Part shown: piece by piece, positions 1 to 64,000 of the stretch | Position numbering within the stretch: the first letter of the stretch is position 1 | Layout: every line of letters starts with the position of its first letter | Source: a bacterium | Lineage (GTDB): Bacteria > SAR324 > NAC60-12 | Assembly: GCA_965233585.1 (NCBI GenBank) | Contig: CBDDTI010000745.1 | Span: 448,001 to 512,000 of the forward strand | Direction: 5' to 3' | Length of the DNA: 64,000 nt | The notes under the pieces: model-generated | The model's input: only the letters and a program-made list of their open reading frames with translations | Database searches by the model: none | Told to the model about the DNA's origin: nothing | Translations under genes and position numbers: made by a program

Positions 1-60
1 GCCAACCAGATTTACCTAATGCAAGAAAAAGCAGGAGTCATTCAAATCATTGCTCCCTAA
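1..60 (+). CDS. 3' end (partial, runs off window) of a DUF3782-like / PD-(D/E)XK family gene or remnant
   Basis: Frame 1 reads ANQIYLMQEKAGVIQIIAP-stop, homologous to the C-terminus of 58823..59503 (EEGIYLFQEQAGELQVITS). Bases 1-54 are identical to 61053-61106. Confidence 0.7.
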   Translation, partial: ANQIYLMQEKAGVIQIIAP

Positions 61-150
61 CAGCTTAAACTTCCTTCCTTACTTCACACACCCATAACTT
101 TTTCTGACTCCTGATTTTCTCTTTTGCCTTGCCACGACTTTTGTTCTTTG

Positions 151-306
151 AGATTCCTGCTTTCGCAAGAATGACAACTATTGTCATTAAGTGCTTGACA
201 CCAAATCTCAAACGCTCTCCGTCATTCCGCACTTGATGCGGAATCTTAAAAACAAGAGTCCGAACACTTTCAAAAAAGAGAGATTGCGGGTCAAGCCCGC
301 AATGAC
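151..306. repeat. Palindromic REP/RPE-like (dRS3-like) element: a complete bipartite unit at 221-306 plus a half unit at 151-175
   Basis: GTCATTCCGCACTTGATGCGGAATCT...AGATTGCGGGTCAAGCCCGCAATGAC has two hairpins and GTCATT/AATGAC inverted termini. The upstream AGATTCCTGCTTTCGCAAGAATGAC is a second right half. Confidence 0.75.
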
Positions 307-509
307 CAAAAAAACAAATCCGCAGTGACGACTTGAGTTTGACAGAATAACGACTTGAGCTTGCTAGCTTCCCCTCAAATTTACTTCTTTTTTCAACTTT
401 TTTGAAAAATTTTTAAAACCCCTTAAATTTTTTTCAAAAACCCTCAAACCCCCGTCTTTCCTAACCTCCCAGTCTGATCCTTTTTCAACTTTTAAAAATT
501 TTGGCATTG

Positions 510-809
510 TTAATTAATAAGTGATAGCTGATTATTCCGTTTTGCCATGAACAAAAGAACAGAATATTGTAATGCTTTAAGAGACTTGCTGTAACATTTG
601 GTTTTCCTTCTCATTCTTGCCAAGAAATGTCTCAAGAGAGAATTATACCCTTCTACCGTGTATGTTTCTGCCTTGGAACATGTATGAATTTCTTTGGGAA
701 TGACTTGTTTGTAAGCCTTGCAGTGATCAGTCATCACCTGAAGAGGTTTTGTTTCCTTGACCTTGTCCCATAAATGCCTACAGGCTTTTGAGTCTCTGTT
801 TCCAAGCAT
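510..809 (-). CDS. insB: IS1 InsB-like DDE domain, fused to InsA by -1 frameshift
   Basis: VMTD..AY and ETYTVEGYNSLLRHFLARMRRKTKCYSKS motifs typical of IS1 transposases. Confidence 0.88.
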   Translation of the reverse strand: MLGNRDSKACRHLWDKVKETKPLQVMTDHCKAYKQVIPKEIHTCSKAETYTVEGYNSLLRHFLARMRRKTKCYSKSLKALQYSVLLFMAKRNNQLSLIN

Positions 810-1192
810 ACAATTGATAAATTGCTTCCCACGTCTATCAACAGCAATCCAGAGCCAGCAGTAGTTTTTTTTGACTGGATGTAGGTGTACATTTCATCAA
901 TTTCCATAATTTCAATGTCTGTGTCCTTTCTTAATGCCTTGAGCTGTTCGCCAAAACTACAGACCCAATTATAAACTGAAACATGAGAACAATTCAGCAA
1001 ACGACCGATTGACCTGAAACCAAGACCCTCCAAATACAACTCTAATGCTCTTCTTTTGATCTGTGGTGAGATTTGACCACGATAGGACTTGGTATATTGA
1101 TAGTTGCAGGCATTGCAACGCCTCCTCGGTTTACCATATAAAAAACCATTCTTAACCGTCTTCTCACTTTCACATCTAGGACACGACTTCAT
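734..1192 (-). CDS. insA: IS1 InsA-like protein (Zn ribbon + HTH), N-terminal part of a frameshifted transposase
   Basis: CPRC...CNAC zinc ribbon, ALELYLEGLGFRSIGRLL HTH, and EIDEM just before the QSKK slippery site. Confidence 0.88.
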   Translation of the reverse strand: MKSCPRCESEKTVKNGFLYGKPRRRCNACNYQYTKSYRGQISPQIKRRALELYLEGLGFRSIGRLLNCSHVSVYNWVCSFGEQLKALRKDTDIEIMEIDEMYTYIQSKKTTAGSGLLLIDVGSNLSIVCLETETQKPVGIYGTRSRKQNLFR

Positions 1193-1261
1193 TGCTACAC
1201 CATGACTATCAATTCAATTAAATGAACTTAATATCGCATATCACTTATAGTTTAACAATAC

Positions 1262-1495
1262 CCTAAAATCCAAAACCTAGCTTTTACAAAAAAGCTGGGT
1301 TCTTTTCTTCTCACTCTCAAGGTTAAAGATTTTGTTTTTCAGAAAGATGGACTCAACGTTTACTCTTCGTTGACGGTCAATTTGATTGTGACAGAATCTG
1401 ATGTTGGCATGGGTAAAATGATGGGAAAAGTAGGCGGGTCAGTCGTTACAACCACTTTGACAGTAAATTCTCCTGGGTCTTCAAAAATAAATTAG
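1262..1495 (+). pseudogene. 3' remnant of an unknown gene abutting the IS end
   Basis: A reading frame with no upstream start is open from the IS terminus (PKIQNLAFTKKLGSFLLTLKVKDFVFQKDG...NSPGSSKIN-stop). Confidence 0.4.
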
Positions 1496-1540
1496 AACTG
1501 CGTCAGGTCTTAACGTAAGGAAGTCTTAGACGGGGAGACT

Positions 1541-1710
1541 AAGCTGATTAAAGTTGACTTTAAAAGCGAACTCGCAACCAAGCAAGATGTTCAGAATATC
1601 AGAGATGGGTTGAAAGAGGTCAAAGATGACATTCAAAATGTCAGAGATGAGCTGAAAGATGTTAGGAATGAATTAAAAAAGATCCCCTATTAAACTGGTA
1701 GCATGATGCC
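1541..1710 (+). pseudogene. DUF1640/CCDC90-like coiled-coil gene remnant
   Basis: Reads ...ELATKQDVQNIRDGLKEVKDDIQNVRDELKDVRNELKK (LATKxD motif plus heptads), followed by a frameshifted KL-GSMM-like tail. No start codon. Confidence 0.55.
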
Positions 1711-1760
1711 GATATTGAATTTCTCCAAAACTTTTGTGAACAGAAAATGAAAGGTATCAC

Positions 1761-2288
1761 CTAAAGAGTTAACTTATCAAAGAGTTGTTGTGCAGGTTCA
1801 AACCCAAGACTTGCTGCCTTTTCTGCACATTGAGACGCCTGCTGAATTTGACAGGTTGCATGATAAAGCATTCCCAAGTTATACCAACTATGCGCAGAGC
1901 TTGGAAACTTCTTGACAAGTTTTGAAAAAATATCAATCGCTTTGTCATATTGCTTGTGCTTGGCTTGCCAAATACCCCTTGCAAAAGCTTTGTTGATACG
2001 GACTAAATCTATTCCTTCCTCTTCATTGATCTCATTCCATTCATCAATAATATTAAGATGTTCCTCTTGACTGGTCTTTTGTGATGGAATTTGCTGTTGT
2101 AATCGCTGTTCATACTCGTGACGTTCTCGCAACAGAATTTGCTCATGTTCCTGACTCAATTCAATTTGCTTTTGCAAGGTGACACAAATCTTTTGTGAAT
2201 CTTTCAACAATTTTCTGAGCTGTTTAATCTGTTCTTTTTGAATTTTAATTTCTCGTTTCAGGGTTTTTACCTCGTGTTCTTCTGTCAT
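1761..2288 (-). CDS. Coiled-coil + tetratricopeptide repeat protein
   Basis: N-terminal heptads and C-terminal TPR pattern (YDKAIDIFSKLVKKFPSSAHSWYNLGMLY). Confidence 0.8.
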   Translation of the reverse strand: MTEEHEVKTLKREIKIQKEQIKQLRKLLKDSQKICVTLQKQIELSQEHEQILLRERHEYEQRLQQQIPSQKTSQEEHLNIIDEWNEINEEEGIDLVRINKAFARGIWQAKHKQYDKAIDIFSKLVKKFPSSAHSWYNLGMLYHATCQIQQASQCAEKAASLGFEPAQQLFDKLTL

Positions 2289-2297
2289 AACTCTGTT

Positions 2298-3380
2298 TTA
2301 TGAGAGTGAAGTTGTTCCTATCATTTCGCTGATATGCCGAACCCCATCTTGCTCTAAAAGTTGAATCAAACCTTGATGAATTTTTTGAACAATCGCAGGT
2401 CCTTGGTAAATCATACTTGTATAAATCTGAATCATTGATGCCCCTGATAAAAAACGTTCATAAGCATCTTGTGCTGTTCTGATACCACCAACTCCAATGA
2501 TGGGCATCGTTGGAGGTAACGCTTGATAAAAAGTCCGTAAGACTTCATTTGCTCGTTCTTTGAGAGGTGTTCCACTCAAGCCACCTGTTTCACCACAGAA
2601 TTTTTGGGTTCTCAACCCCTCACGTGAACATGTCGTATTGGTTGCAATGATTCCGTCAATCGCTTTGGATTTGACAAGAGATGCAATATCGCTGAGTTGA
2701 TTGTCTGACAAATCTGGCGAAATTTTGAGCAAAATGGCTGTGTTGCTTTGTTGTTTTGTTTTAGCAGAAACGACGGAGTCTATCAAATTTTCAAGCAAAG
2801 AGGCTTCTTGAAGTTGCCTCAAGTTTTCAGTATTTGGTGAACTCACATTGATCACCACATAGTCTGCAAGATGTTCTACTGCGCAAAATGCCTTCACATA
2901 ATCGTCAACAGCAGACTCAAGAGGAGTGACCTGATTTTTGCCAATGTTAACGCCCAAGACTCCTAACGGTTGATGATTTTGCAGACGCTTGACCAATGCC
3001 CGAACCCCTGAGTTATTGAATCCCATGCGGTTAATCAATGCCTCATCTTGAGTCAAACGAAACAAACGAGGCTTGGGATTACCCGATTGAGCCAAAGGTG
3101 TGACTGTGCCAACTTCTACGAAACCAAAACCCAACGCAAAAAACGCATTAAACGCCTTGGCATCTTTGTCAAGACCTGCTGCTAATCCTAAAGGATTTTT
3201 AAACTTCTTGCCCCAATATTCTACCTCAAGCTGAGGATATGATTGACAATGCAAGGTATTCAATAACTTTAATGCTGGCTGATATTTTGAGAATTGTTGA
3301 AGCAACCAAAGAGTCTTGTCGTGGGCAGACTCGGCATCTTGCATGAATACAAATGGTCTAATTGCAGAGTAAAAGGACAT
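2298..3380 (-). CDS. pyrD: Dihydroorotate dehydrogenase (quinone), class 2
   Basis: NPLGLAAGLDK, GNPKPRLFRL, INRMGFNN, NVSSPNT and GGLSG motifs. Confidence 0.97.
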   Translation of the reverse strand: MSFYSAIRPFVFMQDAESAHDKTLWLLQQFSKYQPALKLLNTLHCQSYPQLEVEYWGKKFKNPLGLAAGLDKDAKAFNAFFALGFGFVEVGTVTPLAQSGNPKPRLFRLTQDEALINRMGFNNSGVRALVKRLQNHQPLGVLGVNIGKNQVTPLESAVDDYVKAFCAVEHLADYVVINVSSPNTENLRQLQEASLLENLIDSVVSAKTKQQSNTAILLKISPDLSDNQLSDIASLVKSKAIDGIIATNTTCSREGLRTQKFCGETGGLSGTPLKERANEVLRTFYQALPPTMPIIGVGGIRTAQDAYERFLSGASMIQIYTSMIYQGPAIVQKIHQGLIQLLEQDGVRHISEMIGTTSLS

Positions 3381-3616
3381 CAGTTTGTTCTTGAATCAAA
3401 CAAGGATTGAGAAAACGTCATCATCTTTTCTTGAGTCAATTCATGGGAGTCATCAGGATAGACATCTTGAAAGATTGTAAAACCCAACATATTCCATGCA
3501 ACCAAACCTTCCTCTACGGTCAATTCTTCATCTTCCATGACTTGCAAAAAACCCCTCACAGCTTGTTCTACCTTCAGCCTGCGTTTGGCATCGTCTAGTG
3601 GTGATTGTTCTGACAT
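3380..3616 (-). CDS. Hypothetical protein
   Basis: 78-aa ORF packed between argH and pyrD, with its stop overlapping the pyrD start. Confidence 0.75.
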   Translation of the reverse strand: MSEQSPLDDAKRRLKVEQAVRGFLQVMEDEELTVEEGLVAWNMLGFTIFQDVYPDDSHELTQEKMMTFSQSLFDSRTN

Positions 3617-3619
3617 CGT

Positions 3620-5113
3620 TTAAAAGCTCCATTGTGAACATTGATGATATGCGTCATGGATCACCTGTTGACGCTTTTGGATAGACTTCTGCACCGCTTG
3701 AAATTCATTATCAAGTGAATCCAGATGTTTTTGGATTTGACTTTGTGAAGGCGATCCAGTGTGTTGCCTGCGGTTGATGACAAACTCTGGATCACCCCAA
3801 AGCTCAAGCTCATTTTGAGGAATATCCGCTTGTAACCCCGATTCTTCCAATGCACGGCTCAATGCCTCTGTGGAAAGTTTCCCTGTTTTTTCAGAATATC
3901 TGACAGCATTGGCAAGAATATGATAGGCATCTCTAAAAGGAAGGTTCAATCGTTGCGCAAGCAAATCTGCCACGTCCGTTGCATTCATAAACCCTAAATG
4001 ACACAGATCTTTGGCACGTTCGCCATTGAATTTGAGGCTGTCAAAAACTCCTGACAGGATTTGAAATGCAGGCAAGCACTCACGAATGACATCAAAAACC
4101 AGATATTTGGATTGTTGTGAGTCACGATTGTAACCGCTCAAGCTAGCCCGCTGAGCACCCATGATGCTGAGAAGCGTCCCTTGAGCATAGGCTGCTTTGG
4201 ATTTAATCACTTCTGCAAAATCTGGGTTTTTCTTCTGTGGCATGATAGAAGACCCTGTTACGAATGCCTCATCAATTTGCAAAATTGCAACGTAGGGAAA
4301 GCTCAAAATAATTAAATCCTGTGCAATCATACTCAAGTGATTCATTGCAAAGACATAAACTTGCACCAACTGTGCTTCACTTTCACCACGTGAAGAAATG
4401 CAATCTAATGTATTCACTTCTACACCATCAAATCCAAGCAAGTGAGCTGTCATTTCTCTGTCAATATTCCAAGACGAACCAAACGACGCTGCCGCCCCCA
4501 AAGGACATTGATTCAAGATTTGGTAGCATGCAGCCGCTCGCTTACAGTCTCTCAAAATGGCTTGTAAATAAGAACAAAGCCAGTGTCCCCAAGAAGTCAG
4601 CATCGCAGGTTGGTAGTGGGTAAAGCCGGGCAAAGTTTGTTTGCCATCGCTGCTGGTAACGCACTTGAGCAGGATTTTTGCCAAATATTCAATTTGGGTC
4701 TCCAAATTTAAGCATTCTTGACGTAAATAAAGCCTTAAATCACAAGCGACTTGGTCATTACGACTGCGAGCTGTGTGAAGTCTTCCACCAACATCAGCCC
4801 CGCAATGCTCAGTTAGAAACGATTCAATGTTAATATGGACATCTTCTTTGGCAGGATCAAGCTCAAATTGATTGTCTGAAATCAGCTGTTCAAGTTTTTT
4901 CAAACCTTGAAGTAAAGAGTTTGCAGTAGTGTGAGAAATGATGCCCTGCTTAGCCAGCATGATAGTATGCGCCCTGTTTGTCCACAAATCGTAAGGCATC
5001 AAAAGGGTATCTGCCATAGGCAGTGCCGCAACGTCTCTTCCCGCACAGAACAAAAGATTTGCTTCATTAGGAGAGACAGAAAGATGCCCTCCCCAAACTT
5101 GTTGAGAGTGCAT
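3620..5113 (-). CDS. argH: Argininosuccinate lyase
   Basis: WGG, EDVH, LHTARSRNDQ, PGFTH and GSSIMPQKKNPD signature. Confidence 0.95.
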   Translation of the reverse strand: MHSQQVWGGHLSVSPNEANLLFCAGRDVAALPMADTLLMPYDLWTNRAHTIMLAKQGIISHTTANSLLQGLKKLEQLISDNQFELDPAKEDVHINIESFLTEHCGADVGGRLHTARSRNDQVACDLRLYLRQECLNLETQIEYLAKILLKCVTSSDGKQTLPGFTHYQPAMLTSWGHWLCSYLQAILRDCKRAAACYQILNQCPLGAAASFGSSWNIDREMTAHLLGFDGVEVNTLDCISSRGESEAQLVQVYVFAMNHLSMIAQDLIILSFPYVAILQIDEAFVTGSSIMPQKKNPDFAEVIKSKAAYAQGTLLSIMGAQRASLSGYNRDSQQSKYLVFDVIRECLPAFQILSGVFDSLKFNGERAKDLCHLGFMNATDVADLLAQRLNLPFRDAYHILANAVRYSEKTGKLSTEALSRALEESGLQADIPQNELELWGDPEFVINRRQHTGSPSQSQIQKHLDSLDNEFQAVQKSIQKRQQVIHDAYHQCSQWSF

Positions 5114-5114
5114 T

Positions 5115-6446
5115 CTAAAATCCTAGCTTACTTAAAAGTTCATCAACTGACTCTGTCTCACTTTCTGCGACATTTGATGTTTCAGCAATAGCGCAAACAC
5201 TTGTTGATTCCAAATAAAGCTGTTCAAAACTCTGAATCAATGCTCTGTCGGTAGAAGTCTCTTGTCTTTGTTGTCTGGGGCTACAAGAATCTCTGGCAGC
5301 TCTCACATATTCTGCAATGAGATGATTGACTTTACCAATCCACATCAAAGAATTTTCACAAACTAGATACCAAAAATATGCCTCATCAAACTCGCTCTTG
5401 AAAACACCTCGTCTTTGAAGGTATTCACTGGCTTTGATGGGTTGAATCATTTCACCATCAAAAAATGATTCCAAAAACTCTTCTCGTAAACACAAACTAC
5501 GATAGACACCTGATTGCTCCAGTGCATTCCATAAGTCCAACGCATAATCTGAAAGCCCTAATGGTTCAGGTTGTGTGACAACAGGTGACTCTATAGCTTC
5601 TACATAGACAGGAATTTGTTGAGCTTCTATGGCAAGACGATTGAGCAAAGAAAACATGAGTCGGTTCAGATTTTCAATCTTCCCCATTGCATGAAGTTTT
5701 GCCATCTCAATATAAATTTCTTTGGTGTTGACGTCTCCTAAACTTTTCAATTTAAGAGAATCTACTTCAATACTTTCACTTTTCAATAGCTCTCGCAAAG
5801 TGATACCAACAGAAATATCAGGGTGCAACTCGTTATTGAAGAATTGATTGAATAGCAAAATAGACAATCGTTCCTTTTTAAGCGTAGCAGAGTATTTTCT
5901 GATACTGATTTCTTTTTGTTTGAGCTTGTATTGGTCATGGATCAACCTTGCAAGACGTTTGCTTAAAACATCACCAAAAAGAGAGTACATGATGGTATTT
6001 TGTGAATATTCTGGAGCATTGTTCCTTTTTTCGGAATTTTCCAAAGCATCAATGACATCTGGTAAAGAAGAAAGGTCAATGCCTAAAAGCAATGTTTCCC
6101 CTAACGATTCTGCTGTTGCTCCTCTTGGTTCTCCCAAAATACATCGTTCTCCAAACAACGTGAAAGGTTTGTGCATCATGTCTATTTTTTCCTCTACGCC
6201 CTCATCATTTTTTACAAAAATGTTCAACGCTCCATCAATTAAAATATAGATTTCTTGATCAAACATACCTTCTTCAATACATCGCTGTTTATCAGAAAGT
6301 TTGACAAATTTAGCATATTGAAAAATTTTGTGAAGTAATTCATCAGGGGCATCTTTGAAAAGGTCGCACTGGTGCATGATGCTAACAAATCGTTCTTGTC
6401 CATGTGCAAGCGTGTTCTTTAAGTAGTTTGTTGCTGGTGTGTCCAT
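5115..6446 (-). CDS. Cyclic nucleotide-binding domain protein with unknown C-terminal region
   Basis: N-terminal CAP-type fold (IEEG...IYILIDG...FGE...EPRGATA). Confidence 0.8.
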   Translation of the reverse strand: MDTPATNYLKNTLAHGQERFVSIMHQCDLFKDAPDELLHKIFQYAKFVKLSDKQRCIEEGMFDQEIYILIDGALNIFVKNDEGVEEKIDMMHKPFTLFGERCILGEPRGATAESLGETLLLGIDLSSLPDVIDALENSEKRNNAPEYSQNTIMYSLFGDVLSKRLARLIHDQYKLKQKEISIRKYSATLKKERLSILLFNQFFNNELHPDISVGITLRELLKSESIEVDSLKLKSLGDVNTKEIYIEMAKLHAMGKIENLNRLMFSLLNRLAIEAQQIPVYVEAIESPVVTQPEPLGLSDYALDLWNALEQSGVYRSLCLREEFLESFFDGEMIQPIKASEYLQRRGVFKSEFDEAYFWYLVCENSLMWIGKVNHLIAEYVRAARDSCSPRQQRQETSTDRALIQSFEQLYLESTSVCAIAETSNVAESETESVDELLSKLGF

Positions 6447-6469
6447 CGTCTATTGGTCTTGAAAAGTTA

Positions 6470-6485
6470 TGGCATTTGGTTTGCA
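6470..6485 (+). promoter_or_regulatory. Sigma54 (-24/-12) promoter of flgB operon
   Basis: TGGCATTTGGTTTGCA has GG-N10-GC spacing and ends about 45 bp upstream of the flgB ATG. Confidence 0.7.
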
Positions 6486-6530
6486 TTTGAATCGCTAGAT
6501 TATAACACAATCCCTGAAGCTGAACAAAAA

Positions 6531-6947
6531 ATGTCAAACTTTCTCAACACCAAGTTATTAACACTTGCAGAAAAATCTCTTGACTTTAGAACCAAACGAC
6601 AGGATTTGCTTGCATCAAACATTGCCAATAAAGACACCCCAGGATACCAAGCAGAAGATTTAGTCTTTGAAAAAAATCTAAAGAAAGCACTTCATGCAGA
6701 CCAGCCCGGTCCTTTGAAAATCACGGACGTTAGACACATGGACGGCAACGACACGCCACCACTTCAAGTGACTGAAGCCCAAAGGATCCGCAGCGCTGCA
6801 CCTTTTGTCAACTTTAATGGCAATACAGTAGACTTAGACAAAGAGATGTCAAAAATGGCAGAAAATCAGCTCATGTACAATGCGACAACTCGGGTGATTT
6901 CGCATCAGTTCAGGGCACTCAAAACCGCTATTTCAGAAGGGAGGTAA
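6531..6947 (+). CDS. flgB: Flagellar basal-body rod protein FlgB
   Basis: RQDLLASNIANKDTPGY and NGNTVDLDKEM. Likely start is ATG 6531, not 6453. Confidence 0.96.
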   Translation: MSNFLNTKLLTLAEKSLDFRTKRQDLLASNIANKDTPGYQAEDLVFEKNLKKALHADQPGPLKITDVRHMDGNDTPPLQVTEAQRIRSAAPFVNFNGNTVDLDKEMSKMAENQLMYNATTRVISHQFRALKTAISEGR

Positions 6948-6950
6948 TTT

Positions 6951-7400
6951 ATGAGCTTTCTCGCATCAATGGGCGTCAGTGTTTCAGGAATGGTCGCACA
7001 ACGGCATCGTGTCAATACCATTTCTGAAAATATTGCCAATGCACAAACAACAAGAACCCCCGAAGGAGGACCTTACAGACGCAGAGAAGTTGTCTTTGCC
7101 GCTGTTTCAAATGACCGCACCTTTGAGGAAGAGCTAAAAAATCAAGACCGTTCTGTCTCAACAAATACAGAAGTCAAGGTCGTTGGAGTCGTACAGGACA
7201 ATCGGGCGCCCATTTTAAAGTATGAGCCTTCACACCCTGACGCTAATGCTCAAGGTTATGTTGAGTATCCAAACATCAATGCGATGGAAGAATCTGCCAA
7301 TCTGATGCTGGCATCGCGTTCGTATGAGGCAAACATTGCGGCATTCAATGTCTCTAAAAGTATGATTCAAAGTGCCTTAGACCTCAACAAACCTGTTTAA
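6951..7400 (+). CDS. flgC: Flagellar basal-body rod protein FlgC
   Basis: ENIANAQTTRTPEGGPYRRR, YEPSHPDA, ASRSYEAN. Confidence 0.97.
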   Translation: MSFLASMGVSVSGMVAQRHRVNTISENIANAQTTRTPEGGPYRRREVVFAAVSNDRTFEEELKNQDRSVSTNTEVKVVGVVQDNRAPILKYEPSHPDANAQGYVEYPNINAMEESANLMLASRSYEANIAAFNVSKSMIQSALDLNKPV

Positions 7401-7436
7401 AATAGATTTTTTTGAATTTCAAATCAGGACAAAACC

Positions 7437-7742
7437 ATGAGTCAAATGATTAAAAACAACGTTGTTCCAAATTTAACGCTTCAAAGAAATGTAGAACAAA
7501 ATCATTCTTTTCAAGCAAAGTCTGGGGGGTTATCAAACACCTTTTCCGCACTTCTTAAAGAAGTGAATGAGCAACAACTTGAAGCAGAAAGAAAGCAAAC
7601 AGAGTTCCTGACCTCTCCAAATAAAGACGTTCACGGAACAATGATTGCGATGGAAAAAGCTGATATTTCTCTCAAAATGCTTTTACAGGTCAGGGGGAAG
7701 TTGGTTTCTGCTTATGAAGAAGTGATGCGTATGCAAGTTTGA
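7437..7742 (+). CDS. fliE: Flagellar hook-basal body protein FliE
   Basis: DVHGTMIAMEKA...QVRGKLVSAYEEVMRMQV. Confidence 0.96.
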   Translation: MSQMIKNNVVPNLTLQRNVEQNHSFQAKSGGLSNTFSALLKEVNEQQLEAERKQTEFLTSPNKDVHGTMIAMEKADISLKMLLQVRGKLVSAYEEVMRMQV

Positions 7743-7779
7743 TGGTAAATGAAACGATGTGGGTCAATTTGTTTTTAAA

Positions 7780-8781
7780 TTAAAAATAAAACAAAAAATT
7801 TGCGTGAATGTCTTGTGCAAAAGGAGCATTTCTTCCCCTCAAAGGGTACGAAGTGCCTAAACGCAACAAAAATGGAAGGGACGTCTTGCCTTCTTCCAAA
7901 TCAGACAGACTCCCCCAACCTACTCTTGCTTTGACGTTCCAAAGGAAAGAAGGGTCTCCTTGATCTTCACCTGCAATTTTGGTAGAGTCTTTCTTCCAAT
8001 AATCAGTTCCTGCCCCTGCAAAAAAATTTGAAAATTGAACGCTGGACTCATACTTGAATCCCAGACGGAAACCTTGTTTGTATGATCCCTTGACACCTGT
8101 CAAAGTCTCTCCTTGCTTTGTCCAGTCTTGGCTTGCTGAAAGTTTTAAGTTGTGCCTGACTCCATCAGCGAAAGGAAACCAGCTCCAGTGCAACAACGTT
8201 CCAACTCCCCTAAATTCACGACTTGACTCAACAGGCATGATTCCTATCGGTTCTCTATTCTCAGGGTACTCTATTCTCATTGCCCAACGAAAATAAAAGA
8301 AGTCTGTCTGCGTTAGGAGTTGAGTGATTTTGAACTGAATTGCACCAAGACCTGATGTCTCTTTTGATTCCAGATTTTCAACAGCCTTTGACAACTGCTG
8401 TTGGTCTTCTGATGAAACATTGTCAGCATTGACAATCTCCAGTGATGAGCTTTGCTTGTCACGCACGATGGGTATAGCCATTTGAAGGAACCAATTTTTA
8501 GAAAGACCATAGTTGATGCGAAGTGTAGTAATTTCATCAGTTCTTTCAAATTTTCCCTCTAGTTGGTCACGGAAAGATTGTGAGCGAATCAAAACTTGGT
8601 ACAAAGGTTTGACATGACGGTCTCCATCAAATGCCTCGTCATATCGCATCAATTCATAGTCTAATTTGACTTTTACAACTCCTTCAGGAATCGCTTCCTC
8701 TGTTTCAGATGCGAATCCTAATTGATTCATAAACACTATCAAACACAAGGTTTTCCTTAAAAAGGATTTGATGTTTTTCAC
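7780..8781 (-). CDS. Putative outer-membrane beta-barrel protein
   Basis: Signal-peptide-like N-terminus, alternating aromatic strands and terminal YF. Likely GTG start overlapping the maf stop. Confidence 0.6.
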   Translation of the reverse strand: MKNIKSFLRKTLCLIVFMNQLGFASETEEAIPEGVVKVKLDYELMRYDEAFDGDRHVKPLYQVLIRSQSFRDQLEGKFERTDEITTLRINYGLSKNWFLQMAIPIVRDKQSSSLEIVNADNVSSEDQQQLSKAVENLESKETSGLGAIQFKITQLLTQTDFFYFRWAMRIEYPENREPIGIMPVESSREFRGVGTLLHWSWFPFADGVRHNLKLSASQDWTKQGETLTGVKGSYKQGFRLGFKYESSVQFSNFFAGAGTDYWKKDSTKIAGEDQGDPSFLWNVKARVGWGSLSDLEEGKTSLPFLLRLGTSYPLRGRNAPFAQDIHANFLFYF

Positions 8782-9365
8782 TCTTTCCAATTTGCCCAAC
8801 CTTTTTGAATTAAATCTTGTAAAATTTGCCCCATTGGAAACCCAACAACATTATCAAACGCCCCCTGTATCCATTTAACAAATGCCGAGCCTAGACCTTG
8901 AATTGAATATGCTCCTGCCTTGTCAAATGACTCACCTGTTGCAAGATATGCCTCAATCCACTGCTCATTCATTTGATAAAACATGATTTTCGTTTCAACT
9001 ACATCAACAACCTGTTGACTTGAGGAGGTAAGACAATAACCAGAATAGACATGATGTATGCCTCCGTTTAAACATTTTAGCATTGTTTTTGCTTCTTCAT
9101 AGTCTTTGGGCTTGCCGAATATTTTTCCATCTTTCACAACAACGGTATCTCCTGCTAGGACTAACGATTCAGGATAACGTTTTTGTGCTTTAAGAGCTTT
9201 GTCTTGAGAAAGCCTTGCGACATAGTCTTTGGGAGATTCATCAGACCCTGCTGTTTCATCAACGTCAGGGGGATAGACTTCAAATTGGAATCCATAATAT
9301 TTCAATAGATCGCTCCTTCTTGGAGAACTGGAAGCAAGACAGAATGGAAGAGTCTGCTCAATCAT
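8778..9365 (-). CDS. maf: Maf family nucleotide pyrophosphatase
   Basis: LASSSPRR, DTVV...GKP, DKAGAYSIQG. Confidence 0.95.
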   Translation of the reverse strand: MIEQTLPFCLASSSPRRSDLLKYYGFQFEVYPPDVDETAGSDESPKDYVARLSQDKALKAQKRYPESLVLAGDTVVVKDGKIFGKPKDYEEAKTMLKCLNGGIHHVYSGYCLTSSSQQVVDVVETKIMFYQMNEQWIEAYLATGESFDKAGAYSIQGLGSAFVKWIQGAFDNVVGFPMGQILQDLIQKGWANWKE

Positions 9366-9407
9366 GGGGGATTGAAAGAAGAATTAAGGTGTTGTCTAAA
9401 TGGCTCA

Positions 9408-11243
9408 TTATGAATTTTCAACGTTTAGCTTGTCTCGTAAGTTGTCGGCATAATAATCAAAAATTTTGCGTGCAATTTGACCAGAAGCTGAACCACCACT
9501 GCCACCATGTTCTACTAAAACTACAACAGAAAGTTCGGGACTTTCAGGTGTGAAGGAGGCAATCCAAGAATGTGCTTGGTAGTCTTTTTGTTCTTTTTTT
9601 TCATCACTCCAAAATCGTGTAGAATCATGCCCAACGACTTGTGCCGTTCCTGTTTTAGCAGCAATATTCAATTTGGAAGTGTTTAAAATCCGAGCTGTGC
9701 CATTTTTTTCTTGTACAGCAGCTGTCATGGCTTCTCGCAAAAGTGCTAAATATTCAGGTTTAAATTCATGTTCTGTTTGATATTGAGTTCGTTCAGAAAG
9801 TAACAGCTTAGGTTTCACGACAAGACCATCGTTGGCTAAAATATTGATAAAATTGGCAACTTGTATTGGCGTCACATTCAAATAACCTTGACCGATTGCC
9901 ACAGTCAAAGTCTCCCCATGAAACCACTGTTCTCCTAAAGCCTTCAGCTTCCATTGAGAGTTTGGCAAAATTCCTATTTTTTCATTGGGTAAAATGATTC
10001 CTGTTTTTTGACCAAATCCAAACATCTTTGCGTATTTTGCCAGCTGATCTATTCCAACTTCCAAGGCAGATTTATAAAAATACACATTGCATGACTCTTT
10101 GATGGCTTTTCTCAAATTCACAGTGCCATGTCCTCCCTTCTTCCATGCCCAGCATTTAAAGGGCTGTTTTCTGCCTTTGATGTAAAAGAATCCAGGGCAA
10201 TGATGTGTTGTCTCTGAATCAACCACTCCCAAATCTAAAGAGGCATACGCTGTCACAATTTTGAAGACAGAACCCGGTGAATAAATTCCCTGTATAGATT
10301 TATTTTCAAGAGGATGTTCAGGGTGATTGAGCAATGCTTGCCAGTCTTTAAGGCTGATTCCATCGGAGAAAAGGTTTGGGTTGAAAGTTGGGAAACTTGC
10401 CATTGCCAAAATCTCACCAGTTTTAGGGTGCATGACTAAGACAGAACCTGTTTGCCCCTCCATCCATTCATTGATTTTAGCTTGTAAATCAATGTCAATC
10501 GTCAAAGAAACATCTTCTCCGGGAACAGGAGCAATCCTTTGTCCTAAGGTATGAAGTTCTCTACCAACATAATCTACTTCAACTTGCTTGCCTCCATCTG
10601 TCCCAACAAGAGTACTATTGCTGACTTTCTCAACTCCTGTTTGCCCTATGACCATGCCAGAATATTTTTTCCCTTTGGCAATCTCTTCAGTTTGATTTTC
10701 CTGCCTCTGACTCACATAACCTAAAACATGAGATGCCTGACCTTGATAGGGGTAATATCTACGTGACTGAATGCTGATAGTTGCACCTAAAAAGTCATTT
10801 TCATAAGTTTCTAAGAGAACTGCTTGTTCGTAGCTTAAATCTGTTTGTAGAATGATTGGTTTAAAGCGTGCAGAGTAGCGATTTTGGTCAATAATTTTTT
10901 TCAAATCTTGATACGGCTTTTTGAGAACGTACGACAAATTACGTAAAGTTACCTCTAAATCTGGAGTATCTTCACGAATCAATGACAATTCATAAACTGG
11001 TCTGTTGTCAGCAAGGGGCTTACCATGCCTATCATAGATGAAACCTCTTGGAGCTGCTTCAGGAGCAAGACGAATCCGATTGCCGTTGGCATAGTTAAGA
11101 TAAGTGTCTCCCTTCACGATTTGCAGATGCCACAGTCTTGTCGCAGTAACCCCAAAACTCAAGGCTAAGCATAAAGTCAAAAAACTTCCTCTTGTACAAA
11201 ATAAGCTACATTCTTCTGATTCTAAAGGGTCTTGGTCAATCAT
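9408..11243 (-). CDS. mrdA: Penicillin-binding protein 2
   Basis: APRGFIYDRHG, PGSVFK (SxxK), SCN and KTGT motifs. Follows mreBCD. Confidence 0.95.
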   Translation of the reverse strand: MIDQDPLESEECSLFCTRGSFLTLCLALSFGVTATRLWHLQIVKGDTYLNYANGNRIRLAPEAAPRGFIYDRHGKPLADNRPVYELSLIREDTPDLEVTLRNLSYVLKKPYQDLKKIIDQNRYSARFKPIILQTDLSYEQAVLLETYENDFLGATISIQSRRYYPYQGQASHVLGYVSQRQENQTEEIAKGKKYSGMVIGQTGVEKVSNSTLVGTDGGKQVEVDYVGRELHTLGQRIAPVPGEDVSLTIDIDLQAKINEWMEGQTGSVLVMHPKTGEILAMASFPTFNPNLFSDGISLKDWQALLNHPEHPLENKSIQGIYSPGSVFKIVTAYASLDLGVVDSETTHHCPGFFYIKGRKQPFKCWAWKKGGHGTVNLRKAIKESCNVYFYKSALEVGIDQLAKYAKMFGFGQKTGIILPNEKIGILPNSQWKLKALGEQWFHGETLTVAIGQGYLNVTPIQVANFINILANDGLVVKPKLLLSERTQYQTEHEFKPEYLALLREAMTAAVQEKNGTARILNTSKLNIAAKTGTAQVVGHDSTRFWSDEKKEQKDYQAHSWIASFTPESPELSVVVLVEHGGSGGSASGQIARKIFDYYADNLRDKLNVENS

Positions 11244-11716
11244 CGTTTCTCAAAAAAAGGGAGGCATAAAGACACCATAATTAAAAAAGCAAATTCTGCT
11301 AAAAAAGATGGTAATGTGTATCGGAATAAGAAAAGTTGCCACTGTGTTTCAGGAATCACAATATTAAACAACGTTAAGGATAACACTTTTTCCAAAAGCA
11401 ATAACCCTGTCATAGGAATTGCAATCGTTACCAGATTTTGTGTCTCAATCCAAGAAGCCAAAGCATAGGCTAAAGAGCTAATCAAAAGCCATGAAAGCGC
11501 ATAGATTCCAAGATACTGATGAGAAAGTGAATCAATGATAGCTCCCACCAAAAGAGCTAAAAAAACAATAAAAAAATGTTGATTCCTCAAGGTCAAAATC
11601 AAGGGAATGACTAATGATAAATGAGGTTTTACAGAAAATAAAGAGAGTTGATTTGCAACCAAAATATGCACTACTAACCCAAATAAACTGCCCAGAGTCC
11701 AAAACATTGGTCTCAT
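11240..11716 (-). CDS. mreD: Rod shape-determining protein MreD
   Basis: Hydrophobic 158-aa protein located between mreC and mrdA. Confidence 0.85.
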   Translation of the reverse strand: MRPMFWTLGSLFGLVVHILVANQLSLFSVKPHLSLVIPLILTLRNQHFFIVFLALLVGAIIDSLSHQYLGIYALSWLLISSLAYALASWIETQNLVTIAIPMTGLLLLEKVLSLTLFNIVIPETQWQLFLFRYTLPSFLAEFAFLIMVSLCLPFFEKR

Positions 11717-12537
11717 TGTGAACTCAGTCGCAATGATAAATTTTGGTTGGCAATCACAAAGACCCCTTCAATCTTTTCAAAATCAACAGCCGTTTGAATT
11801 TTAGCAGTTTGAAACAGGGCATGGTCTTCACTTTTAATGCTGGAGATGGTACCAACAAGCAAGCCTTTGGGGAAAATTCCACTTAAACCACTGGTCACAA
11901 TTCTGTCACCTACCTTAATTTCTTCTCTACGAGAAATTTGACGCAATTCTACTCCGTCATGTGTTCCAAAAACGATGCCCTTGCCTCTTGTCCTCTGAAT
12001 CAGAGCAGGAAATCTCATTCTTTGGTCTAAGATTAATTGCACACTTGAATGAGAGTTTGAAACAGATTGGATTCGTCCAACAACACCTTCTTGAAGCATC
12101 ACAGCAAAATTACGTTTGATGCCTTCTGCTCGGCTCAAGCTAATAAACAATGTACGGTGGTAGCTGTCTAGTGACTGCCCTATCACATCAGCAAATTGAG
12201 TAGAAAACGTATTCTTGCGTGCAAACTCCAATTGAGTCTTCAACCGATGGTATCTGACAGACTCTTCCATGTAAAAAGAAAGTTCTTGTTCTAATTGGGC
12301 AAGCCTTTTTTTCAAATAGACATTTTCTTTTTTTAAATTGACAAGGTAGAAGTACTTGTTAATGACTGATGTGATGTGGTTTTGTGTTTGATGAAAAAAA
12401 CGAAGAAAAGGAGAAGTAAAAATATCAAAGACTGGATGTGACCTGGAAGTGAAGGGGTAAAAAAAGAGGTACCCTGCAACGAGTATAGAGGTTGCAAAAA
12501 AAATGACGATAGCATAATTCTTTTGAATCCAGCTCAC
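11713..12537 (-). CDS. mreC: Rod shape-determining protein MreC
   Basis: TM + coiled coil, GVVGRI, GDRIVTSGLSGIFPKGLLVG. Confidence 0.94.
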   Translation of the reverse strand: MSWIQKNYAIVIFFATSILVAGYLFFYPFTSRSHPVFDIFTSPFLRFFHQTQNHITSVINKYFYLVNLKKENVYLKKRLAQLEQELSFYMEESVRYHRLKTQLEFARKNTFSTQFADVIGQSLDSYHRTLFISLSRAEGIKRNFAVMLQEGVVGRIQSVSNSHSSVQLILDQRMRFPALIQRTRGKGIVFGTHDGVELRQISRREEIKVGDRIVTSGLSGIFPKGLLVGTISSIKSEDHALFQTAKIQTAVDFEKIEGVFVIANQNLSLRLSSQ

Positions 12538-12579
12538 AAGCTTCTTTGAATGAAAACTTTTATTTGGCTGTCACGATGT

Positions 12580-13614
12580 TTACTGATCTGCAACGATTGC
12601 GGCAAGTAATCCAATTTGGTCTAACATGAGTCCTGTTCCTTTAGCAACGCAAGTCAAAGGGTCGTCTGCATGAAAAACAGGCAGCCCCGTATGTTCTTTG
12701 ATGAGTGTGTCCAAACCGCTTAAAAGCGAGCCTCCACCAGCTAACACAATCCCTTTGTCAACAATGTCAGATGAAAGTTCAGGGGGGGTTTTTTCAAGTG
12801 CATTGCGTACGGTCTGAATGATTTCACCGCAAACATCTGCCAATGTTTCTCTGATTTCATCTTCAGTCAAAACTAAGGTTTGAGGAATCCCTGTGACCAA
12901 GTCTCGCCCTTTAATGTCTAGTGTTTTTCCCTCCTGTGAAGGATACGCTGAACCAATATTGATTTTGATTTCTTCAGCAGTGCGGTCTCCGATAAGTAAG
13001 TTGTACTTTTTCTTAACAAATTGAATGATTGTGTCGTCCATTGCATCGCCCCCTACCTTTGCAGATTCACTGTACACAATTCCTGCCAAAGAAATGATAG
13101 CAACTTCTGTGGTACCCCCTCCGATGTCAACAATCATATTGCCCCTTGCTTCTGTGATTGGAAGCCCTGCACCAACAGCAGCTGCCATTGGCTCTTCTAC
13201 AAGAAAGACCTTTTCTGCACCAGCAGACTCCGCAGATTCACGAACTGCACGTTTCTCAACCTGTGTGATTCCCGAAGGCACAGCAATCACAATTTGAGGT
13301 TTAAAGGAAAGCCCACGTATCTGAACTTTACGAATGAAGTACTTCAGCATCTCTTGCGTCACATCAAAGTCTGAAATGACTCCATCTTTCATAGGGCGAA
13401 TTGCTGTGATATTGCCCGGCACACGACCCAGCATTTTCTTGGCTTCTTCACCTACTGCTAAGACTTTATTCTCTCCTCTATTGCCTTTTTGAATTGCCAC
13501 GACAGAAGGTTCTCTAATCACAATTCCTTGATTTTTGATATAAACCAGCGTGTTTGCAGTGCCAAGGTCAATAGCAATATCTTGTCTAAAAACATTTTTG
13601 AGGTAAGACCACAT
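12580..13614 (-). CDS. mreB: Actin-like MreB
   Basis: IDLGTANT, RPMKDGVI, DIGGGTTE. Confidence 0.98.
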   Translation of the reverse strand: MWSYLKNVFRQDIAIDLGTANTLVYIKNQGIVIREPSVVAIQKGNRGENKVLAVGEEAKKMLGRVPGNITAIRPMKDGVISDFDVTQEMLKYFIRKVQIRGLSFKPQIVIAVPSGITQVEKRAVRESAESAGAEKVFLVEEPMAAAVGAGLPITEARGNMIVDIGGGTTEVAIISLAGIVYSESAKVGGDAMDDTIIQFVKKKYNLLIGDRTAEEIKINIGSAYPSQEGKTLDIKGRDLVTGIPQTLVLTEDEIRETLADVCGEIIQTVRNALEKTPPELSSDIVDKGIVLAGGGSLLSGLDTLIKEHTGLPVFHADDPLTCVAKGTGLMLDQIGLLAAIVADQ

Positions 13615-13653
13615 AAAGTAATTTTGTCAGTTGGAAAAATCTGTATAAACCTG

Positions 13654-14226
13654 TCAAAGTTGTTGGTACCCACTCCAACGAGAGACCAAATCATGCTCAA
13701 TTCTTGCCAAATCTAATGCTCGTCCGACACTGTGATTAACGATGTCATCTATTGACTGAGGCAAGGAGTAAAATGCAGGAGCAATAGGAGCAACGACCGC
13801 TCCCATCTCACTGACACGCAACATGCTTTGGATATGACCAATGTGTAAAGGAGTCTCACGAAACATTAAAACAACTCTTTTTCGTTCTTTTAACATGACG
13901 TCAGCTGCCCGAACAATCAATGTGTCAGAAACTCCTGTTGCAAGGCGTGATAGCGTATTCACCGAACAAGGTGCAATGAACATGCTGTGAACTGGGAATG
14001 AACCACTTGCGATAGGTGCAGCAAGATTTTTATTGGAATAGACTTGAGTGGCAATGTCTTTGATCGTCTTAAGATTCCAAGAGGTTTCATAAGCTAAGGT
14101 TTGGGCACCAGAGTTGGAAACAATCAGATGTGTCTCAACATTGGGAATCACAGCAAGGTGTTCCAAAAGCCTGACACCATAGATTGCTCCCGTTGCTCCT
14201 GTGATTGCGACGGTAATTCGTTTCAT
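13654..14226 (-). CDS. ubiX: Flavin prenyltransferase UbiX
   Basis: ITGATGAIYG, IASGS, RAADVMLKE, RETP. Confidence 0.95.
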   Translation of the reverse strand: MKRITVAITGATGAIYGVRLLEHLAVIPNVETHLIVSNSGAQTLAYETSWNLKTIKDIATQVYSNKNLAAPIASGSFPVHSMFIAPCSVNTLSRLATGVSDTLIVRAADVMLKERKRVVLMFRETPLHIGHIQSMLRVSEMGAVVAPIAPAFYSLPQSIDDIVNHSVGRALDLARIEHDLVSRWSGYQQL

Positions 14227-14413
14227 AAATCCTAAAAAATTATCAAGAGGATTGTCAGAATGAGAATGACGTCAACAACTATGACACCTGTCTTAATTTT
14301 ATTTTGGACAGATTCATTGAGCACGTCAAAGTTTCTCTTCAAAAACTTCATGAAAAAGCGGGCTTGAGATTCAACCAGTTTCATCAAATTCCTTTGTTTT
14401 TATATGAGGTGAG

Positions 14414-16198
14414 TTATTCTTTGAATGATTCTAACAATTTACTTCGTGTAGGGTGTTTCAGCTTCTTAAGTGCCTTGGCTTCTATTTGACGGATTCTTTC
14501 ACGCGTGACGTCAAAGTCTTGCCCAACCTCCTCTAAGGTATGGTCTTTTTTCTCATCAATGCCAAACCTCATGCGCAAAACCTTTTCTTCCCTCGGGGTT
14601 AAGGTGCTTAAAGCACTCCGTGTGAGTTCCTTGAGATTAGAATATGTTGCAGAATCACTAGGATTCAAGACTTTATCATCAGGGATAAAATCTTTCAATT
14701 GTGAATCATCATCGTCTCCAATTGGAGTATCTAAAGAGATAGGTTCTTTTGAGATTTTTAGGACTCGTCTCACTTTAGCAACAGGAATAGAGACCCTTTC
14801 TGCAAGTTCTTCTGGGGTTGGCTCACGCCCTTTTTCTTGCACCATAGAACGATTAGTCCTCATCAGTTTATTGATGGTTTCAATCATGTGAACGGGAATG
14901 CGAATTGTGCGGGCTTGGTCTGCAATCGCTCTAGTAATGGACTGCCTGATCCACCACGTTGCGTAAGTTGAAAATTTATAACCCCGCTTGTATTCAAACT
15001 TATCTACTGCCTTCATCAAGCCGATGTTGCCTTCTTGAATCAAATCCAAAAACTGCAACCCACGATTGGTATATTTCTTGGCAATACTAATCACAAGCCT
15101 CAAGTTTGCTTCAATCAGCTGGCTTTTAGCAATCGTTACCTTTCTTTCTGCAATCTTAACGCAGTTGACCTGCTTTTCAAACTCCTCAAGGTCTAGTTCA
15201 GTTTGAGCCACCCGAATTGCAACACGAGAACGTGCATTTTCTATTTTTTCGTGAATCCTACGAGTGATACGAAATGAACGTCCATTTTTAGAAACTTCTT
15301 CTTCAAGTTGCTGACGGACTGACTTGCTGGCTTTGTGGTACTTGGTAAAAAATTCGTCAACCTCTTCAAGAGTCCATTGAAGCTCTTCTAAATAAACCTT
15401 CATCTCGTTTTTGGATTGCACAATATTGTCTCTGTGCTTCAAGACAAGACTGCTCATTGCCTCAATTTGACGTGAGTTGAAGTTGATTTCATCTTTAATG
15501 ATTGTTTTGATTTGTCCCATCATCTCATCAATCTGTTTCTGTTTTTTAGCCGATATTTTTTTACTGCCACTGCGAACAGATAGCACTTTCTTATACAGAC
15601 TTTCAATTTGGCGAAGATATTTGAGAACAGCACTTTTTGCTTTATTTTCATCTTCAATAATCTGAAATTCGTCATCTAATCCAGAAATGATATGACGAAT
15701 GCGGACTTTGTCTGTTGATAATTTTTTGATAAGATTGATCAAGTAATTGATAATCAAAGCAGATTTTGAAAAAATCTCTAATAACTCTTGTTGTCCTTCT
15801 TCAATGCGTTGAGAAACTTGAATTTCTCCCTCACGATTCAACAAATCAATCTGCCCCATTTCACGCAAGTACATACGCACAGGGTCTTCTATGCTTTCCA
15901 TACCGATTTCAAACTCTACTTCATCAGAGAGTTTGTCCTCTTCTTCCTTAAAGTCTTCTTCAATACGATTGATGCTGATGTTGTTTTCGTCCATCACATC
16001 AATATCAAGTTCAGCAAGAGAGATATAAACTTGCTCTATGTCGTCAGGGGAAACATTCACCTCTCTGAGGTATGTATTCACGGTATCCAACGCGACAAAC
16101 CCTCTCTCCTTTCCTTCTGTAATGAGTTCTTTGGTCACTCGCTGAATTTCTTTTTGCGTGTTTTCTTTTTCATCAGATAAATCAGAAACTTTTGTCAT
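14414..16198 (-). CDS. rpoD: RNA polymerase sigma factor RpoD
   Basis: [42 protein letters not shown]. Confidence 0.98.
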
Positions 16199-16376
16199 CA
16201 GAACAATCTCCTCGTAGATTAAGTGGGAAAGTGAAAAATAGTAATAGGGAGGGTGAGAATAGCAAAACTTGCTATTATATCATCACACAATTATTCTGTA
16301 AAGATGATAGAGTCGTTTTTTGAGAGTGTTCTTGAGATTTGATGGAAGCTGGGAGGAAAAGAACCGAACGTGGAAA

Positions 16377-16868
16377 TTACTTGGACTTGATTGCCTTTTG
16401 GTTTTTGTATTGCTGCGTCATAAAACGATCCACCTCCCTTAGCCTTGTCTCAGGTGCTTGTTTCTGATTCAGCTTTTTTTGGAAAGAAGACCTGTGCGAG
16501 ATAAACTTTGCATAACGTCTCTGTCTTGCATTCATTGTTTGAGAAAGCTCTTCGTTTAGCCCGTTATAATTCACCCTAGCCTCTTCTAATCCTTTGCGTT
16601 TGGCAAGTTCTTCTCTGGAACGCTTATAATTAACAGATTGGTATTCGGAATAGCTTTGATACAGTTCTGCATCAGAACGATGAGGAATAGGCTGTTGCTG
16701 CTGAAACTGACGATGCTCTTGCATTCTTAAGAAATTCTCACGACTATCTGAAACCCATTTACGATATTCGCTCTGCGTCTGTGGATGTCCGTAAGGAGAG
16801 TATTCCCTGTGAGACTGGCATGACTGCAACAAAAAAGAAACCAACATAATCAGCAAAAATTTTTTCAT
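16377..16868 (-). CDS. Putative lipoprotein
   Basis: MKKFLLIMLVSFLLQSC lipobox from ATG 16868. Confidence 0.7.
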   Translation of the reverse strand: MKKFLLIMLVSFLLQSCQSHREYSPYGHPQTQSEYRKWVSDSRENFLRMQEHRQFQQQQPIPHRSDAELYQSYSEYQSVNYKRSREELAKRKGLEEARVNYNGLNEELSQTMNARQRRYAKFISHRSSFQKKLNQKQAPETRLREVDRFMTQQYKNQKAIKSK

Positions 16869-17068
16869 AGCAAGCTCATATAAAAAATCCATACAATACT
16901 TATCGGAAGCCTTTGGAAAATCTGAAGTCACTTCATTTCATTTAGATACTGATCCACCCATCGCTAAAACCCAAGGTAAGGCTTGGCTTTTGAACAACGA
17001 TTTAAAATTCCACTTTCCTAAAAGAGTATGCTAGAATTTGAGATTGGTTTCTACTCAATTTTTGAAGC

Positions 17069-17308
17069 ATGGCAGATCCGTCACTTAAAAATCTGGAAAA
17101 TGTACTGGGTCGTTACTACGTGGATCAAGAGTGCATTGATTGTCATCTCTGCTCTCAAATTGCACCTGACAATTTTGCACGTAGCATCATTGGGGGCTAT
17201 GACTATGTTTCTATGCAACCCAGCTGCCCTCTGCAAGAGGAACTTTGTCAAGAAGCCATGGAATGTTGCCCCGTGGAAGCCATTGGAGATGATGGAGATG
17301 TTTTTTAG
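17069..17308 (+). CDS. Ferredoxin (single-cluster type)
   Basis: YYVDQECIDCHLC...AMECCPVEAIG. Confidence 0.92.
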   Translation: MADPSLKNLENVLGRYYVDQECIDCHLCSQIAPDNFARSIIGGYDYVSMQPSCPLQEELCQEAMECCPVEAIGDDGDVF

Positions 17309-17332
17309 TTCACACTGTTTCAAAAGGTTTTT

Positions 17333-18028
17333 ATGAAATTTAATATTGTCTCTGACAATCAAACTCAAGTTTCTCCCTCTTCTGATGTTCATTCTGAGAT
17401 TGAGAAACTGGTCAAAGACCATCCTGTTGTCCTGTTTATGAAAGGTACACCAGAAGCCCCCCAATGTGGTTTCTCTGCAAAGACTTCGCAAATTTTGAAT
17501 GCGTGGAAAGTGCCTTATGAGTCATTCAATGTGTTGAGCGATCAAAACGTCCGTGAAGGCATTAAGGCGTATTCCAACTGGCCCACCATTCCACAGCTTT
17601 ATGTTAAAAGTGAGTTCGTAGGAGGTTGTGACATCATCACAGAGCTTTCAGAGTCAGGAGAATTGCAGGAGATTTTACAAGAAGCTCTTCCTGACATGGT
17701 CATCACGCCACCCCTTCCTCCAGCTGAAGTCCAACGCATTTCTGTTCAAGAAGCACAAGACATGCTGACAAAAAATAGCCACCTCAAACTGCTAGACTTA
17801 AGCCACTCATCAGAACATTATGATTTGGAAATTGAGCAAATACAAAGGTTGGATCAGTTTCTTGTAGATGAAATTTTGCAGACATGGGAAGAAAAGACGC
17901 CATTGATTTTGGTTTGCGATCACGGGATTCGTTCTATTGAGGCAGGGAATTTTTTTGCCGCACATGGCTTCCAGAATATTTATAGCGTAGATGGAGGACT
18001 TGCTGCATGGTCAGAGGCTTTAACTTAA
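17333..18028 (+). CDS. grxD: Monothiol glutaredoxin (Grx4) fused to a rhodanese domain
   Basis: FMKG..PQCGFS and WPTIPQLY, with C-terminal VCDHGIRS...VDGGLAAW. Confidence 0.9.
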   Translation: MKFNIVSDNQTQVSPSSDVHSEIEKLVKDHPVVLFMKGTPEAPQCGFSAKTSQILNAWKVPYESFNVLSDQNVREGIKAYSNWPTIPQLYVKSEFVGGCDIITELSESGELQEILQEALPDMVITPPLPPAEVQRISVQEAQDMLTKNSHLKLLDLSHSSEHYDLEIEQIQRLDQFLVDEILQTWEEKTPLILVCDHGIRSIEAGNFFAAHGFQNIYSVDGGLAAWSEALT

Positions 18029-18047
18029 TTTAAAAGGAGAATAACAA

Positions 18048-18419
18048 GTGGATTTTCAAAAAGAATATGTAGTGCAACTGACAGAAAAAGCGGCTGAGGT
18101 CGTCAAGAATGCGTGTGCTGAAGAGCAAAAGTCGCCTGAAGAACAATTTTTAAGATTGTGTGCCGCACCCGGCGGCTGTTCAGGCTACAAATATAAACTA
18201 GACTTTAACGCTCCTGAAGACGTCAGCGACAATGACCTTTCTTTTGATTCACACGGCATCAAGGTAGTCGTCAACCAAAAAGAACTCTATGATGTCATTG
18301 GTTCAGTGGAAATTGACTACACTGATGCCAATATGGTAGAGCAAGGGTTTGTTTTTAAACCCATCTCCAATAGTCTGCAATGTGGCTGTGGTCAGTCATT
18401 TACAGCGATCAAAAGATGA
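18048..18419 (+). CDS. HesB/IscA family Fe-S cluster carrier
   Basis: LTEKAA, GGCSGYKY, CGCGQSF. Confidence 0.93.
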   Translation: MDFQKEYVVQLTEKAAEVVKNACAEEQKSPEEQFLRLCAAPGGCSGYKYKLDFNAPEDVSDNDLSFDSHGIKVVVNQKELYDVIGSVEIDYTDANMVEQGFVFKPISNSLQCGCGQSFTAIKR

Positions 18420-19060
18420 CAACATTGTTGCAAGGTCTTCATTCTCTTCCTGAATTGGTTTGTATTGGTTTATTCATTTATAAATGGCTTTTAATCATTC
18501 ATATTTTATTGACATGGTTAAATCCTGACCCTTCAATGCCTGTCGTCAAGTTTTTAAGGCGTTGTGCTATGCCTGCATGGCAACTTGGTCTTTGGATTGC
18601 ACCTGACAGGTTTGTCCGTTATGCTTTGTACTTTGGCGTCTTAGGAGTCTTGTTTTTACAAGCATGGATTCCAGCCTTTTTGGAATCTACATTGCTCTTA
18701 TTGTCTGCTCCTGAAATCAAGTCTGCCTTTTCTCCTTTTGCTGTTCAGCTTGTAGGTCATACTGCACAAGCCTTTCTTCTGATTCTCAACAGCCTTGTTT
18801 GGTTTGTCATTATTCTGTTGGCTCTTTACTTTGTGTTGACTTTAGTCCGTGCAGGAAATAGCCCCATCACATACATGATTTACAGCATGAGTGTACCAAT
18901 TCTACAACCTGTGAGAAGATTGCTTCCACCTTCAACAAAATTTGACTACTCAGCACCTCTTTCTGCTGTGGTTTTAGTTTTGTTTAGTTCCTTTGGATTG
19001 ATGCCTCTTTCTGCTTACTTTAGCTTGCTCTCTTTACCTGTGCAAATCTGTGTCCTATGA
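18416..19060 (+). CDS. YggT family membrane protein (two YggT-like repeats)
   Basis: ILLTWLNPDP..PVVKFL and PILQPVRRLLP...DYSAP. ATG 18416 overlaps the upstream stop. Confidence 0.8.
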   Translation: MTTLLQGLHSLPELVCIGLFIYKWLLIIHILLTWLNPDPSMPVVKFLRRCAMPAWQLGLWIAPDRFVRYALYFGVLGVLFLQAWIPAFLESTLLLLSAPEIKSAFSPFAVQLVGHTAQAFLLILNSLVWFVIILLALYFVLTLVRAGNSPITYMIYSMSVPILQPVRRLLPPSTKFDYSAPLSAVVLVLFSSFGLMPLSAYFSLLSLPVQICVL

Positions 19061-19096
19061 CTTTCAAAAACCTTAACTTAACCTTTTAAAAATTTT

Positions 19097-21148
19097 ATGA
19101 AAACCCTAAAGATTGCCCTCATCTTTCTCAGTTTCTTTTGTATAAATCTCTCTGCTCAGCCTGCCAAACAAGAGCTAAAACAAGAATATGTTAGGTTCAT
19201 TGTCAAAAGGTTGGTTTCCATTCACTACTCCCGTCAAGCACTTGATGATAAGATGGCAGAACGTATTTTTAGGTTATACCTCCGCCAGATTGACCCAAGA
19301 CGTCATTATTTTTTAAGTGAAGACATCAACTCGTTTAAACCTCAAATTAGAAAGATTGATGATGCTCTCAAACGTGGCGATGTAGAACTGGCTCTTGAGA
19401 TTTTTAGCGTATTTAAAGAACGTTATCAAAGCTACCTCCAGTATGTTCAAACGCTTGCTGAAGAAGAACTAGTATTTGATACAGATTTAAAAATTGAGAT
19501 AGATCGCAGTAAGGCAAACTATCCCGAGACACAAGAAGATGCGCAAGCCTTGTGGCATGCAAAATTTCAGTTTGATATGCTCAATGCAACAAATGGCAAG
19601 CCAAGTATAGAAGAAGCAAAAGAACAGGTTTTGAAAAATGCACGTTCAGTCCAAAAGCATTATGCAGCATATTCTCATAATGAAGTCGTGGCACTCTATC
19701 TCAATGCACTAGCAAATGCGTATGACCCTCATACAACTTATTTACCACCTGTTGAGAAAAAAACTTTTGACATTAATATCCGCTTGTCTCTGGAAGGGAT
19801 TGGTGCAAGTTTACAGTGGGAAGACGGCTATACGATTGTCTCTTCCATCATACCTGGGGGAGCAGCTGAACGTCATGGGAAGCTCAAACCACGAGACCGC
19901 ATTATTGGAGTAGCACAGGCAAATAGACCATTTGAAAGTGTAGTGGATTGGAGAATCAACGATGTCATCAAACTGATTCGTGGCAAAAGAGGCACTACAG
20001 TTCGTTTGAGAGTCTTGCGTCAGGAAAAAGGAGAGGAACAAGTTCACACAATGTCCATCGTACGAGATAAAGTTGTTTTGAAGGCAAGAGAGGCTAAATC
20101 TGTCATTTTGAAGCCTGAGGAATCTGTTGAACAAGACTTTTGGAATATTGAAGTCAAAAATCGGATTGGTCTCATACGGTTGCCATCGTTTTACACAGAC
20201 TTTGAGGGTCGTCAAAAAAACCCTAGCGATTATAAAAGTGCTTATCGCGACGTGCGGAAGATTCTTTTTGATTTCAAAGAGCGAGGTGTAGAAGGTGTGA
20301 TTTTAGATTTACGTAACAATGGAGGAGGTGGACTTGGGGAAGCGATTGACATGGGCGGTTTGTTTTTGGGCAAAAAACCTATTGTTGCTGTCCGAAGTTT
20401 TAACAGCAACATCAGTGTCAAGGTGGCAAGACAAGCAAGGGTTTATGATGGTCCCCTGCTGGTACTACAAAGCCGTGTCAGTGCTTCTGCATCAGAAATT
20501 TTAGCAGGTGCATTGCAAGATTATGGACGCGCCATCATTGTAGGAGATGAGCAGTCTTTTGGCAAAGGCACTGTCCAAAGTATAGACGAATTGCCTGCCA
20601 ATCTAGGTGCATTGAAAATCACCATTGCACAGTTTTACAGAGTATCTGGAGGCTCCACACAAAACAAAGGCGTCGCATCAGACATTGTTTTGCCCTCGTT
20701 CAATGACGTCAACGACATTGGAGAACGCTTTGTGGACTACTCTTTGCCTTGGAAAAGCATCAACCCTGTTCGCTATCAAAACAATTTAGAAATCAAACCA
20801 CACATTGAAAAATTGAGGGCTTCATCTCAAAAACGTGTGAAGAAGTCTGAAGATTTTCAAGACATTGTCAAGGAAATCACAAATTATCAACAAAATGTCA
20901 AATCACGGAAATTCTCTACAATCGGTCAACTTCAAGAAGAATATCAAGAAAGGAAGGAACAAAGAGAAGCGGCACTGAAAAAACAAAGCCAAAACCAAGA
21001 TGAAAATGACACAAGCACAAAACCAGATGAATCCAAGTATCAGCAAAGTTTAGAAAAGTTTGGTTATTTTAACCCTGCAATGCAAGAAAGCATTCTCATT
21101 TTGCAAGATTATATTAGTTTCTTAAAAGACACTAAAAAGTCTCTTTGA
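19097..21148 (+). CDS. prc: Carboxy-terminal processing (tail-specific) protease, S41
   Basis: YDPHTTY, LSLEGIGA, PDZ domain, DLRNNGGG, SASASEI, FGKGTVQ. Confidence 0.94.
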   Translation: MKTLKIALIFLSFFCINLSAQPAKQELKQEYVRFIVKRLVSIHYSRQALDDKMAERIFRLYLRQIDPRRHYFLSEDINSFKPQIRKIDDALKRGDVELALEIFSVFKERYQSYLQYVQTLAEEELVFDTDLKIEIDRSKANYPETQEDAQALWHAKFQFDMLNATNGKPSIEEAKEQVLKNARSVQKHYAAYSHNEVVALYLNALANAYDPHTTYLPPVEKKTFDINIRLSLEGIGASLQWEDGYTIVSSIIPGGAAERHGKLKPRDRIIGVAQANRPFESVVDWRINDVIKLIRGKRGTTVRLRVLRQEKGEEQVHTMSIVRDKVVLKAREAKSVILKPEESVEQDFWNIEVKNRIGLIRLPSFYTDFEGRQKNPSDYKSAYRDVRKILFDFKERGVEGVILDLRNNGGGGLGEAIDMGGLFLGKKPIVAVRSFNSNISVKVARQARVYDGPLLVLQSRVSASASEILAGALQDYGRAIIVGDEQSFGKGTVQSIDELPANLGALKITIAQFYRVSGGSTQNKGVASDIVLPSFNDVNDIGERFVDYSLPWKSINPVRYQNNLEIKPHIEKLRASSQKRVKKSEDFQDIVKEITNYQQNVKSRKFSTIGQLQEEYQERKEQREAALKKQSQNQDENDTSTKPDESKYQQSLEKFGYFNPAMQESILILQDYISFLKDTKKSL

Positions 21149-21226
21149 AAAAAATTTTTGACACTCACTGCATTTTTGTGTTAGAAATTATAGGATTAAA
21201 TTTTTTGATTCTCGCGTGTTAAGAAC

Positions 21227-21850
21227 ATGGAACCCTCATTTATTGCCAAACGCATTCATAGTCTAACAGGAATCGTTCCTATCGGACTATTTCTTGTCTA
21301 TCACCTCTACACACAACTTTACTTGAGTAGTGGAGCAGAAGCCTACAACAATAAAGTCAATAGCTTTTATGACAGCCCTTTGGCATTTTGGTTACTTGCC
21401 ATTTTTGTCTATATCCCTTTGATTTTTCACTCCATTTATGGGGTCAAACTTTGTTTTGAGGCAAAGGTTCAGCCAACATATCAGTACTTTGGTCATTTGC
21501 TCTATTGGCTTCAACGTGCCAGCGGAATTGGTGTGTTTCTGTTCATTCTTGCTCATCTTTGGAATGCGAAGGTTGCCCCAATACTTGCTGATGAATGGGG
21601 AACTCATTATGAACATCTTCACGAAGGTTTTAACGACCCTCAAACAGGATTGATTACCTTATCAGTTTATACGCTTGGAATTTTAGGGGCATGCTTCCAC
21701 TTTGCAAATGGAATCAACACTTTTTGCATGACATGGGGCATCGCAACCACTCCTAAATCTCAAAGCAGGGTGATGAAATTCAGTATCGCGCTTTTTATCA
21801 TTCTTGCTTCAATGGGATTTTATGGCATTGCTTCATTACTGATGCAATGA
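21227..21850 (+). CDS. sdhC: Succinate dehydrogenase cytochrome b558 subunit (single 5-TM anchor, type B)
   Basis: RIHSLTGIVPIG, LQRASG and FHFANG heme-His motifs. Confidence 0.92.
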   Translation: MEPSFIAKRIHSLTGIVPIGLFLVYHLYTQLYLSSGAEAYNNKVNSFYDSPLAFWLLAIFVYIPLIFHSIYGVKLCFEAKVQPTYQYFGHLLYWLQRASGIGVFLFILAHLWNAKVAPILADEWGTHYEHLHEGFNDPQTGLITLSVYTLGILGACFHFANGINTFCMTWGIATTPKSQSRVMKFSIALFIILASMGFYGIASLLMQ

Positions 21851-21982
21851 GGTTTTTGAGTTACTTTGTCCAGATAAGATGAAGACACTTGAAGAAATAA
21901 CAATTATTCTGGTTCTCTAGCTTGATACATTGCTATTATTTTATTCAAAGAAAACAATGCTCATTGAAACAATTATACTACA

Positions 21983-22072
21983 ATGACTAGCTTTTTATGG
22001 ATATTGACCATAGCAATTACTTCCGTTGCGACCATAGGAACTTTGATTGTTTATTTTGACGGCAAAAAATAA
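21983..22072 (+). CDS. Candidate small single-pass membrane protein (29 aa)
   Basis: MTSFLWILTIAITSVATIGTLIVYFDGKK-stop, read directly from the sdhC-sdhA gap. Confidence 0.4.
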   Translation: MTSFLWILTIAITSVATIGTLIVYFDGKK

Positions 22073-22145
22073 AAAAATTCTGAACATTCTTAACGTAGGT
22101 TAGTTTTAGTTTAGGCAAAAAAGACATTATTTAGAATTTAGAACT

Positions 22146-24074
22146 ATGCAAAAAGTCATTGTCATTGGAGGAGGTTTGGCAGGTTTGGCAGCAACCATGA
22201 AAATTGCTGAACAGAAAATGCCTGTCGCCCTTATCTCATTTTTACCCGTCAAACGTTCTCATTCTGTTTGTGCGCAAGGTGGTATTAACGGGGCAGTTAA
22301 CATCAAAGGAGAAGGAGACTCTCCAGACATTCATTTTTACGACACGGTCAAAGGAGGGGATTTTCTTGCACATCAGCCTCTATGTAAAGACATGTGCGCC
22401 CATGGTCCATTCGTGATTAACCTCATGGATCGGCTGGGTGTCCCATTTAACCGTACATCTGAAGGAAATTTAGATTTTAGGCGATTTGGTGGGACGTTAC
22501 ATCATCGCACTGCATTTTCTGGTGCAACAACAGGTCAGCAGTTGCTTTATGCACTTGATGAACAAGTACGTAAATATGAAGATGAAGGTTTGGTTGAAAA
22601 GATGGAATGGCACGAATATCTTGGAGCAGTCTTAGATGATTCAGGGGTTTGCGTCGGTGCCGTCGTTCATAACTTGCGGACGTCAACCATCACAACATTG
22701 CGAGGTGCTGCTGTGATTCTTGCAACAGGTGGTCCGGGTTTGGTTTATGGTCGTTCTACCAATTCGGCAGTCTGCACAGGGACGGCAGTCACTTCAGCCT
22801 ATCTACAAGGTGCAAAATATGGCAACGGTGAGTTTATCCAGATTCACCCTTCTGCAATACCGGGACAAGATAAACTACGTCTGATGAGTGAGTCTGCAAG
22901 AGGTGAAGGCGGAAGAGTTTGGGTGCCAAGAAAAGCGGGGGATTCAAGACCACCCAAACAAATACCAGAAGAGGAAAGATTTTATTTTCTTGAAGAACGT
23001 TATCCTTTGTTTGGAAATCTTGTGCCGCGCGACGTGGGATCAAGAGAAATTTATGATGTGTGCGTCAATTCAGGTTTAGGCGTCGGGGGAGAAAACAAAG
23101 TTTATTTAGATTTGACCCATCACTCAAGAGAGTTTTTAGATAGAAGACTGGGAGGAATTTTGGAAATTTATCAAAAATTCACTGGTAGCGACCCCCGTGA
23201 GCAACCAATGGAAATTTTTCCTGCTGTGCATTATTCAATGGGAGGAATTTGGACAGACTACCAACGTACTGAAGATGGTTTCATTGACCATTCTTCACCA
23301 CGTAACCAGATGACTTCTATTGAGGGACTTTATGCCGCAGGTGAAGCGGATTATCAGTACCACGGAGCCAATCGTTTAGGTGCAAACTCTCTCTTGAGTT
23401 GCATTTATACAGGTCTGATGATGGGGCCGGGCGTTGTGAATTATGTTAAAAGTTGTTCAAAGGCGGTAGATGATTTAAGTTCCAATGTTTACGATTCATA
23501 CGAAAAGTTATGGCAAGGTCATTTTGATTCTATCAAACAGATGAAGGGCAAAGAAAATCCTTATGCACTCCATGAAGAGCTTGGAAATTTGATGATCAAT
23601 AACGTCTTGATTGTCAGGGACAATGCAAAACTAAAGAAAACATTAGATTTAATTGAAGAAATAGAAAAACGTTGGCACGATATAGAATGTGTTGACACTC
23701 AAACTTGGAGCAATCCCACGCCAAGCTATGTCAACCAACTTTACAATATGATTCATCTTTCTAAGATCATTGCTAAAGGAGCATTGATGCGTGATGAATT
23801 TAGAGGTTCTCACTACAAACCAGATTTTGATTTGCAACAGCCTAAAGATTTCAAACCCGATTCTTATTTAGAGTATCTGAAGCTAAAAACAGAGAACATT
23901 GCCCTTGATGATAAATTCAAACCTGAACATTTAGAATACATGAGACGATTTGAAGCAAATAATGACCAGTGGCTTAAATCAACCATTGCATCTTATCAAG
24001 ACAACCAACCAAAAATCACTTATGAGGAAGTAGATACGTCTCTTATTACACCACGTCCTAGAAAATATGATTGA
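22146..24074 (+). CDS. sdhA: Succinate dehydrogenase flavoprotein subunit
   Basis: GGGLAG, RSHSVCAQGGIN, HYSMGG, HGANRLGANSL. Confidence 0.97.
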   Translation: MQKVIVIGGGLAGLAATMKIAEQKMPVALISFLPVKRSHSVCAQGGINGAVNIKGEGDSPDIHFYDTVKGGDFLAHQPLCKDMCAHGPFVINLMDRLGVPFNRTSEGNLDFRRFGGTLHHRTAFSGATTGQQLLYALDEQVRKYEDEGLVEKMEWHEYLGAVLDDSGVCVGAVVHNLRTSTITTLRGAAVILATGGPGLVYGRSTNSAVCTGTAVTSAYLQGAKYGNGEFIQIHPSAIPGQDKLRLMSESARGEGGRVWVPRKAGDSRPPKQIPEEERFYFLEERYPLFGNLVPRDVGSREIYDVCVNSGLGVGGENKVYLDLTHHSREFLDRRLGGILEIYQKFTGSDPREQPMEIFPAVHYSMGGIWTDYQRTEDGFIDHSSPRNQMTSIEGLYAAGEADYQYHGANRLGANSLLSCIYTGLMMGPGVVNYVKSCSKAVDDLSSNVYDSYEKLWQGHFDSIKQMKGKENPYALHEELGNLMINNVLIVRDNAKLKKTLDLIEEIEKRWHDIECVDTQTWSNPTPSYVNQLYNMIHLSKIIAKGALMRDEFRGSHYKPDFDLQQPKDFKPDSYLEYLKLKTENIALDDKFKPEHLEYMRRFEANNDQWLKSTIASYQDNQPKITYEEVDTSLITPRPRKYD

Positions 24075-24098
24075 TTCAACTTAACAACGAGTATTCCT

Positions 24099-24851
24099 AT
24101 GTCCCAAAAGAAAATCACCATTCAGGTTCAACGACAAGACAAACAAGATGCTGTAGCTTATTGGGAAACGTTTGAGCTACCGTATCGTCCAAACTCCAAT
24201 GTCATCTCCTGTCTTATGGAAATTCGCAAAAACCCTCAAACAAAAGAAGGAAAAAAAGTGTCTCCTATAGTTTGGGAGTGTAATTGCTTAGAGGAGGTTT
24301 GTGGTTCTTGCACAATGGTCATCAATGGTCAGGTTCGGCAGTCGTGTAGTAGTCTCATTGATCGTTTAGAACAGCCCATCAAACTACAACCCATGAGCAA
24401 ATTTCCTGTCATCAGAGATTTGGTGGTAGATCGTTCACGAATGTTTGCAAATTTGAAGAAAGTCAAGGCATGGGTGCCTGTTGATGGATACCATGATCTT
24501 GGAAAGGGGACAAATATTCACGAAAAGCAACAACAAATCGCATATCATCTGTCTGAATGTATGACATGCGGTTGTTGTATGGAAGCATGCCCTCAATTTA
24601 CACGAGATAATTCATTTGTTGGTGCTGCTGCTATCAGTCAGGTTCGTCTTTTTAACATGAATCCAACAGGTTCAGGTTTAAAGGAAGAACGACTTAATGT
24701 TCTGATGCAAGATGGTGGAATTGCTGACTGTGGCAATGCTCAGAACTGTGTTAAAGTCTGCCCTAAATCTATTCCTCTGACAGAATCCATTGCAGAGATT
24801 GGTAAACAAGTCTCCTTTCAATTCATCAAAAATATTTTTCAAGCTCGCTAA
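24099..24851 (+). CDS. sdhB: Succinate dehydrogenase iron-sulfur subunit
   Basis: CLEEVCGSC, CMTCGCCMEACP, CGNAQNCVKVCP. Confidence 0.97.
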   Translation: MSQKKITIQVQRQDKQDAVAYWETFELPYRPNSNVISCLMEIRKNPQTKEGKKVSPIVWECNCLEEVCGSCTMVINGQVRQSCSSLIDRLEQPIKLQPMSKFPVIRDLVVDRSRMFANLKKVKAWVPVDGYHDLGKGTNIHEKQQQIAYHLSECMTCGCCMEACPQFTRDNSFVGAAAISQVRLFNMNPTGSGLKEERLNVLMQDGGIADCGNAQNCVKVCPKSIPLTESIAEIGKQVSFQFIKNIFQAR

Positions 24852-24884
24852 TCGTCCTAACTTTTGATTTTTTAAGATTCAACC

Positions 24885-24920
24885 GCTCAAATTCTAACTC
24901 AAGGTTTGAGCTTGTTTTTT
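24885..24920 (+). terminator. Putative intrinsic terminator after sdhB
   Basis: GCTCAAA...TTTGAGC stem followed by TTGTTTTTT. Confidence 0.55.
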
Positions 24921-25023
24921 AAAAATCCATTCCTGCATCATTTTTTCATGACGAAGTTATGACTAGATTTAATCTTCAAAAGGACATACAATAGCACACT
25001 TGTAACTTTATAGAGTAAAAACA

Positions 25024-25509
25024 GTGTTCGGTAAAACCAAAAATACTTCCACCCCAAAGGGAACAACCTACATTGGAATAGGAATGAAAGTGGAGGGCAC
25101 AGTCCGCAGTTCTGGCACCATTCGCATTGATGGTGAAGTCATCGGAGATGTAGAGTGCCAAGATGAGGTGATGATTGGTTCTCAAGGAATCATCACAGCA
25201 ACAATCCGCGCAGCAAAAATCGTTGTTAATGGCAAAGTAGAAGGGAATCTTTTTGCAAATGATTATGTAGAAGCACTCAATGGTGCCTTCATCAATGGAA
25301 ATGTCACAGCGCCACCGGGTAAGTTACGTATCCACGAAGGAGCAGTGATTCAAGGACAGTCTATTCCTGATGAATCTCTGAGAAACCAATCACCACCTTC
25401 TTTTGCCGGGAAAGAGACAAAACAAGGAACACCAAACAAGACAAGTCAGACGTCTGAAAAGGCAAAAGAGATAGAAGATCCCCTAAAGAAGTCCAAAAAA
25501 ATAGATTAA
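25024..25509 (+). CDS. Bactofilin (polymer-forming cytoskeletal protein)
   Basis: TYIGIGMKVEG...IRIDGEVIG...IVVNGKVEGN beta-helix repeats. Confidence 0.92.
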   Translation: MFGKTKNTSTPKGTTYIGIGMKVEGTVRSSGTIRIDGEVIGDVECQDEVMIGSQGIITATIRAAKIVVNGKVEGNLFANDYVEALNGAFINGNVTAPPGKLRIHEGAVIQGQSIPDESLRNQSPPSFAGKETKQGTPNKTSQTSEKAKEIEDPLKKSKKID

Positions 25510-25533
25510 TTTCTCTATCCCCCCGCTCTGTCA

Positions 25534-26394
25534 TTACATCAAATCCAAGCTGCGTGAAAATCCTGCTTGTTTAGGAAACAGCGAATGACTAAATTGAAAG
25601 CGAGTGGGAGCTTTCACTGGGATTTGTAGTGTTGGGACAATCAGAGGCAATGCCTTCCTCTTCAGCATCATCTTTGCGTCATTGCAGATTTTAGATTCTC
25701 CATCAATTTGTAGCCGAAAGCTTTCTTTTGTAGGCTGAATGATCATACAATCCTTGTCATTCAGTTGTAACTCTGAGGAAAATCCATATCTAAATTCTAG
25801 CCGACTCTTTCTCATTTCATCTATGTTCACGTACAGAGAATGAATAGATGAGGAATGTAACTTTGCAGTAAAATTTTGACCATGCAAAATCATAGACCGC
25901 TTATGATTTTCAAGATGTTCATCAACTTTCTGTGAAGAATTGAAAAACTTTGACCCTGCTGAACACTTACTCCAAAAATAATTGACCTCCCCATCAACGA
26001 TGACTTGACCGAAGTCAAATGTAAAAACTTGTTCTTGATTGAAGATGTCAGAGGCATATTTCAGTTGTCCACTAAGTAAACAAAGCCAAGCACTTTCTAA
26101 TTTGGAAACAGACCATGCTCCTAACTTCAGCTCCTGCCTTGACGATTCAGTTAACTGTAAGACTTCTTTCGCAACTCTCAAGACCATTTCTGGGGTTGAA
26201 AGAACCACAATTTTCTTGAAACCATTTTGAAAGACTTGATGAAACGCATGTTGAAGACTTGACGTATCTGAAGCAAAAAAGGATTCCCAATATGCCCCAT
26301 TGGCTTTGAGAATCGGAGACATTTTTTTCCACAATGCAGACATTTGTGCCAAATTCAGATCATCTAAAATCAGACAGCCAGCTGTGGGTTTCAT
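25534..26394 (-). CDS. Hypothetical protein, possibly a degenerate diacylglycerol-kinase-like fold
   Basis: Long ORF with FDFGQV and LQIDGE reminiscent of the DAGK C-terminal region. No GGDG motif. Confidence 0.45.
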   Translation of the reverse strand: MKPTAGCLILDDLNLAQMSALWKKMSPILKANGAYWESFFASDTSSLQHAFHQVFQNGFKKIVVLSTPEMVLRVAKEVLQLTESSRQELKLGAWSVSKLESAWLCLLSGQLKYASDIFNQEQVFTFDFGQVIVDGEVNYFWSKCSAGSKFFNSSQKVDEHLENHKRSMILHGQNFTAKLHSSSIHSLYVNIDEMRKSRLEFRYGFSSELQLNDKDCMIIQPTKESFRLQIDGESKICNDAKMMLKRKALPLIVPTLQIPVKAPTRFQFSHSLFPKQAGFSRSLDLM

Positions 26395-26403
26395 TTGTTT
26401 GGT

Positions 26404-26973
26404 CTATTTGGGTAAATTTGACAAAAGTGCATCAACTTGACTAGTCAGATGCTGAACAGATTGTCTATTGTCTATGATATGAGTTGCAAAACGTTGTCGT
26501 TCTTCAAATGTTGATTGCGAGTGAATCCTTTGCAAAACCTCTGTTTCTGTCCACTGATTGCGTCGCTTGATTCTCAAAATCACTTGCTCAACCGAGGCGT
26601 CAACAAGCCAAACTTCTTGGCATTTGTGATGCCAGCCTGCCTCAACCAACAATGCCGCTTCCAAAAAACACAAACGACTTTCACTAACTTGTTGCTCAAT
26701 ACGTTTTCCGATATAAAACCAGCAAATCCTATTGAGTTTTTGTAGTTCATCGGGATTAGAAAAAACGACAGATGCTAACTTTTGACGATCAATCACTTGA
26801 TCTTGAGACAAAATTTTCTCACCAAATTGTGTTAGAACTTCGTCAAAGGCTTCTTCTTGCAAAACTAAATGCCCTAACTTGTCAGCATCAATCACAATAT
26901 AACCCTTAGATTTCAAATAGTGGGAAATGGTACTTTTACCAGACCCAATGCCCCCTGTGATTCCAATTAACAA
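26404..26973 (-). CDS. coaE: Dephospho-CoA kinase
   Basis: IGITGGIGSGKS, IDADKLGH, IDRQKLASVVF. Confidence 0.95.
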   Translation of the reverse strand: MLIGITGGIGSGKSTISHYLKSKGYIVIDADKLGHLVLQEEAFDEVLTQFGEKILSQDQVIDRQKLASVVFSNPDELQKLNRICWFYIGKRIEQQVSESRLCFLEAALLVEAGWHHKCQEVWLVDASVEQVILRIKRRNQWTETEVLQRIHSQSTFEERQRFATHIIDNRQSVQHLTSQVDALLSNLPK

Positions 26974-26987
26974 TTTTTCCTATTTTC

Positions 26988-27866
26988 CTACTTTTTAGAT
27001 TTTTCAAGAAACTTTGCATCAAATTTTGGTTCAACCACACCTGCAACATCAAGTTTGATAGAAAAAATGCTCCCATTCATTGGATTGTCAAACCGCTCTT
27101 GCTGAGTCAATTTATGGCATGCAGTCGTCACATAAAGCGTCTTCAAGTCGGCTCCTCCAAAGGCAATCATGGTACAGTTTTTTGCAGGAATCACGATTTC
27201 ACGGTCTATCACTCCTTCAGGAGAGATGCGAACAATTTTGGAAGAACCAAAAAGTGCTGACCAATAGTATCCTTCAGCATCAACACATGCCCCATCAGGT
27301 TTTTCATTTTCAAACTGATAAAACACACGCCCACAAGAAAGCGATCGTCCATCATAGTCAAAGCAATAAATGGTACAATTCCGAGAGTCAGAATAGTAAA
27401 GAACTTTTTGGTCTAAGCTAAATGCTAATCCATTGCTTGTTGTCACATTGCCAGTTTGGTAAATGATTTTGCCTTCAGAAGACAGCTTGTAAAGATGTCC
27501 ATCTCCTGCATTAGAACTCATGCTACCAACCCAAAAATTACCTAAACTATCACAACGTCCGTCATTCAACCTGTTATTCGGTTTATCAGGTTCAGGATTA
27601 CCCAAAAAGACAAAATCTTCACTTGTGAAACTTTTGAGAAAATACAAACCACTTTGAAACGCAAGAATGAACCCTCCTTGTCTGCAAAGTGAAACACAAG
27701 CCACCACCTCTTCAAATTGACGCACCTGATGCCTTTGAGTCTCAGGACAAAAGCAATGAAGCTCACATTTGAGAATATCTACCCAATACAAAAGCTGATT
27801 GACCTCGTCCCATCTTGGACATTCTGCAAGCTCCGATTGCGTATCAATAACCACTTCCAAAGTCAT
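26988..27866 (-). CDS. SMP-30/gluconolactonase/LRE family protein
   Basis: LAECPRWD, NRLNDG, SNGLAFS, PDGACVD. Confidence 0.93.
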   Translation of the reverse strand: MTLEVVIDTQSELAECPRWDEVNQLLYWVDILKCELHCFCPETQRHQVRQFEEVVACVSLCRQGGFILAFQSGLYFLKSFTSEDFVFLGNPEPDKPNNRLNDGRCDSLGNFWVGSMSSNAGDGHLYKLSSEGKIIYQTGNVTTSNGLAFSLDQKVLYYSDSRNCTIYCFDYDGRSLSCGRVFYQFENEKPDGACVDAEGYYWSALFGSSKIVRISPEGVIDREIVIPAKNCTMIAFGGADLKTLYVTTACHKLTQQERFDNPMNGSIFSIKLDVAGVVEPKFDAKFLEKSKK

Positions 27867-27973
27867 TTGACTCCATGCAAACCATGAAGATCTTGAATGT
27901 CCATTTCAATCATATCAAATGAAGAGAGACCCACTAGCGTTAGTCAAATGTATTGTGAAGGAGGGATTCAAAA

Positions 27974-29926
27974 CTATTTTTGGTCAAAACGATGTGCAAC
28001 AATCTTGTAAAGTTTTGCCTCAATGAAAATGTCCAGCAAATCTGAATCAATGTGAGAGTCCTTTGCTTCAAACTTCAAAATATCCAATGCTCTTTCTTCG
28101 GGAATTGCCTTTTTATAGGGGCGGTCCCACGCAGTCAGTGCATCATAAATGTCTGCAATGGTCATCATACAAGATTGTAGGGGGATTTGATCACCTTGCA
28201 ACTGACGAGGATACCCTGAACCATTCAGTTTTTCATGGTGTGCGTAAGCAATATTAGGAACGTCAATGAGGTTTTTTGACCAAGGAATCATGCGTAAAAA
28301 ATTATAGGTATGCGTCACATGACTTTCAATCTCTTCACGATCTTTTTGTGTCAATGTTCCTTTTGGAATAGAAAGAGACTCTACTTCATTTTCCAGCAGG
28401 TATGGCATAAATTTCTGACTCTCCACATATCCTAATTTTGCAATATGATGAAGTTGTTCAAACCCCTCTTTTGCTAAAACTGTTGGTTCATTGCATTGAA
28501 TAATTGCCTCCAAGTAAGAATCTAATTCAACAAGTTGGTTTTGAAGTTCTTTTTTTAAGGAATTGACTTGTATCATTGCTTTTTGACTAGCCCCCCCATT
28601 CATAAAACATCGTAGTTGTTGATGCACAGACTGAAGTTGTAAATGTTTGCGAATGAGTCCAAAACGATTCAATATAACCTCTAATTCATCAGGATAAAGT
28701 TTTTTTGCTTTCACTAATACGCTTTCTCGGACTCCAATTTTTCCAAAGTCATGTAGTAATGAAGCATACCTAATCGTATGAAGCTGGTCAGACGTAAACT
28801 TAACGTGGGCAAACTTTCCTGTCTGCTGACGTTGGACAGCCTCTGCAATGCCTAATGTGAGTGCAGCAACACGGCTAGAATGCCCAGATGTCGTTGGGTC
28901 TCTGGACTCAATTGCACGAACACTTGCATTGATAAAACCATCAAATAGTACTTGGATGGAGTCAACTAGTCTCTTGTTATGCAAGACCATTGCTGCCTGT
29001 GCCGCAACAGATTCTAAAATTGAAACCATATTACTTTCGTATGGAATCACTTTTTTTAAAACATCGTCAGGGTTACCTAATACCTCACGGTAGCTAGATT
29101 TACAGTTGATGAGTTGAATAACCCCAATGATTGGTCCCGATTGAACAAACATTGGAACAGTCACCATAGATTTCGTACGATAGTTGATCTGCCTGTCAAA
29201 ATCCTTACCACCCCAGTGGTATGTTTCTTCTTCTGGAATCTCATACACATCATCAATCACTAATGTTTGTTTTTCAAGAGCAACATATCCGTAAATAGAA
29301 CTTCTATCAATAGGAAGAACCGTTGAAGAAAAATTGATATTCCTTGAGTAATTTTTTGTAATTTCAAAACGAAACCGTTTGCCTTGAAAAAAATCTTCAT
29401 CCGATTCCAAAGCTCCGGGAGTCCTTTCAATTAAATACAAACTACCTGCATCAGCACAACCGATTTCCATCGCTCGATCAATGATTAGGTTCAACAACTG
29501 ATCCAATTCCGTAGTTTGCGCAAGAGCAACTCCAATTTCATTGAGCTTACCGATTGAAAATTTCTGGGTGTCTATACTTTTTTGCAAACTTTGAATTTGT
29601 GTATCCTTTTTCAAATCATCACAAGCCCGCAAAATAGCAGTTTTCCAAGCAATACTAGAAGCATTCCGAGGAATACACGTAAAAACAGAAGGATAATCTT
29701 GAGTGATTGGAGTGTCTTCTACCAAAATAAACCTTACATTCTGAGGCACAGATGACCATTGACAATAAGAATGTTCATAAGCGACAATGACATGAGCAGT
29801 GCTTTGGTCAGTTTTGAAAGGCTTACCATCATATCCATTGTGAACGCGACCTGTTTTCTTCAGTGATGAGAGACAAGAGTCCTCCAACGTTATCCCTTGA
29901 GGAATCCAAATTTCTGTAACAACCAT
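27974..29926 (-). CDS. GAF + HD-GYP cyclic di-nucleotide phosphodiesterase
   Basis: GAF domain (ADAGSLY...YRTKSMVTVP), LLHDFGKIG, HHEKLNGSGYP, IADIYDAL. Confidence 0.92.
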   Translation of the reverse strand: MVVTEIWIPQGITLEDSCLSSLKKTGRVHNGYDGKPFKTDQSTAHVIVAYEHSYCQWSSVPQNVRFILVEDTPITQDYPSVFTCIPRNASSIAWKTAILRACDDLKKDTQIQSLQKSIDTQKFSIGKLNEIGVALAQTTELDQLLNLIIDRAMEIGCADAGSLYLIERTPGALESDEDFFQGKRFRFEITKNYSRNINFSSTVLPIDRSSIYGYVALEKQTLVIDDVYEIPEEETYHWGGKDFDRQINYRTKSMVTVPMFVQSGPIIGVIQLINCKSSYREVLGNPDDVLKKVIPYESNMVSILESVAAQAAMVLHNKRLVDSIQVLFDGFINASVRAIESRDPTTSGHSSRVAALTLGIAEAVQRQQTGKFAHVKFTSDQLHTIRYASLLHDFGKIGVRESVLVKAKKLYPDELEVILNRFGLIRKHLQLQSVHQQLRCFMNGGASQKAMIQVNSLKKELQNQLVELDSYLEAIIQCNEPTVLAKEGFEQLHHIAKLGYVESQKFMPYLLENEVESLSIPKGTLTQKDREEIESHVTHTYNFLRMIPWSKNLIDVPNIAYAHHEKLNGSGYPRQLQGDQIPLQSCMMTIADIYDALTAWDRPYKKAIPEERALDILKFEAKDSHIDSDLLDIFIEAKLYKIVAHRFDQK

Positions 29927-30017
29927 TTACCCTCTTTTATAAAATTAAAAAAATCAAACTTTAACTTCAAATTGTAAGAAGTAAAACTACTAAAAAGATA
30001 CCTTAAACACAACATAA

Positions 30018-31667
30018 ATGAAAGAAGAATCAAAACATTTTATCCAACAAATCATTGAAGAAGACCTTGCGTTGGGTCGTACCAAACGGCTCATCACACG
30101 TTTCCCTCCTGAACCTAACGGCTTCCTGCACATTGGTCATGCTAAAGCAATCTGTCTCAATTTTGGACTAGCTCAAGAATACGGAGGAGATTGTTTTTTA
30201 CGTCTTGATGATACTAATCCTCAAAAAGCAGACAAAAATTATGCTGAATCTATCTGTGATGCGATTCGTTGGCTTGGCTTCCAATGGAAAGATGAAATTC
30301 GCTATACCTCTGATTATTTTGAACAGCTTTATGACTATGCCAAACAATTAATTGAACAAGGCAATGCGTATGTTTGTGAGTTAAGCACTGATACAGTTAG
30401 GGAGTATCGTGGAGACTTAAAAAATGCAGGACAAAACTCTCCTCATAGAGAACGTCCCATTCAGGAAAATCTGCGACTTTTTGAAGCCATGCGTGCAGGG
30501 GAATACCCTGAAGGAACGATGACATTACGTGCAAAAATTGACATGTCAGCTCCTAATATCAACTTACGCGACCCAACAATCTATCGTATTCGTCATCAAA
30601 CACATTATCGTACTCAAACCACTTGGAACATCTACCCGATGTACGACTTTGCTCACTGCTTGTCTGATGCGATTGAAGGCATTACACACTCTCTTTGCTC
30701 CTTAGAATTTGAAGACCATCGTCCTCTATACAACTGGTTTTTAGAAACACTAAACATTGCCAACCCTCCCAAACAAATTGAATTTTCACGTCTCAATTTA
30801 GAATATACGGTCACAAGCAAAAGACAGCTGACAACATTGGTGAATGCAAACCTAGTATCAGGTTGGGATGACCCTCGTTTGCCTACTCTTTTAGCTATGA
30901 AAAAGAGAGGATACCCGCCCCAAGCAATCAAGAATTTTTGCAAGTTAATCGGTATTTCCAAATCAGAGTTTCATGCTCCGATTGAAGTCCTAGAAAGTTG
31001 CATCAGAGATGAGCTAGATCAAAACTCTGCTCGTGCTATGGCTGTGTTAAATCCTTTAAAAATCATCATTACAAATTATCCTCAAAGCAGCGAAACACTA
31101 ACAGCCAGTAAATACCCCAAACAAGAAGAATTAGGCACTCGTTTGATTCCATTTTCAAGAGAAATTTACATTGAACAATCTGACTTCTCAGAGAACCCAC
31201 CACCAGGCTACAAACGACTTGCTCCTCAAGGAAAAGTGCGGTTGCGTTACGGATACGTCATAGAGTGTGAAGAAGTGATTTATTCAGAACAAGGAGAGGT
31301 GATAGAACTTCATTGTAAATACTACCCTGAATCTAAAGGGGGCAAAGCTCTAGCTAGCGGAGAAAAAGTGAAAGGCATTGTCCATTGGGTGAGTATTGCC
31401 CATGCCATTCCAGCACAAGTCAATATCTATGGTCACTTACTTCAATCTAAGGTCTTTGATAACAACCTTTCTGTAACAGACCAACTAAATGACAATTCAC
31501 TGACCATCTACCAAGCGTATCTTGAACCTTCTTTGCTTGAAGCCAATACCGAACAAACCTATCAATTTGAAAGACAAGGCTATTTTAAACTGACTTCAAA
31601 CCCATCAAACATGATTTTTGCCCAAGTCATTCAGCTAAAAACTTCTTGGCAAAAATCTCAAAAGTAA
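30018..31667 (+). CDS. glnS: Glutamine--tRNA ligase
   Basis: TRFPPEPNGFLHIGH, YPMYDFAH, GWDDPR, YQFERQGYF. Confidence 0.97.
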   Translation: MKEESKHFIQQIIEEDLALGRTKRLITRFPPEPNGFLHIGHAKAICLNFGLAQEYGGDCFLRLDDTNPQKADKNYAESICDAIRWLGFQWKDEIRYTSDYFEQLYDYAKQLIEQGNAYVCELSTDTVREYRGDLKNAGQNSPHRERPIQENLRLFEAMRAGEYPEGTMTLRAKIDMSAPNINLRDPTIYRIRHQTHYRTQTTWNIYPMYDFAHCLSDAIEGITHSLCSLEFEDHRPLYNWFLETLNIANPPKQIEFSRLNLEYTVTSKRQLTTLVNANLVSGWDDPRLPTLLAMKKRGYPPQAIKNFCKLIGISKSEFHAPIEVLESCIRDELDQNSARAMAVLNPLKIIITNYPQSSETLTASKYPKQEELGTRLIPFSREIYIEQSDFSENPPPGYKRLAPQGKVRLRYGYVIECEEVIYSEQGEVIELHCKYYPESKGGKALASGEKVKGIVHWVSIAHAIPAQVNIYGHLLQSKVFDNNLSVTDQLNDNSLTIYQAYLEPSLLEANTEQTYQFERQGYFKLTSNPSNMIFAQVIQLKTSWQKSQK

Positions 31668-31695
31668 AAATTTCATTCCCAACTTCGTTGATTCT

Positions 31696-33441
31696 ATGAT
31701 TCAGTTTGTTATCAAAAACTTCTGGAAGTTTCTTTTAGTTTTAGTTGCCTTTAACTTCCTTCACGTTTTAGTCACTAGTTCTGCAATTATCAGCGCTGTT
31801 CCTATCTTTGACTTAATCTTACACCCCGACCTTGAAGGAATCAGTGACGTGACTAATCAAGTCATTACCTATTTTAAAAAATGGGATATACCGATTAGCC
31901 TCACAACTTTTATGGTTGTTCTTGGAGGCTTAACCATTGTACGAAACATCTTCTCATTACTTATTCGGCGTTGTACCATTTCCTTGACTAATAAAGTCGG
32001 GATAGGGTTGCAAAATCATGCACTCCATCACTTTTTTTCCGCTAATTGGTCGTTTTTTAGCGAAACTGGAAAAGGTACGCTATACAACACGTTTATATCT
32101 ATTATGCCGGGTATTGGACAAGCGATACAAAATACAGCTGCACTTTCTTCCTCTTTTTTACAATTCCTCACTTTTCTTATCATACCTTTCAGTATTTCAT
32201 GGCAAATGAGTAGCATTGCTGTTCTCTGTGGTTTGGTTGCAAGTATGCCCATTACATTCATCAGCAAATTGAGTTACAAAATAGGTATCAAAAGCGCTCA
32301 ATTGGGAAACGATCGCTCGTCATCTTTAGAAGAATTGCTAGGAGGTTCAAAGATTGTGCTAGGCTACGGTAAAGTCAAACTTTTCACTAGCCATTACCTA
32401 CAAAAATATAAAGACTTGTTGAATTTAGAATTAAACCGTGACACAGCAAATGTAGGAGTTGGATTGATGTACGAACCACTAGCTCTTATCTCCTTGATGA
32501 TAGCAATTTTTTTGGCTCTCCGTTGGAATTATGCTGTTTCAGAAATTGCGATTGCTTTTTTTTCGCTAAAACATGCACTGGATCATTTCAAAACAATACT
32601 TCACAATAAAAATGCACTTGCAGGAATGCGTGGATGCTACATCCAGTATCAAAAACTGGCACGAAAGGCTCAGACATTCAAACAAAAGACGGGAAGTATC
32701 CCTTTTTCTTCTTTTCAAAAATCTATTATTTTTCAAGACCTTTCATTCTCCTATCCTAGTACCGATACAGGTGTCAAGAACATATCCATCAATATTCTCA
32801 AAGGAAAAACAATCGCTTTGATTGGAAGTTCAGGTGCAGGAAAATCTACAATAATTGACTTATTGATTGGTTTTTATGAACCTTCTCAAGGTGCTGTTTT
32901 GGTTGATGGAACTCCTTTACATGATTTTGACATTGCATCGTATCGCCAAAAACTAGGATACGTCCCGCAAGACCCAGTTTTATTGAACAGGAGTATTAAA
33001 GACAATTTACTCTGGGTCAAAGAAGATGCAACAGATCAAGAATTACTTGACGCTTGCCGAAAAGCCAATGTCATGGAGTTCATGGACAAACTAGAACAAG
33101 GTATGGATACCATAATTGGAGACAGGGGGGTCAGGCTTTCAGGGGGTCAATGCCAGCGGATTGCATTAGCAAGAGCCTTAGTCGTTCAACCTCAACTTTT
33201 AATATTAGATGAAGCAACAAGTGCATTGGATACAGAATCTGAACGTTTCATTCAAAATTCTATTGAGGAACTTTCAAGCAGCACAACTATCGTAATCATT
33301 GCCCATAGACTCTCCACCATCACCAAAGCAGACTACATCTACGTCCTGAATGAAGGTCAAATCGTAGAGGAAGGGACCTATGAACAACTCAGGAAAGAAA
33401 GCAGCCGTTTTTCAAAAATGTTACAAATGCAAAATCTTTAA
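31696..33441 (+). CDS. ABC exporter, fused permease/ATPase (MsbA-like)
   Basis: N-terminal TMs, GSSGAGKS, LSGGQ, ILDEATSALD. Confidence 0.9.
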   Translation: MIQFVIKNFWKFLLVLVAFNFLHVLVTSSAIISAVPIFDLILHPDLEGISDVTNQVITYFKKWDIPISLTTFMVVLGGLTIVRNIFSLLIRRCTISLTNKVGIGLQNHALHHFFSANWSFFSETGKGTLYNTFISIMPGIGQAIQNTAALSSSFLQFLTFLIIPFSISWQMSSIAVLCGLVASMPITFISKLSYKIGIKSAQLGNDRSSSLEELLGGSKIVLGYGKVKLFTSHYLQKYKDLLNLELNRDTANVGVGLMYEPLALISLMIAIFLALRWNYAVSEIAIAFFSLKHALDHFKTILHNKNALAGMRGCYIQYQKLARKAQTFKQKTGSIPFSSFQKSIIFQDLSFSYPSTDTGVKNISINILKGKTIALIGSSGAGKSTIIDLLIGFYEPSQGAVLVDGTPLHDFDIASYRQKLGYVPQDPVLLNRSIKDNLLWVKEDATDQELLDACRKANVMEFMDKLEQGMDTIIGDRGVRLSGGQCQRIALARALVVQPQLLILDEATSALDTESERFIQNSIEELSSSTTIVIIAHRLSTITKADYIYVLNEGQIVEEGTYEQLRKESSRFSKMLQMQNL

Positions 33442-33467
33442 CTAACCCACTAAAAATAAAGGTTTCG

Positions 33468-34052
33468 ATGATTGATTTTTCTCAACCTGTCAACTTATAT
33501 TTGGAGAAACTTAACAAATCTCTCCATCTCATTTCACAACAAGAGATCAATGTTTTTTATGACCTAATTTTGCAAGCCTACCAACAACAAAAACAGATTT
33601 TTGTGATGGGAAATGGAGGGAGTGCGTCAACCGCCTCGCATATGGCATGTGACTTCAATAAGGGCATGTCTTACAGGCAATCACAAAAATTCAGAATGAT
33701 TTGCTTAAATGACAATATCCCAACTATGATGGCACTCTCAAATGATGTTGGTTATCACGTTGTTTTTTTAGAGCAGCTCAAAAACTTGATGAACGAGGGG
33801 GATATGGTCATTGGAATTTCAGGAAGTGGCAACTCAGAAAATGTCATTCAAGCCATTCAATATGCCAACCAACACCGTGGCATCACCGTTGGAATTTGTG
33901 GTTACGATGGTGGAAAATTGAAAGAGTTTGCAAAATATCCTGTACATATTCCTGTCAATGATATGCAAATCGTAGAAGATATTCATCTCGTCATTAACCA
34001 CATGACAATGAGAGTCATTGGTCAACATCTTGGGTCCACTGGCTGTTGTTAA
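33468..34052 (+). CDS. gmhA: SIS-domain phosphoheptose isomerase (GmhA-like)
   Basis: GNGGSASTASH, SND.GY, ISGSGNSENV, EDIH. Confidence 0.82.
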   Translation: MIDFSQPVNLYLEKLNKSLHLISQQEINVFYDLILQAYQQQKQIFVMGNGGSASTASHMACDFNKGMSYRQSQKFRMICLNDNIPTMMALSNDVGYHVVFLEQLKNLMNEGDMVIGISGSGNSENVIQAIQYANQHRGITVGICGYDGGKLKEFAKYPVHIPVNDMQIVEDIHLVINHMTMRVIGQHLGSTGCC

Positions 34053-34795
34053 AAACTCACTCCAAGATAAAGCCCGCGATAGTAAAAGGAATGAAGAGCA
34101 TAATAGTTAAAGGCGTCTCCTGATTTTAAAGTATAGACAACTTCTTGCTGAAATTTGCCATACCTGAGTCCAACAAGAAAATGATCTAGCACCTCATAGG
34201 TTGCTTCAAGTGCAATCAGTCCATAATCCTTATCTAAAATTTTCTTATTTTGTCCCACTTGTAGTGTTGATCTGCCTTGAGACGGGGAACTCCCTTGCAC
34301 TATAAAAGTCCAATGATTGACACGAATTGAATATCCTACACTCCCCAAATATCCAGAGGCTGTGTAGCGGTATTTGACCGTTTCGTTTGTTTCTACTCCC
34401 ACTCCTCCCCTCAAACTCACTAATTTAGTTGACAAGCTAGCAGATAAATCCATGTAAAAATCAGAAACTCCTATGACAAGTCCATGATTTTCTCCGAAGA
34501 TGTATGACAAGGACGTCAGATACGCCTTGCCTCTCAAAACACCATTGACTTCTGAATGACTATCTCTAATGGTTTGTACGTAACTAAAAGCCTCCCCTTG
34601 AAAAATACTGAACCTTGCTTCTGAATGTGCAAAATAAGGACTCAAAACAATCGTCAAAAATATTAAAAACTTAGGTAAACTTCTCTTGAGCCATTCAAAA
34701 GATGATAGTGCTGTCCCCATAGCTAAAAAAACGATACCCTTCATGGATTGCGGTCTGATATGCAGAAAATGTCTTTTCCTTACCATAAAACGCAC
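34049..34795 (-). CDS. Hypothetical exported / outer-membrane beta-barrel-like protein (true start likely downstream of 34795)
   Basis: Signal-like FLIFLTIVLSPYFAHSEA and C-terminal YLGVSF. The annotated 5' part overlaps queA. Confidence 0.6.
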   Translation of the reverse strand: MRFMVRKRHFLHIRPQSMKGIVFLAMGTALSSFEWLKRSLPKFLIFLTIVLSPYFAHSEARFSIFQGEAFSYVQTIRDSHSEVNGVLRGKAYLTSLSYIFGENHGLVIGVSDFYMDLSASLSTKLVSLRGGVGVETNETVKYRYTASGYLGSVGYSIRVNHWTFIVQGSSPSQGRSTLQVGQNKKILDKDYGLIALEATYEVLDHFLVGLRYGKFQQEVVYTLKSGDAFNYYALHSFYYRGLYLGVSF

Positions 34796-35738
34796 AAATG
34801 AGCAGAAACAATGTGGATTTGGGCATGTGAAAATTGGTAATGATACCCTGTGTCCAATGAAATTGATAAGGGGGGTAAATATACAAATTAGTCCAGCCCG
34901 AACGTGATAGTTCTCGTTGCTTTGCCAAAGTCTCTAAAACACGCAATGATGTTGTGCCAACTGCAATGACCCGTTTTCTTTCTGCTATGGCTTCCTGAAG
35001 TTGCTCAAAGGCATCTTGTGTAATTTCAAAATATTCTGAGTGCATCTGATGCTGTCTAATATCTAAACAACGGATTGGTGAAAATGTCCCAAATCCTACA
35101 TGTAAGGTGACTTCAATGACTGGAATATGACGTTTTTTAACTCGTTCTAGGAGAGAAGAGGTAAAATGCAGACCGGCTGTCGGAGCCGCAACCGCACCGC
35201 GACTTTTAGCAAAACATGTCTGATAGGATTCACGATGGCTCGCTGCCTCTGTATTTTCTATGTACGGGGGTAACGGAACAACCCCATATTTTTCAAGTTT
35301 TTTCTCCAAACATTCTGGATTTTCAAATTCTAATAGATGCGTATCACTCCCTGATTGCTCCAGCAATTTTGCACGTATCTGCCCGCCTGCAAACTCCAAT
35401 ATCTCACCTTTTTTAATTCGTTTGGAACGTCTAATCAGTGCCTCCCACACCCCCTCCTTAACGGAATGCGAAAGTAATGCCTCTATTTGACCACCACTGG
35501 GACGTTTTCCAATCAAACGTGCCGGCAAAACCCGTGTGTTATTGACAATTAAAACCGTCTCTTTCGGTAAAATCTCTGGCAAGTCATAAAAATGAAAATG
35601 CTCTTGACTGTGATTTTGTAAAGAAAGTTTTAAAAGTTTGGAATGGTCTCTTGGAAAACAGGGAGTTTGGGCGACAACATTCGTAGGAATCTCAAGATGG
35701 TATGAATTGATGTGATACTCTTCGGGAATCTTTGACAT
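34695..35738 (-). CDS. queA: S-adenosylmethionine:tRNA ribosyltransferase-isomerase
   Basis: NNTRVLPARL, PLPPYI, AAPTAGLHF, AVGTTS, YRFFSYGD. Confidence 0.97.
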   Translation of the reverse strand: MSKIPEEYHINSYHLEIPTNVVAQTPCFPRDHSKLLKLSLQNHSQEHFHFYDLPEILPKETVLIVNNTRVLPARLIGKRPSGGQIEALLSHSVKEGVWEALIRRSKRIKKGEILEFAGGQIRAKLLEQSGSDTHLLEFENPECLEKKLEKYGVVPLPPYIENTEAASHRESYQTCFAKSRGAVAAPTAGLHFTSSLLERVKKRHIPVIEVTLHVGFGTFSPIRCLDIRQHQMHSEYFEITQDAFEQLQEAIAERKRVIAVGTTSLRVLETLAKQRELSRSGWTNLYIYPPYQFHWTQGIITNFHMPKSTLFLLICAFYGKEKTFSAYQTAIHEGYRFFSYGDSTIIF

Positions 35739-35750
35739 CTACAAATCATT

Positions 35751-36899
35751 TTAAGAAAGTCTCATTTTATAATCTTCAAAATGAAATTGACGTACTACTT
35801 CCAAATCTCCTCGTTCTGTATAAATTGCAATAGATGGCATCGCAACACCATTAAATATAGTATTTTTGACCATTGTGTAATGGAGCATGTCTTCAAAAAT
35901 CAGGCAATCGCCAACTTGCAAAGGATTTTGGAACGAATAATCCCCAATCACATCACCAGCCAAACAAGTATTGCCTGCCAAGCGATATTGATGCGTAAAC
36001 TCCTCTGCTTGCCCTGCTGAATGGACATCAGGACGATACGGCATTTCTAAAACATCAGGCATGTGTGCAGAGGCAGACACATCAAGAATAGCAATCTTTT
36101 TCTCGTTTTCAACAATATCCAAAACAGACCCAACTAGTACCCCTGCATTCAATGCAAATGCTTCACCGGGTTCTAAAATGATCTTCACCTCATATTCATC
36201 GGCAAAGTTTTTTAAAATTTGACAAAGACTTTCACGGTCATAATTTGTTGCAGTGATCTGATGACCTCCTCCCAAATTCAACCATGAAATTTGCTGAAGT
36301 AACCAAGCATGCTTTTGTTCTAAAAGAGTCAGTGTTTTTTGGAGAGAAGGAAACTGCCCTCCACAATGGTTGTGAATATGAATGCCTGTTAAGCCCTGAT
36401 TTAGCAATCCCTTAAGGATTTCTGTCGTCAAACTGGACAAAGGCACTCCCAACCTTGAAAATTTAGCACAAGGGTCATACATTTCTGTCTCAACTTCAGA
36501 ATACTGCGGGTTGATACGGATGCCACAGGAGACTTTAGACTTCAAAGCAGTTGGTGCAAAAGTTTGAAATTGAGAAAGAGAATTGAATGTTACGTGACTT
36601 GCGTATTTTAGAATCTGTTCAAATTCACTTCTTTTGTAACCGGGCGAATAAACGTGAACTTTGTGACCAAACCCTTCAAAACCCAACCTTGCCTCATTAA
36701 GAGAGCTTGCTGTGGTGGTCGTAATATATTTTTTGATTAAAGGAAACAAGCTAAACATGGCAAATCCCTTTAAAGCAAGAATCATCTCACAGCCACTTTG
36801 CTTCTGAACACGAGCTAAAACTTCCAGATTTTGCCTAAGCTTTGCTTCTTCACAAATGTAAAGAGGAGTTTGTTTTGCTAGGTTTTCTTTGAAAATCAT
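35751..36899 (-). CDS. nspC: Carboxy(nor)spermidine decarboxylase
   Basis: LALKGFAM, YDPCAKFSRLG, HMPDVLEMPY, CLAGD, YTMVKNTIFNGV. Confidence 0.94.
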   Translation of the reverse strand: MIFKENLAKQTPLYICEEAKLRQNLEVLARVQKQSGCEMILALKGFAMFSLFPLIKKYITTTTASSLNEARLGFEGFGHKVHVYSPGYKRSEFEQILKYASHVTFNSLSQFQTFAPTALKSKVSCGIRINPQYSEVETEMYDPCAKFSRLGVPLSSLTTEILKGLLNQGLTGIHIHNHCGGQFPSLQKTLTLLEQKHAWLLQQISWLNLGGGHQITATNYDRESLCQILKNFADEYEVKIILEPGEAFALNAGVLVGSVLDIVENEKKIAILDVSASAHMPDVLEMPYRPDVHSAGQAEEFTHQYRLAGNTCLAGDVIGDYSFQNPLQVGDCLIFEDMLHYTMVKNTIFNGVAMPSIAIYTERGDLEVVRQFHFEDYKMRLS

Positions 36900-36928
36900 T
36901 GGGATTGCTGGTGACGAAGGAAGATTAA

Positions 36929-37660
36929 TTAAATGTCTGTTCTTTTAAAGAAAAACTCAGGTATTACCCTAATGAGGGACATGATCCCAAACCAGAACCA
37001 TTTAGTGTAGATAATATCTTTTTTCTTTTGTTGTGCCTGATAAATATCCATTGCCACTTCCTCTGGAAGTGCTGTTAATTTTTTTGGCAACTTCATGTGT
37101 TGTGTCATTTGTGTTGCAACAAACCCTGGCTTCACAGTTAAAACGTGAACACTAGATTTGTAAAGTCTATTTCTTAAGCCCGATAAGTAAACCTCCAAAC
37201 CAGATTTCGCTGAACCATAACAATAATTACTTGCTCGTCCTCTATCACCCGCCACAGACCCCAATCCGACAATAAAACCAGATTTTTTCGCTAAAAAATC
37301 ATTAGCAACAATGCTCAATAGGCTAACTACCCCTGTATAATTAGTATCTATAATTTTTTGAACTTCTCCAAAATCAGTTTCAGCTTTTTTTTGATCTCCA
37401 AGATATCCAACACAACAAATTATCCCCAAAGGTTTTTCTTCTAAAGATTCATAAAATTGCTGGTGTGATTGATAGTCTAAAATATCCAATTCCAAGCATT
37501 GAACACAGCTGTCAAAACGTATAGAAATATCTTTCGCAAATTTTTGTAAAGAATTGCTGTTTCTTGCAGCTAAATAAAGATCATAACCTTCTTTTGCATA
37601 TTTTATTGCAAGAGCTTTAGCTATATCACTTTTTGCTCCAATAATTAAGATGAACTTCAT
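36929..37660 (-). CDS. SDR oxidoreductase, DprE2-like (polyprenyl-phospho-2-keto-pentose reductase)
   Basis: IGAKSDIA, SVAGDRGRASNYCYGSAK, VKPGFV. Directly follows a DprE1-like gene. Confidence 0.85.
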   Translation of the reverse strand: MKFILIIGAKSDIAKALAIKYAKEGYDLYLAARNSNSLQKFAKDISIRFDSCVQCLELDILDYQSHQQFYESLEEKPLGIICCVGYLGDQKKAETDFGEVQKIIDTNYTGVVSLLSIVANDFLAKKSGFIVGLGSVAGDRGRASNYCYGSAKSGLEVYLSGLRNRLYKSSVHVLTVKPGFVATQMTQHMKLPKKLTALPEEVAMDIYQAQQKKKDIIYTKWFWFGIMSLIRVIPEFFFKRTDI

Positions 37661-38955
37661 ATATCTAAACGGATTGATTGTAACGAGTTGAACTTTTCAT
37701 TCATGGAGTATTTTTTTCTTATTTTTCTAAATTGATTAATTTCAGGATAACCTTGTTCAAAAACCTCTTGACTCACACGAGAGTCCTTAGACAAATAGAT
37801 ACGACCTCTATACTTTACAACGATTTTATCTAAACGATTTAGCAATTCAAAAATTCCTGTTTCCATTTTAAAATCTAAGGCTAAGCTGTATCCTTTCATT
37901 GGAAAAGATAAGTAATTTTGATTTGCTTCACCGTAAAGTTTAAGAACAGCTAAAAACGACCCCTTCCCAGATTTTGAAATTTCTTTTAGTATTTGTTCTA
38001 ATCCTATGAAACTAGCATCTTTTGGTAAAATAAATTGGTATTGTATAAAACCATTCTTGCCATAAATTCTATTCCAATGAGCAATAGAATCTAAAGGAAA
38101 AAAGAATTTATCTATGTCAATTTTTTGATTTGATATAGGTGTCTCCATTCTAGAGTAATACAAATAATTAAAAGCTTTCACTGTCAATGAATTTAGAAAA
38201 AAAGAAGAGAAATAAAATGGGATGCTGATCTTTTTTTTCACTTGATAATCCAATACACCATCACTACTAAAATCACCTACCATTAACAAACACCTTCCTA
38301 GATTAAAGCCCTTTGCCAAACAGTCAATCCATGCAACAGAATAAGACGCATTCTTATATTTTTCAAATGCCTCAAATGTCTCCTTTAAATTTTCAGTTTT
38401 GATTGTTTGTTGGTTAATATACTTTGACTGAATTTTTGTAAGTTGAATCTTAGCATCAAGAATAACACCAGTTAAGCCCATACCTCCACAGGTTGCAAGA
38501 AATAGCTCTAAGTTTTCTTTTCTGCTACATCTAACAACACTTCCGTCTGGCAACATGAGATGAAACATCTCCACGCACTCACTAAAACAGCCTTCTCTGT
38601 GATGATTTTTACCATGAATATCACTAGCGATTGCCCCTCCGATAGTAACAAATTTTGTGCCTGGTACAATTTTTAAAAACCAACCCTTTGAAATAAAACT
38701 ATCAAGAATTTCCGAAAGTAAAACACCAGACTGAACATGTAATATTCCAGAAAGTTTATCAAACTCAAGAAATAATTTATTCGGTCTCATTTGAATCTGT
38801 TTTTTACTTAATGCACTATCTCCATAACTTCTACCATAACCATAAGAGATAAGATTATGATTTTTTTTAATAATGCAACTTAAATCTTGATAATTATTAA
38901 AGTTTAGAATTTGACTATTAATTTTGGGATAATTACCCCAACTTTTTAAGGACAT
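37657..38955 (-). CDS. FAD-binding oxidoreductase, DprE1-like
   Basis: GRSYGD, PGTKFVTIGGAIASDIHGKNHH, YSVAWID, LALDF, YLSKDSR. Confidence 0.9.
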   Translation of the reverse strand: MSLKSWGNYPKINSQILNFNNYQDLSCIIKKNHNLISYGYGRSYGDSALSKKQIQMRPNKLFLEFDKLSGILHVQSGVLLSEILDSFISKGWFLKIVPGTKFVTIGGAIASDIHGKNHHREGCFSECVEMFHLMLPDGSVVRCSRKENLELFLATCGGMGLTGVILDAKIQLTKIQSKYINQQTIKTENLKETFEAFEKYKNASYSVAWIDCLAKGFNLGRCLLMVGDFSSDGVLDYQVKKKISIPFYFSSFFLNSLTVKAFNYLYYSRMETPISNQKIDIDKFFFPLDSIAHWNRIYGKNGFIQYQFILPKDASFIGLEQILKEISKSGKGSFLAVLKLYGEANQNYLSFPMKGYSLALDFKMETGIFELLNRLDKIVVKYRGRIYLSKDSRVSQEVFEQGYPEINQFRKIRKKYSMNEKFNSLQSIRLDI

Positions 38956-38962
38956 AACACTT

Positions 38963-39853
38963 TTAAAAATAAATAATAAATGTGAAAGAAACTACCCATA
39001 GCATTAAATTAATTTGTGTAAATCTATCATAAAATAAAATTTTTACAGGAGAGGCACTTTTTTCTTGTACAAAAGTTATTTGGAGATAATTCATAAATCC
39101 TAAAATAACAAAAAATGATGTTAAATATAGGTATTGATGTTTTACATTTAGCAAAACATCATTTGAAATAGTATAAATAATATAAGAAATGATTGTAACC
39201 GATGCTGAAATACTTATAAGTGAGTCAATAAATTTTAAATTATAACCATTTAAAGAAACTCTTATTTGTTCATTGCTTTTTAAAAAATAAACAACATCAT
39301 CTCTACGTTTTGTTAATGCTAAAAATAAAGAAAGCAAGAAAGTCATAATCACAATCCATTTGGACAAATCCACAGAAGATACTAATGACCCAACAAAAAG
39401 CCTTAAAATAAATCCAATAGCAATTATTGTAATATCCAACAAAGCTATTCTTTTTAAATAATAGCTGTATAAAAAATTTAACACAACGTAACCAATAAAC
39501 AATATCAATACTTCATATGATAGAAATATCCCTGTAATAGTTAAGCTAATAGTGAGTATTAAAAAAGAACAACTTAATGCTAAGCGTATAGAAATTTGAC
39601 CAGATACTAAAGGGCGATATTTTTTAATAGGATGTAATTGATCTGAATCAATATCACAATAATCATTAAAAATATAAATAGCACTTGCTACCAGAGAAAA
39701 TAAAACAAATGCCATTCCAACATTGAAGATAGATTCAAATACAACTATTTGACCACTAAAAAACACGGGAACAATAATAAATACATTTTTAGAATAATGA
39801 GAAACTCTCATTATTCTAAGTAAAGGTTTTAAAGTATCTTTTGACTTTTTCAT
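38963..39853 (-). CDS. UbiA-family polyprenyl-phosphate phosphoribosyltransferase
   Basis: R..HY.KN, YIFND..D...D..HP.K..RP, YS..LK, KRR motifs of DPPR synthase-like enzymes. Confidence 0.88.
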   Translation of the reverse strand: MKKSKDTLKPLLRIMRVSHYSKNVFIIVPVFFSGQIVVFESIFNVGMAFVLFSLVASAIYIFNDYCDIDSDQLHPIKKYRPLVSGQISIRLALSCSFLILTISLTITGIFLSYEVLILFIGYVVLNFLYSYYLKRIALLDITIIAIGFILRLFVGSLVSSVDLSKWIVIMTFLLSLFLALTKRRDDVVYFLKSNEQIRVSLNGYNLKFIDSLISISASVTIISYIIYTISNDVLLNVKHQYLYLTSFFVILGFMNYLQITFVQEKSASPVKILFYDRFTQINLMLWVVSFTFIIYF

Positions 39854-39906
39854 AACATCAACACACCATATTTACTTTTCAATTTAGGATATTTTGAATT
39901 AGGGAT

Positions 39907-41394
39907 TTAATAGTCATAATTCGGAAAACATTGATTTTCTATCAACCCAAATTGTACAGACACTAAAAAAGGATTTGTAATTTGAGGTCTATCACCAGGC
40001 AGAATATTTTTTATACGGTAATATTTATCTTTTTTTATATCTAGTGTATTTGATTCTTGAAAACATCTAGAGACATCCTTATAAAGTTGTAAAATTTCCT
40101 CATATCTATCATCATTTATAGATCCTTGATATGTTTTAATTAGGTAAACATATTGTCCTTTGTCTATTGATAATCTAGATTTCACGTTGGATACGTAATA
40201 AGTTTTATAATTTTTACTACTAAAATGAAAGTATATCGTAGGATCATATGTTACAATTATTTTATTTTTTGAGTTCCCTATCAATTGGAATAATTCAAAT
40301 ATTGGCAAATTATAAGAATTTTTTCCTGTATTTGACCTTGTAACTAAGTTTATTACCGAAACTACTGATAGTAGCAACGCAGAAACAAAACATATTTTTC
40401 TAAAGGTAGCTTGTTTAACACAAGAAAAAAAGTAAGATATTGTGAAGTAAAAAGGTACTGAAAGCGAGATACTATTGCGATATTTTCCTCCAATGCCTGA
40501 TATAATCATCAACAAAGACATAACTAAAATTAAAATCAAACTTTGTGTGATGACCAAAGGTCTATTTTGACTATAATTTGATAGTCCTGATATTACAACT
40601 AAAAAAATTAATATTACAAAAGCAAAAAAATATGGATTTGCTATAAAAACACTACCTCCATTTACTATTCCATAAGCAACATTGAATATAGAACTTAATA
40701 AGCTAGAAGTTTGACCCTGATTATTATTGAGATGAATGTCAAAAAAAATATATATCTGATAAGAACATAAAAAAATATATAAAATGGATAAAATTAAAAT
40801 ATTGTGGATAGTTAAATCATATCTTCTTACAAATAAAAAAAGAAAAAATAGAGATATTAAAAGAATAAAAGTTAAGTAGCTAATGTATGTCATCAGAGAC
40901 AAAATAACCCCTATAACAATAATATTTTTAGGTTTCAGATATTGATTTTTTAGTAAATATACATATAGCACGATAAAGAGAGCCACCCAATAGGAGTACC
41001 ATCTCATGCTATTCGTCCATAGTAGCAATCCCCCATTTAAAAAAGTAAAAATCAGAAGTAAAATTTTTGCATCATTACCTTTCAATTTATTTTCTGAAAA
41101 ATTATAAAAATAACAAATTGCACTAATGTTACAAAACATGGAAAACACTAAAATAGCTTTGTAAGACGAAAACAATTCATATATTAGCTTGTTTAAGATA
41201 TAAGATAATGGAGGGTGAACATCAGATTTTTGGAGATAAATCAACATATCACTCCAAGATTGTGATATGACTTGAATGTTAAAAACTTCATCGTCATAGT
41301 AGTGATGACGAAAGAAAATGATGGAACACGAAACCGATAAGTAAAGCGAAGCTCCTACGAACAGTAGTTTCTTAGGAGAAAGTGTAGGGACCAT
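39907..41394 (-). CDS. Polytopic GT-C fold glycosyltransferase (putative)
   Basis: YYDDE after TM1, DVHPPLSY and RWYS, about 11 TMs and a soluble C-terminus. Probable start ATG 41394. Confidence 0.75.
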   Translation of the reverse strand: MVPTLSPKKLLFVGASLYLSVSCSIIFFRHHYYDDEVFNIQVISQSWSDMLIYLQKSDVHPPLSYILNKLIYELFSSYKAILVFSMFCNISAICYFYNFSENKLKGNDAKILLLIFTFLNGGLLLWTNSMRWYSYWVALFIVLYVYLLKNQYLKPKNIIVIGVILSLMTYISYLTFILLISLFFLFLFVRRYDLTIHNILILSILYIFLCSYQIYIFFDIHLNNNQGQTSSLLSSIFNVAYGIVNGGSVFIANPYFFAFVILIFLVVISGLSNYSQNRPLVITQSLILILVMSLLMIISGIGGKYRNSISLSVPFYFTISYFFSCVKQATFRKICFVSALLLSVVSVINLVTRSNTGKNSYNLPIFELFQLIGNSKNKIIVTYDPTIYFHFSSKNYKTYYVSNVKSRLSIDKGQYVYLIKTYQGSINDDRYEEILQLYKDVSRCFQESNTLDIKKDKYYRIKNILPGDRPQITNPFLVSVQFGLIENQCFPNYDY

Positions 41395-41408
41395 TGACTT
41401 ATCGTGTC

Positions 41409-42644
41409 TCAAATATATTCTTCCACCCAAGGTAATCCGTAACGATTTAAATCCTCCATGTAGGGGTCAGGGTCAAACTCCTCCACATTATAAACTCCTG
41501 CTTGTTTCCATTGACCTTCTAGTAAAAGTTTTGCCCCAATCATCATTGGAACACCTGTTGTGTAAGAGACAGCTTGTGCCCCAAGCTCTTTAAAGCAGTC
41601 TTGGTGATTACATACATTGTAAATATACAATTTTTTCTTTTGACCATTTTTTTGCCCTTCAATCATACAACCTATGCAAGTTTTACCGACCGTTGACTCT
41701 CCCAGAGATGAAGGAGCAGGCAAGACCGCTTTGAGAAATTGCAATGGAACAATGCGATGTCCTTCATAGTTGATTGGCACGATGGAGGTCATACCAACGT
41801 CTTGCAGGACAGAAAGGAATTTGAGGTATTGGTCTGAAAAAGTCATCCAAAAACGAATCCTTTGAATTTCAGGGTAATTTTTGACCAATGATTCCAGTTC
41901 TTCATGGTAAATCAAGTACATGGAACGTTTCCCTATTTGTGGAAAATCAAAAACCTCCTTCATCTCAAAAGGCTCTGTTTCAACCCACTTGCCAGCCCCC
42001 TGATAAGGTCCTCCCTCTGCGAATTTTGCAAAACGTTTGCTTGATGGAAATTGGTCGTAATACATTCCATTTTGAGTGACCTCTCTGATGTTAATTTCAG
42101 GGTTAAAATTAGTCGCAAAAGGTTTGCCGTGGTCTCCACCATTAGCATCCATGATGTCAATATAGTCCATGGTGTCAAAGTGATGTTTTTTAGCATAAGC
42201 ACAGAAGACGCCAGTGACTCCGGGGTCAAATCCTGAACCTAAAATAGCAGTCAATCCTTTTTCACGGAATTTATCAAAATAGTCCCACTGTGTGCCATAA
42301 AAAAAGGTGGGTTTATCAGGATGTTCATAGCTTGCAGAATCAATATAATGCGTCCCTGTTTCAAGGCAAGCGTCCATGATGGTCAGATTGTGGTAAGGCA
42401 TGCCTGTATGAATCACAAGCTGGGGTTGTTGAGCCTGAAATAAAGCAACCAGTTCTCTAGTGTTGGAAGCATCTACTTGAGCAGTTGTAATATTGGGATG
42501 CCTGAGACAGCTTTTGACTTCCTCACAGCTTTCTATCCTACGGCTTGCCAAACAAATCTTTGAAAAGACATCAGGCAGTCCTGCACATTTTTTGGCTGCC
42601 ACACTTCCCACTCCACCAATCCCAATAATAACAACTGAACTCAT
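41409..42644 (-). CDS. Carboxy(nor)spermidine dehydrogenase/synthase (saccharopine dehydrogenase family)
   Basis: IIGIGGVG, GSGFDPG, GDHGKPFATNFNPEINIRE, HEELESL, QAVSYTTGVP. Confidence 0.92.
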   Translation of the reverse strand: MSSVVIIGIGGVGSVAAKKCAGLPDVFSKICLASRRIESCEEVKSCLRHPNITTAQVDASNTRELVALFQAQQPQLVIHTGMPYHNLTIMDACLETGTHYIDSASYEHPDKPTFFYGTQWDYFDKFREKGLTAILGSGFDPGVTGVFCAYAKKHHFDTMDYIDIMDANGGDHGKPFATNFNPEINIREVTQNGMYYDQFPSSKRFAKFAEGGPYQGAGKWVETEPFEMKEVFDFPQIGKRSMYLIYHEELESLVKNYPEIQRIRFWMTFSDQYLKFLSVLQDVGMTSIVPINYEGHRIVPLQFLKAVLPAPSSLGESTVGKTCIGCMIEGQKNGQKKKLYIYNVCNHQDCFKELGAQAVSYTTGVPMMIGAKLLLEGQWKQAGVYNVEEFDPDPYMEDLNRYGLPWVEEYI

Positions 42645-42748
42645 CGCTTATCTCCTTGAAAACTGAGTTTAAAAATAAATAAAAGACTTCAATCAAATTA
42701 AGTCATTCAATCACACCACTTTCTGAAATTTTTCTTACCCTAACCAAT

Positions 42749-43648
42749 CTATTCAATATGCAACCATTTCTTACGTCGTTCATTCAAAGCATTTAAAAGC
42801 GGATACTTTTGTTTAAGGGGCTTTAAAAACTTTTCTTTAAACCTCACATAATAGCTTTTTTGAACATCATGGCTGTGTGCTTTATCAAAGTTTATGCCTT
42901 CTTGATAAGGTAGGTTATCCTGATGAGGAAGATTTTCTTTGGGACGTGCATGCCATACTGACAAAAAATCATCGTATTGATAATTTTCAGGAACTGTAGA
43001 GTAATAGTAAAGAGCAACAGACTTTCTAGTTCGTTCGGGAGGGCAAGTCAAAGGGTCAGGGTGTCCGTGATAGCTAAACTTGTCTGTGTTAAAAATGACG
43101 CAACGATTAAAAATCGGAGAGATACGATGATGGCATTTTTGCATCTGTGAATCCCATAATTCCAAATGTCCCCCATACTCTTCTTGCCATTCAGAATTGA
43201 GGTAAATTAACAAGTTAATTTTTCGTTCCAAATTAGGCAGATAAGTATGTTTAGTAAAATCGTGATGCACTTTTAGAAAACCTCCTTGTCCAATTTGATG
43301 GATTCCTCCCCCCAAATAGTACGGGTCACTAACTAGCCCCTTAAGTCCTGTTAATTTTTCTAAAAAACGCAAGGTCACAAGAGAATTTAATTCAAATAGC
43401 AAAGTTCTCAATGGCTCGTTCAAATATTCTACATCGCTGAAACCTGTTTTTGATTTTTGAAAAGTGTCATCTCCTTTTCTCCATTCAATGACATCATTTT
43501 GTGAAGGAAATATCTCTTCAACTTGTTTCAAAGGTTCTTCTGGCAAAAAATGATCTATCACCACATGCGGAAAAGGTTCTGCAGACTGATACTGCTTTTG
43601 GTATTTTTTGACAATCTCATTAAGGTTATTTGTATTGAGAAAAAGCAT
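42749..43648 (-). CDS. 2OG-Fe(II) oxygenase
   Basis: PFPHVVID, HHD (HxD), YGGHLELW, SYHG, RKS. Confidence 0.9.
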   Translation of the reverse strand: MLFLNTNNLNEIVKKYQKQYQSAEPFPHVVIDHFLPEEPLKQVEEIFPSQNDVIEWRKGDDTFQKSKTGFSDVEYLNEPLRTLLFELNSLVTLRFLEKLTGLKGLVSDPYYLGGGIHQIGQGGFLKVHHDFTKHTYLPNLERKINLLIYLNSEWQEEYGGHLELWDSQMQKCHHRISPIFNRCVIFNTDKFSYHGHPDPLTCPPERTRKSVALYYYSTVPENYQYDDFLSVWHARPKENLPHQDNLPYQEGINFDKAHSHDVQKSYYVRFKEKFLKPLKQKYPLLNALNERRKKWLHIE

Positions 43649-43871
43649 ATTCAGTCAAAGATGATGGTTATCAAAGGAAGCATTCATTTTCAAATTTTAA
43701 GAACAAACAGGGTATAGGAACTCTTTTGGAGTGTCAAATTGATTGCGTTCCACTAAAGACGGGCAAATTCCTATTTTCCTACACCAGCTGACTTAGGAAG
43801 TCATTTTTCAAAAAATGCTGAATAAATAATTTTTTCAAATGCCAATTTTCTGTAAATTCAGCAAAAAGCAC

Positions 43872-43900
43872 TTGACAACAAAACAAGACTTCTCTAACCT
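43872..43900 (+). promoter_or_regulatory. Sigma70 promoter upstream of dppA
   Basis: TTGACA-17 bp-TAACCT. Confidence 0.6.
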
Positions 43901-43978
43901 TTCCTAATCGTTTTTTAACCCTGCCTTATTTGATAGGGCAATTTTTAATCTATCTTAAACCCATAACAAAAAGGTTTT

Positions 43979-45556
43979 ATGAAAAAAAGTCTCTCTGGTG
44001 TTGCATGTTTTCTTGCTCTTGGAGCATCACAAGCAGCATTTGGCAAAACGTTAGTCTACTGTTCTGAAGGAAGCCCTGAAGGATTCACCCCTGCACTTTT
44101 CACTGCAGGAACAACCTTTGATGCGTCCTCAAGGAACGTCTTCAATCGTCTTTCTGAATTTAAAAACGGCTCAACCCAAGTGATTCCTGCACTTGCTAAA
44201 TCGTGGAAAATTTCTGAAGATGGAAAAACTTACACTTTCAATTTGCGAAAAGGTGTGAAGTTTCACAGCACTAAGTACTTTAAACCAACAAGGGATTTCA
44301 ATGCCGATGATGTTCTTTTCACATTCAATCGTCAAAGGCTAGAAAGCCACCCCTACCACAAAGTGTCCAATGCCACTTATGAATATTTTGGTGCAATGGA
44401 TATGGGTGATCTTATCAAAGACATCGTCAAAGTTGATGACTATACCGTCCGCTTTGAATTGAACTACCCAGAAGCACCATTCATTGCAAATATGGCAATG
44501 GACTTTGCGTCAATTCACTCAAAAGAATACGCAGACAAAATGTCTGATGCTGGGACAAAAGAAATGTTTGACCAAATGCCTATTGGCACAGGTCCCTTTG
44601 CTTTCGTCACCTACAAAAAAGACGCTTTAATCCGCTACAAAGCACATAAGCAGTACTTCCGAGGTAAGTCAAAAATTGACAACCTCGTCTTTGCAATCAC
44701 TCCTGACAACTCTGTACGTTACCAGAAACTCAAAAAAGGAGAATGCCACATTATGCCCTATCCCAACCCTGCTGACATTGCCAGTATGAGGAAAGATAAG
44801 CAGTTGAAGATGATGGAACAAGAGGGACTGAACGTAGGTTACTTGGCTTATAACACGCAGAAAAAACCCTTTGACAATCCCAAAGTCAGAAAAGCATTGA
44901 ATCATGCGATTGACAAGCAAGCTATCATTGATGCTGTCTTTCAGGGTTCTGGGAAAATTGCCAAAAATCCTATTCCTCCTACTATGTGGTCGTACAATAA
45001 CGCAGTCAAAGATGACGAATACAATCCAGCCGAAGCAAGGCGTTTGCTGAAAGAAGCAGGGATTAAAAATTTGAAAACGAACATCTGGGCAATGCCTGTG
45101 CAACGACCATATAACCCGAACGCAAGACGTATGGCAGAATTGATTCAGTCCGATTGGAAAAAAGTTGGGGTTGATGCAGAAATCGTCAGCTACGAGTGGG
45201 GAGAATACCTGAAACGTTCCAAAGACCTTGAGCATGAAACGCTTTTGCTTGGTTGGACTGGAGACAATGGAGACCCTGATAACTTCCTACAAGTTTTGCT
45301 TGGTTGTGGCTCGCCTGCTAATCGTGCAGGATGGTGTGATGAAAAGTTTGACAGCTTGACCAAAAAAGCAAAAACAATCTCTGACGTCAAACAACGCACA
45401 AAACTCTACAAAGAAGCACAACTTGTCTTCAAAAAAGAAGCTCCTTGGGCAACCATTGCTCACTCTGTCGTGTACATGCCAATGAGAAAGGAAGTCGTGG
45501 GATACAAAGTTGATCCCCTTGGTGGTCATGCCTTCTATGAACTAGACTTGCGTTAA
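43979..45556 (+). CDS. dppA: Dipeptide ABC transporter substrate-binding protein
   Basis: KTLVYCSEGSPEGF, PIGTGPF, WAMPVQRPYNPN, GWTGDNGDPDNF. Confidence 0.95.
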   Translation: MKKSLSGVACFLALGASQAAFGKTLVYCSEGSPEGFTPALFTAGTTFDASSRNVFNRLSEFKNGSTQVIPALAKSWKISEDGKTYTFNLRKGVKFHSTKYFKPTRDFNADDVLFTFNRQRLESHPYHKVSNATYEYFGAMDMGDLIKDIVKVDDYTVRFELNYPEAPFIANMAMDFASIHSKEYADKMSDAGTKEMFDQMPIGTGPFAFVTYKKDALIRYKAHKQYFRGKSKIDNLVFAITPDNSVRYQKLKKGECHIMPYPNPADIASMRKDKQLKMMEQEGLNVGYLAYNTQKKPFDNPKVRKALNHAIDKQAIIDAVFQGSGKIAKNPIPPTMWSYNNAVKDDEYNPAEARRLLKEAGIKNLKTNIWAMPVQRPYNPNARRMAELIQSDWKKVGVDAEIVSYEWGEYLKRSKDLEHETLLLGWTGDNGDPDNFLQVLLGCGSPANRAGWCDEKFDSLTKKAKTISDVKQRTKLYKEAQLVFKKEAPWATIAHSVVYMPMRKEVVGYKVDPLGGHAFYELDLR

Positions 45557-45568
45557 ATTTTCTCTCCC

Positions 45569-45602
45569 AAAGCTAGGCTCATATTTTTTGAGTCTGGCTT
45601 TT
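45569..45602 (+). terminator. Hairpin/terminator after dppA
   Basis: AAAGCTAGGCTCA-loop-TGAGTCTGGCTTTT. Confidence 0.6.
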
Positions 45603-45714
45603 CTCCCCTGAAAACTAACCCCCTTGAAAATCATGAAAGATGTTGCAATCATATCTTTGGTGTTTCGCAATATAGTCTAAAAATGGGTTTGGTAGAAGAG
45701 ACCTTCAAAACAGA

Positions 45715-46626
45715 ATGGAATATTTTTTACAGCAGTTAATCAATGGTCTTGCACTGGGTGGTGTTTACGGATTGATTGCAGTAGGTTACACCATGGTTTA
45801 TGGAATTATCGGCATGATCAATTTTGCTCATGGTGATATTTTCATGGTTGGTGGATTTCTCTCATTGATTGCCATTTTGTTTGTTTCAGCATTGGGGTCA
45901 TGGGTTTTGTTTTCCGTTGCTGCAGCACTTGTTTTTTCCATTGCCGTCACTAGTTTATATGGTTGGGCGGTGGAACGGGTGGCGTATCGTCCTTTAAGAC
46001 ATTCTTTCAGACTTGCTCCTTTGCTGTCTGCGATTGGCATGTCCATCTTTCTTCAAAATTATGTCCAAATCGCTCAAGGGGCAAGAAGTAAGCCTTTAGC
46101 TCCTGTTCTACCGGGTGGCGTGACACTCATTCCTAGTGATGTTTTCCCCGTCCAAATTAGCTATCTTCAAATTGCGATTTTTCTCATCACCATTGTTGTC
46201 ATGTCCGTTTTTTCATGGGTTATTACAGGTACCAAATTGGGACGCGCCCAAAGAGCGTGTGAACAAGATATGCGAATGGCAGAGTTATGCGGAGTTCCAG
46301 TAGACCGTGTCATTTCACTGGCTTTTGTCATGGGTTCAGGATTGGCAGCAGTGGCAGGAGCAATTTTTTTGCTTTACTATGGGGTGGTTGATTTTTTCAT
46401 CGGCTTTCTTGCAGGTGTGAAGGCATTTACTGCGGCTGTGCTGGGAGGAATTGGCTCGTTACCCGGTGCTGTGCTGGGAGGAATATTGATTGGATTGATT
46501 GAGACATTCTGGTCTGCCTATTTTTCCACAGAGTACAAAGACGTCGCAGCGTTTTCAATTTTAGTGTTAGTTTTAATTTTTAAGCCCACAGGGTTTCTTG
46601 GTAAGCCAGAAGTAGAGAAAGTATGA
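45715..46626 (+). CDS. livH: Branched-chain amino acid ABC permease LivH
   Basis: QQLINGL..G..YGLIAVGYTMVYGIIGMINFAHG, KAFTAAVLGGIG. Confidence 0.96.
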   Translation: MEYFLQQLINGLALGGVYGLIAVGYTMVYGIIGMINFAHGDIFMVGGFLSLIAILFVSALGSWVLFSVAAALVFSIAVTSLYGWAVERVAYRPLRHSFRLAPLLSAIGMSIFLQNYVQIAQGARSKPLAPVLPGGVTLIPSDVFPVQISYLQIAIFLITIVVMSVFSWVITGTKLGRAQRACEQDMRMAELCGVPVDRVISLAFVMGSGLAAVAGAIFLLYYGVVDFFIGFLAGVKAFTAAVLGGIGSLPGAVLGGILIGLIETFWSAYFSTEYKDVAAFSILVLVLIFKPTGFLGKPEVEKV

Positions 46627-47900
46627 GCGATTCGTCCCAAAACAAACTCAAAATTAAAGAATCTCTTCAAAATGCGCTGCTTACCTCAACCATTGTTTTA
46701 GTACTGGCATTCCCCATCGTTGGCATGAGGACAGTAGACCAGCAAGCGAAACTCATCATTCAATATGAATGGGAACGAGTTGGCATTTTGGTGTTAGCCG
46801 CCTTCATTGGTCGCTTCATTGTGAATGTAATCTATTCTTCAGGTGCTTTTAAAAACATCTCTTTCCAAATCTTGCCCAAACACTCTAAAACATGGGACAA
46901 ACAGCATCTTTTGATTGCTTTAGGTAGTGTTTTGGTTGTCTTCAGTCTCTTGTTGCCTGTGCTTCCTTTCTCTTCACGTTACGTGATTGATGTTGCCATT
47001 CTTGCCTTAACCTATGTCATGTTGGGCTGGGGGTTGAATGTTGTCGTTGGGCTGGCAGGGTTGCTTGACCTTGGTTATGCAGGATTTTATGCAGTGGGTG
47101 CGTATGGCTATGCGCTACTTGCACAGTACTTTGATTTTACGTTTTGGCAAGCTCTTCCTATTGCGGGATTATTTGCGGCATTTTCTGGTCTTTTGCTTGG
47201 TTTTCCTGTTTTAAGACTCAGGGGTGATTACCTTGCCATTGTCACACTTGGATTTGGTGAGATCATTCGCGTTGTCTTGTTGAATTGGTATGACTTGACC
47301 AACGGACCTGATGGTGTTTCAGGGATTCCAAGACCCAGTTTTTTTGGATTAGAGTTTAAGAGAAGAGTCAGAGAAGGGGAAACGTTCCATGAGTTTTTTG
47401 GGTTAGAATACTCGCCTATACACCGATTAATTTTTCTATATTATGTCATCTTAATTCTTGCACTTTTGGTAAACTTCCTGACAATTAAGTTAAGAAAATT
47501 GCCTGCTGGCAGAGCATGGGAAGCATTGCGTGAAGATGAAATTGCATGCCGTTCTCTTGGTGTCAATCCCACCAACACCAAACTCACAGCATTTGCGTTG
47601 GGTGCTACCTTTGCAGGATTTGGTGGTGCTTTTTTTGCCACGAAGCAAGGATTTATCTCGCCCGAAAGTTTTACATTCATTGAATCAGCCATCATTTTAG
47701 CTATTGTGGTTCTTGGTGGAATGGGTAGCCAACTTGGTGTTGCCATCGCCGCCATCGTGTTAATAGGAGGCACAGAGCTTTTTAGAGAATTAGAAGAATA
47801 CCGCATGTTGACTTTTGGTTTGCTCATGGTCGTCATGATGGTCTGGAAGCCCACAGGATTTGTAGGGAAACGAGAGCCTTCAATCAAATTAAAAATTTAA
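46623..47900 (+). CDS. livM: Branched-chain amino acid ABC permease LivM
   Basis: GLNVVVGLAGLLDLG, LRLRGDYLAIVTLGFGE. Confidence 0.96.
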   Translation: MSDSSQNKLKIKESLQNALLTSTIVLVLAFPIVGMRTVDQQAKLIIQYEWERVGILVLAAFIGRFIVNVIYSSGAFKNISFQILPKHSKTWDKQHLLIALGSVLVVFSLLLPVLPFSSRYVIDVAILALTYVMLGWGLNVVVGLAGLLDLGYAGFYAVGAYGYALLAQYFDFTFWQALPIAGLFAAFSGLLLGFPVLRLRGDYLAIVTLGFGEIIRVVLLNWYDLTNGPDGVSGIPRPSFFGLEFKRRVREGETFHEFFGLEYSPIHRLIFLYYVILILALLVNFLTIKLRKLPAGRAWEALREDEIACRSLGVNPTNTKLTAFALGATFAGFGGAFFATKQGFISPESFTFIESAIILAIVVLGGMGSQLGVAIAAIVLIGGTELFRELEEYRMLTFGLLMVVMMVWKPTGFVGKREPSIKLKI

Positions 47901-47908
47901 AACTCAAC

Positions 47909-48715
47909 ATGAGTGAGCAAACAGTCTTAAATGTCCAACATCTAAGCATGCACTTTGGAGGGTTAGCTGCCATTGATGACGTTTCGTTCTCTGCAAGTCT
48001 CGGAAAGATTACAGCAGTCATTGGTCCAAATGGAGCAGGCAAGACCACACTTTTTAATTGCTTGACAGGTTTCTATCGTCCCACACAAGGTTGCCTAGCA
48101 GTCTCAAGAGACAATCAAACCTTTTACTTAGAACAAATGAACGGGGTAGAAATCGCCAAAAAAGCAAAGATTGCAAGAACCTTTCAAAATATCCGACTTT
48201 TTTCTAAAATGACTGCACTTGAAAATTTAGTCGTGGCTCAACATAACCGCTTAATGAAGCAGTCGGGATACAACATTTACGGAATTTTAGGCTTAAAACG
48301 TTACAAAGATGCAGAAAGACAAGCGATTGAAAAAGCAAGATACTGGCTTGAAACTGTGGGAATTGATTTAAAACTCGCCAACACAGAAGCAGGTAGCTTT
48401 CCCTATGGAGAACAAAGAAAGTTAGAGATTGCACGTGCCATGTGTACCGAACCGATTTTGCTTTGTCTTGACGAACCTGCTGCGGGTTTGAACCCCAAAG
48501 AATCCAAAGGCTTGAATGAACTCTTGCTAAACATCGTGGACAAGCATCAAATCTCTGCACTTTTGATAGAGCATGACATGGACGTTGTGATGAATATATC
48601 AGACCACATTGTCGTTTTAGATTATGGTCAAAAAATCTCTGACGGCACACCAGACTTTATCAAAAATGACCCTGCTGTCATTAAAGCCTATCTTGGAGAA
48701 GAGGCAGTTGAATGA
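47909..48715 (+). CDS. livG: Branched-chain amino acid ABC ATPase LivG
   Basis: FGGLAAI, GPNGAGKTT, ARTFQNIRLF, LDEPAAG. Confidence 0.95.
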   Translation: MSEQTVLNVQHLSMHFGGLAAIDDVSFSASLGKITAVIGPNGAGKTTLFNCLTGFYRPTQGCLAVSRDNQTFYLEQMNGVEIAKKAKIARTFQNIRLFSKMTALENLVVAQHNRLMKQSGYNIYGILGLKRYKDAERQAIEKARYWLETVGIDLKLANTEAGSFPYGEQRKLEIARAMCTEPILLCLDEPAAGLNPKESKGLNELLLNIVDKHQISALLIEHDMDVVMNISDHIVVLDYGQKISDGTPDFIKNDPAVIKAYLGEEAVE

Positions 48716-49425
48716 AGTCCTTGCAAATTTCAAATTTAGTGGCACACTATGGCAACATTCAAGCATTGTCAGGAGTCAACCTAGAGGTCAATGCTGGTGA
48801 GATTGTCACCTTGATTGGTGCAAATGGAGCAGGCAAGTCCACTTTATTAATGAACATTTGTGGAGTCGTGAGGGCATCAAAAGGCAGTGTGATTTATGAG
48901 GGTCAGGACATCACCCAAAAACCAGTGCATCAGATTATCAAGTTAGGCATTCGGCAATCTCCAGAAGGCAGACGCATTTTTCCACATATGAGCGTTTTGG
49001 AAAATTTAAAAATGGGAGCATTCATTACCAACCCAGAGTTTTTTGAAGAAGACCTGCAACATGTCTTTGAACTTTTCCCAAGGCTCAAAGAACGAGAATC
49101 ACAAAGGGGAGGAACGCTTTCAGGTGGAGAACAACAAATGCTAGCCATTGCACGTGCTTTGATGGGACGCCCTCATTTGTTGTTACTTGATGAACCTTCA
49201 TTGGGGCTAGCTCCGCTCATCGTTAAACAAATTTTTGAGATTATTGAACGCATCAACAAAGAAAACAAGATGACAATTTTTCTGGTAGAACAAAATGCAT
49301 TCCATGCACTGCGTCTGGCAGACCGTGCCTATGTCTTGGCTCATGGTGAAGTCATTCGTAGTGGTTCAGGCAAAGAATTACTCAACGATTCAGAAATCAA
49401 AGCAGCTTATTTGGGAGGACATTGA
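48712..49425 (+). CDS. livF: Branched-chain amino acid ABC ATPase LivF
   Basis: GANGAGKST, PEGRRIF, LSGGEQQM, DEPSLGLAP. Confidence 0.96.
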   Translation: MKSLQISNLVAHYGNIQALSGVNLEVNAGEIVTLIGANGAGKSTLLMNICGVVRASKGSVIYEGQDITQKPVHQIIKLGIRQSPEGRRIFPHMSVLENLKMGAFITNPEFFEEDLQHVFELFPRLKERESQRGGTLSGGEQQMLAIARALMGRPHLLLLDEPSLGLAPLIVKQIFEIIERINKENKMTIFLVEQNAFHALRLADRAYVLAHGEVIRSGSGKELLNDSEIKAAYLGGH

Positions 49426-49784
49426 GTATGGAAAAAGACGCACTCATCTTTGGAATCTTGGTTGAAAACTATTTGATTTTGTTGTGTATCATGGGTTGGA
49501 TTGCATACATGATTGGTCAGTCGTTAGCATCTCAATGGCGTACATGGCAACAAGCAATCCCGTATTGCCTTTTACTTTCGTGTTCAAATAATTTTTTAAT
49601 TCACGCTCTCTTTGAGGGCGAATTACTTTCTTTTTCTGCATTTTTGGTCACAGGTGTCGTTCTCATCACGGTTGCATGCGTCTCTTATCGCGTTTGCTAC
49701 GTGAAAAAAATGACCACTCAATATTGGTGGTTGTATGAAAAAACATCACCTCTTCAATTTTGCAAAAAAGAAAGCTCTCTTTGA
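49422..49784 (+). CDS. Small membrane protein of liv operons (DUF6867-like)
   Basis: GQSLASQWR, FLIHALFEGELLS, MTTQYWWLYEK. Located between livF and livK. Confidence 0.75.
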   Translation: MSMEKDALIFGILVENYLILLCIMGWIAYMIGQSLASQWRTWQQAIPYCLLLSCSNNFLIHALFEGELLSFSAFLVTGVVLITVACVSYRVCYVKKMTTQYWWLYEKTSPLQFCKKESSL

Positions 49785-49828
49785 GCTTTGGTACAAAGCT
49801 CTTTTTTTAACCTTTCTATAAATGGAAA

Positions 49829-50965
49829 ATGATGATGAAATCTTGGGTCAAATATGCCCAATCAACATTGGTGTTGATGGCATTAGGTGCTTCAGCGGCT
49901 TATGCTGAAAAAGAAATTGCAATGGCAGGTCCATTGACAGGTCAACTTGCCTCTTTTGGCGAACAACTGACACGTGGGGCAGAACTAGCTGTCAAACATG
50001 TCAATGAATCTGGTGGCGTGCTTGGTGAAAAGCTGTCTCTCTATCCAGGGGACGATGCTTGCGATCCCAAGCAAGCAGTTTCTGTTGCAAATAAAATTGC
50101 AACCAGAGGAATAGAATTTGTGGCAGGGCATTTCTGTTCAGGTTCTTCCATTCCTGCCTCTGCAGTGTATGCAGAAAATGGTGTCTTGATGATTACCCCC
50201 GCATCAACCAGTCCTAAATTGACTGATGATGCTTATGACAATGGCTGGGACACGATCTTGCGTGTGGCAGGTCGCGATGATAAGCAAGGAGAAACAGCAG
50301 GTGCATTTATCATCAAAAACTTCAAAGACAAAAATATTGCCATTTTGCATGATAAATCTGCCTTTGGTAAGGGTGTTGCTGATGAAACCCGCAAATACAT
50401 ACGAAGCAAAGGAAAAAAAGAAACCATGTATGAAGCCTACACTTCAGGCGAAAAGGACTTTTCTGCTCTTGTTTCTAAAATGAAACAGAAAAGAATCGGA
50501 GTCATTTATCTGGGTGGATACCATACAGAAGGAGGTTTGTTGTTACGTCAAGCCCGTTCACAAGGTTTGAAAGCCATGTTGATTGGACCTGATGCCCTAA
50601 ATAGCTCAGAATTTTGGAGCATCACAGGTGAATCAGGAGAAGGTGCATTGTTTACTTTTGCCCCTGACCCACGAGACAACAAAGAAGCACGCAAGATTGT
50701 CAAAGAATTTCAAGATTCTGGATATGATCCTGAAGGCTATACTTTGTACTCCTACATTGCAATCCGCTTGTGGGCTGATGCCGCAAACCGTGCAGGCACA
50801 ACTGATGCCTACAAACTTGCAGAGTTTCTAAGAGAAAACTCCTTCAAGTCCGTACTAGGAAAAATTGCATTTGACAAAAAAGGAGACATGAAAAACTTTC
50901 CTTTTGTTGTTTACAAGTGGACTAACGGAAAAACTGAACTTTATAAAGACAAATCTGGTTATTAG
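49829..50965 (+). CDS. livK: Branched-chain amino acid ABC substrate-binding protein
   Basis: GPLTG, DDACDPKQAVSVAN, GHFCSGSSIPAS. Confidence 0.93.
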   Translation: MMMKSWVKYAQSTLVLMALGASAAYAEKEIAMAGPLTGQLASFGEQLTRGAELAVKHVNESGGVLGEKLSLYPGDDACDPKQAVSVANKIATRGIEFVAGHFCSGSSIPASAVYAENGVLMITPASTSPKLTDDAYDNGWDTILRVAGRDDKQGETAGAFIIKNFKDKNIAILHDKSAFGKGVADETRKYIRSKGKKETMYEAYTSGEKDFSALVSKMKQKRIGVIYLGGYHTEGGLLLRQARSQGLKAMLIGPDALNSSEFWSITGESGEGALFTFAPDPRDNKEARKIVKEFQDSGYDPEGYTLYSYIAIRLWADAANRAGTTDAYKLAEFLRENSFKSVLGKIAFDKKGDMKNFPFVVYKWTNGKTELYKDKSGY

Positions 50966-50976
50966 GCATCTCAATT

Positions 50977-51010
50977 CTTTCTCTTCTGCTCATATTGGCA
51001 GAGGAGAAAG
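50977..51010 (+). terminator. Strong hairpin after livK (terminator or mRNA stabiliser)
   Basis: CTTTCTCTTCTGCT-CATATT-GGCAGAGGAGAAAG, 14-bp stem, no U-tract. Confidence 0.55.
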
Positions 51011-51135
51011 CTAACGACAAATCCTTTGCCATTCTACATTCCATCGTTGATTTATATTAACGAAAATGTTGTTGCTCATCCCTCTTGTTTTTAAAATGAT
51101 CATCACCTTCCTAAAAAACATTTTAGTTTAAAGCC

Positions 51136-52146
51136 ATGTCTAAATTCTTAATCAAACGTTTGAGTGTTTTAATTCCAGCTCTTTTAGGGGTTACGATTGC
51201 TTCTTTTGCATTTATTAGAATGCTACCGGGCGACCCTGTCTTGCTTATTGGTGGAGAACGAGGTCTTTCTGGCGAACGTTACGAACAGATCAAAATCCAA
51301 TATGGGTTTGACAAACCTATTTGGCAACAATACTTGATTTATTTGGGGAATTTATTTCAAGGAGATTTAGGCAAATCTATTGTGACTAAACAACCTGTCA
51401 TGGACGAGTTTTTTTCACTTTTTCCTGCAACAGTTGAAGTCTCTCTTGTTGCCTTAGTGCTTGCCGCTTTCATTGGCATTCCGCTAGGCGTTATTGCCGC
51501 TGTCAAAAAAGGAACAGTTTGGGATTATAGTGTGATGACCTTTTCACTGACAGGATTTTCTATGCCCATTTTCTGGTGGGCATTGTTATTGATTGTTCTA
51601 GTTTCAGGAATGTGGGGTTTGACTCCTGTTTCAGGCAGAATCAGTGTTTTGTTTTATGTAGAAGAAGTGACAGGATTTTTGACCATTGACAGCCTACTTA
51701 GCGATGAAGAAGGTGCGTTTTTGTCAACATTGCATCATCTAATCTTGCCATCAATCGTCTTGGCAACAATTCCAATGGCTTCTATTGCAAGGCAGACACG
51801 CTCTGCCATGTTGGAATCTCTACAAGAAGATTTTGTCAAAACAGCACGTTCCAAAGGAATCCCAGAATGGCGAGTGACCTATGTTCACTGCCTACGTAAC
51901 GCCATGGTACCAATCGTCACAGTACTGGGGTTGTCTATCAATGTCTTGTTTGCAGGTGCAGTCCTGACCGAAACCATCTTTTCGTGGCCCGGCATCGGTA
52001 AATGGATGGTTGATGCCATCTACCGCAGAGACTACCCTTCAGTACAAGGTGGGCTTCTCTTAATTGCTTGTATCACTATTTTTATGAATCTACTAGTTGA
52101 TCTTTCTTATGGCTTAATCAACCCGCGTATCCGTGAAATGAAGTGA
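51136..52146 (+). CDS. dppB: Dipeptide ABC permease DppB
   Basis: LPGDP, FPATVE, SMPIFWW, TARSKG (EAA loop), ETIFSWPGIG. Confidence 0.95.
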   Translation: MSKFLIKRLSVLIPALLGVTIASFAFIRMLPGDPVLLIGGERGLSGERYEQIKIQYGFDKPIWQQYLIYLGNLFQGDLGKSIVTKQPVMDEFFSLFPATVEVSLVALVLAAFIGIPLGVIAAVKKGTVWDYSVMTFSLTGFSMPIFWWALLLIVLVSGMWGLTPVSGRISVLFYVEEVTGFLTIDSLLSDEEGAFLSTLHHLILPSIVLATIPMASIARQTRSAMLESLQEDFVKTARSKGIPEWRVTYVHCLRNAMVPIVTVLGLSINVLFAGAVLTETIFSWPGIGKWMVDAIYRRDYPSVQGGLLLIACITIFMNLLVDLSYGLINPRIREMK

Positions 52147-52155
52147 TTTTTTGAT

Positions 52156-53130
52156 ATGGAACAACAAGACTTTGACTTTTCTAAGTGTCTTTCCTTTGAA
52201 GACAAGAAAGCCAATTTGTTGTTAAGCCTTCAAGGTCACAGGTCAAAATATAAACGATTGGCATTGTCTCCGATACGTTATGCAGGTGGCAAAAGTTTGG
52301 CAGTTGGCTATGTGATAGAGGAACTTCCTCAAGTCAAAAGAATCATCTCTCCATTTTTTGGTGGGGGCAGTGTGGAAATTGCCATTGCCCAAAAATTAGG
52401 TATTGAGGTCATTGGTAGTGACATTAACATAGACTTGGCGAATTATTGGCATCATCAAATCAATGAACCTGCAGTACTTTATGAAGGACTAAATAATCTT
52501 GAACCCACTAAAAAAGAATATAATCGTGTCAAAGAAATTTGCAAATTACATAGAAAAGGTCAACTTGAATTGTCTAAGTTAGACCAAGCTGTTTATTTTT
52601 TCTTCAATCATAATTTGTCCTATGGACCTTCTTACATAGGTTGGGCATCAAATGTTTACTTGAATGAAGGCAAGTATCAAAAAATGCTAGAAAAGGTAAG
52701 AGATTTTGATGCGACTATTCAAGTTACTTGTGAGACTTTTGAAGTCATGTTTCAAAAATACCCAAATGACTTTTTCTATTGTGATCCTCCTTACTTTCTA
52801 AAACAAGATGATTCAACTAGCCAAATGTTTGCAGGAATTTACCCAGAACGTAATAATCCTTTTCATCATAAAAATTTTGACCATGAAAAACTGCGAGATT
52901 TATTAAATCAACATCAAGGAGGCTTCATTGTTTCTTATAACGATTGCTCAAAAAGTAGAGAGTATTATAAAGACTATACTTTAAAGTATCCTTCTTGGCA
53001 GTACACGATGGGGCAGGGAGAAACCAGAATCTCAAAAATTCTAGGAAACAGAGATATTGAAAACAATCATTCTCATATTAAAAAATCACACGAAGTACTG
53101 ATACTTTCCTCATTGGAAGCTCTCCGATAA
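52156..53130 (+). CDS. DNA adenine methyltransferase (D12/Dam-like class), no adjacent REase
   Basis: SPIRYAGGKS, SPFFGGGS (motif I), YCDPPY (motif IV). Confidence 0.92.
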   Translation: MEQQDFDFSKCLSFEDKKANLLLSLQGHRSKYKRLALSPIRYAGGKSLAVGYVIEELPQVKRIISPFFGGGSVEIAIAQKLGIEVIGSDINIDLANYWHHQINEPAVLYEGLNNLEPTKKEYNRVKEICKLHRKGQLELSKLDQAVYFFFNHNLSYGPSYIGWASNVYLNEGKYQKMLEKVRDFDATIQVTCETFEVMFQKYPNDFFYCDPPYFLKQDDSTSQMFAGIYPERNNPFHHKNFDHEKLRDLLNQHQGGFIVSYNDCSKSREYYKDYTLKYPSWQYTMGQGETRISKILGNRDIENNHSHIKKSHEVLILSSLEALR

Positions 53131-54125
53131 TGCAAAAAAATTATGATTGTCTTGTCTTCATTGGCAGATTCCAGATTTTTCATCATGGACATCTGCAAGT
53201 CGTCAAAGAAGCCTTCCAACACACTCATCACCTCCTGATTCTGATTGGTTCTGTGAACATGCCACGGACTGCAAGAAACCCCTTTACATTTGAGGAACGC
53301 AAAGAGATGCTTTTGAACACATGTGCGTCCTTCAAACAACAACTGACTATTTTGCCACTGGAAGACTGCCTGTACAACGAAGCCAAATGGATTTGCCAAG
53401 TGCAAAAACTCATTGCAGAGTATTCCAAAGGGGAGAGAATCGGTTTGATTGGTCATCGGCAAAAAAACACAGCATTCTTTCATCGTTTGTTCCCTGATTT
53501 AGAATCAGTGGAGGCTTCTCATGTGGAAGGGGTCAGCTCTGCCTCTTTGCGAAAAATGTTTTTAGAAGGTCATTTGCCTGATTGTGTTCCTGATGCGGTT
53601 AAGTTACTCCTTGCTCAATTCTTAAAAACAGAACATTACCAGCAAATCCAAGAAGATTATCAATTTGTCCAAAGCTATGACAAGGTTTGGGAAACTGCCC
53701 CTTATGTGCCTATCTTCATCACTGTAGATTCACTTGTTGTGCAATCAGGGTATTTGTTATTGGTAGAAAGAAGGTCTCGTCCGGGTGTGGGATTATGGTC
53801 ATTGCCCGGTCGGTTTTTACAGTCCAAGCAAACGGTTCTTGAATCCGCTCTTTCTCATTTAAAAGATGACGTCCGTTTGAAAGTTCCAATTCCTGTCTTG
53901 AAAGGGTCTCATCACACTTCACGTGTATTTGATGACCCCCATCGCTCAACAAAAGGTCGTGCCATCTCACATACATTGATGTTTGCATTGCATAATGAGA
54001 CGTCCCTGCCTAAAGTCAAAGGCAAACATTCCAAAGTATTCTGGGCAAAATTAAGTGACGTCTCTCGTCAAAAAATGTTTGATGACCACTATGACATCAT
54101 TCAAAATATGCTTCCTTTACTTTAG
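53130..54125 (+). CDS. NadM-type NMN adenylyltransferase fused to a Nudix domain (Nudix box degenerate)
   Basis: IGRFQIFHHGH, RNPFTFEER, APYVPIFITVD, FDDPHRS, MFDDHYDII. Confidence 0.88.
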   Translation: MQKNYDCLVFIGRFQIFHHGHLQVVKEAFQHTHHLLILIGSVNMPRTARNPFTFEERKEMLLNTCASFKQQLTILPLEDCLYNEAKWICQVQKLIAEYSKGERIGLIGHRQKNTAFFHRLFPDLESVEASHVEGVSSASLRKMFLEGHLPDCVPDAVKLLLAQFLKTEHYQQIQEDYQFVQSYDKVWETAPYVPIFITVDSLVVQSGYLLLVERRSRPGVGLWSLPGRFLQSKQTVLESALSHLKDDVRLKVPIPVLKGSHHTSRVFDDPHRSTKGRAISHTLMFALHNETSLPKVKGKHSKVFWAKLSDVSRQKMFDDHYDIIQNMLPLL

Positions 54126-54211
54126 TCATCAAGTCAAAAAAATGTTTGATGAATCTCAAGTGTTGTTAGTGAAATGAGACCCTTCACAACAACAAACGTT
54201 ATCTTAAAAAG

Positions 54212-55681
54212 TTGTCTTACTCAATGACAAGCAAACTATTATTTGAGACTAAAAACTTGGGGCTGTTCCGTAAAAAATGGATTCTACGCAACGTCTCTTG
54301 GCAGGTGAATCGTGGTGAACATTGGGCAGTCATTGGTCATAACGGCAGCGGTAAATCTTCATTACTCAAAGTCCTCAAAGGCTCTTTGTATTATTCTGAA
54401 GGTTCATTGCAAAAATGCGAAAACCTGCATCACCAAACCAAACTTCTTTCCTTTGACACCCAACTCCAGTTACTGCAAAAAACCATGATTGACGACCAAG
54501 CCAAAGCATTTTCTGAATCCTTTCAAGACATTCAGGTCAATGATGTTTTGCAAAAGGAATCCACATGCAAATTGGTTGAGAAATTTGCCATTCATCATTT
54601 GCTACAACAACCCATCACAGCATTATCCAATGGAGAAACCCGAAAAGTCTTAATTGTCAAAGCGTTATTCAATTCTCCCAAATTAGTCATACTAGATGAA
54701 CCCTTTGAGGGATTAGATACTTCATCTCAAAAAGATTTTGCGAAATGGCTAGAAGGTATGGTTCACACCACAACCTTTATTTTGGCTTCACATCGCTTTG
54801 ATGACATTCCTGCTTTTTTGACGCATGCTCTGTGTCTGAAACAAGGACAAGTTTATGACCAAGGGAATCGCGACAAAATTTTGCAAAAGACAAGAATTGC
54901 AGAGTTTTACGGAGAACCTCAGCAAGTGGCTAGTCTTGACATTCCCAAGCCATTACAACATATTGACAAATCAACTTTAGTAGAGATGATTAATGTCAAT
55001 GTGTCTTATGGTCAAAAAAGTATTTTGAAGGATTTTAATTGGAGGGTTTCTTCAGGCGACCAGTGGCAAATCATTGGAGCAAATGGCACAGGCAAATCCA
55101 CATTGGTCAAGTTAATTTATGGCAGTTGTTTACAAGTTCATTCAAACGAAGTTTACCTTTTTGGCAAGAGAAGAGGCAAAGGCGAGTCTCTTGAAGAATT
55201 ACGGTCAAGCATAGGTTTGTTGTCTCCTGAACTTCATTTGACATACGATGCTCATGTTCCCACTCAAACCTCTATTTACGCTGTCATTTTGTCTGGTTTT
55301 TTTGACTCCATTGGACTTTATCAAACGCCAAACAACAAACAACAAGAAATCGCAAATCAATGGTTGGAAGTTTTTCAACTTTTAGACTGGAAAAAAGAAA
55401 GGTTTTCACAGCTTTCATACGGTCAAAAGATGTTGTGCTTGCTCGTACGTGCATTGGTCAAAAGCCCCAAACTTTTAATCCTTGACGAACCTTGTCAGGG
55501 AATGGACTACGCAACACGCACACAAGTCTTACAAAAAATTGACCTTGCCATTGCGACTTTTAGCCTCACAACCCTCTACATCACTCACAACAGAGAAGAC
55601 CAACTACAAAGCACCAATCAATATCTTCATTTGACCAAATCAAACACGAAAACTTTTGGAGATTCTCATCACCTCAACTAG
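54212..55681 (+). CDS. modF: ModF-like double ABC ATPase
   Basis: Two Walker A motifs (GHNGSGKS, GANGTGKS), LSNGETRK, LFGKRRG.GE, ILSGFFDSIG, DEPCQG. Confidence 0.8.
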   Translation: MSYSMTSKLLFETKNLGLFRKKWILRNVSWQVNRGEHWAVIGHNGSGKSSLLKVLKGSLYYSEGSLQKCENLHHQTKLLSFDTQLQLLQKTMIDDQAKAFSESFQDIQVNDVLQKESTCKLVEKFAIHHLLQQPITALSNGETRKVLIVKALFNSPKLVILDEPFEGLDTSSQKDFAKWLEGMVHTTTFILASHRFDDIPAFLTHALCLKQGQVYDQGNRDKILQKTRIAEFYGEPQQVASLDIPKPLQHIDKSTLVEMINVNVSYGQKSILKDFNWRVSSGDQWQIIGANGTGKSTLVKLIYGSCLQVHSNEVYLFGKRRGKGESLEELRSSIGLLSPELHLTYDAHVPTQTSIYAVILSGFFDSIGLYQTPNNKQQEIANQWLEVFQLLDWKKERFSQLSYGQKMLCLLVRALVKSPKLLILDEPCQGMDYATRTQVLQKIDLAIATFSLTTLYITHNREDQLQSTNQYLHLTKSNTKTFGDSHHLN

Positions 55682-55687
55682 ACAACT

Positions 55688-55773
55688 AAAAGCGTATTTG
55701 ATAAAATGGGCACCTCCCAAATTTTGAGGCAAAAGCGTATTTGATAAAATGGGCACCTCCCAAATTTTGAGGC
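55688..55773. repeat. Exact tandem duplication, 2 x 43 bp
   Basis: AAAAGCGTATTTGATAAAATGGGCACCTCCCAAATTTTGAGGC at 55688-55730 and 55731-55773. Confidence 0.95.
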
Positions 55774-55817
55774 AAGAGTCGTTTTTAGGTCATTTTAAAT
55801 TTAGAAGTCATTGAATC

Positions 55818-56603
55818 ATGTTTGTACTAACATTTTTTGAAAGATACACATATCCAAAAGCGATAGCGTTTTCTTTCGTGACTGCAGTTTTGTTGATACC
55901 CGCGTTTTTAGGCGGACAAGCTCTTTTCGGAAAGGGTGTAACTTTTGGTCTTTGGTTACTGTCGGTGAAATTTGTCATGGCATTTGGATTCGGATTAATG
56001 CTATACAAAGCCAATGTATTGGGAGTGCTAAACAACTGGTCATTTAATAAACGGCAGTTGTTGGTCATTGCTCTTCCTTTTTTGGCAATCCTTTTACCTG
56101 CATTTTTAGTCAATGGTTGGAGTATTCGTGAAGGACGTCCTATCTTCATTGTCTTATTGTCCAATCAATCCACAGGATTTTTAGAAGAACTTCAATTCCG
56201 TGCAGTCTTATTGCTAGCAATGTTTTATGTTTATTTAAAATCGGGTGATGAAAAGTGCATTGTGAAAGTTGTGCTTGTAACTGCAGTGGGGTTTGGAGTG
56301 ATGCACAGCATGAATATACTAGCTGGCATGCCATTGTCACATGTTCTTTATCAGGTCACTTTTACTACTGCTATGGGAATCGCTTATGCAATCTTTGTGG
56401 TGATCACACGTAATATTTGGATTATTGCAGTTTATCATGGTCTGTCTAACAGTTTAGACCCCGATGGAGCTTTTCCATTTATACCAGAAGAACATAACAC
56501 TTTGATTTTGAGCATCACTTTGGCAATATTGATGTTCGCACTATATGAACCACAAGACGCAAGGACAATTTTTGCTAAACTGAAATCAAGAGTCAAAATA
56601 TAA
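55818..56603 (+). CDS. CPBP (CAAX/Abi) intramembrane metalloprotease
   Basis: EELQFR, FGVMH and HGLSN motifs in a polytopic protein. Confidence 0.88.
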   Translation: MFVLTFFERYTYPKAIAFSFVTAVLLIPAFLGGQALFGKGVTFGLWLLSVKFVMAFGFGLMLYKANVLGVLNNWSFNKRQLLVIALPFLAILLPAFLVNGWSIREGRPIFIVLLSNQSTGFLEELQFRAVLLLAMFYVYLKSGDEKCIVKVVLVTAVGFGVMHSMNILAGMPLSHVLYQVTFTTAMGIAYAIFVVITRNIWIIAVYHGLSNSLDPDGAFPFIPEEHNTLILSITLAILMFALYEPQDARTIFAKLKSRVKI

Positions 56604-56695
56604 ATGTAGAGCAAGCCTGCAATGCTCAAAACAAGTTCTTCTCAAATTCATTTCACAATACAAAACTTGCGTTTTAGTCAATCTGACTAATATCC

Positions 56696-56724
56696 TAGAC
56701 ATTTTTGATTCTTCAAATTATAAT
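56696..56724 (+). promoter_or_regulatory. Sigma70 promoter of tRNA-Leu
   Basis: TAGACA-17 bp-TATAAT, 13 bp before the tRNA. Confidence 0.65.
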
Positions 56725-56737
56725 GTCTTCCTTTTAG

Positions 56738-56819
56738 GCGAGAGTGGCGGAATTGGTAGACGCACCAGATTTAGGATCTGGCGCCGCAAGGTGTGGGAGT
56801 TCGAGTCTCCCCTCTCGTA
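56738..56819 (+). tRNA. tRNA-Leu (anticodon TAG), CCA not encoded
   Basis: Acceptor GCGAGAG/CTCTCGT, D-loop GGAATTGGTAGAC, anticodon arm CCAGA-TTTAGGA-TCTGG, long variable arm, GTTCGAG T-loop. Confidence 0.97.
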
Positions 56820-56822
56820 TTT

Positions 56823-57248
56823 TCAACGTCGTGTTTTTCTTCTGCAACGTTTGTCCCAGTTGTCTCCTTCAATGCAGGGAGGATGCAGACTCCTGCCGTC
56901 ACAATAGAGTGATTTAGAATGTGGTAAAGAGTTTTGAATAGGCAAAGCGGCGATGTGTCCATTCAGAAAAAAAACAATCACGCCTTTCTCGGTGGCAACA
57001 ATCTTTGAAATTGGTGACTGCCTTGCATTCCCTAGCAAAACAGCATATTCAGGTTCATAAACAAGCTCACAGACTCGTCTTGCCTCTTGTTCTTCTGCCA
57101 GTGGGTAAAGATAGACAGGTGAACCACCAGAAGACGAACACCCAACTATGACCAATCCCACCAAATGAAATCTTATGTTCAACGACCTTGACCCTCGTGA
57201 AAAAAAAGCGTTGATTATTTTCTTTGCGTTACTTGCTCTCATTGTCAC
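56823..57248 (-). CDS. Hypothetical protein, possible lipoprotein (start uncertain)
   Basis: Internal LVGLVIVGC lipobox-like segment. The 5' part overlaps an opposite-strand ORF. Confidence 0.35.
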   Translation of the reverse strand: MTMRASNAKKIINAFFSRGSRSLNIRFHLVGLVIVGCSSSGGSPVYLYPLAEEQEARRVCELVYEPEYAVLLGNARQSPISKIVATEKGVIVFFLNGHIAALPIQNSLPHSKSLYCDGRSLHPPCIEGDNWDKRCRRKTRR

Positions 57249-57369
57249 CTACTTGGGAACACATAACATTGAATTTGAAAACACCGAAAGTCTGTTGGAA
57301 GAGCAAGACAGCTTGCAACAGTTCCCACCACCAACTGACCAACCCCGTTCATACGAAAGCTATTTATAA
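57175..57369 (+). CDS. Small single-TM hypothetical protein
   Basis: LDPREKK followed by a hydrophobic helix and an acidic tail. Confidence 0.5.
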   Translation: MFNDLDPREKKALIIFFALLALIVTYLGTHNIEFENTESLLEEQDSLQQFPPPTDQPRSYESYL

Positions 57370-57392
57370 AAAGTAGTTGTTTTGGGTTTATT

Positions 57393-58040
57393 TTATTTGC
57401 ATTCAACAGTTTGACCAGACTTATTTAATAGTTCCTTCCAATTTTCCATATGATGATTTTTAATTTCTGTTGAAGATTTTGCATCATTGATTAAGTTCTT
57501 AGTATACGTATCTAAAAATATTTTATAATCATCTATAAATCTCAAATAGTATTTAATGCTCATTAAAATACCATTAGCAATAATATCAATATTTTGAGTC
57601 ATTTTAATCTCCAAAATCAAATCATTTACCTCATTTTCAATTTTCTCATTTGCAAATCCATTTTTAAAAGTAGTCAAAATGTAGTAACGATCTACTTGAA
57701 CATTTTCTAATTTTTTGACAATATCCAAAATCAAATCTTTTGTAATAGGAATATTGTGCTTGATCTCAATGATTTCAAAAGGATTATCTTCGTAATCATA
57801 GATTTCTATATCTCCAAAGCTGTGTTTATCAGAGGCTGTATGAACTTCTAAAGGGATTAGCTTTTTGTACTTATATCTGGAGAGAACTGGAATTAAAATT
57901 TCATAAATAGAATAAATTGCAATCACAGGTAATCTTGAACTGGTTTTATTGCTAAAGTGTTTATCTAGCATTTCAAGAACCCCGTTAATATTTAAAGCCT
58001 CTTTAAGTTCTATTTTCTCAAGAGATTTAAAATTTTTTTC
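57393..58040 (-). pseudogene. 5'-truncated PD-(D/E)XK restriction endonuclease-like gene
   Basis: GDIEI...EIIEIKH catalytic-type motif and very AT-rich. The frame stays open for 23 codons upstream of the called ATG, right up to the IS end. Confidence 0.65.
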
Positions 58041-58110
58041 GGTATTGTTAAACTATAAGTGATATGCGATATTAAGTTCATTTAATTGAATTGATAGTCA
58101 TGGTGTAGCA

Positions 58111-58569
58111 ATGAAGTCGTGTCCTAGATGTGAAAGTGAGAAGATGGTTAAGAATGGTTTTTTATATGGTAAACCGAGGAGGCGTTGCAATGCCTGCAAC
58201 TATCAATATACCAAGTCCTATCGTGGTCAAATCTCACCACAGATCAAAAGAAGAGCATTAGAGTTGTATTTGGAGGGTCTTGGTTTCAGGTCAATCGGTC
58301 GTTTGCTGAATTGTTCTCATGTTTCAGTTTATAATTGGGTCTGTAGTTTTGGCGAACAGCTCAAGGCATTAAGAAAGGACACAGACATTGAAATTATGGA
58401 AATTGATGAAATGCACACCTACATCCAGTCAAAAAAAACTACTGCTGGCTCTGGATTGCTGTTGATAGATGTGGGAAGCAATTTATCAATTGTGTGCTTG
58501 GAAACAGAGACTCAAAAGCCTGTAGGCATTTATGGGACAAGGTCAAGGAAACAAAACCTCTTCAGGTGA
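58111..58569 (+). CDS. insA: IS1 InsA-like protein
   Basis: As copy 1, with two amino-acid differences. Confidence 0.88.
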   Translation: MKSCPRCESEKMVKNGFLYGKPRRRCNACNYQYTKSYRGQISPQIKRRALELYLEGLGFRSIGRLLNCSHVSVYNWVCSFGEQLKALRKDTDIEIMEIDEMHTYIQSKKTTAGSGLLLIDVGSNLSIVCLETETQKPVGIYGTRSRKQNLFR

Positions 58570-58793
58570 TGACTGATCACTGCAAGGCTTACAAACAAGT
58601 CATTCCCAAAGAAATTCATACATGTTCCAAGGCAGAAACATACACGATAGAAGGGTATAATTCTCTCTTGAGACATTTCTTGGCAAGAATGAGAAGGAAA
58701 ACCAAATGTTACAGCAAGTCTCTTAAAGCATTACAATATTCTGTTCTTTTGTTCATGGCAAAACGGAATAATCAGCTATCACTTATTACTTAA
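58494..58793 (+). CDS. insB: IS1 InsB-like DDE domain
   Basis: As copy 1. Confidence 0.88.
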   Translation: MLGNRDSKACRHLWDKVKETKPLQVMTDHCKAYKQVIPKEIHTCSKAETYTIEGYNSLLRHFLARMRRKTKCYSKSLKALQYSVLLFMAKRNNQLSLIT

Positions 58794-58822
58794 CAATGCC
58801 TATATTTTTAAGGAGACAAACA

Positions 58823-59503
58823 ATGACTGATGAAGAATTAAAAGAGCTGGTTGCTTCTAATGCAAAGGCAATCGCAGAGCTGACAAAGAAGCAAGAAGAA
58901 AATGCCAAACGACAAGAGGAAAACAGCAGGCAGTTGGAAGAACTGACAAAAAAGCAAGAAGAAAATGCCAAACAGCAAGCCGAAACCACTTTGCAACTTC
59001 AAGAACTCAGACCAGCAGTTGCCAGCATGATGCGGGGCATTCAGAAGATGGAAAACTTCATCAGCAATACTTCAGAGATTTTAGAAAATCGTCTGCGCCG
59101 TTCTGTGGAACAAGTTATAGAAAAAAATGGTTTCATTGAAATTGGTGGCATTCGCTACGACGAAGTGGAACAAAACCTCAAAGGGAAAGATAATGGCATC
59201 ACGGCTCAATATGACCTCGTACTGTTCAGTAAAACAAAGCATCTGCTTTTGATAGAAGTCAAACGTAAGCCTCATGTTAAGGATTTCCAACAAGTGTTTC
59301 GGCAGAAAGAGACCTTCCCTAAATTGTTTCCAAGTTATCAAGACTATACAATTCACTGTGGTTTAGCTGGAGAAATCTTTTATGAGGAACTCATCAGTGA
59401 GGCAGAAGAAGAAGGCATTTATCTTTTTCAAGAACAAGCGGGAGAATTACAGGTCATTACTTCTTCTTCGCTGCAGCTACAGCTGGAGGCAATAGAATCC
59501 TGA
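58823..59503 (+). CDS. Coiled-coil + PD-(D/E)XK nuclease-fold protein (DUF3782-like)
   Basis: RBS AAGGAG then ATG 58823 (MTDEELKELVAS...). Duplicated ELTKKQEENAK unit and QYDLV...LIEVK motif. Confidence 0.78.
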   Translation: MTDEELKELVASNAKAIAELTKKQEENAKRQEENSRQLEELTKKQEENAKQQAETTLQLQELRPAVASMMRGIQKMENFISNTSEILENRLRRSVEQVIEKNGFIEIGGIRYDEVEQNLKGKDNGITAQYDLVLFSKTKHLLLIEVKRKPHVKDFQQVFRQKETFPKLFPSYQDYTIHCGLAGEIFYEELISEAEEEGIYLFQEQAGELQVITSSSLQLQLEAIES

Positions 59504-59556
59504 AAATTCGTTTTCTGCTAGGGAGAGGTTTGCAAATGGTTCTCACCAAAACATGA

Positions 59557-59622
59557 ACTGAAGAGCTTGGTTCGTATCTTTTACAGACCAAAGCAGATGA
59601 AGTAGAGGTAATTTGTCCTTCT
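59557..59622 (+). pseudogene. Short C-terminal remnant of a DUF3782-like paralogue
   Basis: TEELGSYLLQTKADEVEVICPS aligns to AEEEGIYLFQEQAGELQVITSS. The DNA resembles 60793-60845. Confidence 0.6.
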
Positions 59623-59735
59623 CACAAAAGCACCTCCAAAGAACAACAACAGAGATATAGAACAAGTCTAAATGAGCAAGTAGAAGAAGTTTTTAATGAA
59701 TTTTTGGATCAACGAATTTCAAGGAAAAAAGAAAG

Positions 59736-60626
59736 ATGATGCGATTTTTAGACATGAAGACAGATTATGCCTTCAAGATGGTGTTTGGCAGTGAGCAGAA
59801 CAAAGACATTTTAATCAGCTTGCTCAATTCTATTGTTCACTTTGAAAATGACCACAAAATCAAAGACTTAACTTTGCAAGACCCCTACAATCTGCCTTTG
59901 TTAGAGGGCATGAAAAACTCCTTTGTAGATGTCAAAGCAAGGTTAGACAACGGCAAGTTAGTCATTATTGAGATGCAGGTGCTGAAACATGAAGGTTTTG
60001 AGCAACGAATCCTTTACAATGCCTGTAAGAATTATTCTGCACAACTCCAAGAAGGAGACCCCTACCAGCTCATCAATCCTGTCATTGCTTTGAACTTTGT
60101 CAATTTTGTCATGTTTGCAGAAAATGAGCAGCTGATTAATCACTTTCAGTTATTAGAAAAAACACTTTTCACCCGTTATTCTGGAGACATTGAACTGATT
60201 TTTGTAGAATTGCCAAAATTCCAGAAAAGATTAGAAGAGTTGCGAGAATTGAAAGAGCAATGGATTTATTTTGTCAAAAATGCAGAACTGCTGCATGACA
60301 TTCCAGAAAATCTTGATTCGCACATCCAAAAAGCATTGGTGCAAGTTAATACTGCTGCAATGACACCACAAGAATTGGAGAGAATCTATAAGCGGAGAGA
60401 ATTTTCTGTCGTCATCAACAGTGTTAAACATCAGAGCTTTCAAGAAGGCAGAGAGGAAGGGCTTGAGAAAGGCAGAGAAGAAGGTAGAGAAGAAGGGCTT
60501 GAGAAAGGCAGAGAAGAAGGTCTTGAGAAAGGAAAACTTGAGATTGCCCACAAAATGTTGGCATCTGGCACCGATTTAGAGACTGTTTGCCATTTGACAG
60601 GACTCACCAAACAACAACTTAAATAA
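59736..60626 (+). CDS. Rpn family recombination-promoting nuclease / PD-(D/E)XK putative transposase
   Basis: FLDMKTDYAFKMVFG, VDV, IIEMQ, FVELPKF, EGREEG repeats and C-terminal IAHKML...TGLT. Confidence 0.93.
   Translation: MMRFLDMKTDYAFKMVFGSEQNKDILISLLNSIVHFENDHKIKDLTLQDPYNLPLLEGMKNSFVDVKARLDNGKLVIIEMQVLKHEGFEQRILYNACKNYSAQLQEGDPYQLINPVIALNFVNFVMFAENEQLINHFQLLEKTLFTRYSGDIELIFVELPKFQKRLEELRELKEQWIYFVKNAELLHDIPENLDSHIQKALVQVNTAAMTPQELERIYKRREFSVVINSVKHQSFQEGREEGLEKGREEGREEGLEKGREEGLEKGKLEIAHKMLASGTDLETVCHLTGLTKQQLK
60442..60533 (+). repeat. 12-bp-unit coding tandem repeat (EGRE/EGLE/KGRE)
   Basis: GAAGGCAGAGAG/GAAGGGCTTGAG/AAAGGCAGAGAA reiterated about 7 times. Confidence 0.85.
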
Positions 60627-60666
60627 TAAACTCACTTATGAAGCGTCAGACAATGTAGTGCTGTAA

Positions 60667-60850
60667 CTGAACGATTTTGGACAACTGCTTAAAAAAAGAG
60701 AAAGTTTTGTCAAGATTTTCAAAGATTACGAAGGGTTTCAGGTTCATCTGGGATTAGCAGAAGAGACTCTTTGTGAGGAGCTTTTGACAAAAGCTGAAGA
60801 GCTTGTGTCTATCTTTTGCAGACTCAAGCAGATGAGATAGAAACGTCATT
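60667..60850 (+). pseudogene. C-terminal remnant of a DUF3782-like paralogue (frameshifted)
   Basis: LNDFGQLLKKRESFVKIFKDYEGFQVHLGLAEETLCEELLTKAEEL / VYLLQTQADEIE aligns to the C-terminal third of 58823..59503. Confidence 0.75.
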
Positions 60851-60909
60851 TTTCAACTCGTCTTTGACATCTGTGCCTCTTTTTTACGTTTTAACCTCAA
60901 ACTAAAAAT

Positions 60910-61112
60910 GTAGAGGTCAAAAAAATGACATTGACCGGATTTTAAAACAAAAGCAAACCTTCCCTGTTGTGTTTCCTCACTTCAAAAATTTTACCTTTCA
61001 TTCAGGATTAGCCAGTGAATCTTTTGACAAAGATTTGATGCAAGAAGCCAAAGCCAACCAGATTTACCTAATGCAAGAAAAAGCAGGAGTCATTCAAATC
61101 ATTGCTACTTAA
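60910..61112 (+). pseudogene. C-terminal remnant of a DUF3782-like paralogue
   Basis: VEVKK / NDIDRILKQKQTFPVVFPHFKNFTFHSGLASESFDKDLMQEAKANQIYLMQEKAGVIQIIAT-stop. Confidence 0.78.
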
Positions 61113-61150
61113 TAGTTTACTCTCATTCCTTCCCCCATTCACTACACATG

Positions 61151-62413
61151 CTACATACGAAAACTTTTGAGTGTTTTTGAATTGAATGACTCCTTGTCTT
61201 CGTATGCCTGATTGAGTCTGTCCATACAAGACCTAAAAACCTTACCGACAGCAGATGCGGGGTGGATTCTGTGGTCATGGTTAAAATTGACCAAAAACGT
61301 CATATATTCTCCAAATTTCTCTAGCTCTTGAAAATAGAGATGAATCAAAGCAACCAATAAAGTTGCTCGCATGTAGGAAGCAGGGTTGAGTTCAGGCAAA
61401 ATCTCTTTTAAAAGATTCAATGTTGTTCTGAGGTCTGCCTCTGCCTCTTTTTTAGAGCCTTGCTCCATGAACAATTCTGCACGAATGAGCAGTAAAAAAA
61501 TCAGCTTTCTTTTCTCTTTAATATTTTGTGAAAGTTCAAAACACAAAGTGTGAGCCTCTATTGCAAATTGATAGGCACAAACAGCACTCTGAAGGTCACG
61601 TTGGTCTGAAAATAAGTTTTCTTGTATCCCTTGAATTTGGGACTCTCTTTGAGAATACTGACCTGTCCACTTTTTTGTAAATGCTTGTAAATAAGATTCC
61701 CAACGGATTGAAGGAATATCTTGGTAATCTTTTTTAAATAAAAACCAAGAGTCTGTTGCAAACAAGCATTGAGGACACACCAAAACTCTCAAAAAATTAT
61801 AATTGCAAAAATCAAAATCTTTGATGGCTTTTAAGTAAACAGGAATCCCAAAAATATTTTGACCTGTCAGGATAGACTTCACCCGAAGTTTCCAATAAAC
61901 GACATTTTCAGATTGACAAAGAGGACAAACCACATATCTTGGTATCAAGGAAGATAAAGTACATGGTGGCTTTCTGATGGTTTTGGCAATAAAAAGCTCT
62001 GGGTTGAGAATGCGGGGGACGCCTTGTTCTGGGTGAACATATTGCCGAAAATGCAGTTCAATCAAGAATGTATGACCTTGATGGTTTTTAATGTTGGCTA
62101 CTCGTGTAGAAATGATTTCATACCATTCTTGTTCTAAATCTTCTGAATCAGGAGTTTTAGCAAGTCGGATTTGTACAACAGACTTGCGATTTAACACTTG
62201 TTTGCAAATCAAAACACACGCCTCCCTTGACAACTGAACGCAGATAGCTTTTGCCTTTATCGCATTGTAAAAAACTTGTGTTGGAATAGATTCTACATCT
62301 TGAAGGTTATCCCAAATTCTCTGTTGCTTGGCGTCCAATTCTGATTGATTAGAGCTTAAGCTCAGCTTGATAGAATCCTTTTTATTTTGTCCCATAAAAT
62401 ACTCTTTTTGCAA
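61151..62413 (-). CDS. DUF2225-like Zn-ribbon/TPR-like protein with N-terminal extension
   Basis: VCPLC...NYNFLRVLVCPQCLFA followed by helical repeats (RDLQSAVCAYQFAI). Confidence 0.7.
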   Translation of the reverse strand: MQKEYFMGQNKKDSIKLSLSSNQSELDAKQQRIWDNLQDVESIPTQVFYNAIKAKAICVQLSREACVLICKQVLNRKSVVQIRLAKTPDSEDLEQEWYEIISTRVANIKNHQGHTFLIELHFRQYVHPEQGVPRILNPELFIAKTIRKPPCTLSSLIPRYVVCPLCQSENVVYWKLRVKSILTGQNIFGIPVYLKAIKDFDFCNYNFLRVLVCPQCLFATDSWFLFKKDYQDIPSIRWESYLQAFTKKWTGQYSQRESQIQGIQENLFSDQRDLQSAVCAYQFAIEAHTLCFELSQNIKEKRKLIFLLLIRAELFMEQGSKKEAEADLRTTLNLLKEILPELNPASYMRATLLVALIHLYFQELEKFGEYMTFLVNFNHDHRIHPASAVGKVFRSCMDRLNQAYEDKESFNSKTLKSFRM

Positions 62414-62552
62414 AAAGGAATTATGGCATCAATGAGTGTTGAATCCAAGACTTTTTCATGTCTACTTTGATTTTTTGATTGAAAGATGCAAGAATGTCTG
62501 CCTCTTTTAGCTGATGTCTCATAGACTGATTTAATTTCTACTTTTTTGTACT

Positions 62553-63518
62553 TTGAAGATGATGAAACCACCCGTTGTCGTTTTTATGGGGACTCCAGAA
62601 ATGGCAGTTCCTGTTTTGGACAAGTTATACCATTTTGAAAGATTAGGCAAAATTGAATTGCGTGCTGTTTACACTCAAGCACCGAGTGGAAGAAGAGCAG
62701 ACCAGCTGACACCTGTTCATCAGTTTGCTCAATCTCACGGCACAAAAGTTTTTGTTCCAACCACTTTCAAAACACAGGAACAATACCAGCATTTTTTACA
62801 GCTTCAACCCGACCTGAACCTTGTTTGTGCTTACGGTCAAATTTTACCCCAAAAGATTCTTAACGTCCCTTCTGTTGGTAGCTTTAACCTGCATTACTCA
62901 CTACTTCCACGATGGAGGGGGGCAAGTCCTATTCAGTCTTCTATCTTGCATGGAGACTCAACAACAGGGGTCTCTTTACAAAAAATGGTCAAAGAATTAG
63001 ATGCGGGTGCTATCGTGGCTTCCTCTGGTCATCTTTCCATTCAGTCAGATGACACCTATTTAAGTTTATCTAGCAAATTAAGTGATGCAGCGGCTGACTT
63101 GCTGGAACAAACCCTTCCAAATCTTCTTTCTCAACAATTTACTCTCCAAGCACAAGATTCTTCCTTGGTGACACATTGTTCAAAAATCGTGAAACACGAT
63201 GGCTTGATTGATTGGCAGTCTGAAACTGCTGAGGTGATAGAACGGAAGGTTCGTGCCTTCTTGCCTTGGCCTTGTGCATTTACTTTTCTGGGGGGCAAAA
63301 GGATTCAGCTCATGCAGGTTTCCATTCTTAAAGAATCCATTGAGGCAGGTCGGATTGAAAAAAGAGGTCAGGATATGATTGTCGGCACTAAAACAAAGGC
63401 ATTGAGGTTGGAACGTTTGAAACCAGAAGGCAAATCAGAGATGCAGGGGTCGTCATTCCTTCGGGGATATTCTAGTGCGATTGGAGCTTCTTTTTTAGTA
63501 CCAAAAAATGAGATCTAA
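62553..63518 (+). CDS. fmt: Methionyl-tRNA formyltransferase
   Basis: VFMGTPE, AYGQIL, NLHYSLLPRWRGASPIQ, LDAG. Confidence 0.96.
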   Translation: MKMMKPPVVVFMGTPEMAVPVLDKLYHFERLGKIELRAVYTQAPSGRRADQLTPVHQFAQSHGTKVFVPTTFKTQEQYQHFLQLQPDLNLVCAYGQILPQKILNVPSVGSFNLHYSLLPRWRGASPIQSSILHGDSTTGVSLQKMVKELDAGAIVASSGHLSIQSDDTYLSLSSKLSDAAADLLEQTLPNLLSQQFTLQAQDSSLVTHCSKIVKHDGLIDWQSETAEVIERKVRAFLPWPCAFTFLGGKRIQLMQVSILKESIEAGRIEKRGQDMIVGTKTKALRLERLKPEGKSEMQGSSFLRGYSSAIGASFLVPKNEI

Positions 63519-64000
63519 TACTTGCAAATGTGTTCAAACAGATGTTGAAGTCTTTGTTTGGCATGGACTGCATGAAACTTTAGGGGAATGTCCATTTTGG
63601 CAAGTTGATTGATCGTAAAAAATAATTCTTTGTGAGAAAAAAGCCTTGCTTGTGCAATCATACGTTTCCCTAAAAAAGGGTGCAAGCCAAGCGATTTAAG
63701 GATGTCAGACTCGGCAGTGTGACACTGTAAAGCACAAGCAATCTGGGTTAATTTACGGAATTGCCTTGCTATCAAAGTAAAAAGCAACGCATGTTCGTTG
63801 GGTGATTGCCCAAGCACTTGGTCTAATGTTTCCAATGCAGGGGTCAGCTTTCTTTCAGACAAGGATTGAGTGATTCGGAAAATGGAAAATTCTGTGCCTC
63901 CACGAATGTTTTCTAATAAAGTGCCTTGCGTCACTGTGGCACCTTGGGGAAGCAATAAAGACAACTTTTCTAACTCTGAACCAAGCCTTGCCAGCTGATT
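63515..64000 (-). CDS. holA: DNA polymerase III delta subunit, C-terminal part (partial)
   Basis: Frame open to the window edge: LARLGSELEKL, FSIFRI, LIARQFRKL, LGLHPF. Confidence 0.8.
   Translation of the reverse strand, partial: NQLARLGSELEKLSLLLPQGATVTQGTLLENIRGGTEFSIFRITQSLSERKLTPALETLDQVLGQSPNEHALLFTLIARQFRKLTQIACALQCHTAESDILKSLGLHPFLGKRMIAQARLFSHKELFFTINQLAKMDIPLKFHAVHAKQRLQHLFEHICKY

Follow-up and report, generated by a model that had tools for sequence, protein, structure and literature searches.

The 64 kb window, that is, the whole stretch of DNA analyzed here, contains a variable island that runs from a tRNA-Leu gene to a convergent gene and includes an IS1 element. The tRNA-Leu gene (56738-56819, plus strand; found by ARAGORN, Rfam tRNA score 56.6 bits) marks the left edge of the island, and a DUF2225-family gene on the minus strand (61151-62413; PF09986, 2e-8) marks the right. 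Within it, AT-rich DNA on the minus strand carries a 192-aa ORF (57393-57971) with a D...EIK motif and a weak HSDR_N_2 match (E = 0.027), which matches nothing in the PDB or in PADLOC and is possibly another PD-(D/E)XK-type gene of the island. The IS1-family element occupies 58035-58811 on the plus strand and has a DDE_Tnp_IS1 match (PF03400, 9.1e-10), HTH domains, two overlapping transposase frames (58111-58569 and 58494-58793) and visible inverted ends, and its plasmid matches carry IS1 transposase annotations. A second copy lies inverted at 492-1268 (minus strand) and is 98.7% identical to it over 777 nt. By similarity to this other copy, 11 nt separate the end of the element from the start codon of an intact nuclease gene (58823-59503, plus strand), and the terminal inverted repeat of the element ends at 58798. 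Downstream of the nuclease gene, on the same strand and in direct orientation, are three pieces of related genes, at about 59540-59622 (piece 1), 60667-60842 (piece 2) and 60924-61112 (piece 3), with an intact Rpn-family gene (59736-60626, plus strand) standing between pieces 1 and 2, just where a sequence-only reading of this DNA had placed it. The gaps between features measure 24-113 nt, so that N-terminal parts of the truncated genes cannot be hidden between them.

The intact nuclease gene, of subtype A, encodes 226 aa and is of full length when set against its homologues, with the ORF list giving a longer frame that opens at 58796. An N-terminal helix (residues 3-102) is followed by a PD-(D/E)XK nuclease domain, and the helix-coding part of the gene contains an internal 63-nt repeat (58876-59001). 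The AlphaFold2 model (mean pLDDT 82.6) predicts a single helix for residues 3-102, and a Foldseek comparison of this model with the PDB gave 11 matches at E ≤ 0.001, all of them PD-(D/E)XK proteins or domains, among them XisH, VC1899, the Card1/Can2 nuclease domains, NucS and AF1548; by sequence, the protein has no meaningful match in the PDB. The D...(D/E)xK motif is supplied by the catalytic residues D131, E145 and K147; across 15 family sequences, the first and the last of these do not vary, and E145 hardly does. The sequence-only reading had called for a check of the fold by profile or structure prediction, and both the predicted fold and the motif are those of a PD-(D/E)XK nuclease. Its further description of the gene as intact and DUF3782-like stands as regards the full length, but the protein gives no match to the Pfam DUF3782 model (PF12644), even with the cut-off relaxed to E ≤ 10, and the likeness thus holds only by remote relation. 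The segment that Pfam names DUF3782 is the N-terminal coiled-coil stalk, according to the part of PMC4786415 that treats it. Only the distant homologue P0015 carries PF12644; in the nearest Atlas clusters listing these domains, PF12644 is found on 14-33% and PF26618 on 11-29% of members, and PF26618 is absent from the local Pfam scan results. The intact protein belongs to a broad coiled-coil PD-(D/E)XK family that is remotely tied to DUF3782 (the DUF3782/DUF8196 group) and that comprises 2928 representative proteins at E ≤ 0.001. No PADLOC defense-system model fits this family, the JetC match (E = 0.006) being coiled-coil noise and the CARF_PDDEXK match of the paralogue P0016 (E = 0.003) being at the level of the fold only, and tblastn of a family protein against plasmids gave no match.

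The three pieces were recovered by two kinds of search. With the intact protein as a tblastn query against the window, piece 3 is matched at 60927-61109 (44% identity over 61 aa, E = 7.6e-15), piece 2 at 60667-60801 (42% over 45 aa, E = 8.8e-9), with a continuation in a second frame at 60807-60842 (E = 16 taken alone), and piece 1 at 59560-59622 (52% over 21 aa, E = 0.42). A family profile of 21 proteins, searched against all six-frame fragments of the window, matches piece 3 at E = 6.7e-28 (profile positions 141-202), piece 2 at E = 3.3e-14 (positions 141-186, with positions 187-199 in another frame) and piece 1 at E = 0.011 (positions 184-203). Both searches uphold the earlier observation of three same-strand 3′ pieces behind the intact gene, and its companion, that only C-terminal parts are recognizable, agrees with the finding that profile positions 1-140 have no match at E < 1 in the six-frame window outside the intact gene. 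A fourth copy of the family had been overlooked: positions 1-57 of the window (plus strand; profile E = 1.3e-4) are the exact end of the full-length subtype-C gene P0016 (198 aa), whose last 19 codons, 100% identical over 19 aa, are all that lies inside the left window edge. The sole other profile match below E = 1, at 22837-23064 (E = 0.89, positions 143-191), was taken as noise.

In subtype, the pieces differ from the intact gene beside them. Piece 1 holds the last ~25-28 codons of a subtype-D paralogue (60% identity to P0017 over 20 aa), piece 2 the codons for residues ~152-210 of a subtype-D paralogue (64% to P0011 over 33 aa; 50% to P0018 over 46 aa), and piece 3 the last 62 codons and the stop of a subtype-C paralogue, with 56 of its 62 residues identical to the C-terminus of P0016. 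These subtypes exist as full-length genes, P0016 and P0163 on the same contig for piece 3 and P0164 for pieces 1 and 2. The likeness of pieces 1 and 2 in their DNA, also claimed from the letters alone, is real (59558-59606 against 60794-60841, 83.7% identical over 49 nt, E = 2e-7). Two details of that description need amending: piece 1, given there as starting at 59557, probably starts near 59540, with an in-frame TGA at 59554-59556, and the pieces, given as start-less and absent from the ORF track, include in piece 3 a listed ORF of 47 aa that opens with GTG (60969-61112).

The region of D131, E145 and K147 is missing from every piece, the profile alignments of the three covering positions 141-203 only, and a complete domain with catalytic residues is present in none of them. 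In terms of the predicted fold, they would cover no more than helix 154-168, strand 176-182, helix 188-197 and a hairpin. Stop codons stand at the upstream edges of pieces 1 and 2, a TAA lying directly upstream of the latter at 60664-60666; piece 1 has also lost its natural stop, and its frame stays open as far as a TGA overlapping the Rpn start codon. Frameshifts had been claimed for two pieces. The one in piece 2, between 60801 and 60807, is real, as the matches are split over two frames, but the one in piece 3 is uncertain, depending on a match of five residues (VEVKK, 60910-60924), a candidate ExK remnant in another frame, and the confident part of piece 3 is a single open frame. None of the three is present as a called gene in the protein collection. 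A promoter and terminator scan gave 16 promoter-like sites, compared with 11.3 ± 3.2 in shuffled sequence, and none of the 16 is placed to drive a piece. To judge from their sequences, pieces 1 to 3 are remnants of family members and not members themselves.

The reading that we favor, and consider probable, is that the pieces are decaying, non-functional 3′ remnants of three more family genes, a pair from subtype D and a single one from subtype C. Decay was also what the sequence-only reading preferred, and the lost catalytic region, the frameshift in piece 2, the edge stops and the absence of called genes bear that preference out. The locus resembles the gene remnants known from tRNA-linked IS islands, in which truncated or frameshifted pieces of paralogues are found together with an intact copy, an IS, a mobile defense gene and a tRNA gene. 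In this account, the copies of the coiled-coil PD-(D/E)XK family, which has multiplied in the lineage, would turn over fast; the IS1 element abuts the start of the sole intact copy, and the rpn defense gene would have landed among the others. The older copies would each have been stripped of at least the 5′ two-thirds, catalytic D...ExK included, through a deletion or through the arrival upstream of a replacing segment, such as the subtype-A gene or the rpn segment. Their 3′ ends would then persist because nothing selects for their removal, and a functional upstream neighbor may restrict where a breakpoint is tolerated. We infer both the former presence of full-length genes at this site and the order and mechanism of their truncation.

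The Rpn-family gene is intact and encodes 296 aa. Its PF12784 match (6e-48) spans positions 2-218 of 229, and its TIGR01784 match (7.2e-47) spans model positions 1-271 of 273, with 160.5 bits against a cut-off of 52.1. A PDDEXK_2 domain is combined with C-terminal 4-aa repeats, encoded by 12-nt repeats at 60442-60537, as is typical of Rpn (YhgA-like) recombination-promoting nucleases, and repeats of this length feature in the description of Rpn in PMC10400941. The gene is present once in the window. As geometry, it is correct that the pieces are wrapped around it, but no link between it and the nuclease family was found, and none of the 330 ORFs at five related family loci is Rpn-like. The sections of PMC10400941 on these genes treat rpn as a self-contained toxin-antitoxin or defense gene that is acquired and lost singly and has no defined ends. 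Insertion of rpn into one gene, which it would have split, is rejected, because residues ~188-210 are encoded twice, in piece 1 and again in piece 2, and the piece with the tail is the upstream one. A tandem duplication of a unit made of one family gene and rpn likewise has no support, the sequence after piece 2 being unlike the spacer after piece 1.

Plain random decay does not account for everything seen at the locus. Pieces 2 and 3 both begin at profile position 141, which sits badly with random breakpoints, since these would fall within a few codons of each other only a few per cent of the time. A short AATGTAG is common to both, just upstream of each; given the noise in the DNA alignments at these sites, it may be a junction motif or a degenerate ExK codon block.

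A second departure from random decay is that all fragments found keep the 3′ end. The family is expanded in the lineage, with at least four full-length copies on the contig of the window and six and three on two related contigs; the expanded tandem family of the sequence-only reading is upheld to that extent, but a former full tandem array would be a reconstruction. Broken copies also occur in relatives, namely P0165 (40 aa) and P0168 and P0169 (61 aa each), the last two being diverged copies in one relative, both with open frames, from which an internal deletion has removed the catalytic core. Together with pieces 1 to 3, the one-ended fragments of the lineage are C-terminal in six of six cases, a small sample, drawn from searches of proteins of 30-61 aa with the whole-family profile and of 22-146 aa with the C-terminal profile, which for short N-terminal-only proteins covers 30-61 aa. 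A single possible N-terminal-only form was seen, P0011 (165 aa), on a 19.7 kb contig. These observations could be read as the result of copying anchored at the 3′ end, in which selfish or mobile family genes are copied from that end and often abort, leaving 5′-truncated copies beside existing ones. The number of copies per genome, the six 3′ fragments, the tight head-to-tail packing of the pieces and a diverged 3′ flank of ~25 nt that piece 3 and P0016 have in common would all suit such a process, but the island holds no evident reverse transcriptase, integrase or homing-type target, the family has no plasmid matches, and only six fragments were sampled. Moreover, at the five distant loci that a genome scan detected (24-29% identity, in Gammaproteobacteria/Pseudomonadales MAGs), a single family gene sits among housekeeping genes, accompanied by neither Rpn nor family fragments. 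Copying of this kind is accordingly given only a slight chance. The decay reading is nonetheless weakened by the shared start of pieces 2 and 3, by the six of six 3′ fragments and by piece 3 itself, an open frame of 62 codons that includes an identical tract of 54 nt.

This tract lies at the end of piece 3, where the last 54 coding nucleotides are all identical to those of the P0016 gene, ~58 kb away, after which identity falls to 14 of 26. Identity that gives way to divergence in this manner suggests that gene conversion or copying took place recently, as opposed to long neglect, and a full-length gene and a piece have probably exchanged sequence. Exchange is also what would be expected if the pieces were a silent reservoir, kept as gene-conversion donors that alter the non-catalytic C-terminal third of the nuclease. 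Such a reservoir of swappable C-termini had been proposed from the sequence, and the arrangement of an intact gene followed by same-strand, promoter-less 3′ variants, two of which share a 5′ boundary, suits it. The family does recombine, but in another part of the protein: of 120 protein pairs, 23 combine at least 80% identity over the first 14 residues with at most 60% identity of the domains, and 6 show the reverse. The recombination seen swaps the N-terminal leader and coiled coil, with leaders shuffled among subtypes, and not the C-terminus. Discordance between the C-terminus and the catalytic core, set at a difference of more than 25 identity points, was found in 0 of the 210 pairs that 21 family proteins form. 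No piece has an exact DNA match of more than 8-9 nt with the intact gene, and shuffled sequence gives as much (mean 8.4, maximum 11); matches of this chance length leave homologous exchange between that gene and the pieces without an anchor, and no signals of exchange are present at the piece boundary. In addition, pieces 1 and 2 contain stops and piece 2 a frameshift, the direct orientation excludes switching by inversion, and no recombinase was seen to act here, Rpn itself not being a transposase in the account given by the relevant sections of PMC10400941. A reservoir is thus not borne out, and we regard it as very unlikely.

In pilE/pilS, vls, msp2 and the hsdS shufflons, conserved flanking blocks or inverted repeats are accompanied, usually, by a dedicated recombination route, and what varies is a domain that is exposed at the surface or sets specificity. 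The island shares with these silent-cassette systems the placement of one expressed gene beside promoter-less partial variants, but flanking blocks, inverted repeats, a recombination route and a surface or specificity domain were not found here. Orphan rhs-CT and cdiA-CT modules, as presented in the parts of PMC3967940 devoted to them, are similar in being start-less C-terminal fragments of varied types, on the same strand and downstream of a full-length gene. Each Rhs orphan has its own immunity gene, and a long, near-identical block (522 bp, 95%, in Salmonella LT2) enables recombination, in the same parts of that source (PMC3967940). Here, in contrast, no partner gene stands between the pieces and there is no room for one, as the gaps after pieces are 38-113 nt and rpn is the sole gene inside the array; a block of near-identity is missing as well, and mosaic alleles are absent among the 21 proteins even though full-length genes of the same subtypes as the pieces do occur. 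The proteins, moreover, are ~200-aa cytoplasmic-type nucleases without a delivery domain.

The Rpn family itself offers another comparison. As set out in the parts of PMC10400941 on long and short forms, Rpn proteins resemble the present family in having a PD-(D/E)XK domain, a repeat-bearing helical region whose length varies and a C-terminal fragment that exists separately; in Rpn, this fragment blocks the parent nuclease. The Rpn short protein arises from an internal start within an intact gene and includes the oligomerization helix (PMC10400941, same parts), whereas the fragments here stand apart as damaged DNA copies and lack the coiled coil. By analogy with RpnS and RpnL, translated C-terminal fragments might bind nucleases of their own subtype and damp their toxicity, for which the open frame and GTG start of piece 3 and the pair of diverged, open, core-less proteins P0168 and P0169 could be cited. 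Yet no Shine-Dalgarno-like sequence precedes the GTG of piece 3, no promoter-like site lies ahead of the pieces, and pieces 1 and 2 are not translatable as they stand; the fragment would contain one core strand of the predicted fold, which makes independent folding doubtful, and the part that oligomerizes in this family is the coiled coil, at the opposite end of the protein. Regulation by small proteins is, on this evidence, highly improbable. Taken more broadly, core-less C-terminal modules could be left or kept on purpose, to donate sequence by gene conversion to genes of the same subtype or to act as small proteins holding the full-length nuclease in check, much like the short antitoxin of the neighboring Rpn family. 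The common start at position 141, the open frame and identical tract of piece 3, the 3′ bias of the fragments and P0168/P0169 leave some room for modules of this kind, although we consider them unlikely.

For annotation, which is where the main value of the result lies, the locus is best described as a small variable island comprising a live nuclease gene, an rpn defense gene and the dead 3′ ends of three others, and swappable C-termini are unnecessary for explaining the array. Two by-products may outweigh the array itself in worth. One is the bias toward 3′ fragments, which, if genome-wide, would indicate a directed process. The other is a broad, uncharacterized coiled-coil PD-(D/E)XK family that has multiplied in one lineage with varying leaders and coiled-coil lengths, the same kind of variation that publications on Rpn tie to interaction specificity. 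Within the lineage, the nuclease domain is 89-100% identical, while the N-terminal leader and the length of the coiled coil vary from copy to copy.

The family gene at 58823-59503 (+ strand), a 226-codon open frame in the ORF list, encodes a product for which AlphaFold2, using 15 sequences, predicts one long helix spanning residues 3-102 and, after it, a compact alpha/beta domain (mean pLDDT 82.6, pTM 0.58). The top PDB structural matches of this predicted fold are PD-(D/E)XK proteins or domains, with 11 matches at E≤0.001, and include XisH (2inb), VC1899, the nuclease domains of Card1 and Can2, AF1548, and NucS; structure prediction thus bears out the PD-(D/E)XK fold proposed from sequence. 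In an alignment of 15 relatives, D131 and K147 are fully conserved and E145 almost fully so. The gene also contains a 63-nt repeat at 58876-59001. Its earlier label, DUF3782-like, is right in kind, because PF12644 is present on one distant homologue, PF12644 or PF26618 occurs on a minority of members of the nearest ESM-Atlas clusters, and DUF3782 is described as the collected coiled-coil segments of a prokaryotic PD-(D/E)XK endonuclease family (PMC4786415). The label does not reflect a direct match: the Pfam DUF3782 model fails to match the intact protein even at E≤10, and the best Pfam match is HSDR_N (E 0.0063), under its cut-off. The family is broad, with 2928 proteins at E≤0.001 and 1230 at E≤1e-10 in a profile search of 1.84 billion representatives, mostly of ~200 aa, and we found no functional description in literature under the names DUF3782 and DUF8196.

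Downstream on the same strand lie three 3′ pieces of family paralogues (p1-p3), on which tblastn of the intact protein and a 21-protein family profile, run on all six-frame fragments of the window, agree, confirming the sequence-only reading of one intact gene followed by three C-terminal pieces. The strongest, p3, spans 60924-61109 (profile positions 141-202, E 6.7e-28), p2 spans 60667-60801 and then, in another frame, 60807-60842 (positions 141-186, E 3.3e-14), and p1 spans 59560-59622 (positions 184-203, E 0.011). The proposed DNA resemblance between p1 and p2 also holds, with p1 and the p2 tail 83.7% identical over 49 nt (E 2e-7), a similarity that suggests a p1 start near 59540-59551. As had been proposed, only C-terminal parts are recognizable: nothing else in the 64 kb aligns with profile positions 1-140 at E<1. 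Neighboring features lie close together (33 nt downstream of the intact gene, 113 nt ahead of the Rpn gene and 24-40 nt behind it, ~65 nt separating p2 from p3, and 38 nt up to a convergent gene at 61151) and therefore leave no room for hidden N-terminal remnants. A fourth copy, absent from the sequence-only reading, occupies window positions 1-57, the end of the full-length family protein P0016 (198 aa), to which every residue is identical; the contig recorded for P0016 has the same length as that of the window's own family protein.

The catalytic block is missing from all three pieces. A TAA lies directly 5′ of p2 (60664-60666) and a TGA within the p1 start (59554-59556), p2 changes frame between 60801 and 60807, and p1 has lost its own stop, such that its frame extends to a TGA overlapping the Rpn start codon. 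Of the frameshifts previously noted in two pieces, that in p2 stands, while that in p3 is uncertain, its basis being a five-residue VEVKK match at 60910-60924; p3 reads cleanly in one frame from 60924 onward. The most likely explanation, which we regard as probable, is that the pieces are nonfunctional 3′ remnants of paralogues in an island prone to turnover. Unlikely, even taken jointly, are three less ordinary readings: that the pieces are a reservoir of swappable C-termini, that they encode small regulatory proteins, or that they are footprints of 3′-anchored copying. With respect to small proteins, p3 contains a 47-codon GTG ORF, and none of p1-p3 was found as a called protein in the protein collection searched.

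Four domain subtypes can be distinguished among the close relatives, A (P0001-P0008), B (P0009, P0010, P0012, and P0013), C (P0016 and P0163), and D (P0164, P0011, P0017, and P0018), with 33-65% identity between subtypes and 81-100% within A-C, identity being lower within the looser D. The intact gene belongs to subtype A, where the domain is 89-100% identical and the length of 180-241 aa varies through coiled-coil repeats. p3 is identical to the P0016 C-terminus at 56 of 62 residues, which places it in subtype C, and p1 and p2 are of subtype D (64% over 33 aa to P0011, 50% over 46 aa to P0018, and 60% over 20 aa to P0017). An array of variants thus exists, but its members are the ends of different paralogues and not alternative ends for the neighboring gene.

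Were the pieces a cassette reservoir, they would be kept as swappable C-termini, and several results speak against this. Among 21 aligned family proteins, identity in the catalytic core (86-150 in intact-protein numbering) was compared with identity in the piece-encoded segment (152-213), and in 0 of 210 pairs are the two discordant by more than 25 identity points, the largest difference being 19. Exact DNA identity of the intact gene to any piece extends over at most 8-9 nt, compared with a mean of 8.4 and a maximum of 11 in 50 shuffles of p3. The copies are all in direct orientation, no inverted repeats pairing them were found, and there is no space for partner genes between the pieces. Rhs orphans, as described in the literature, each carry an immunity gene and a 522-bp, 95%-identical block common with the main gene (PMC3967940); in contrast, the p1-p3 array has neither immunity genes nor a block common with the intact gene. 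The family does recombine, at its N-terminal end: the first 14 residues are shuffled, with leaders at least 80% identical joined to domains at most 60% identical in 23 of 120 comparable pairs and the reverse pattern in 6 of 120, and three leader types are distributed among the four domain subtypes, all three occurring on subtype A.

Decay of paralogues does not explain well the common start of p2 and p3, the tract shared by p3 and P0016, or the C-terminal fragments in related genomes. Both p2 and p3 begin at profile position 141. Against the P0016 gene end, p3 is identical at 54 of 54 nt and then at 14 of 26; BLAST gives 72 of 80 identities, and the chance of all 8 mismatches falling in the last 26 positions is ~5e-5, so p3 has probably traded sequence with a full-length subtype-C gene or is a recent copy of one. 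The fragments annotated in related genomes are likewise C-terminal, in searches that covered proteins of 30-61 aa with the whole-family profile and of 22-146 aa with a C-terminal profile; a counter-case is P0011 (165 aa, 19.7 kb contig), possibly C-terminally cut. The C-terminal fragments are P0165 (40 aa, subtype C, on an 830,719-bp contig) and P0168 and P0169 (61 aa each, subtype B, on a 1,073,512-bp contig). The latter two are diverged copies with an identical internal deletion at a short repeated K-E-T, in which the coiled-coil end "...RRLRKET" is fused to "FPVVFP..." and the whole catalytic core is deleted. A genome scan for family relatives returned five distant loci only.

The Rpn-family gene between p1 and p2 (59736-60626, + strand) is complete (PF12784, 6e-48; TIGR01784 across model positions 1-271 of 273). 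At 60442-60537, five overlapping copies of a 12-nt unit give four-amino-acid repeats of the E-E-G-R / L-E-K-G kind, in agreement with the hypervariable helix reported for the short forms of Rpn, and an internal start at the methionine near residue 209 is possible. In published work, rpn genes are toxin-antitoxin and antiphage genes of gene-within-gene architecture that contain four-amino-acid repeats; they come and go one at a time, lack terminal repeats and fixed ends, and are not transposases (PMC10400941).

With a tRNA-Leu gene (56738-56819) on the left and, on the right, the convergent DUF2225 gene followed by fmt and holA, the array therefore lies within a tRNA-linked island of ~4.4 kb. 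An AT-rich 192-aa ORF between the tRNA and an IS1-family element (57393-57971, - strand; D-x13-E-I-K motif; HSDR_N_2, E 0.027) may be a restriction-endonuclease-like gene or its remnant. The IS1-family element (58035-58811, + strand) ends 11 nt before the intact-gene start codon, replacing that gene's own upstream region, and its outward end holds a promoter-like site (58708-58737, + strand, 9/12 matches) directed at the intact gene. An inverted twin at 492-1268 (- strand) is 98.7% identical over 777 nt, and the pair brackets 56.8 kb of housekeeping genes. The outward end is the same in both copies and points to a family gene in each case, P0016 (whose end occupies 1-57) in one and the intact gene (from 58823) in the other; an inversion between them is possible. 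A 34-nt inverted repeat (61085-61118 / 61161-61194, 76% complementary) across the ends of p3 and the DUF2225 gene may be a shared terminator hairpin.

Housekeeping genes make up the rest of the window (rpoD, mreBC, pbp2, sdhCAB, liv and dpp transporters, and flgBC). The encoded RpoD has its closest resemblance to clusters from Thermodesulfobacteriota and Bdellovibrionota, which is a tentative lead. A D12-class adenine DNA methyltransferase gene (52156-53130, + strand; PF02086, 3.7e-26) is flanked by genes for a dppB-like permease and an NMN adenylyltransferase/Nudix protein, and no endonuclease gene was recognized adjoining it. At 38000-42000, GC falls to 0.28-0.31 from ~0.40 elsewhere in the window, across a decaprenyl-phosphate phosphoribosyltransferase-like gene and a 507-aa ORF without a family match. 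These genes adjoin DprE1/DprE2-like genes, and the region may be an acquired envelope-glycan cluster.
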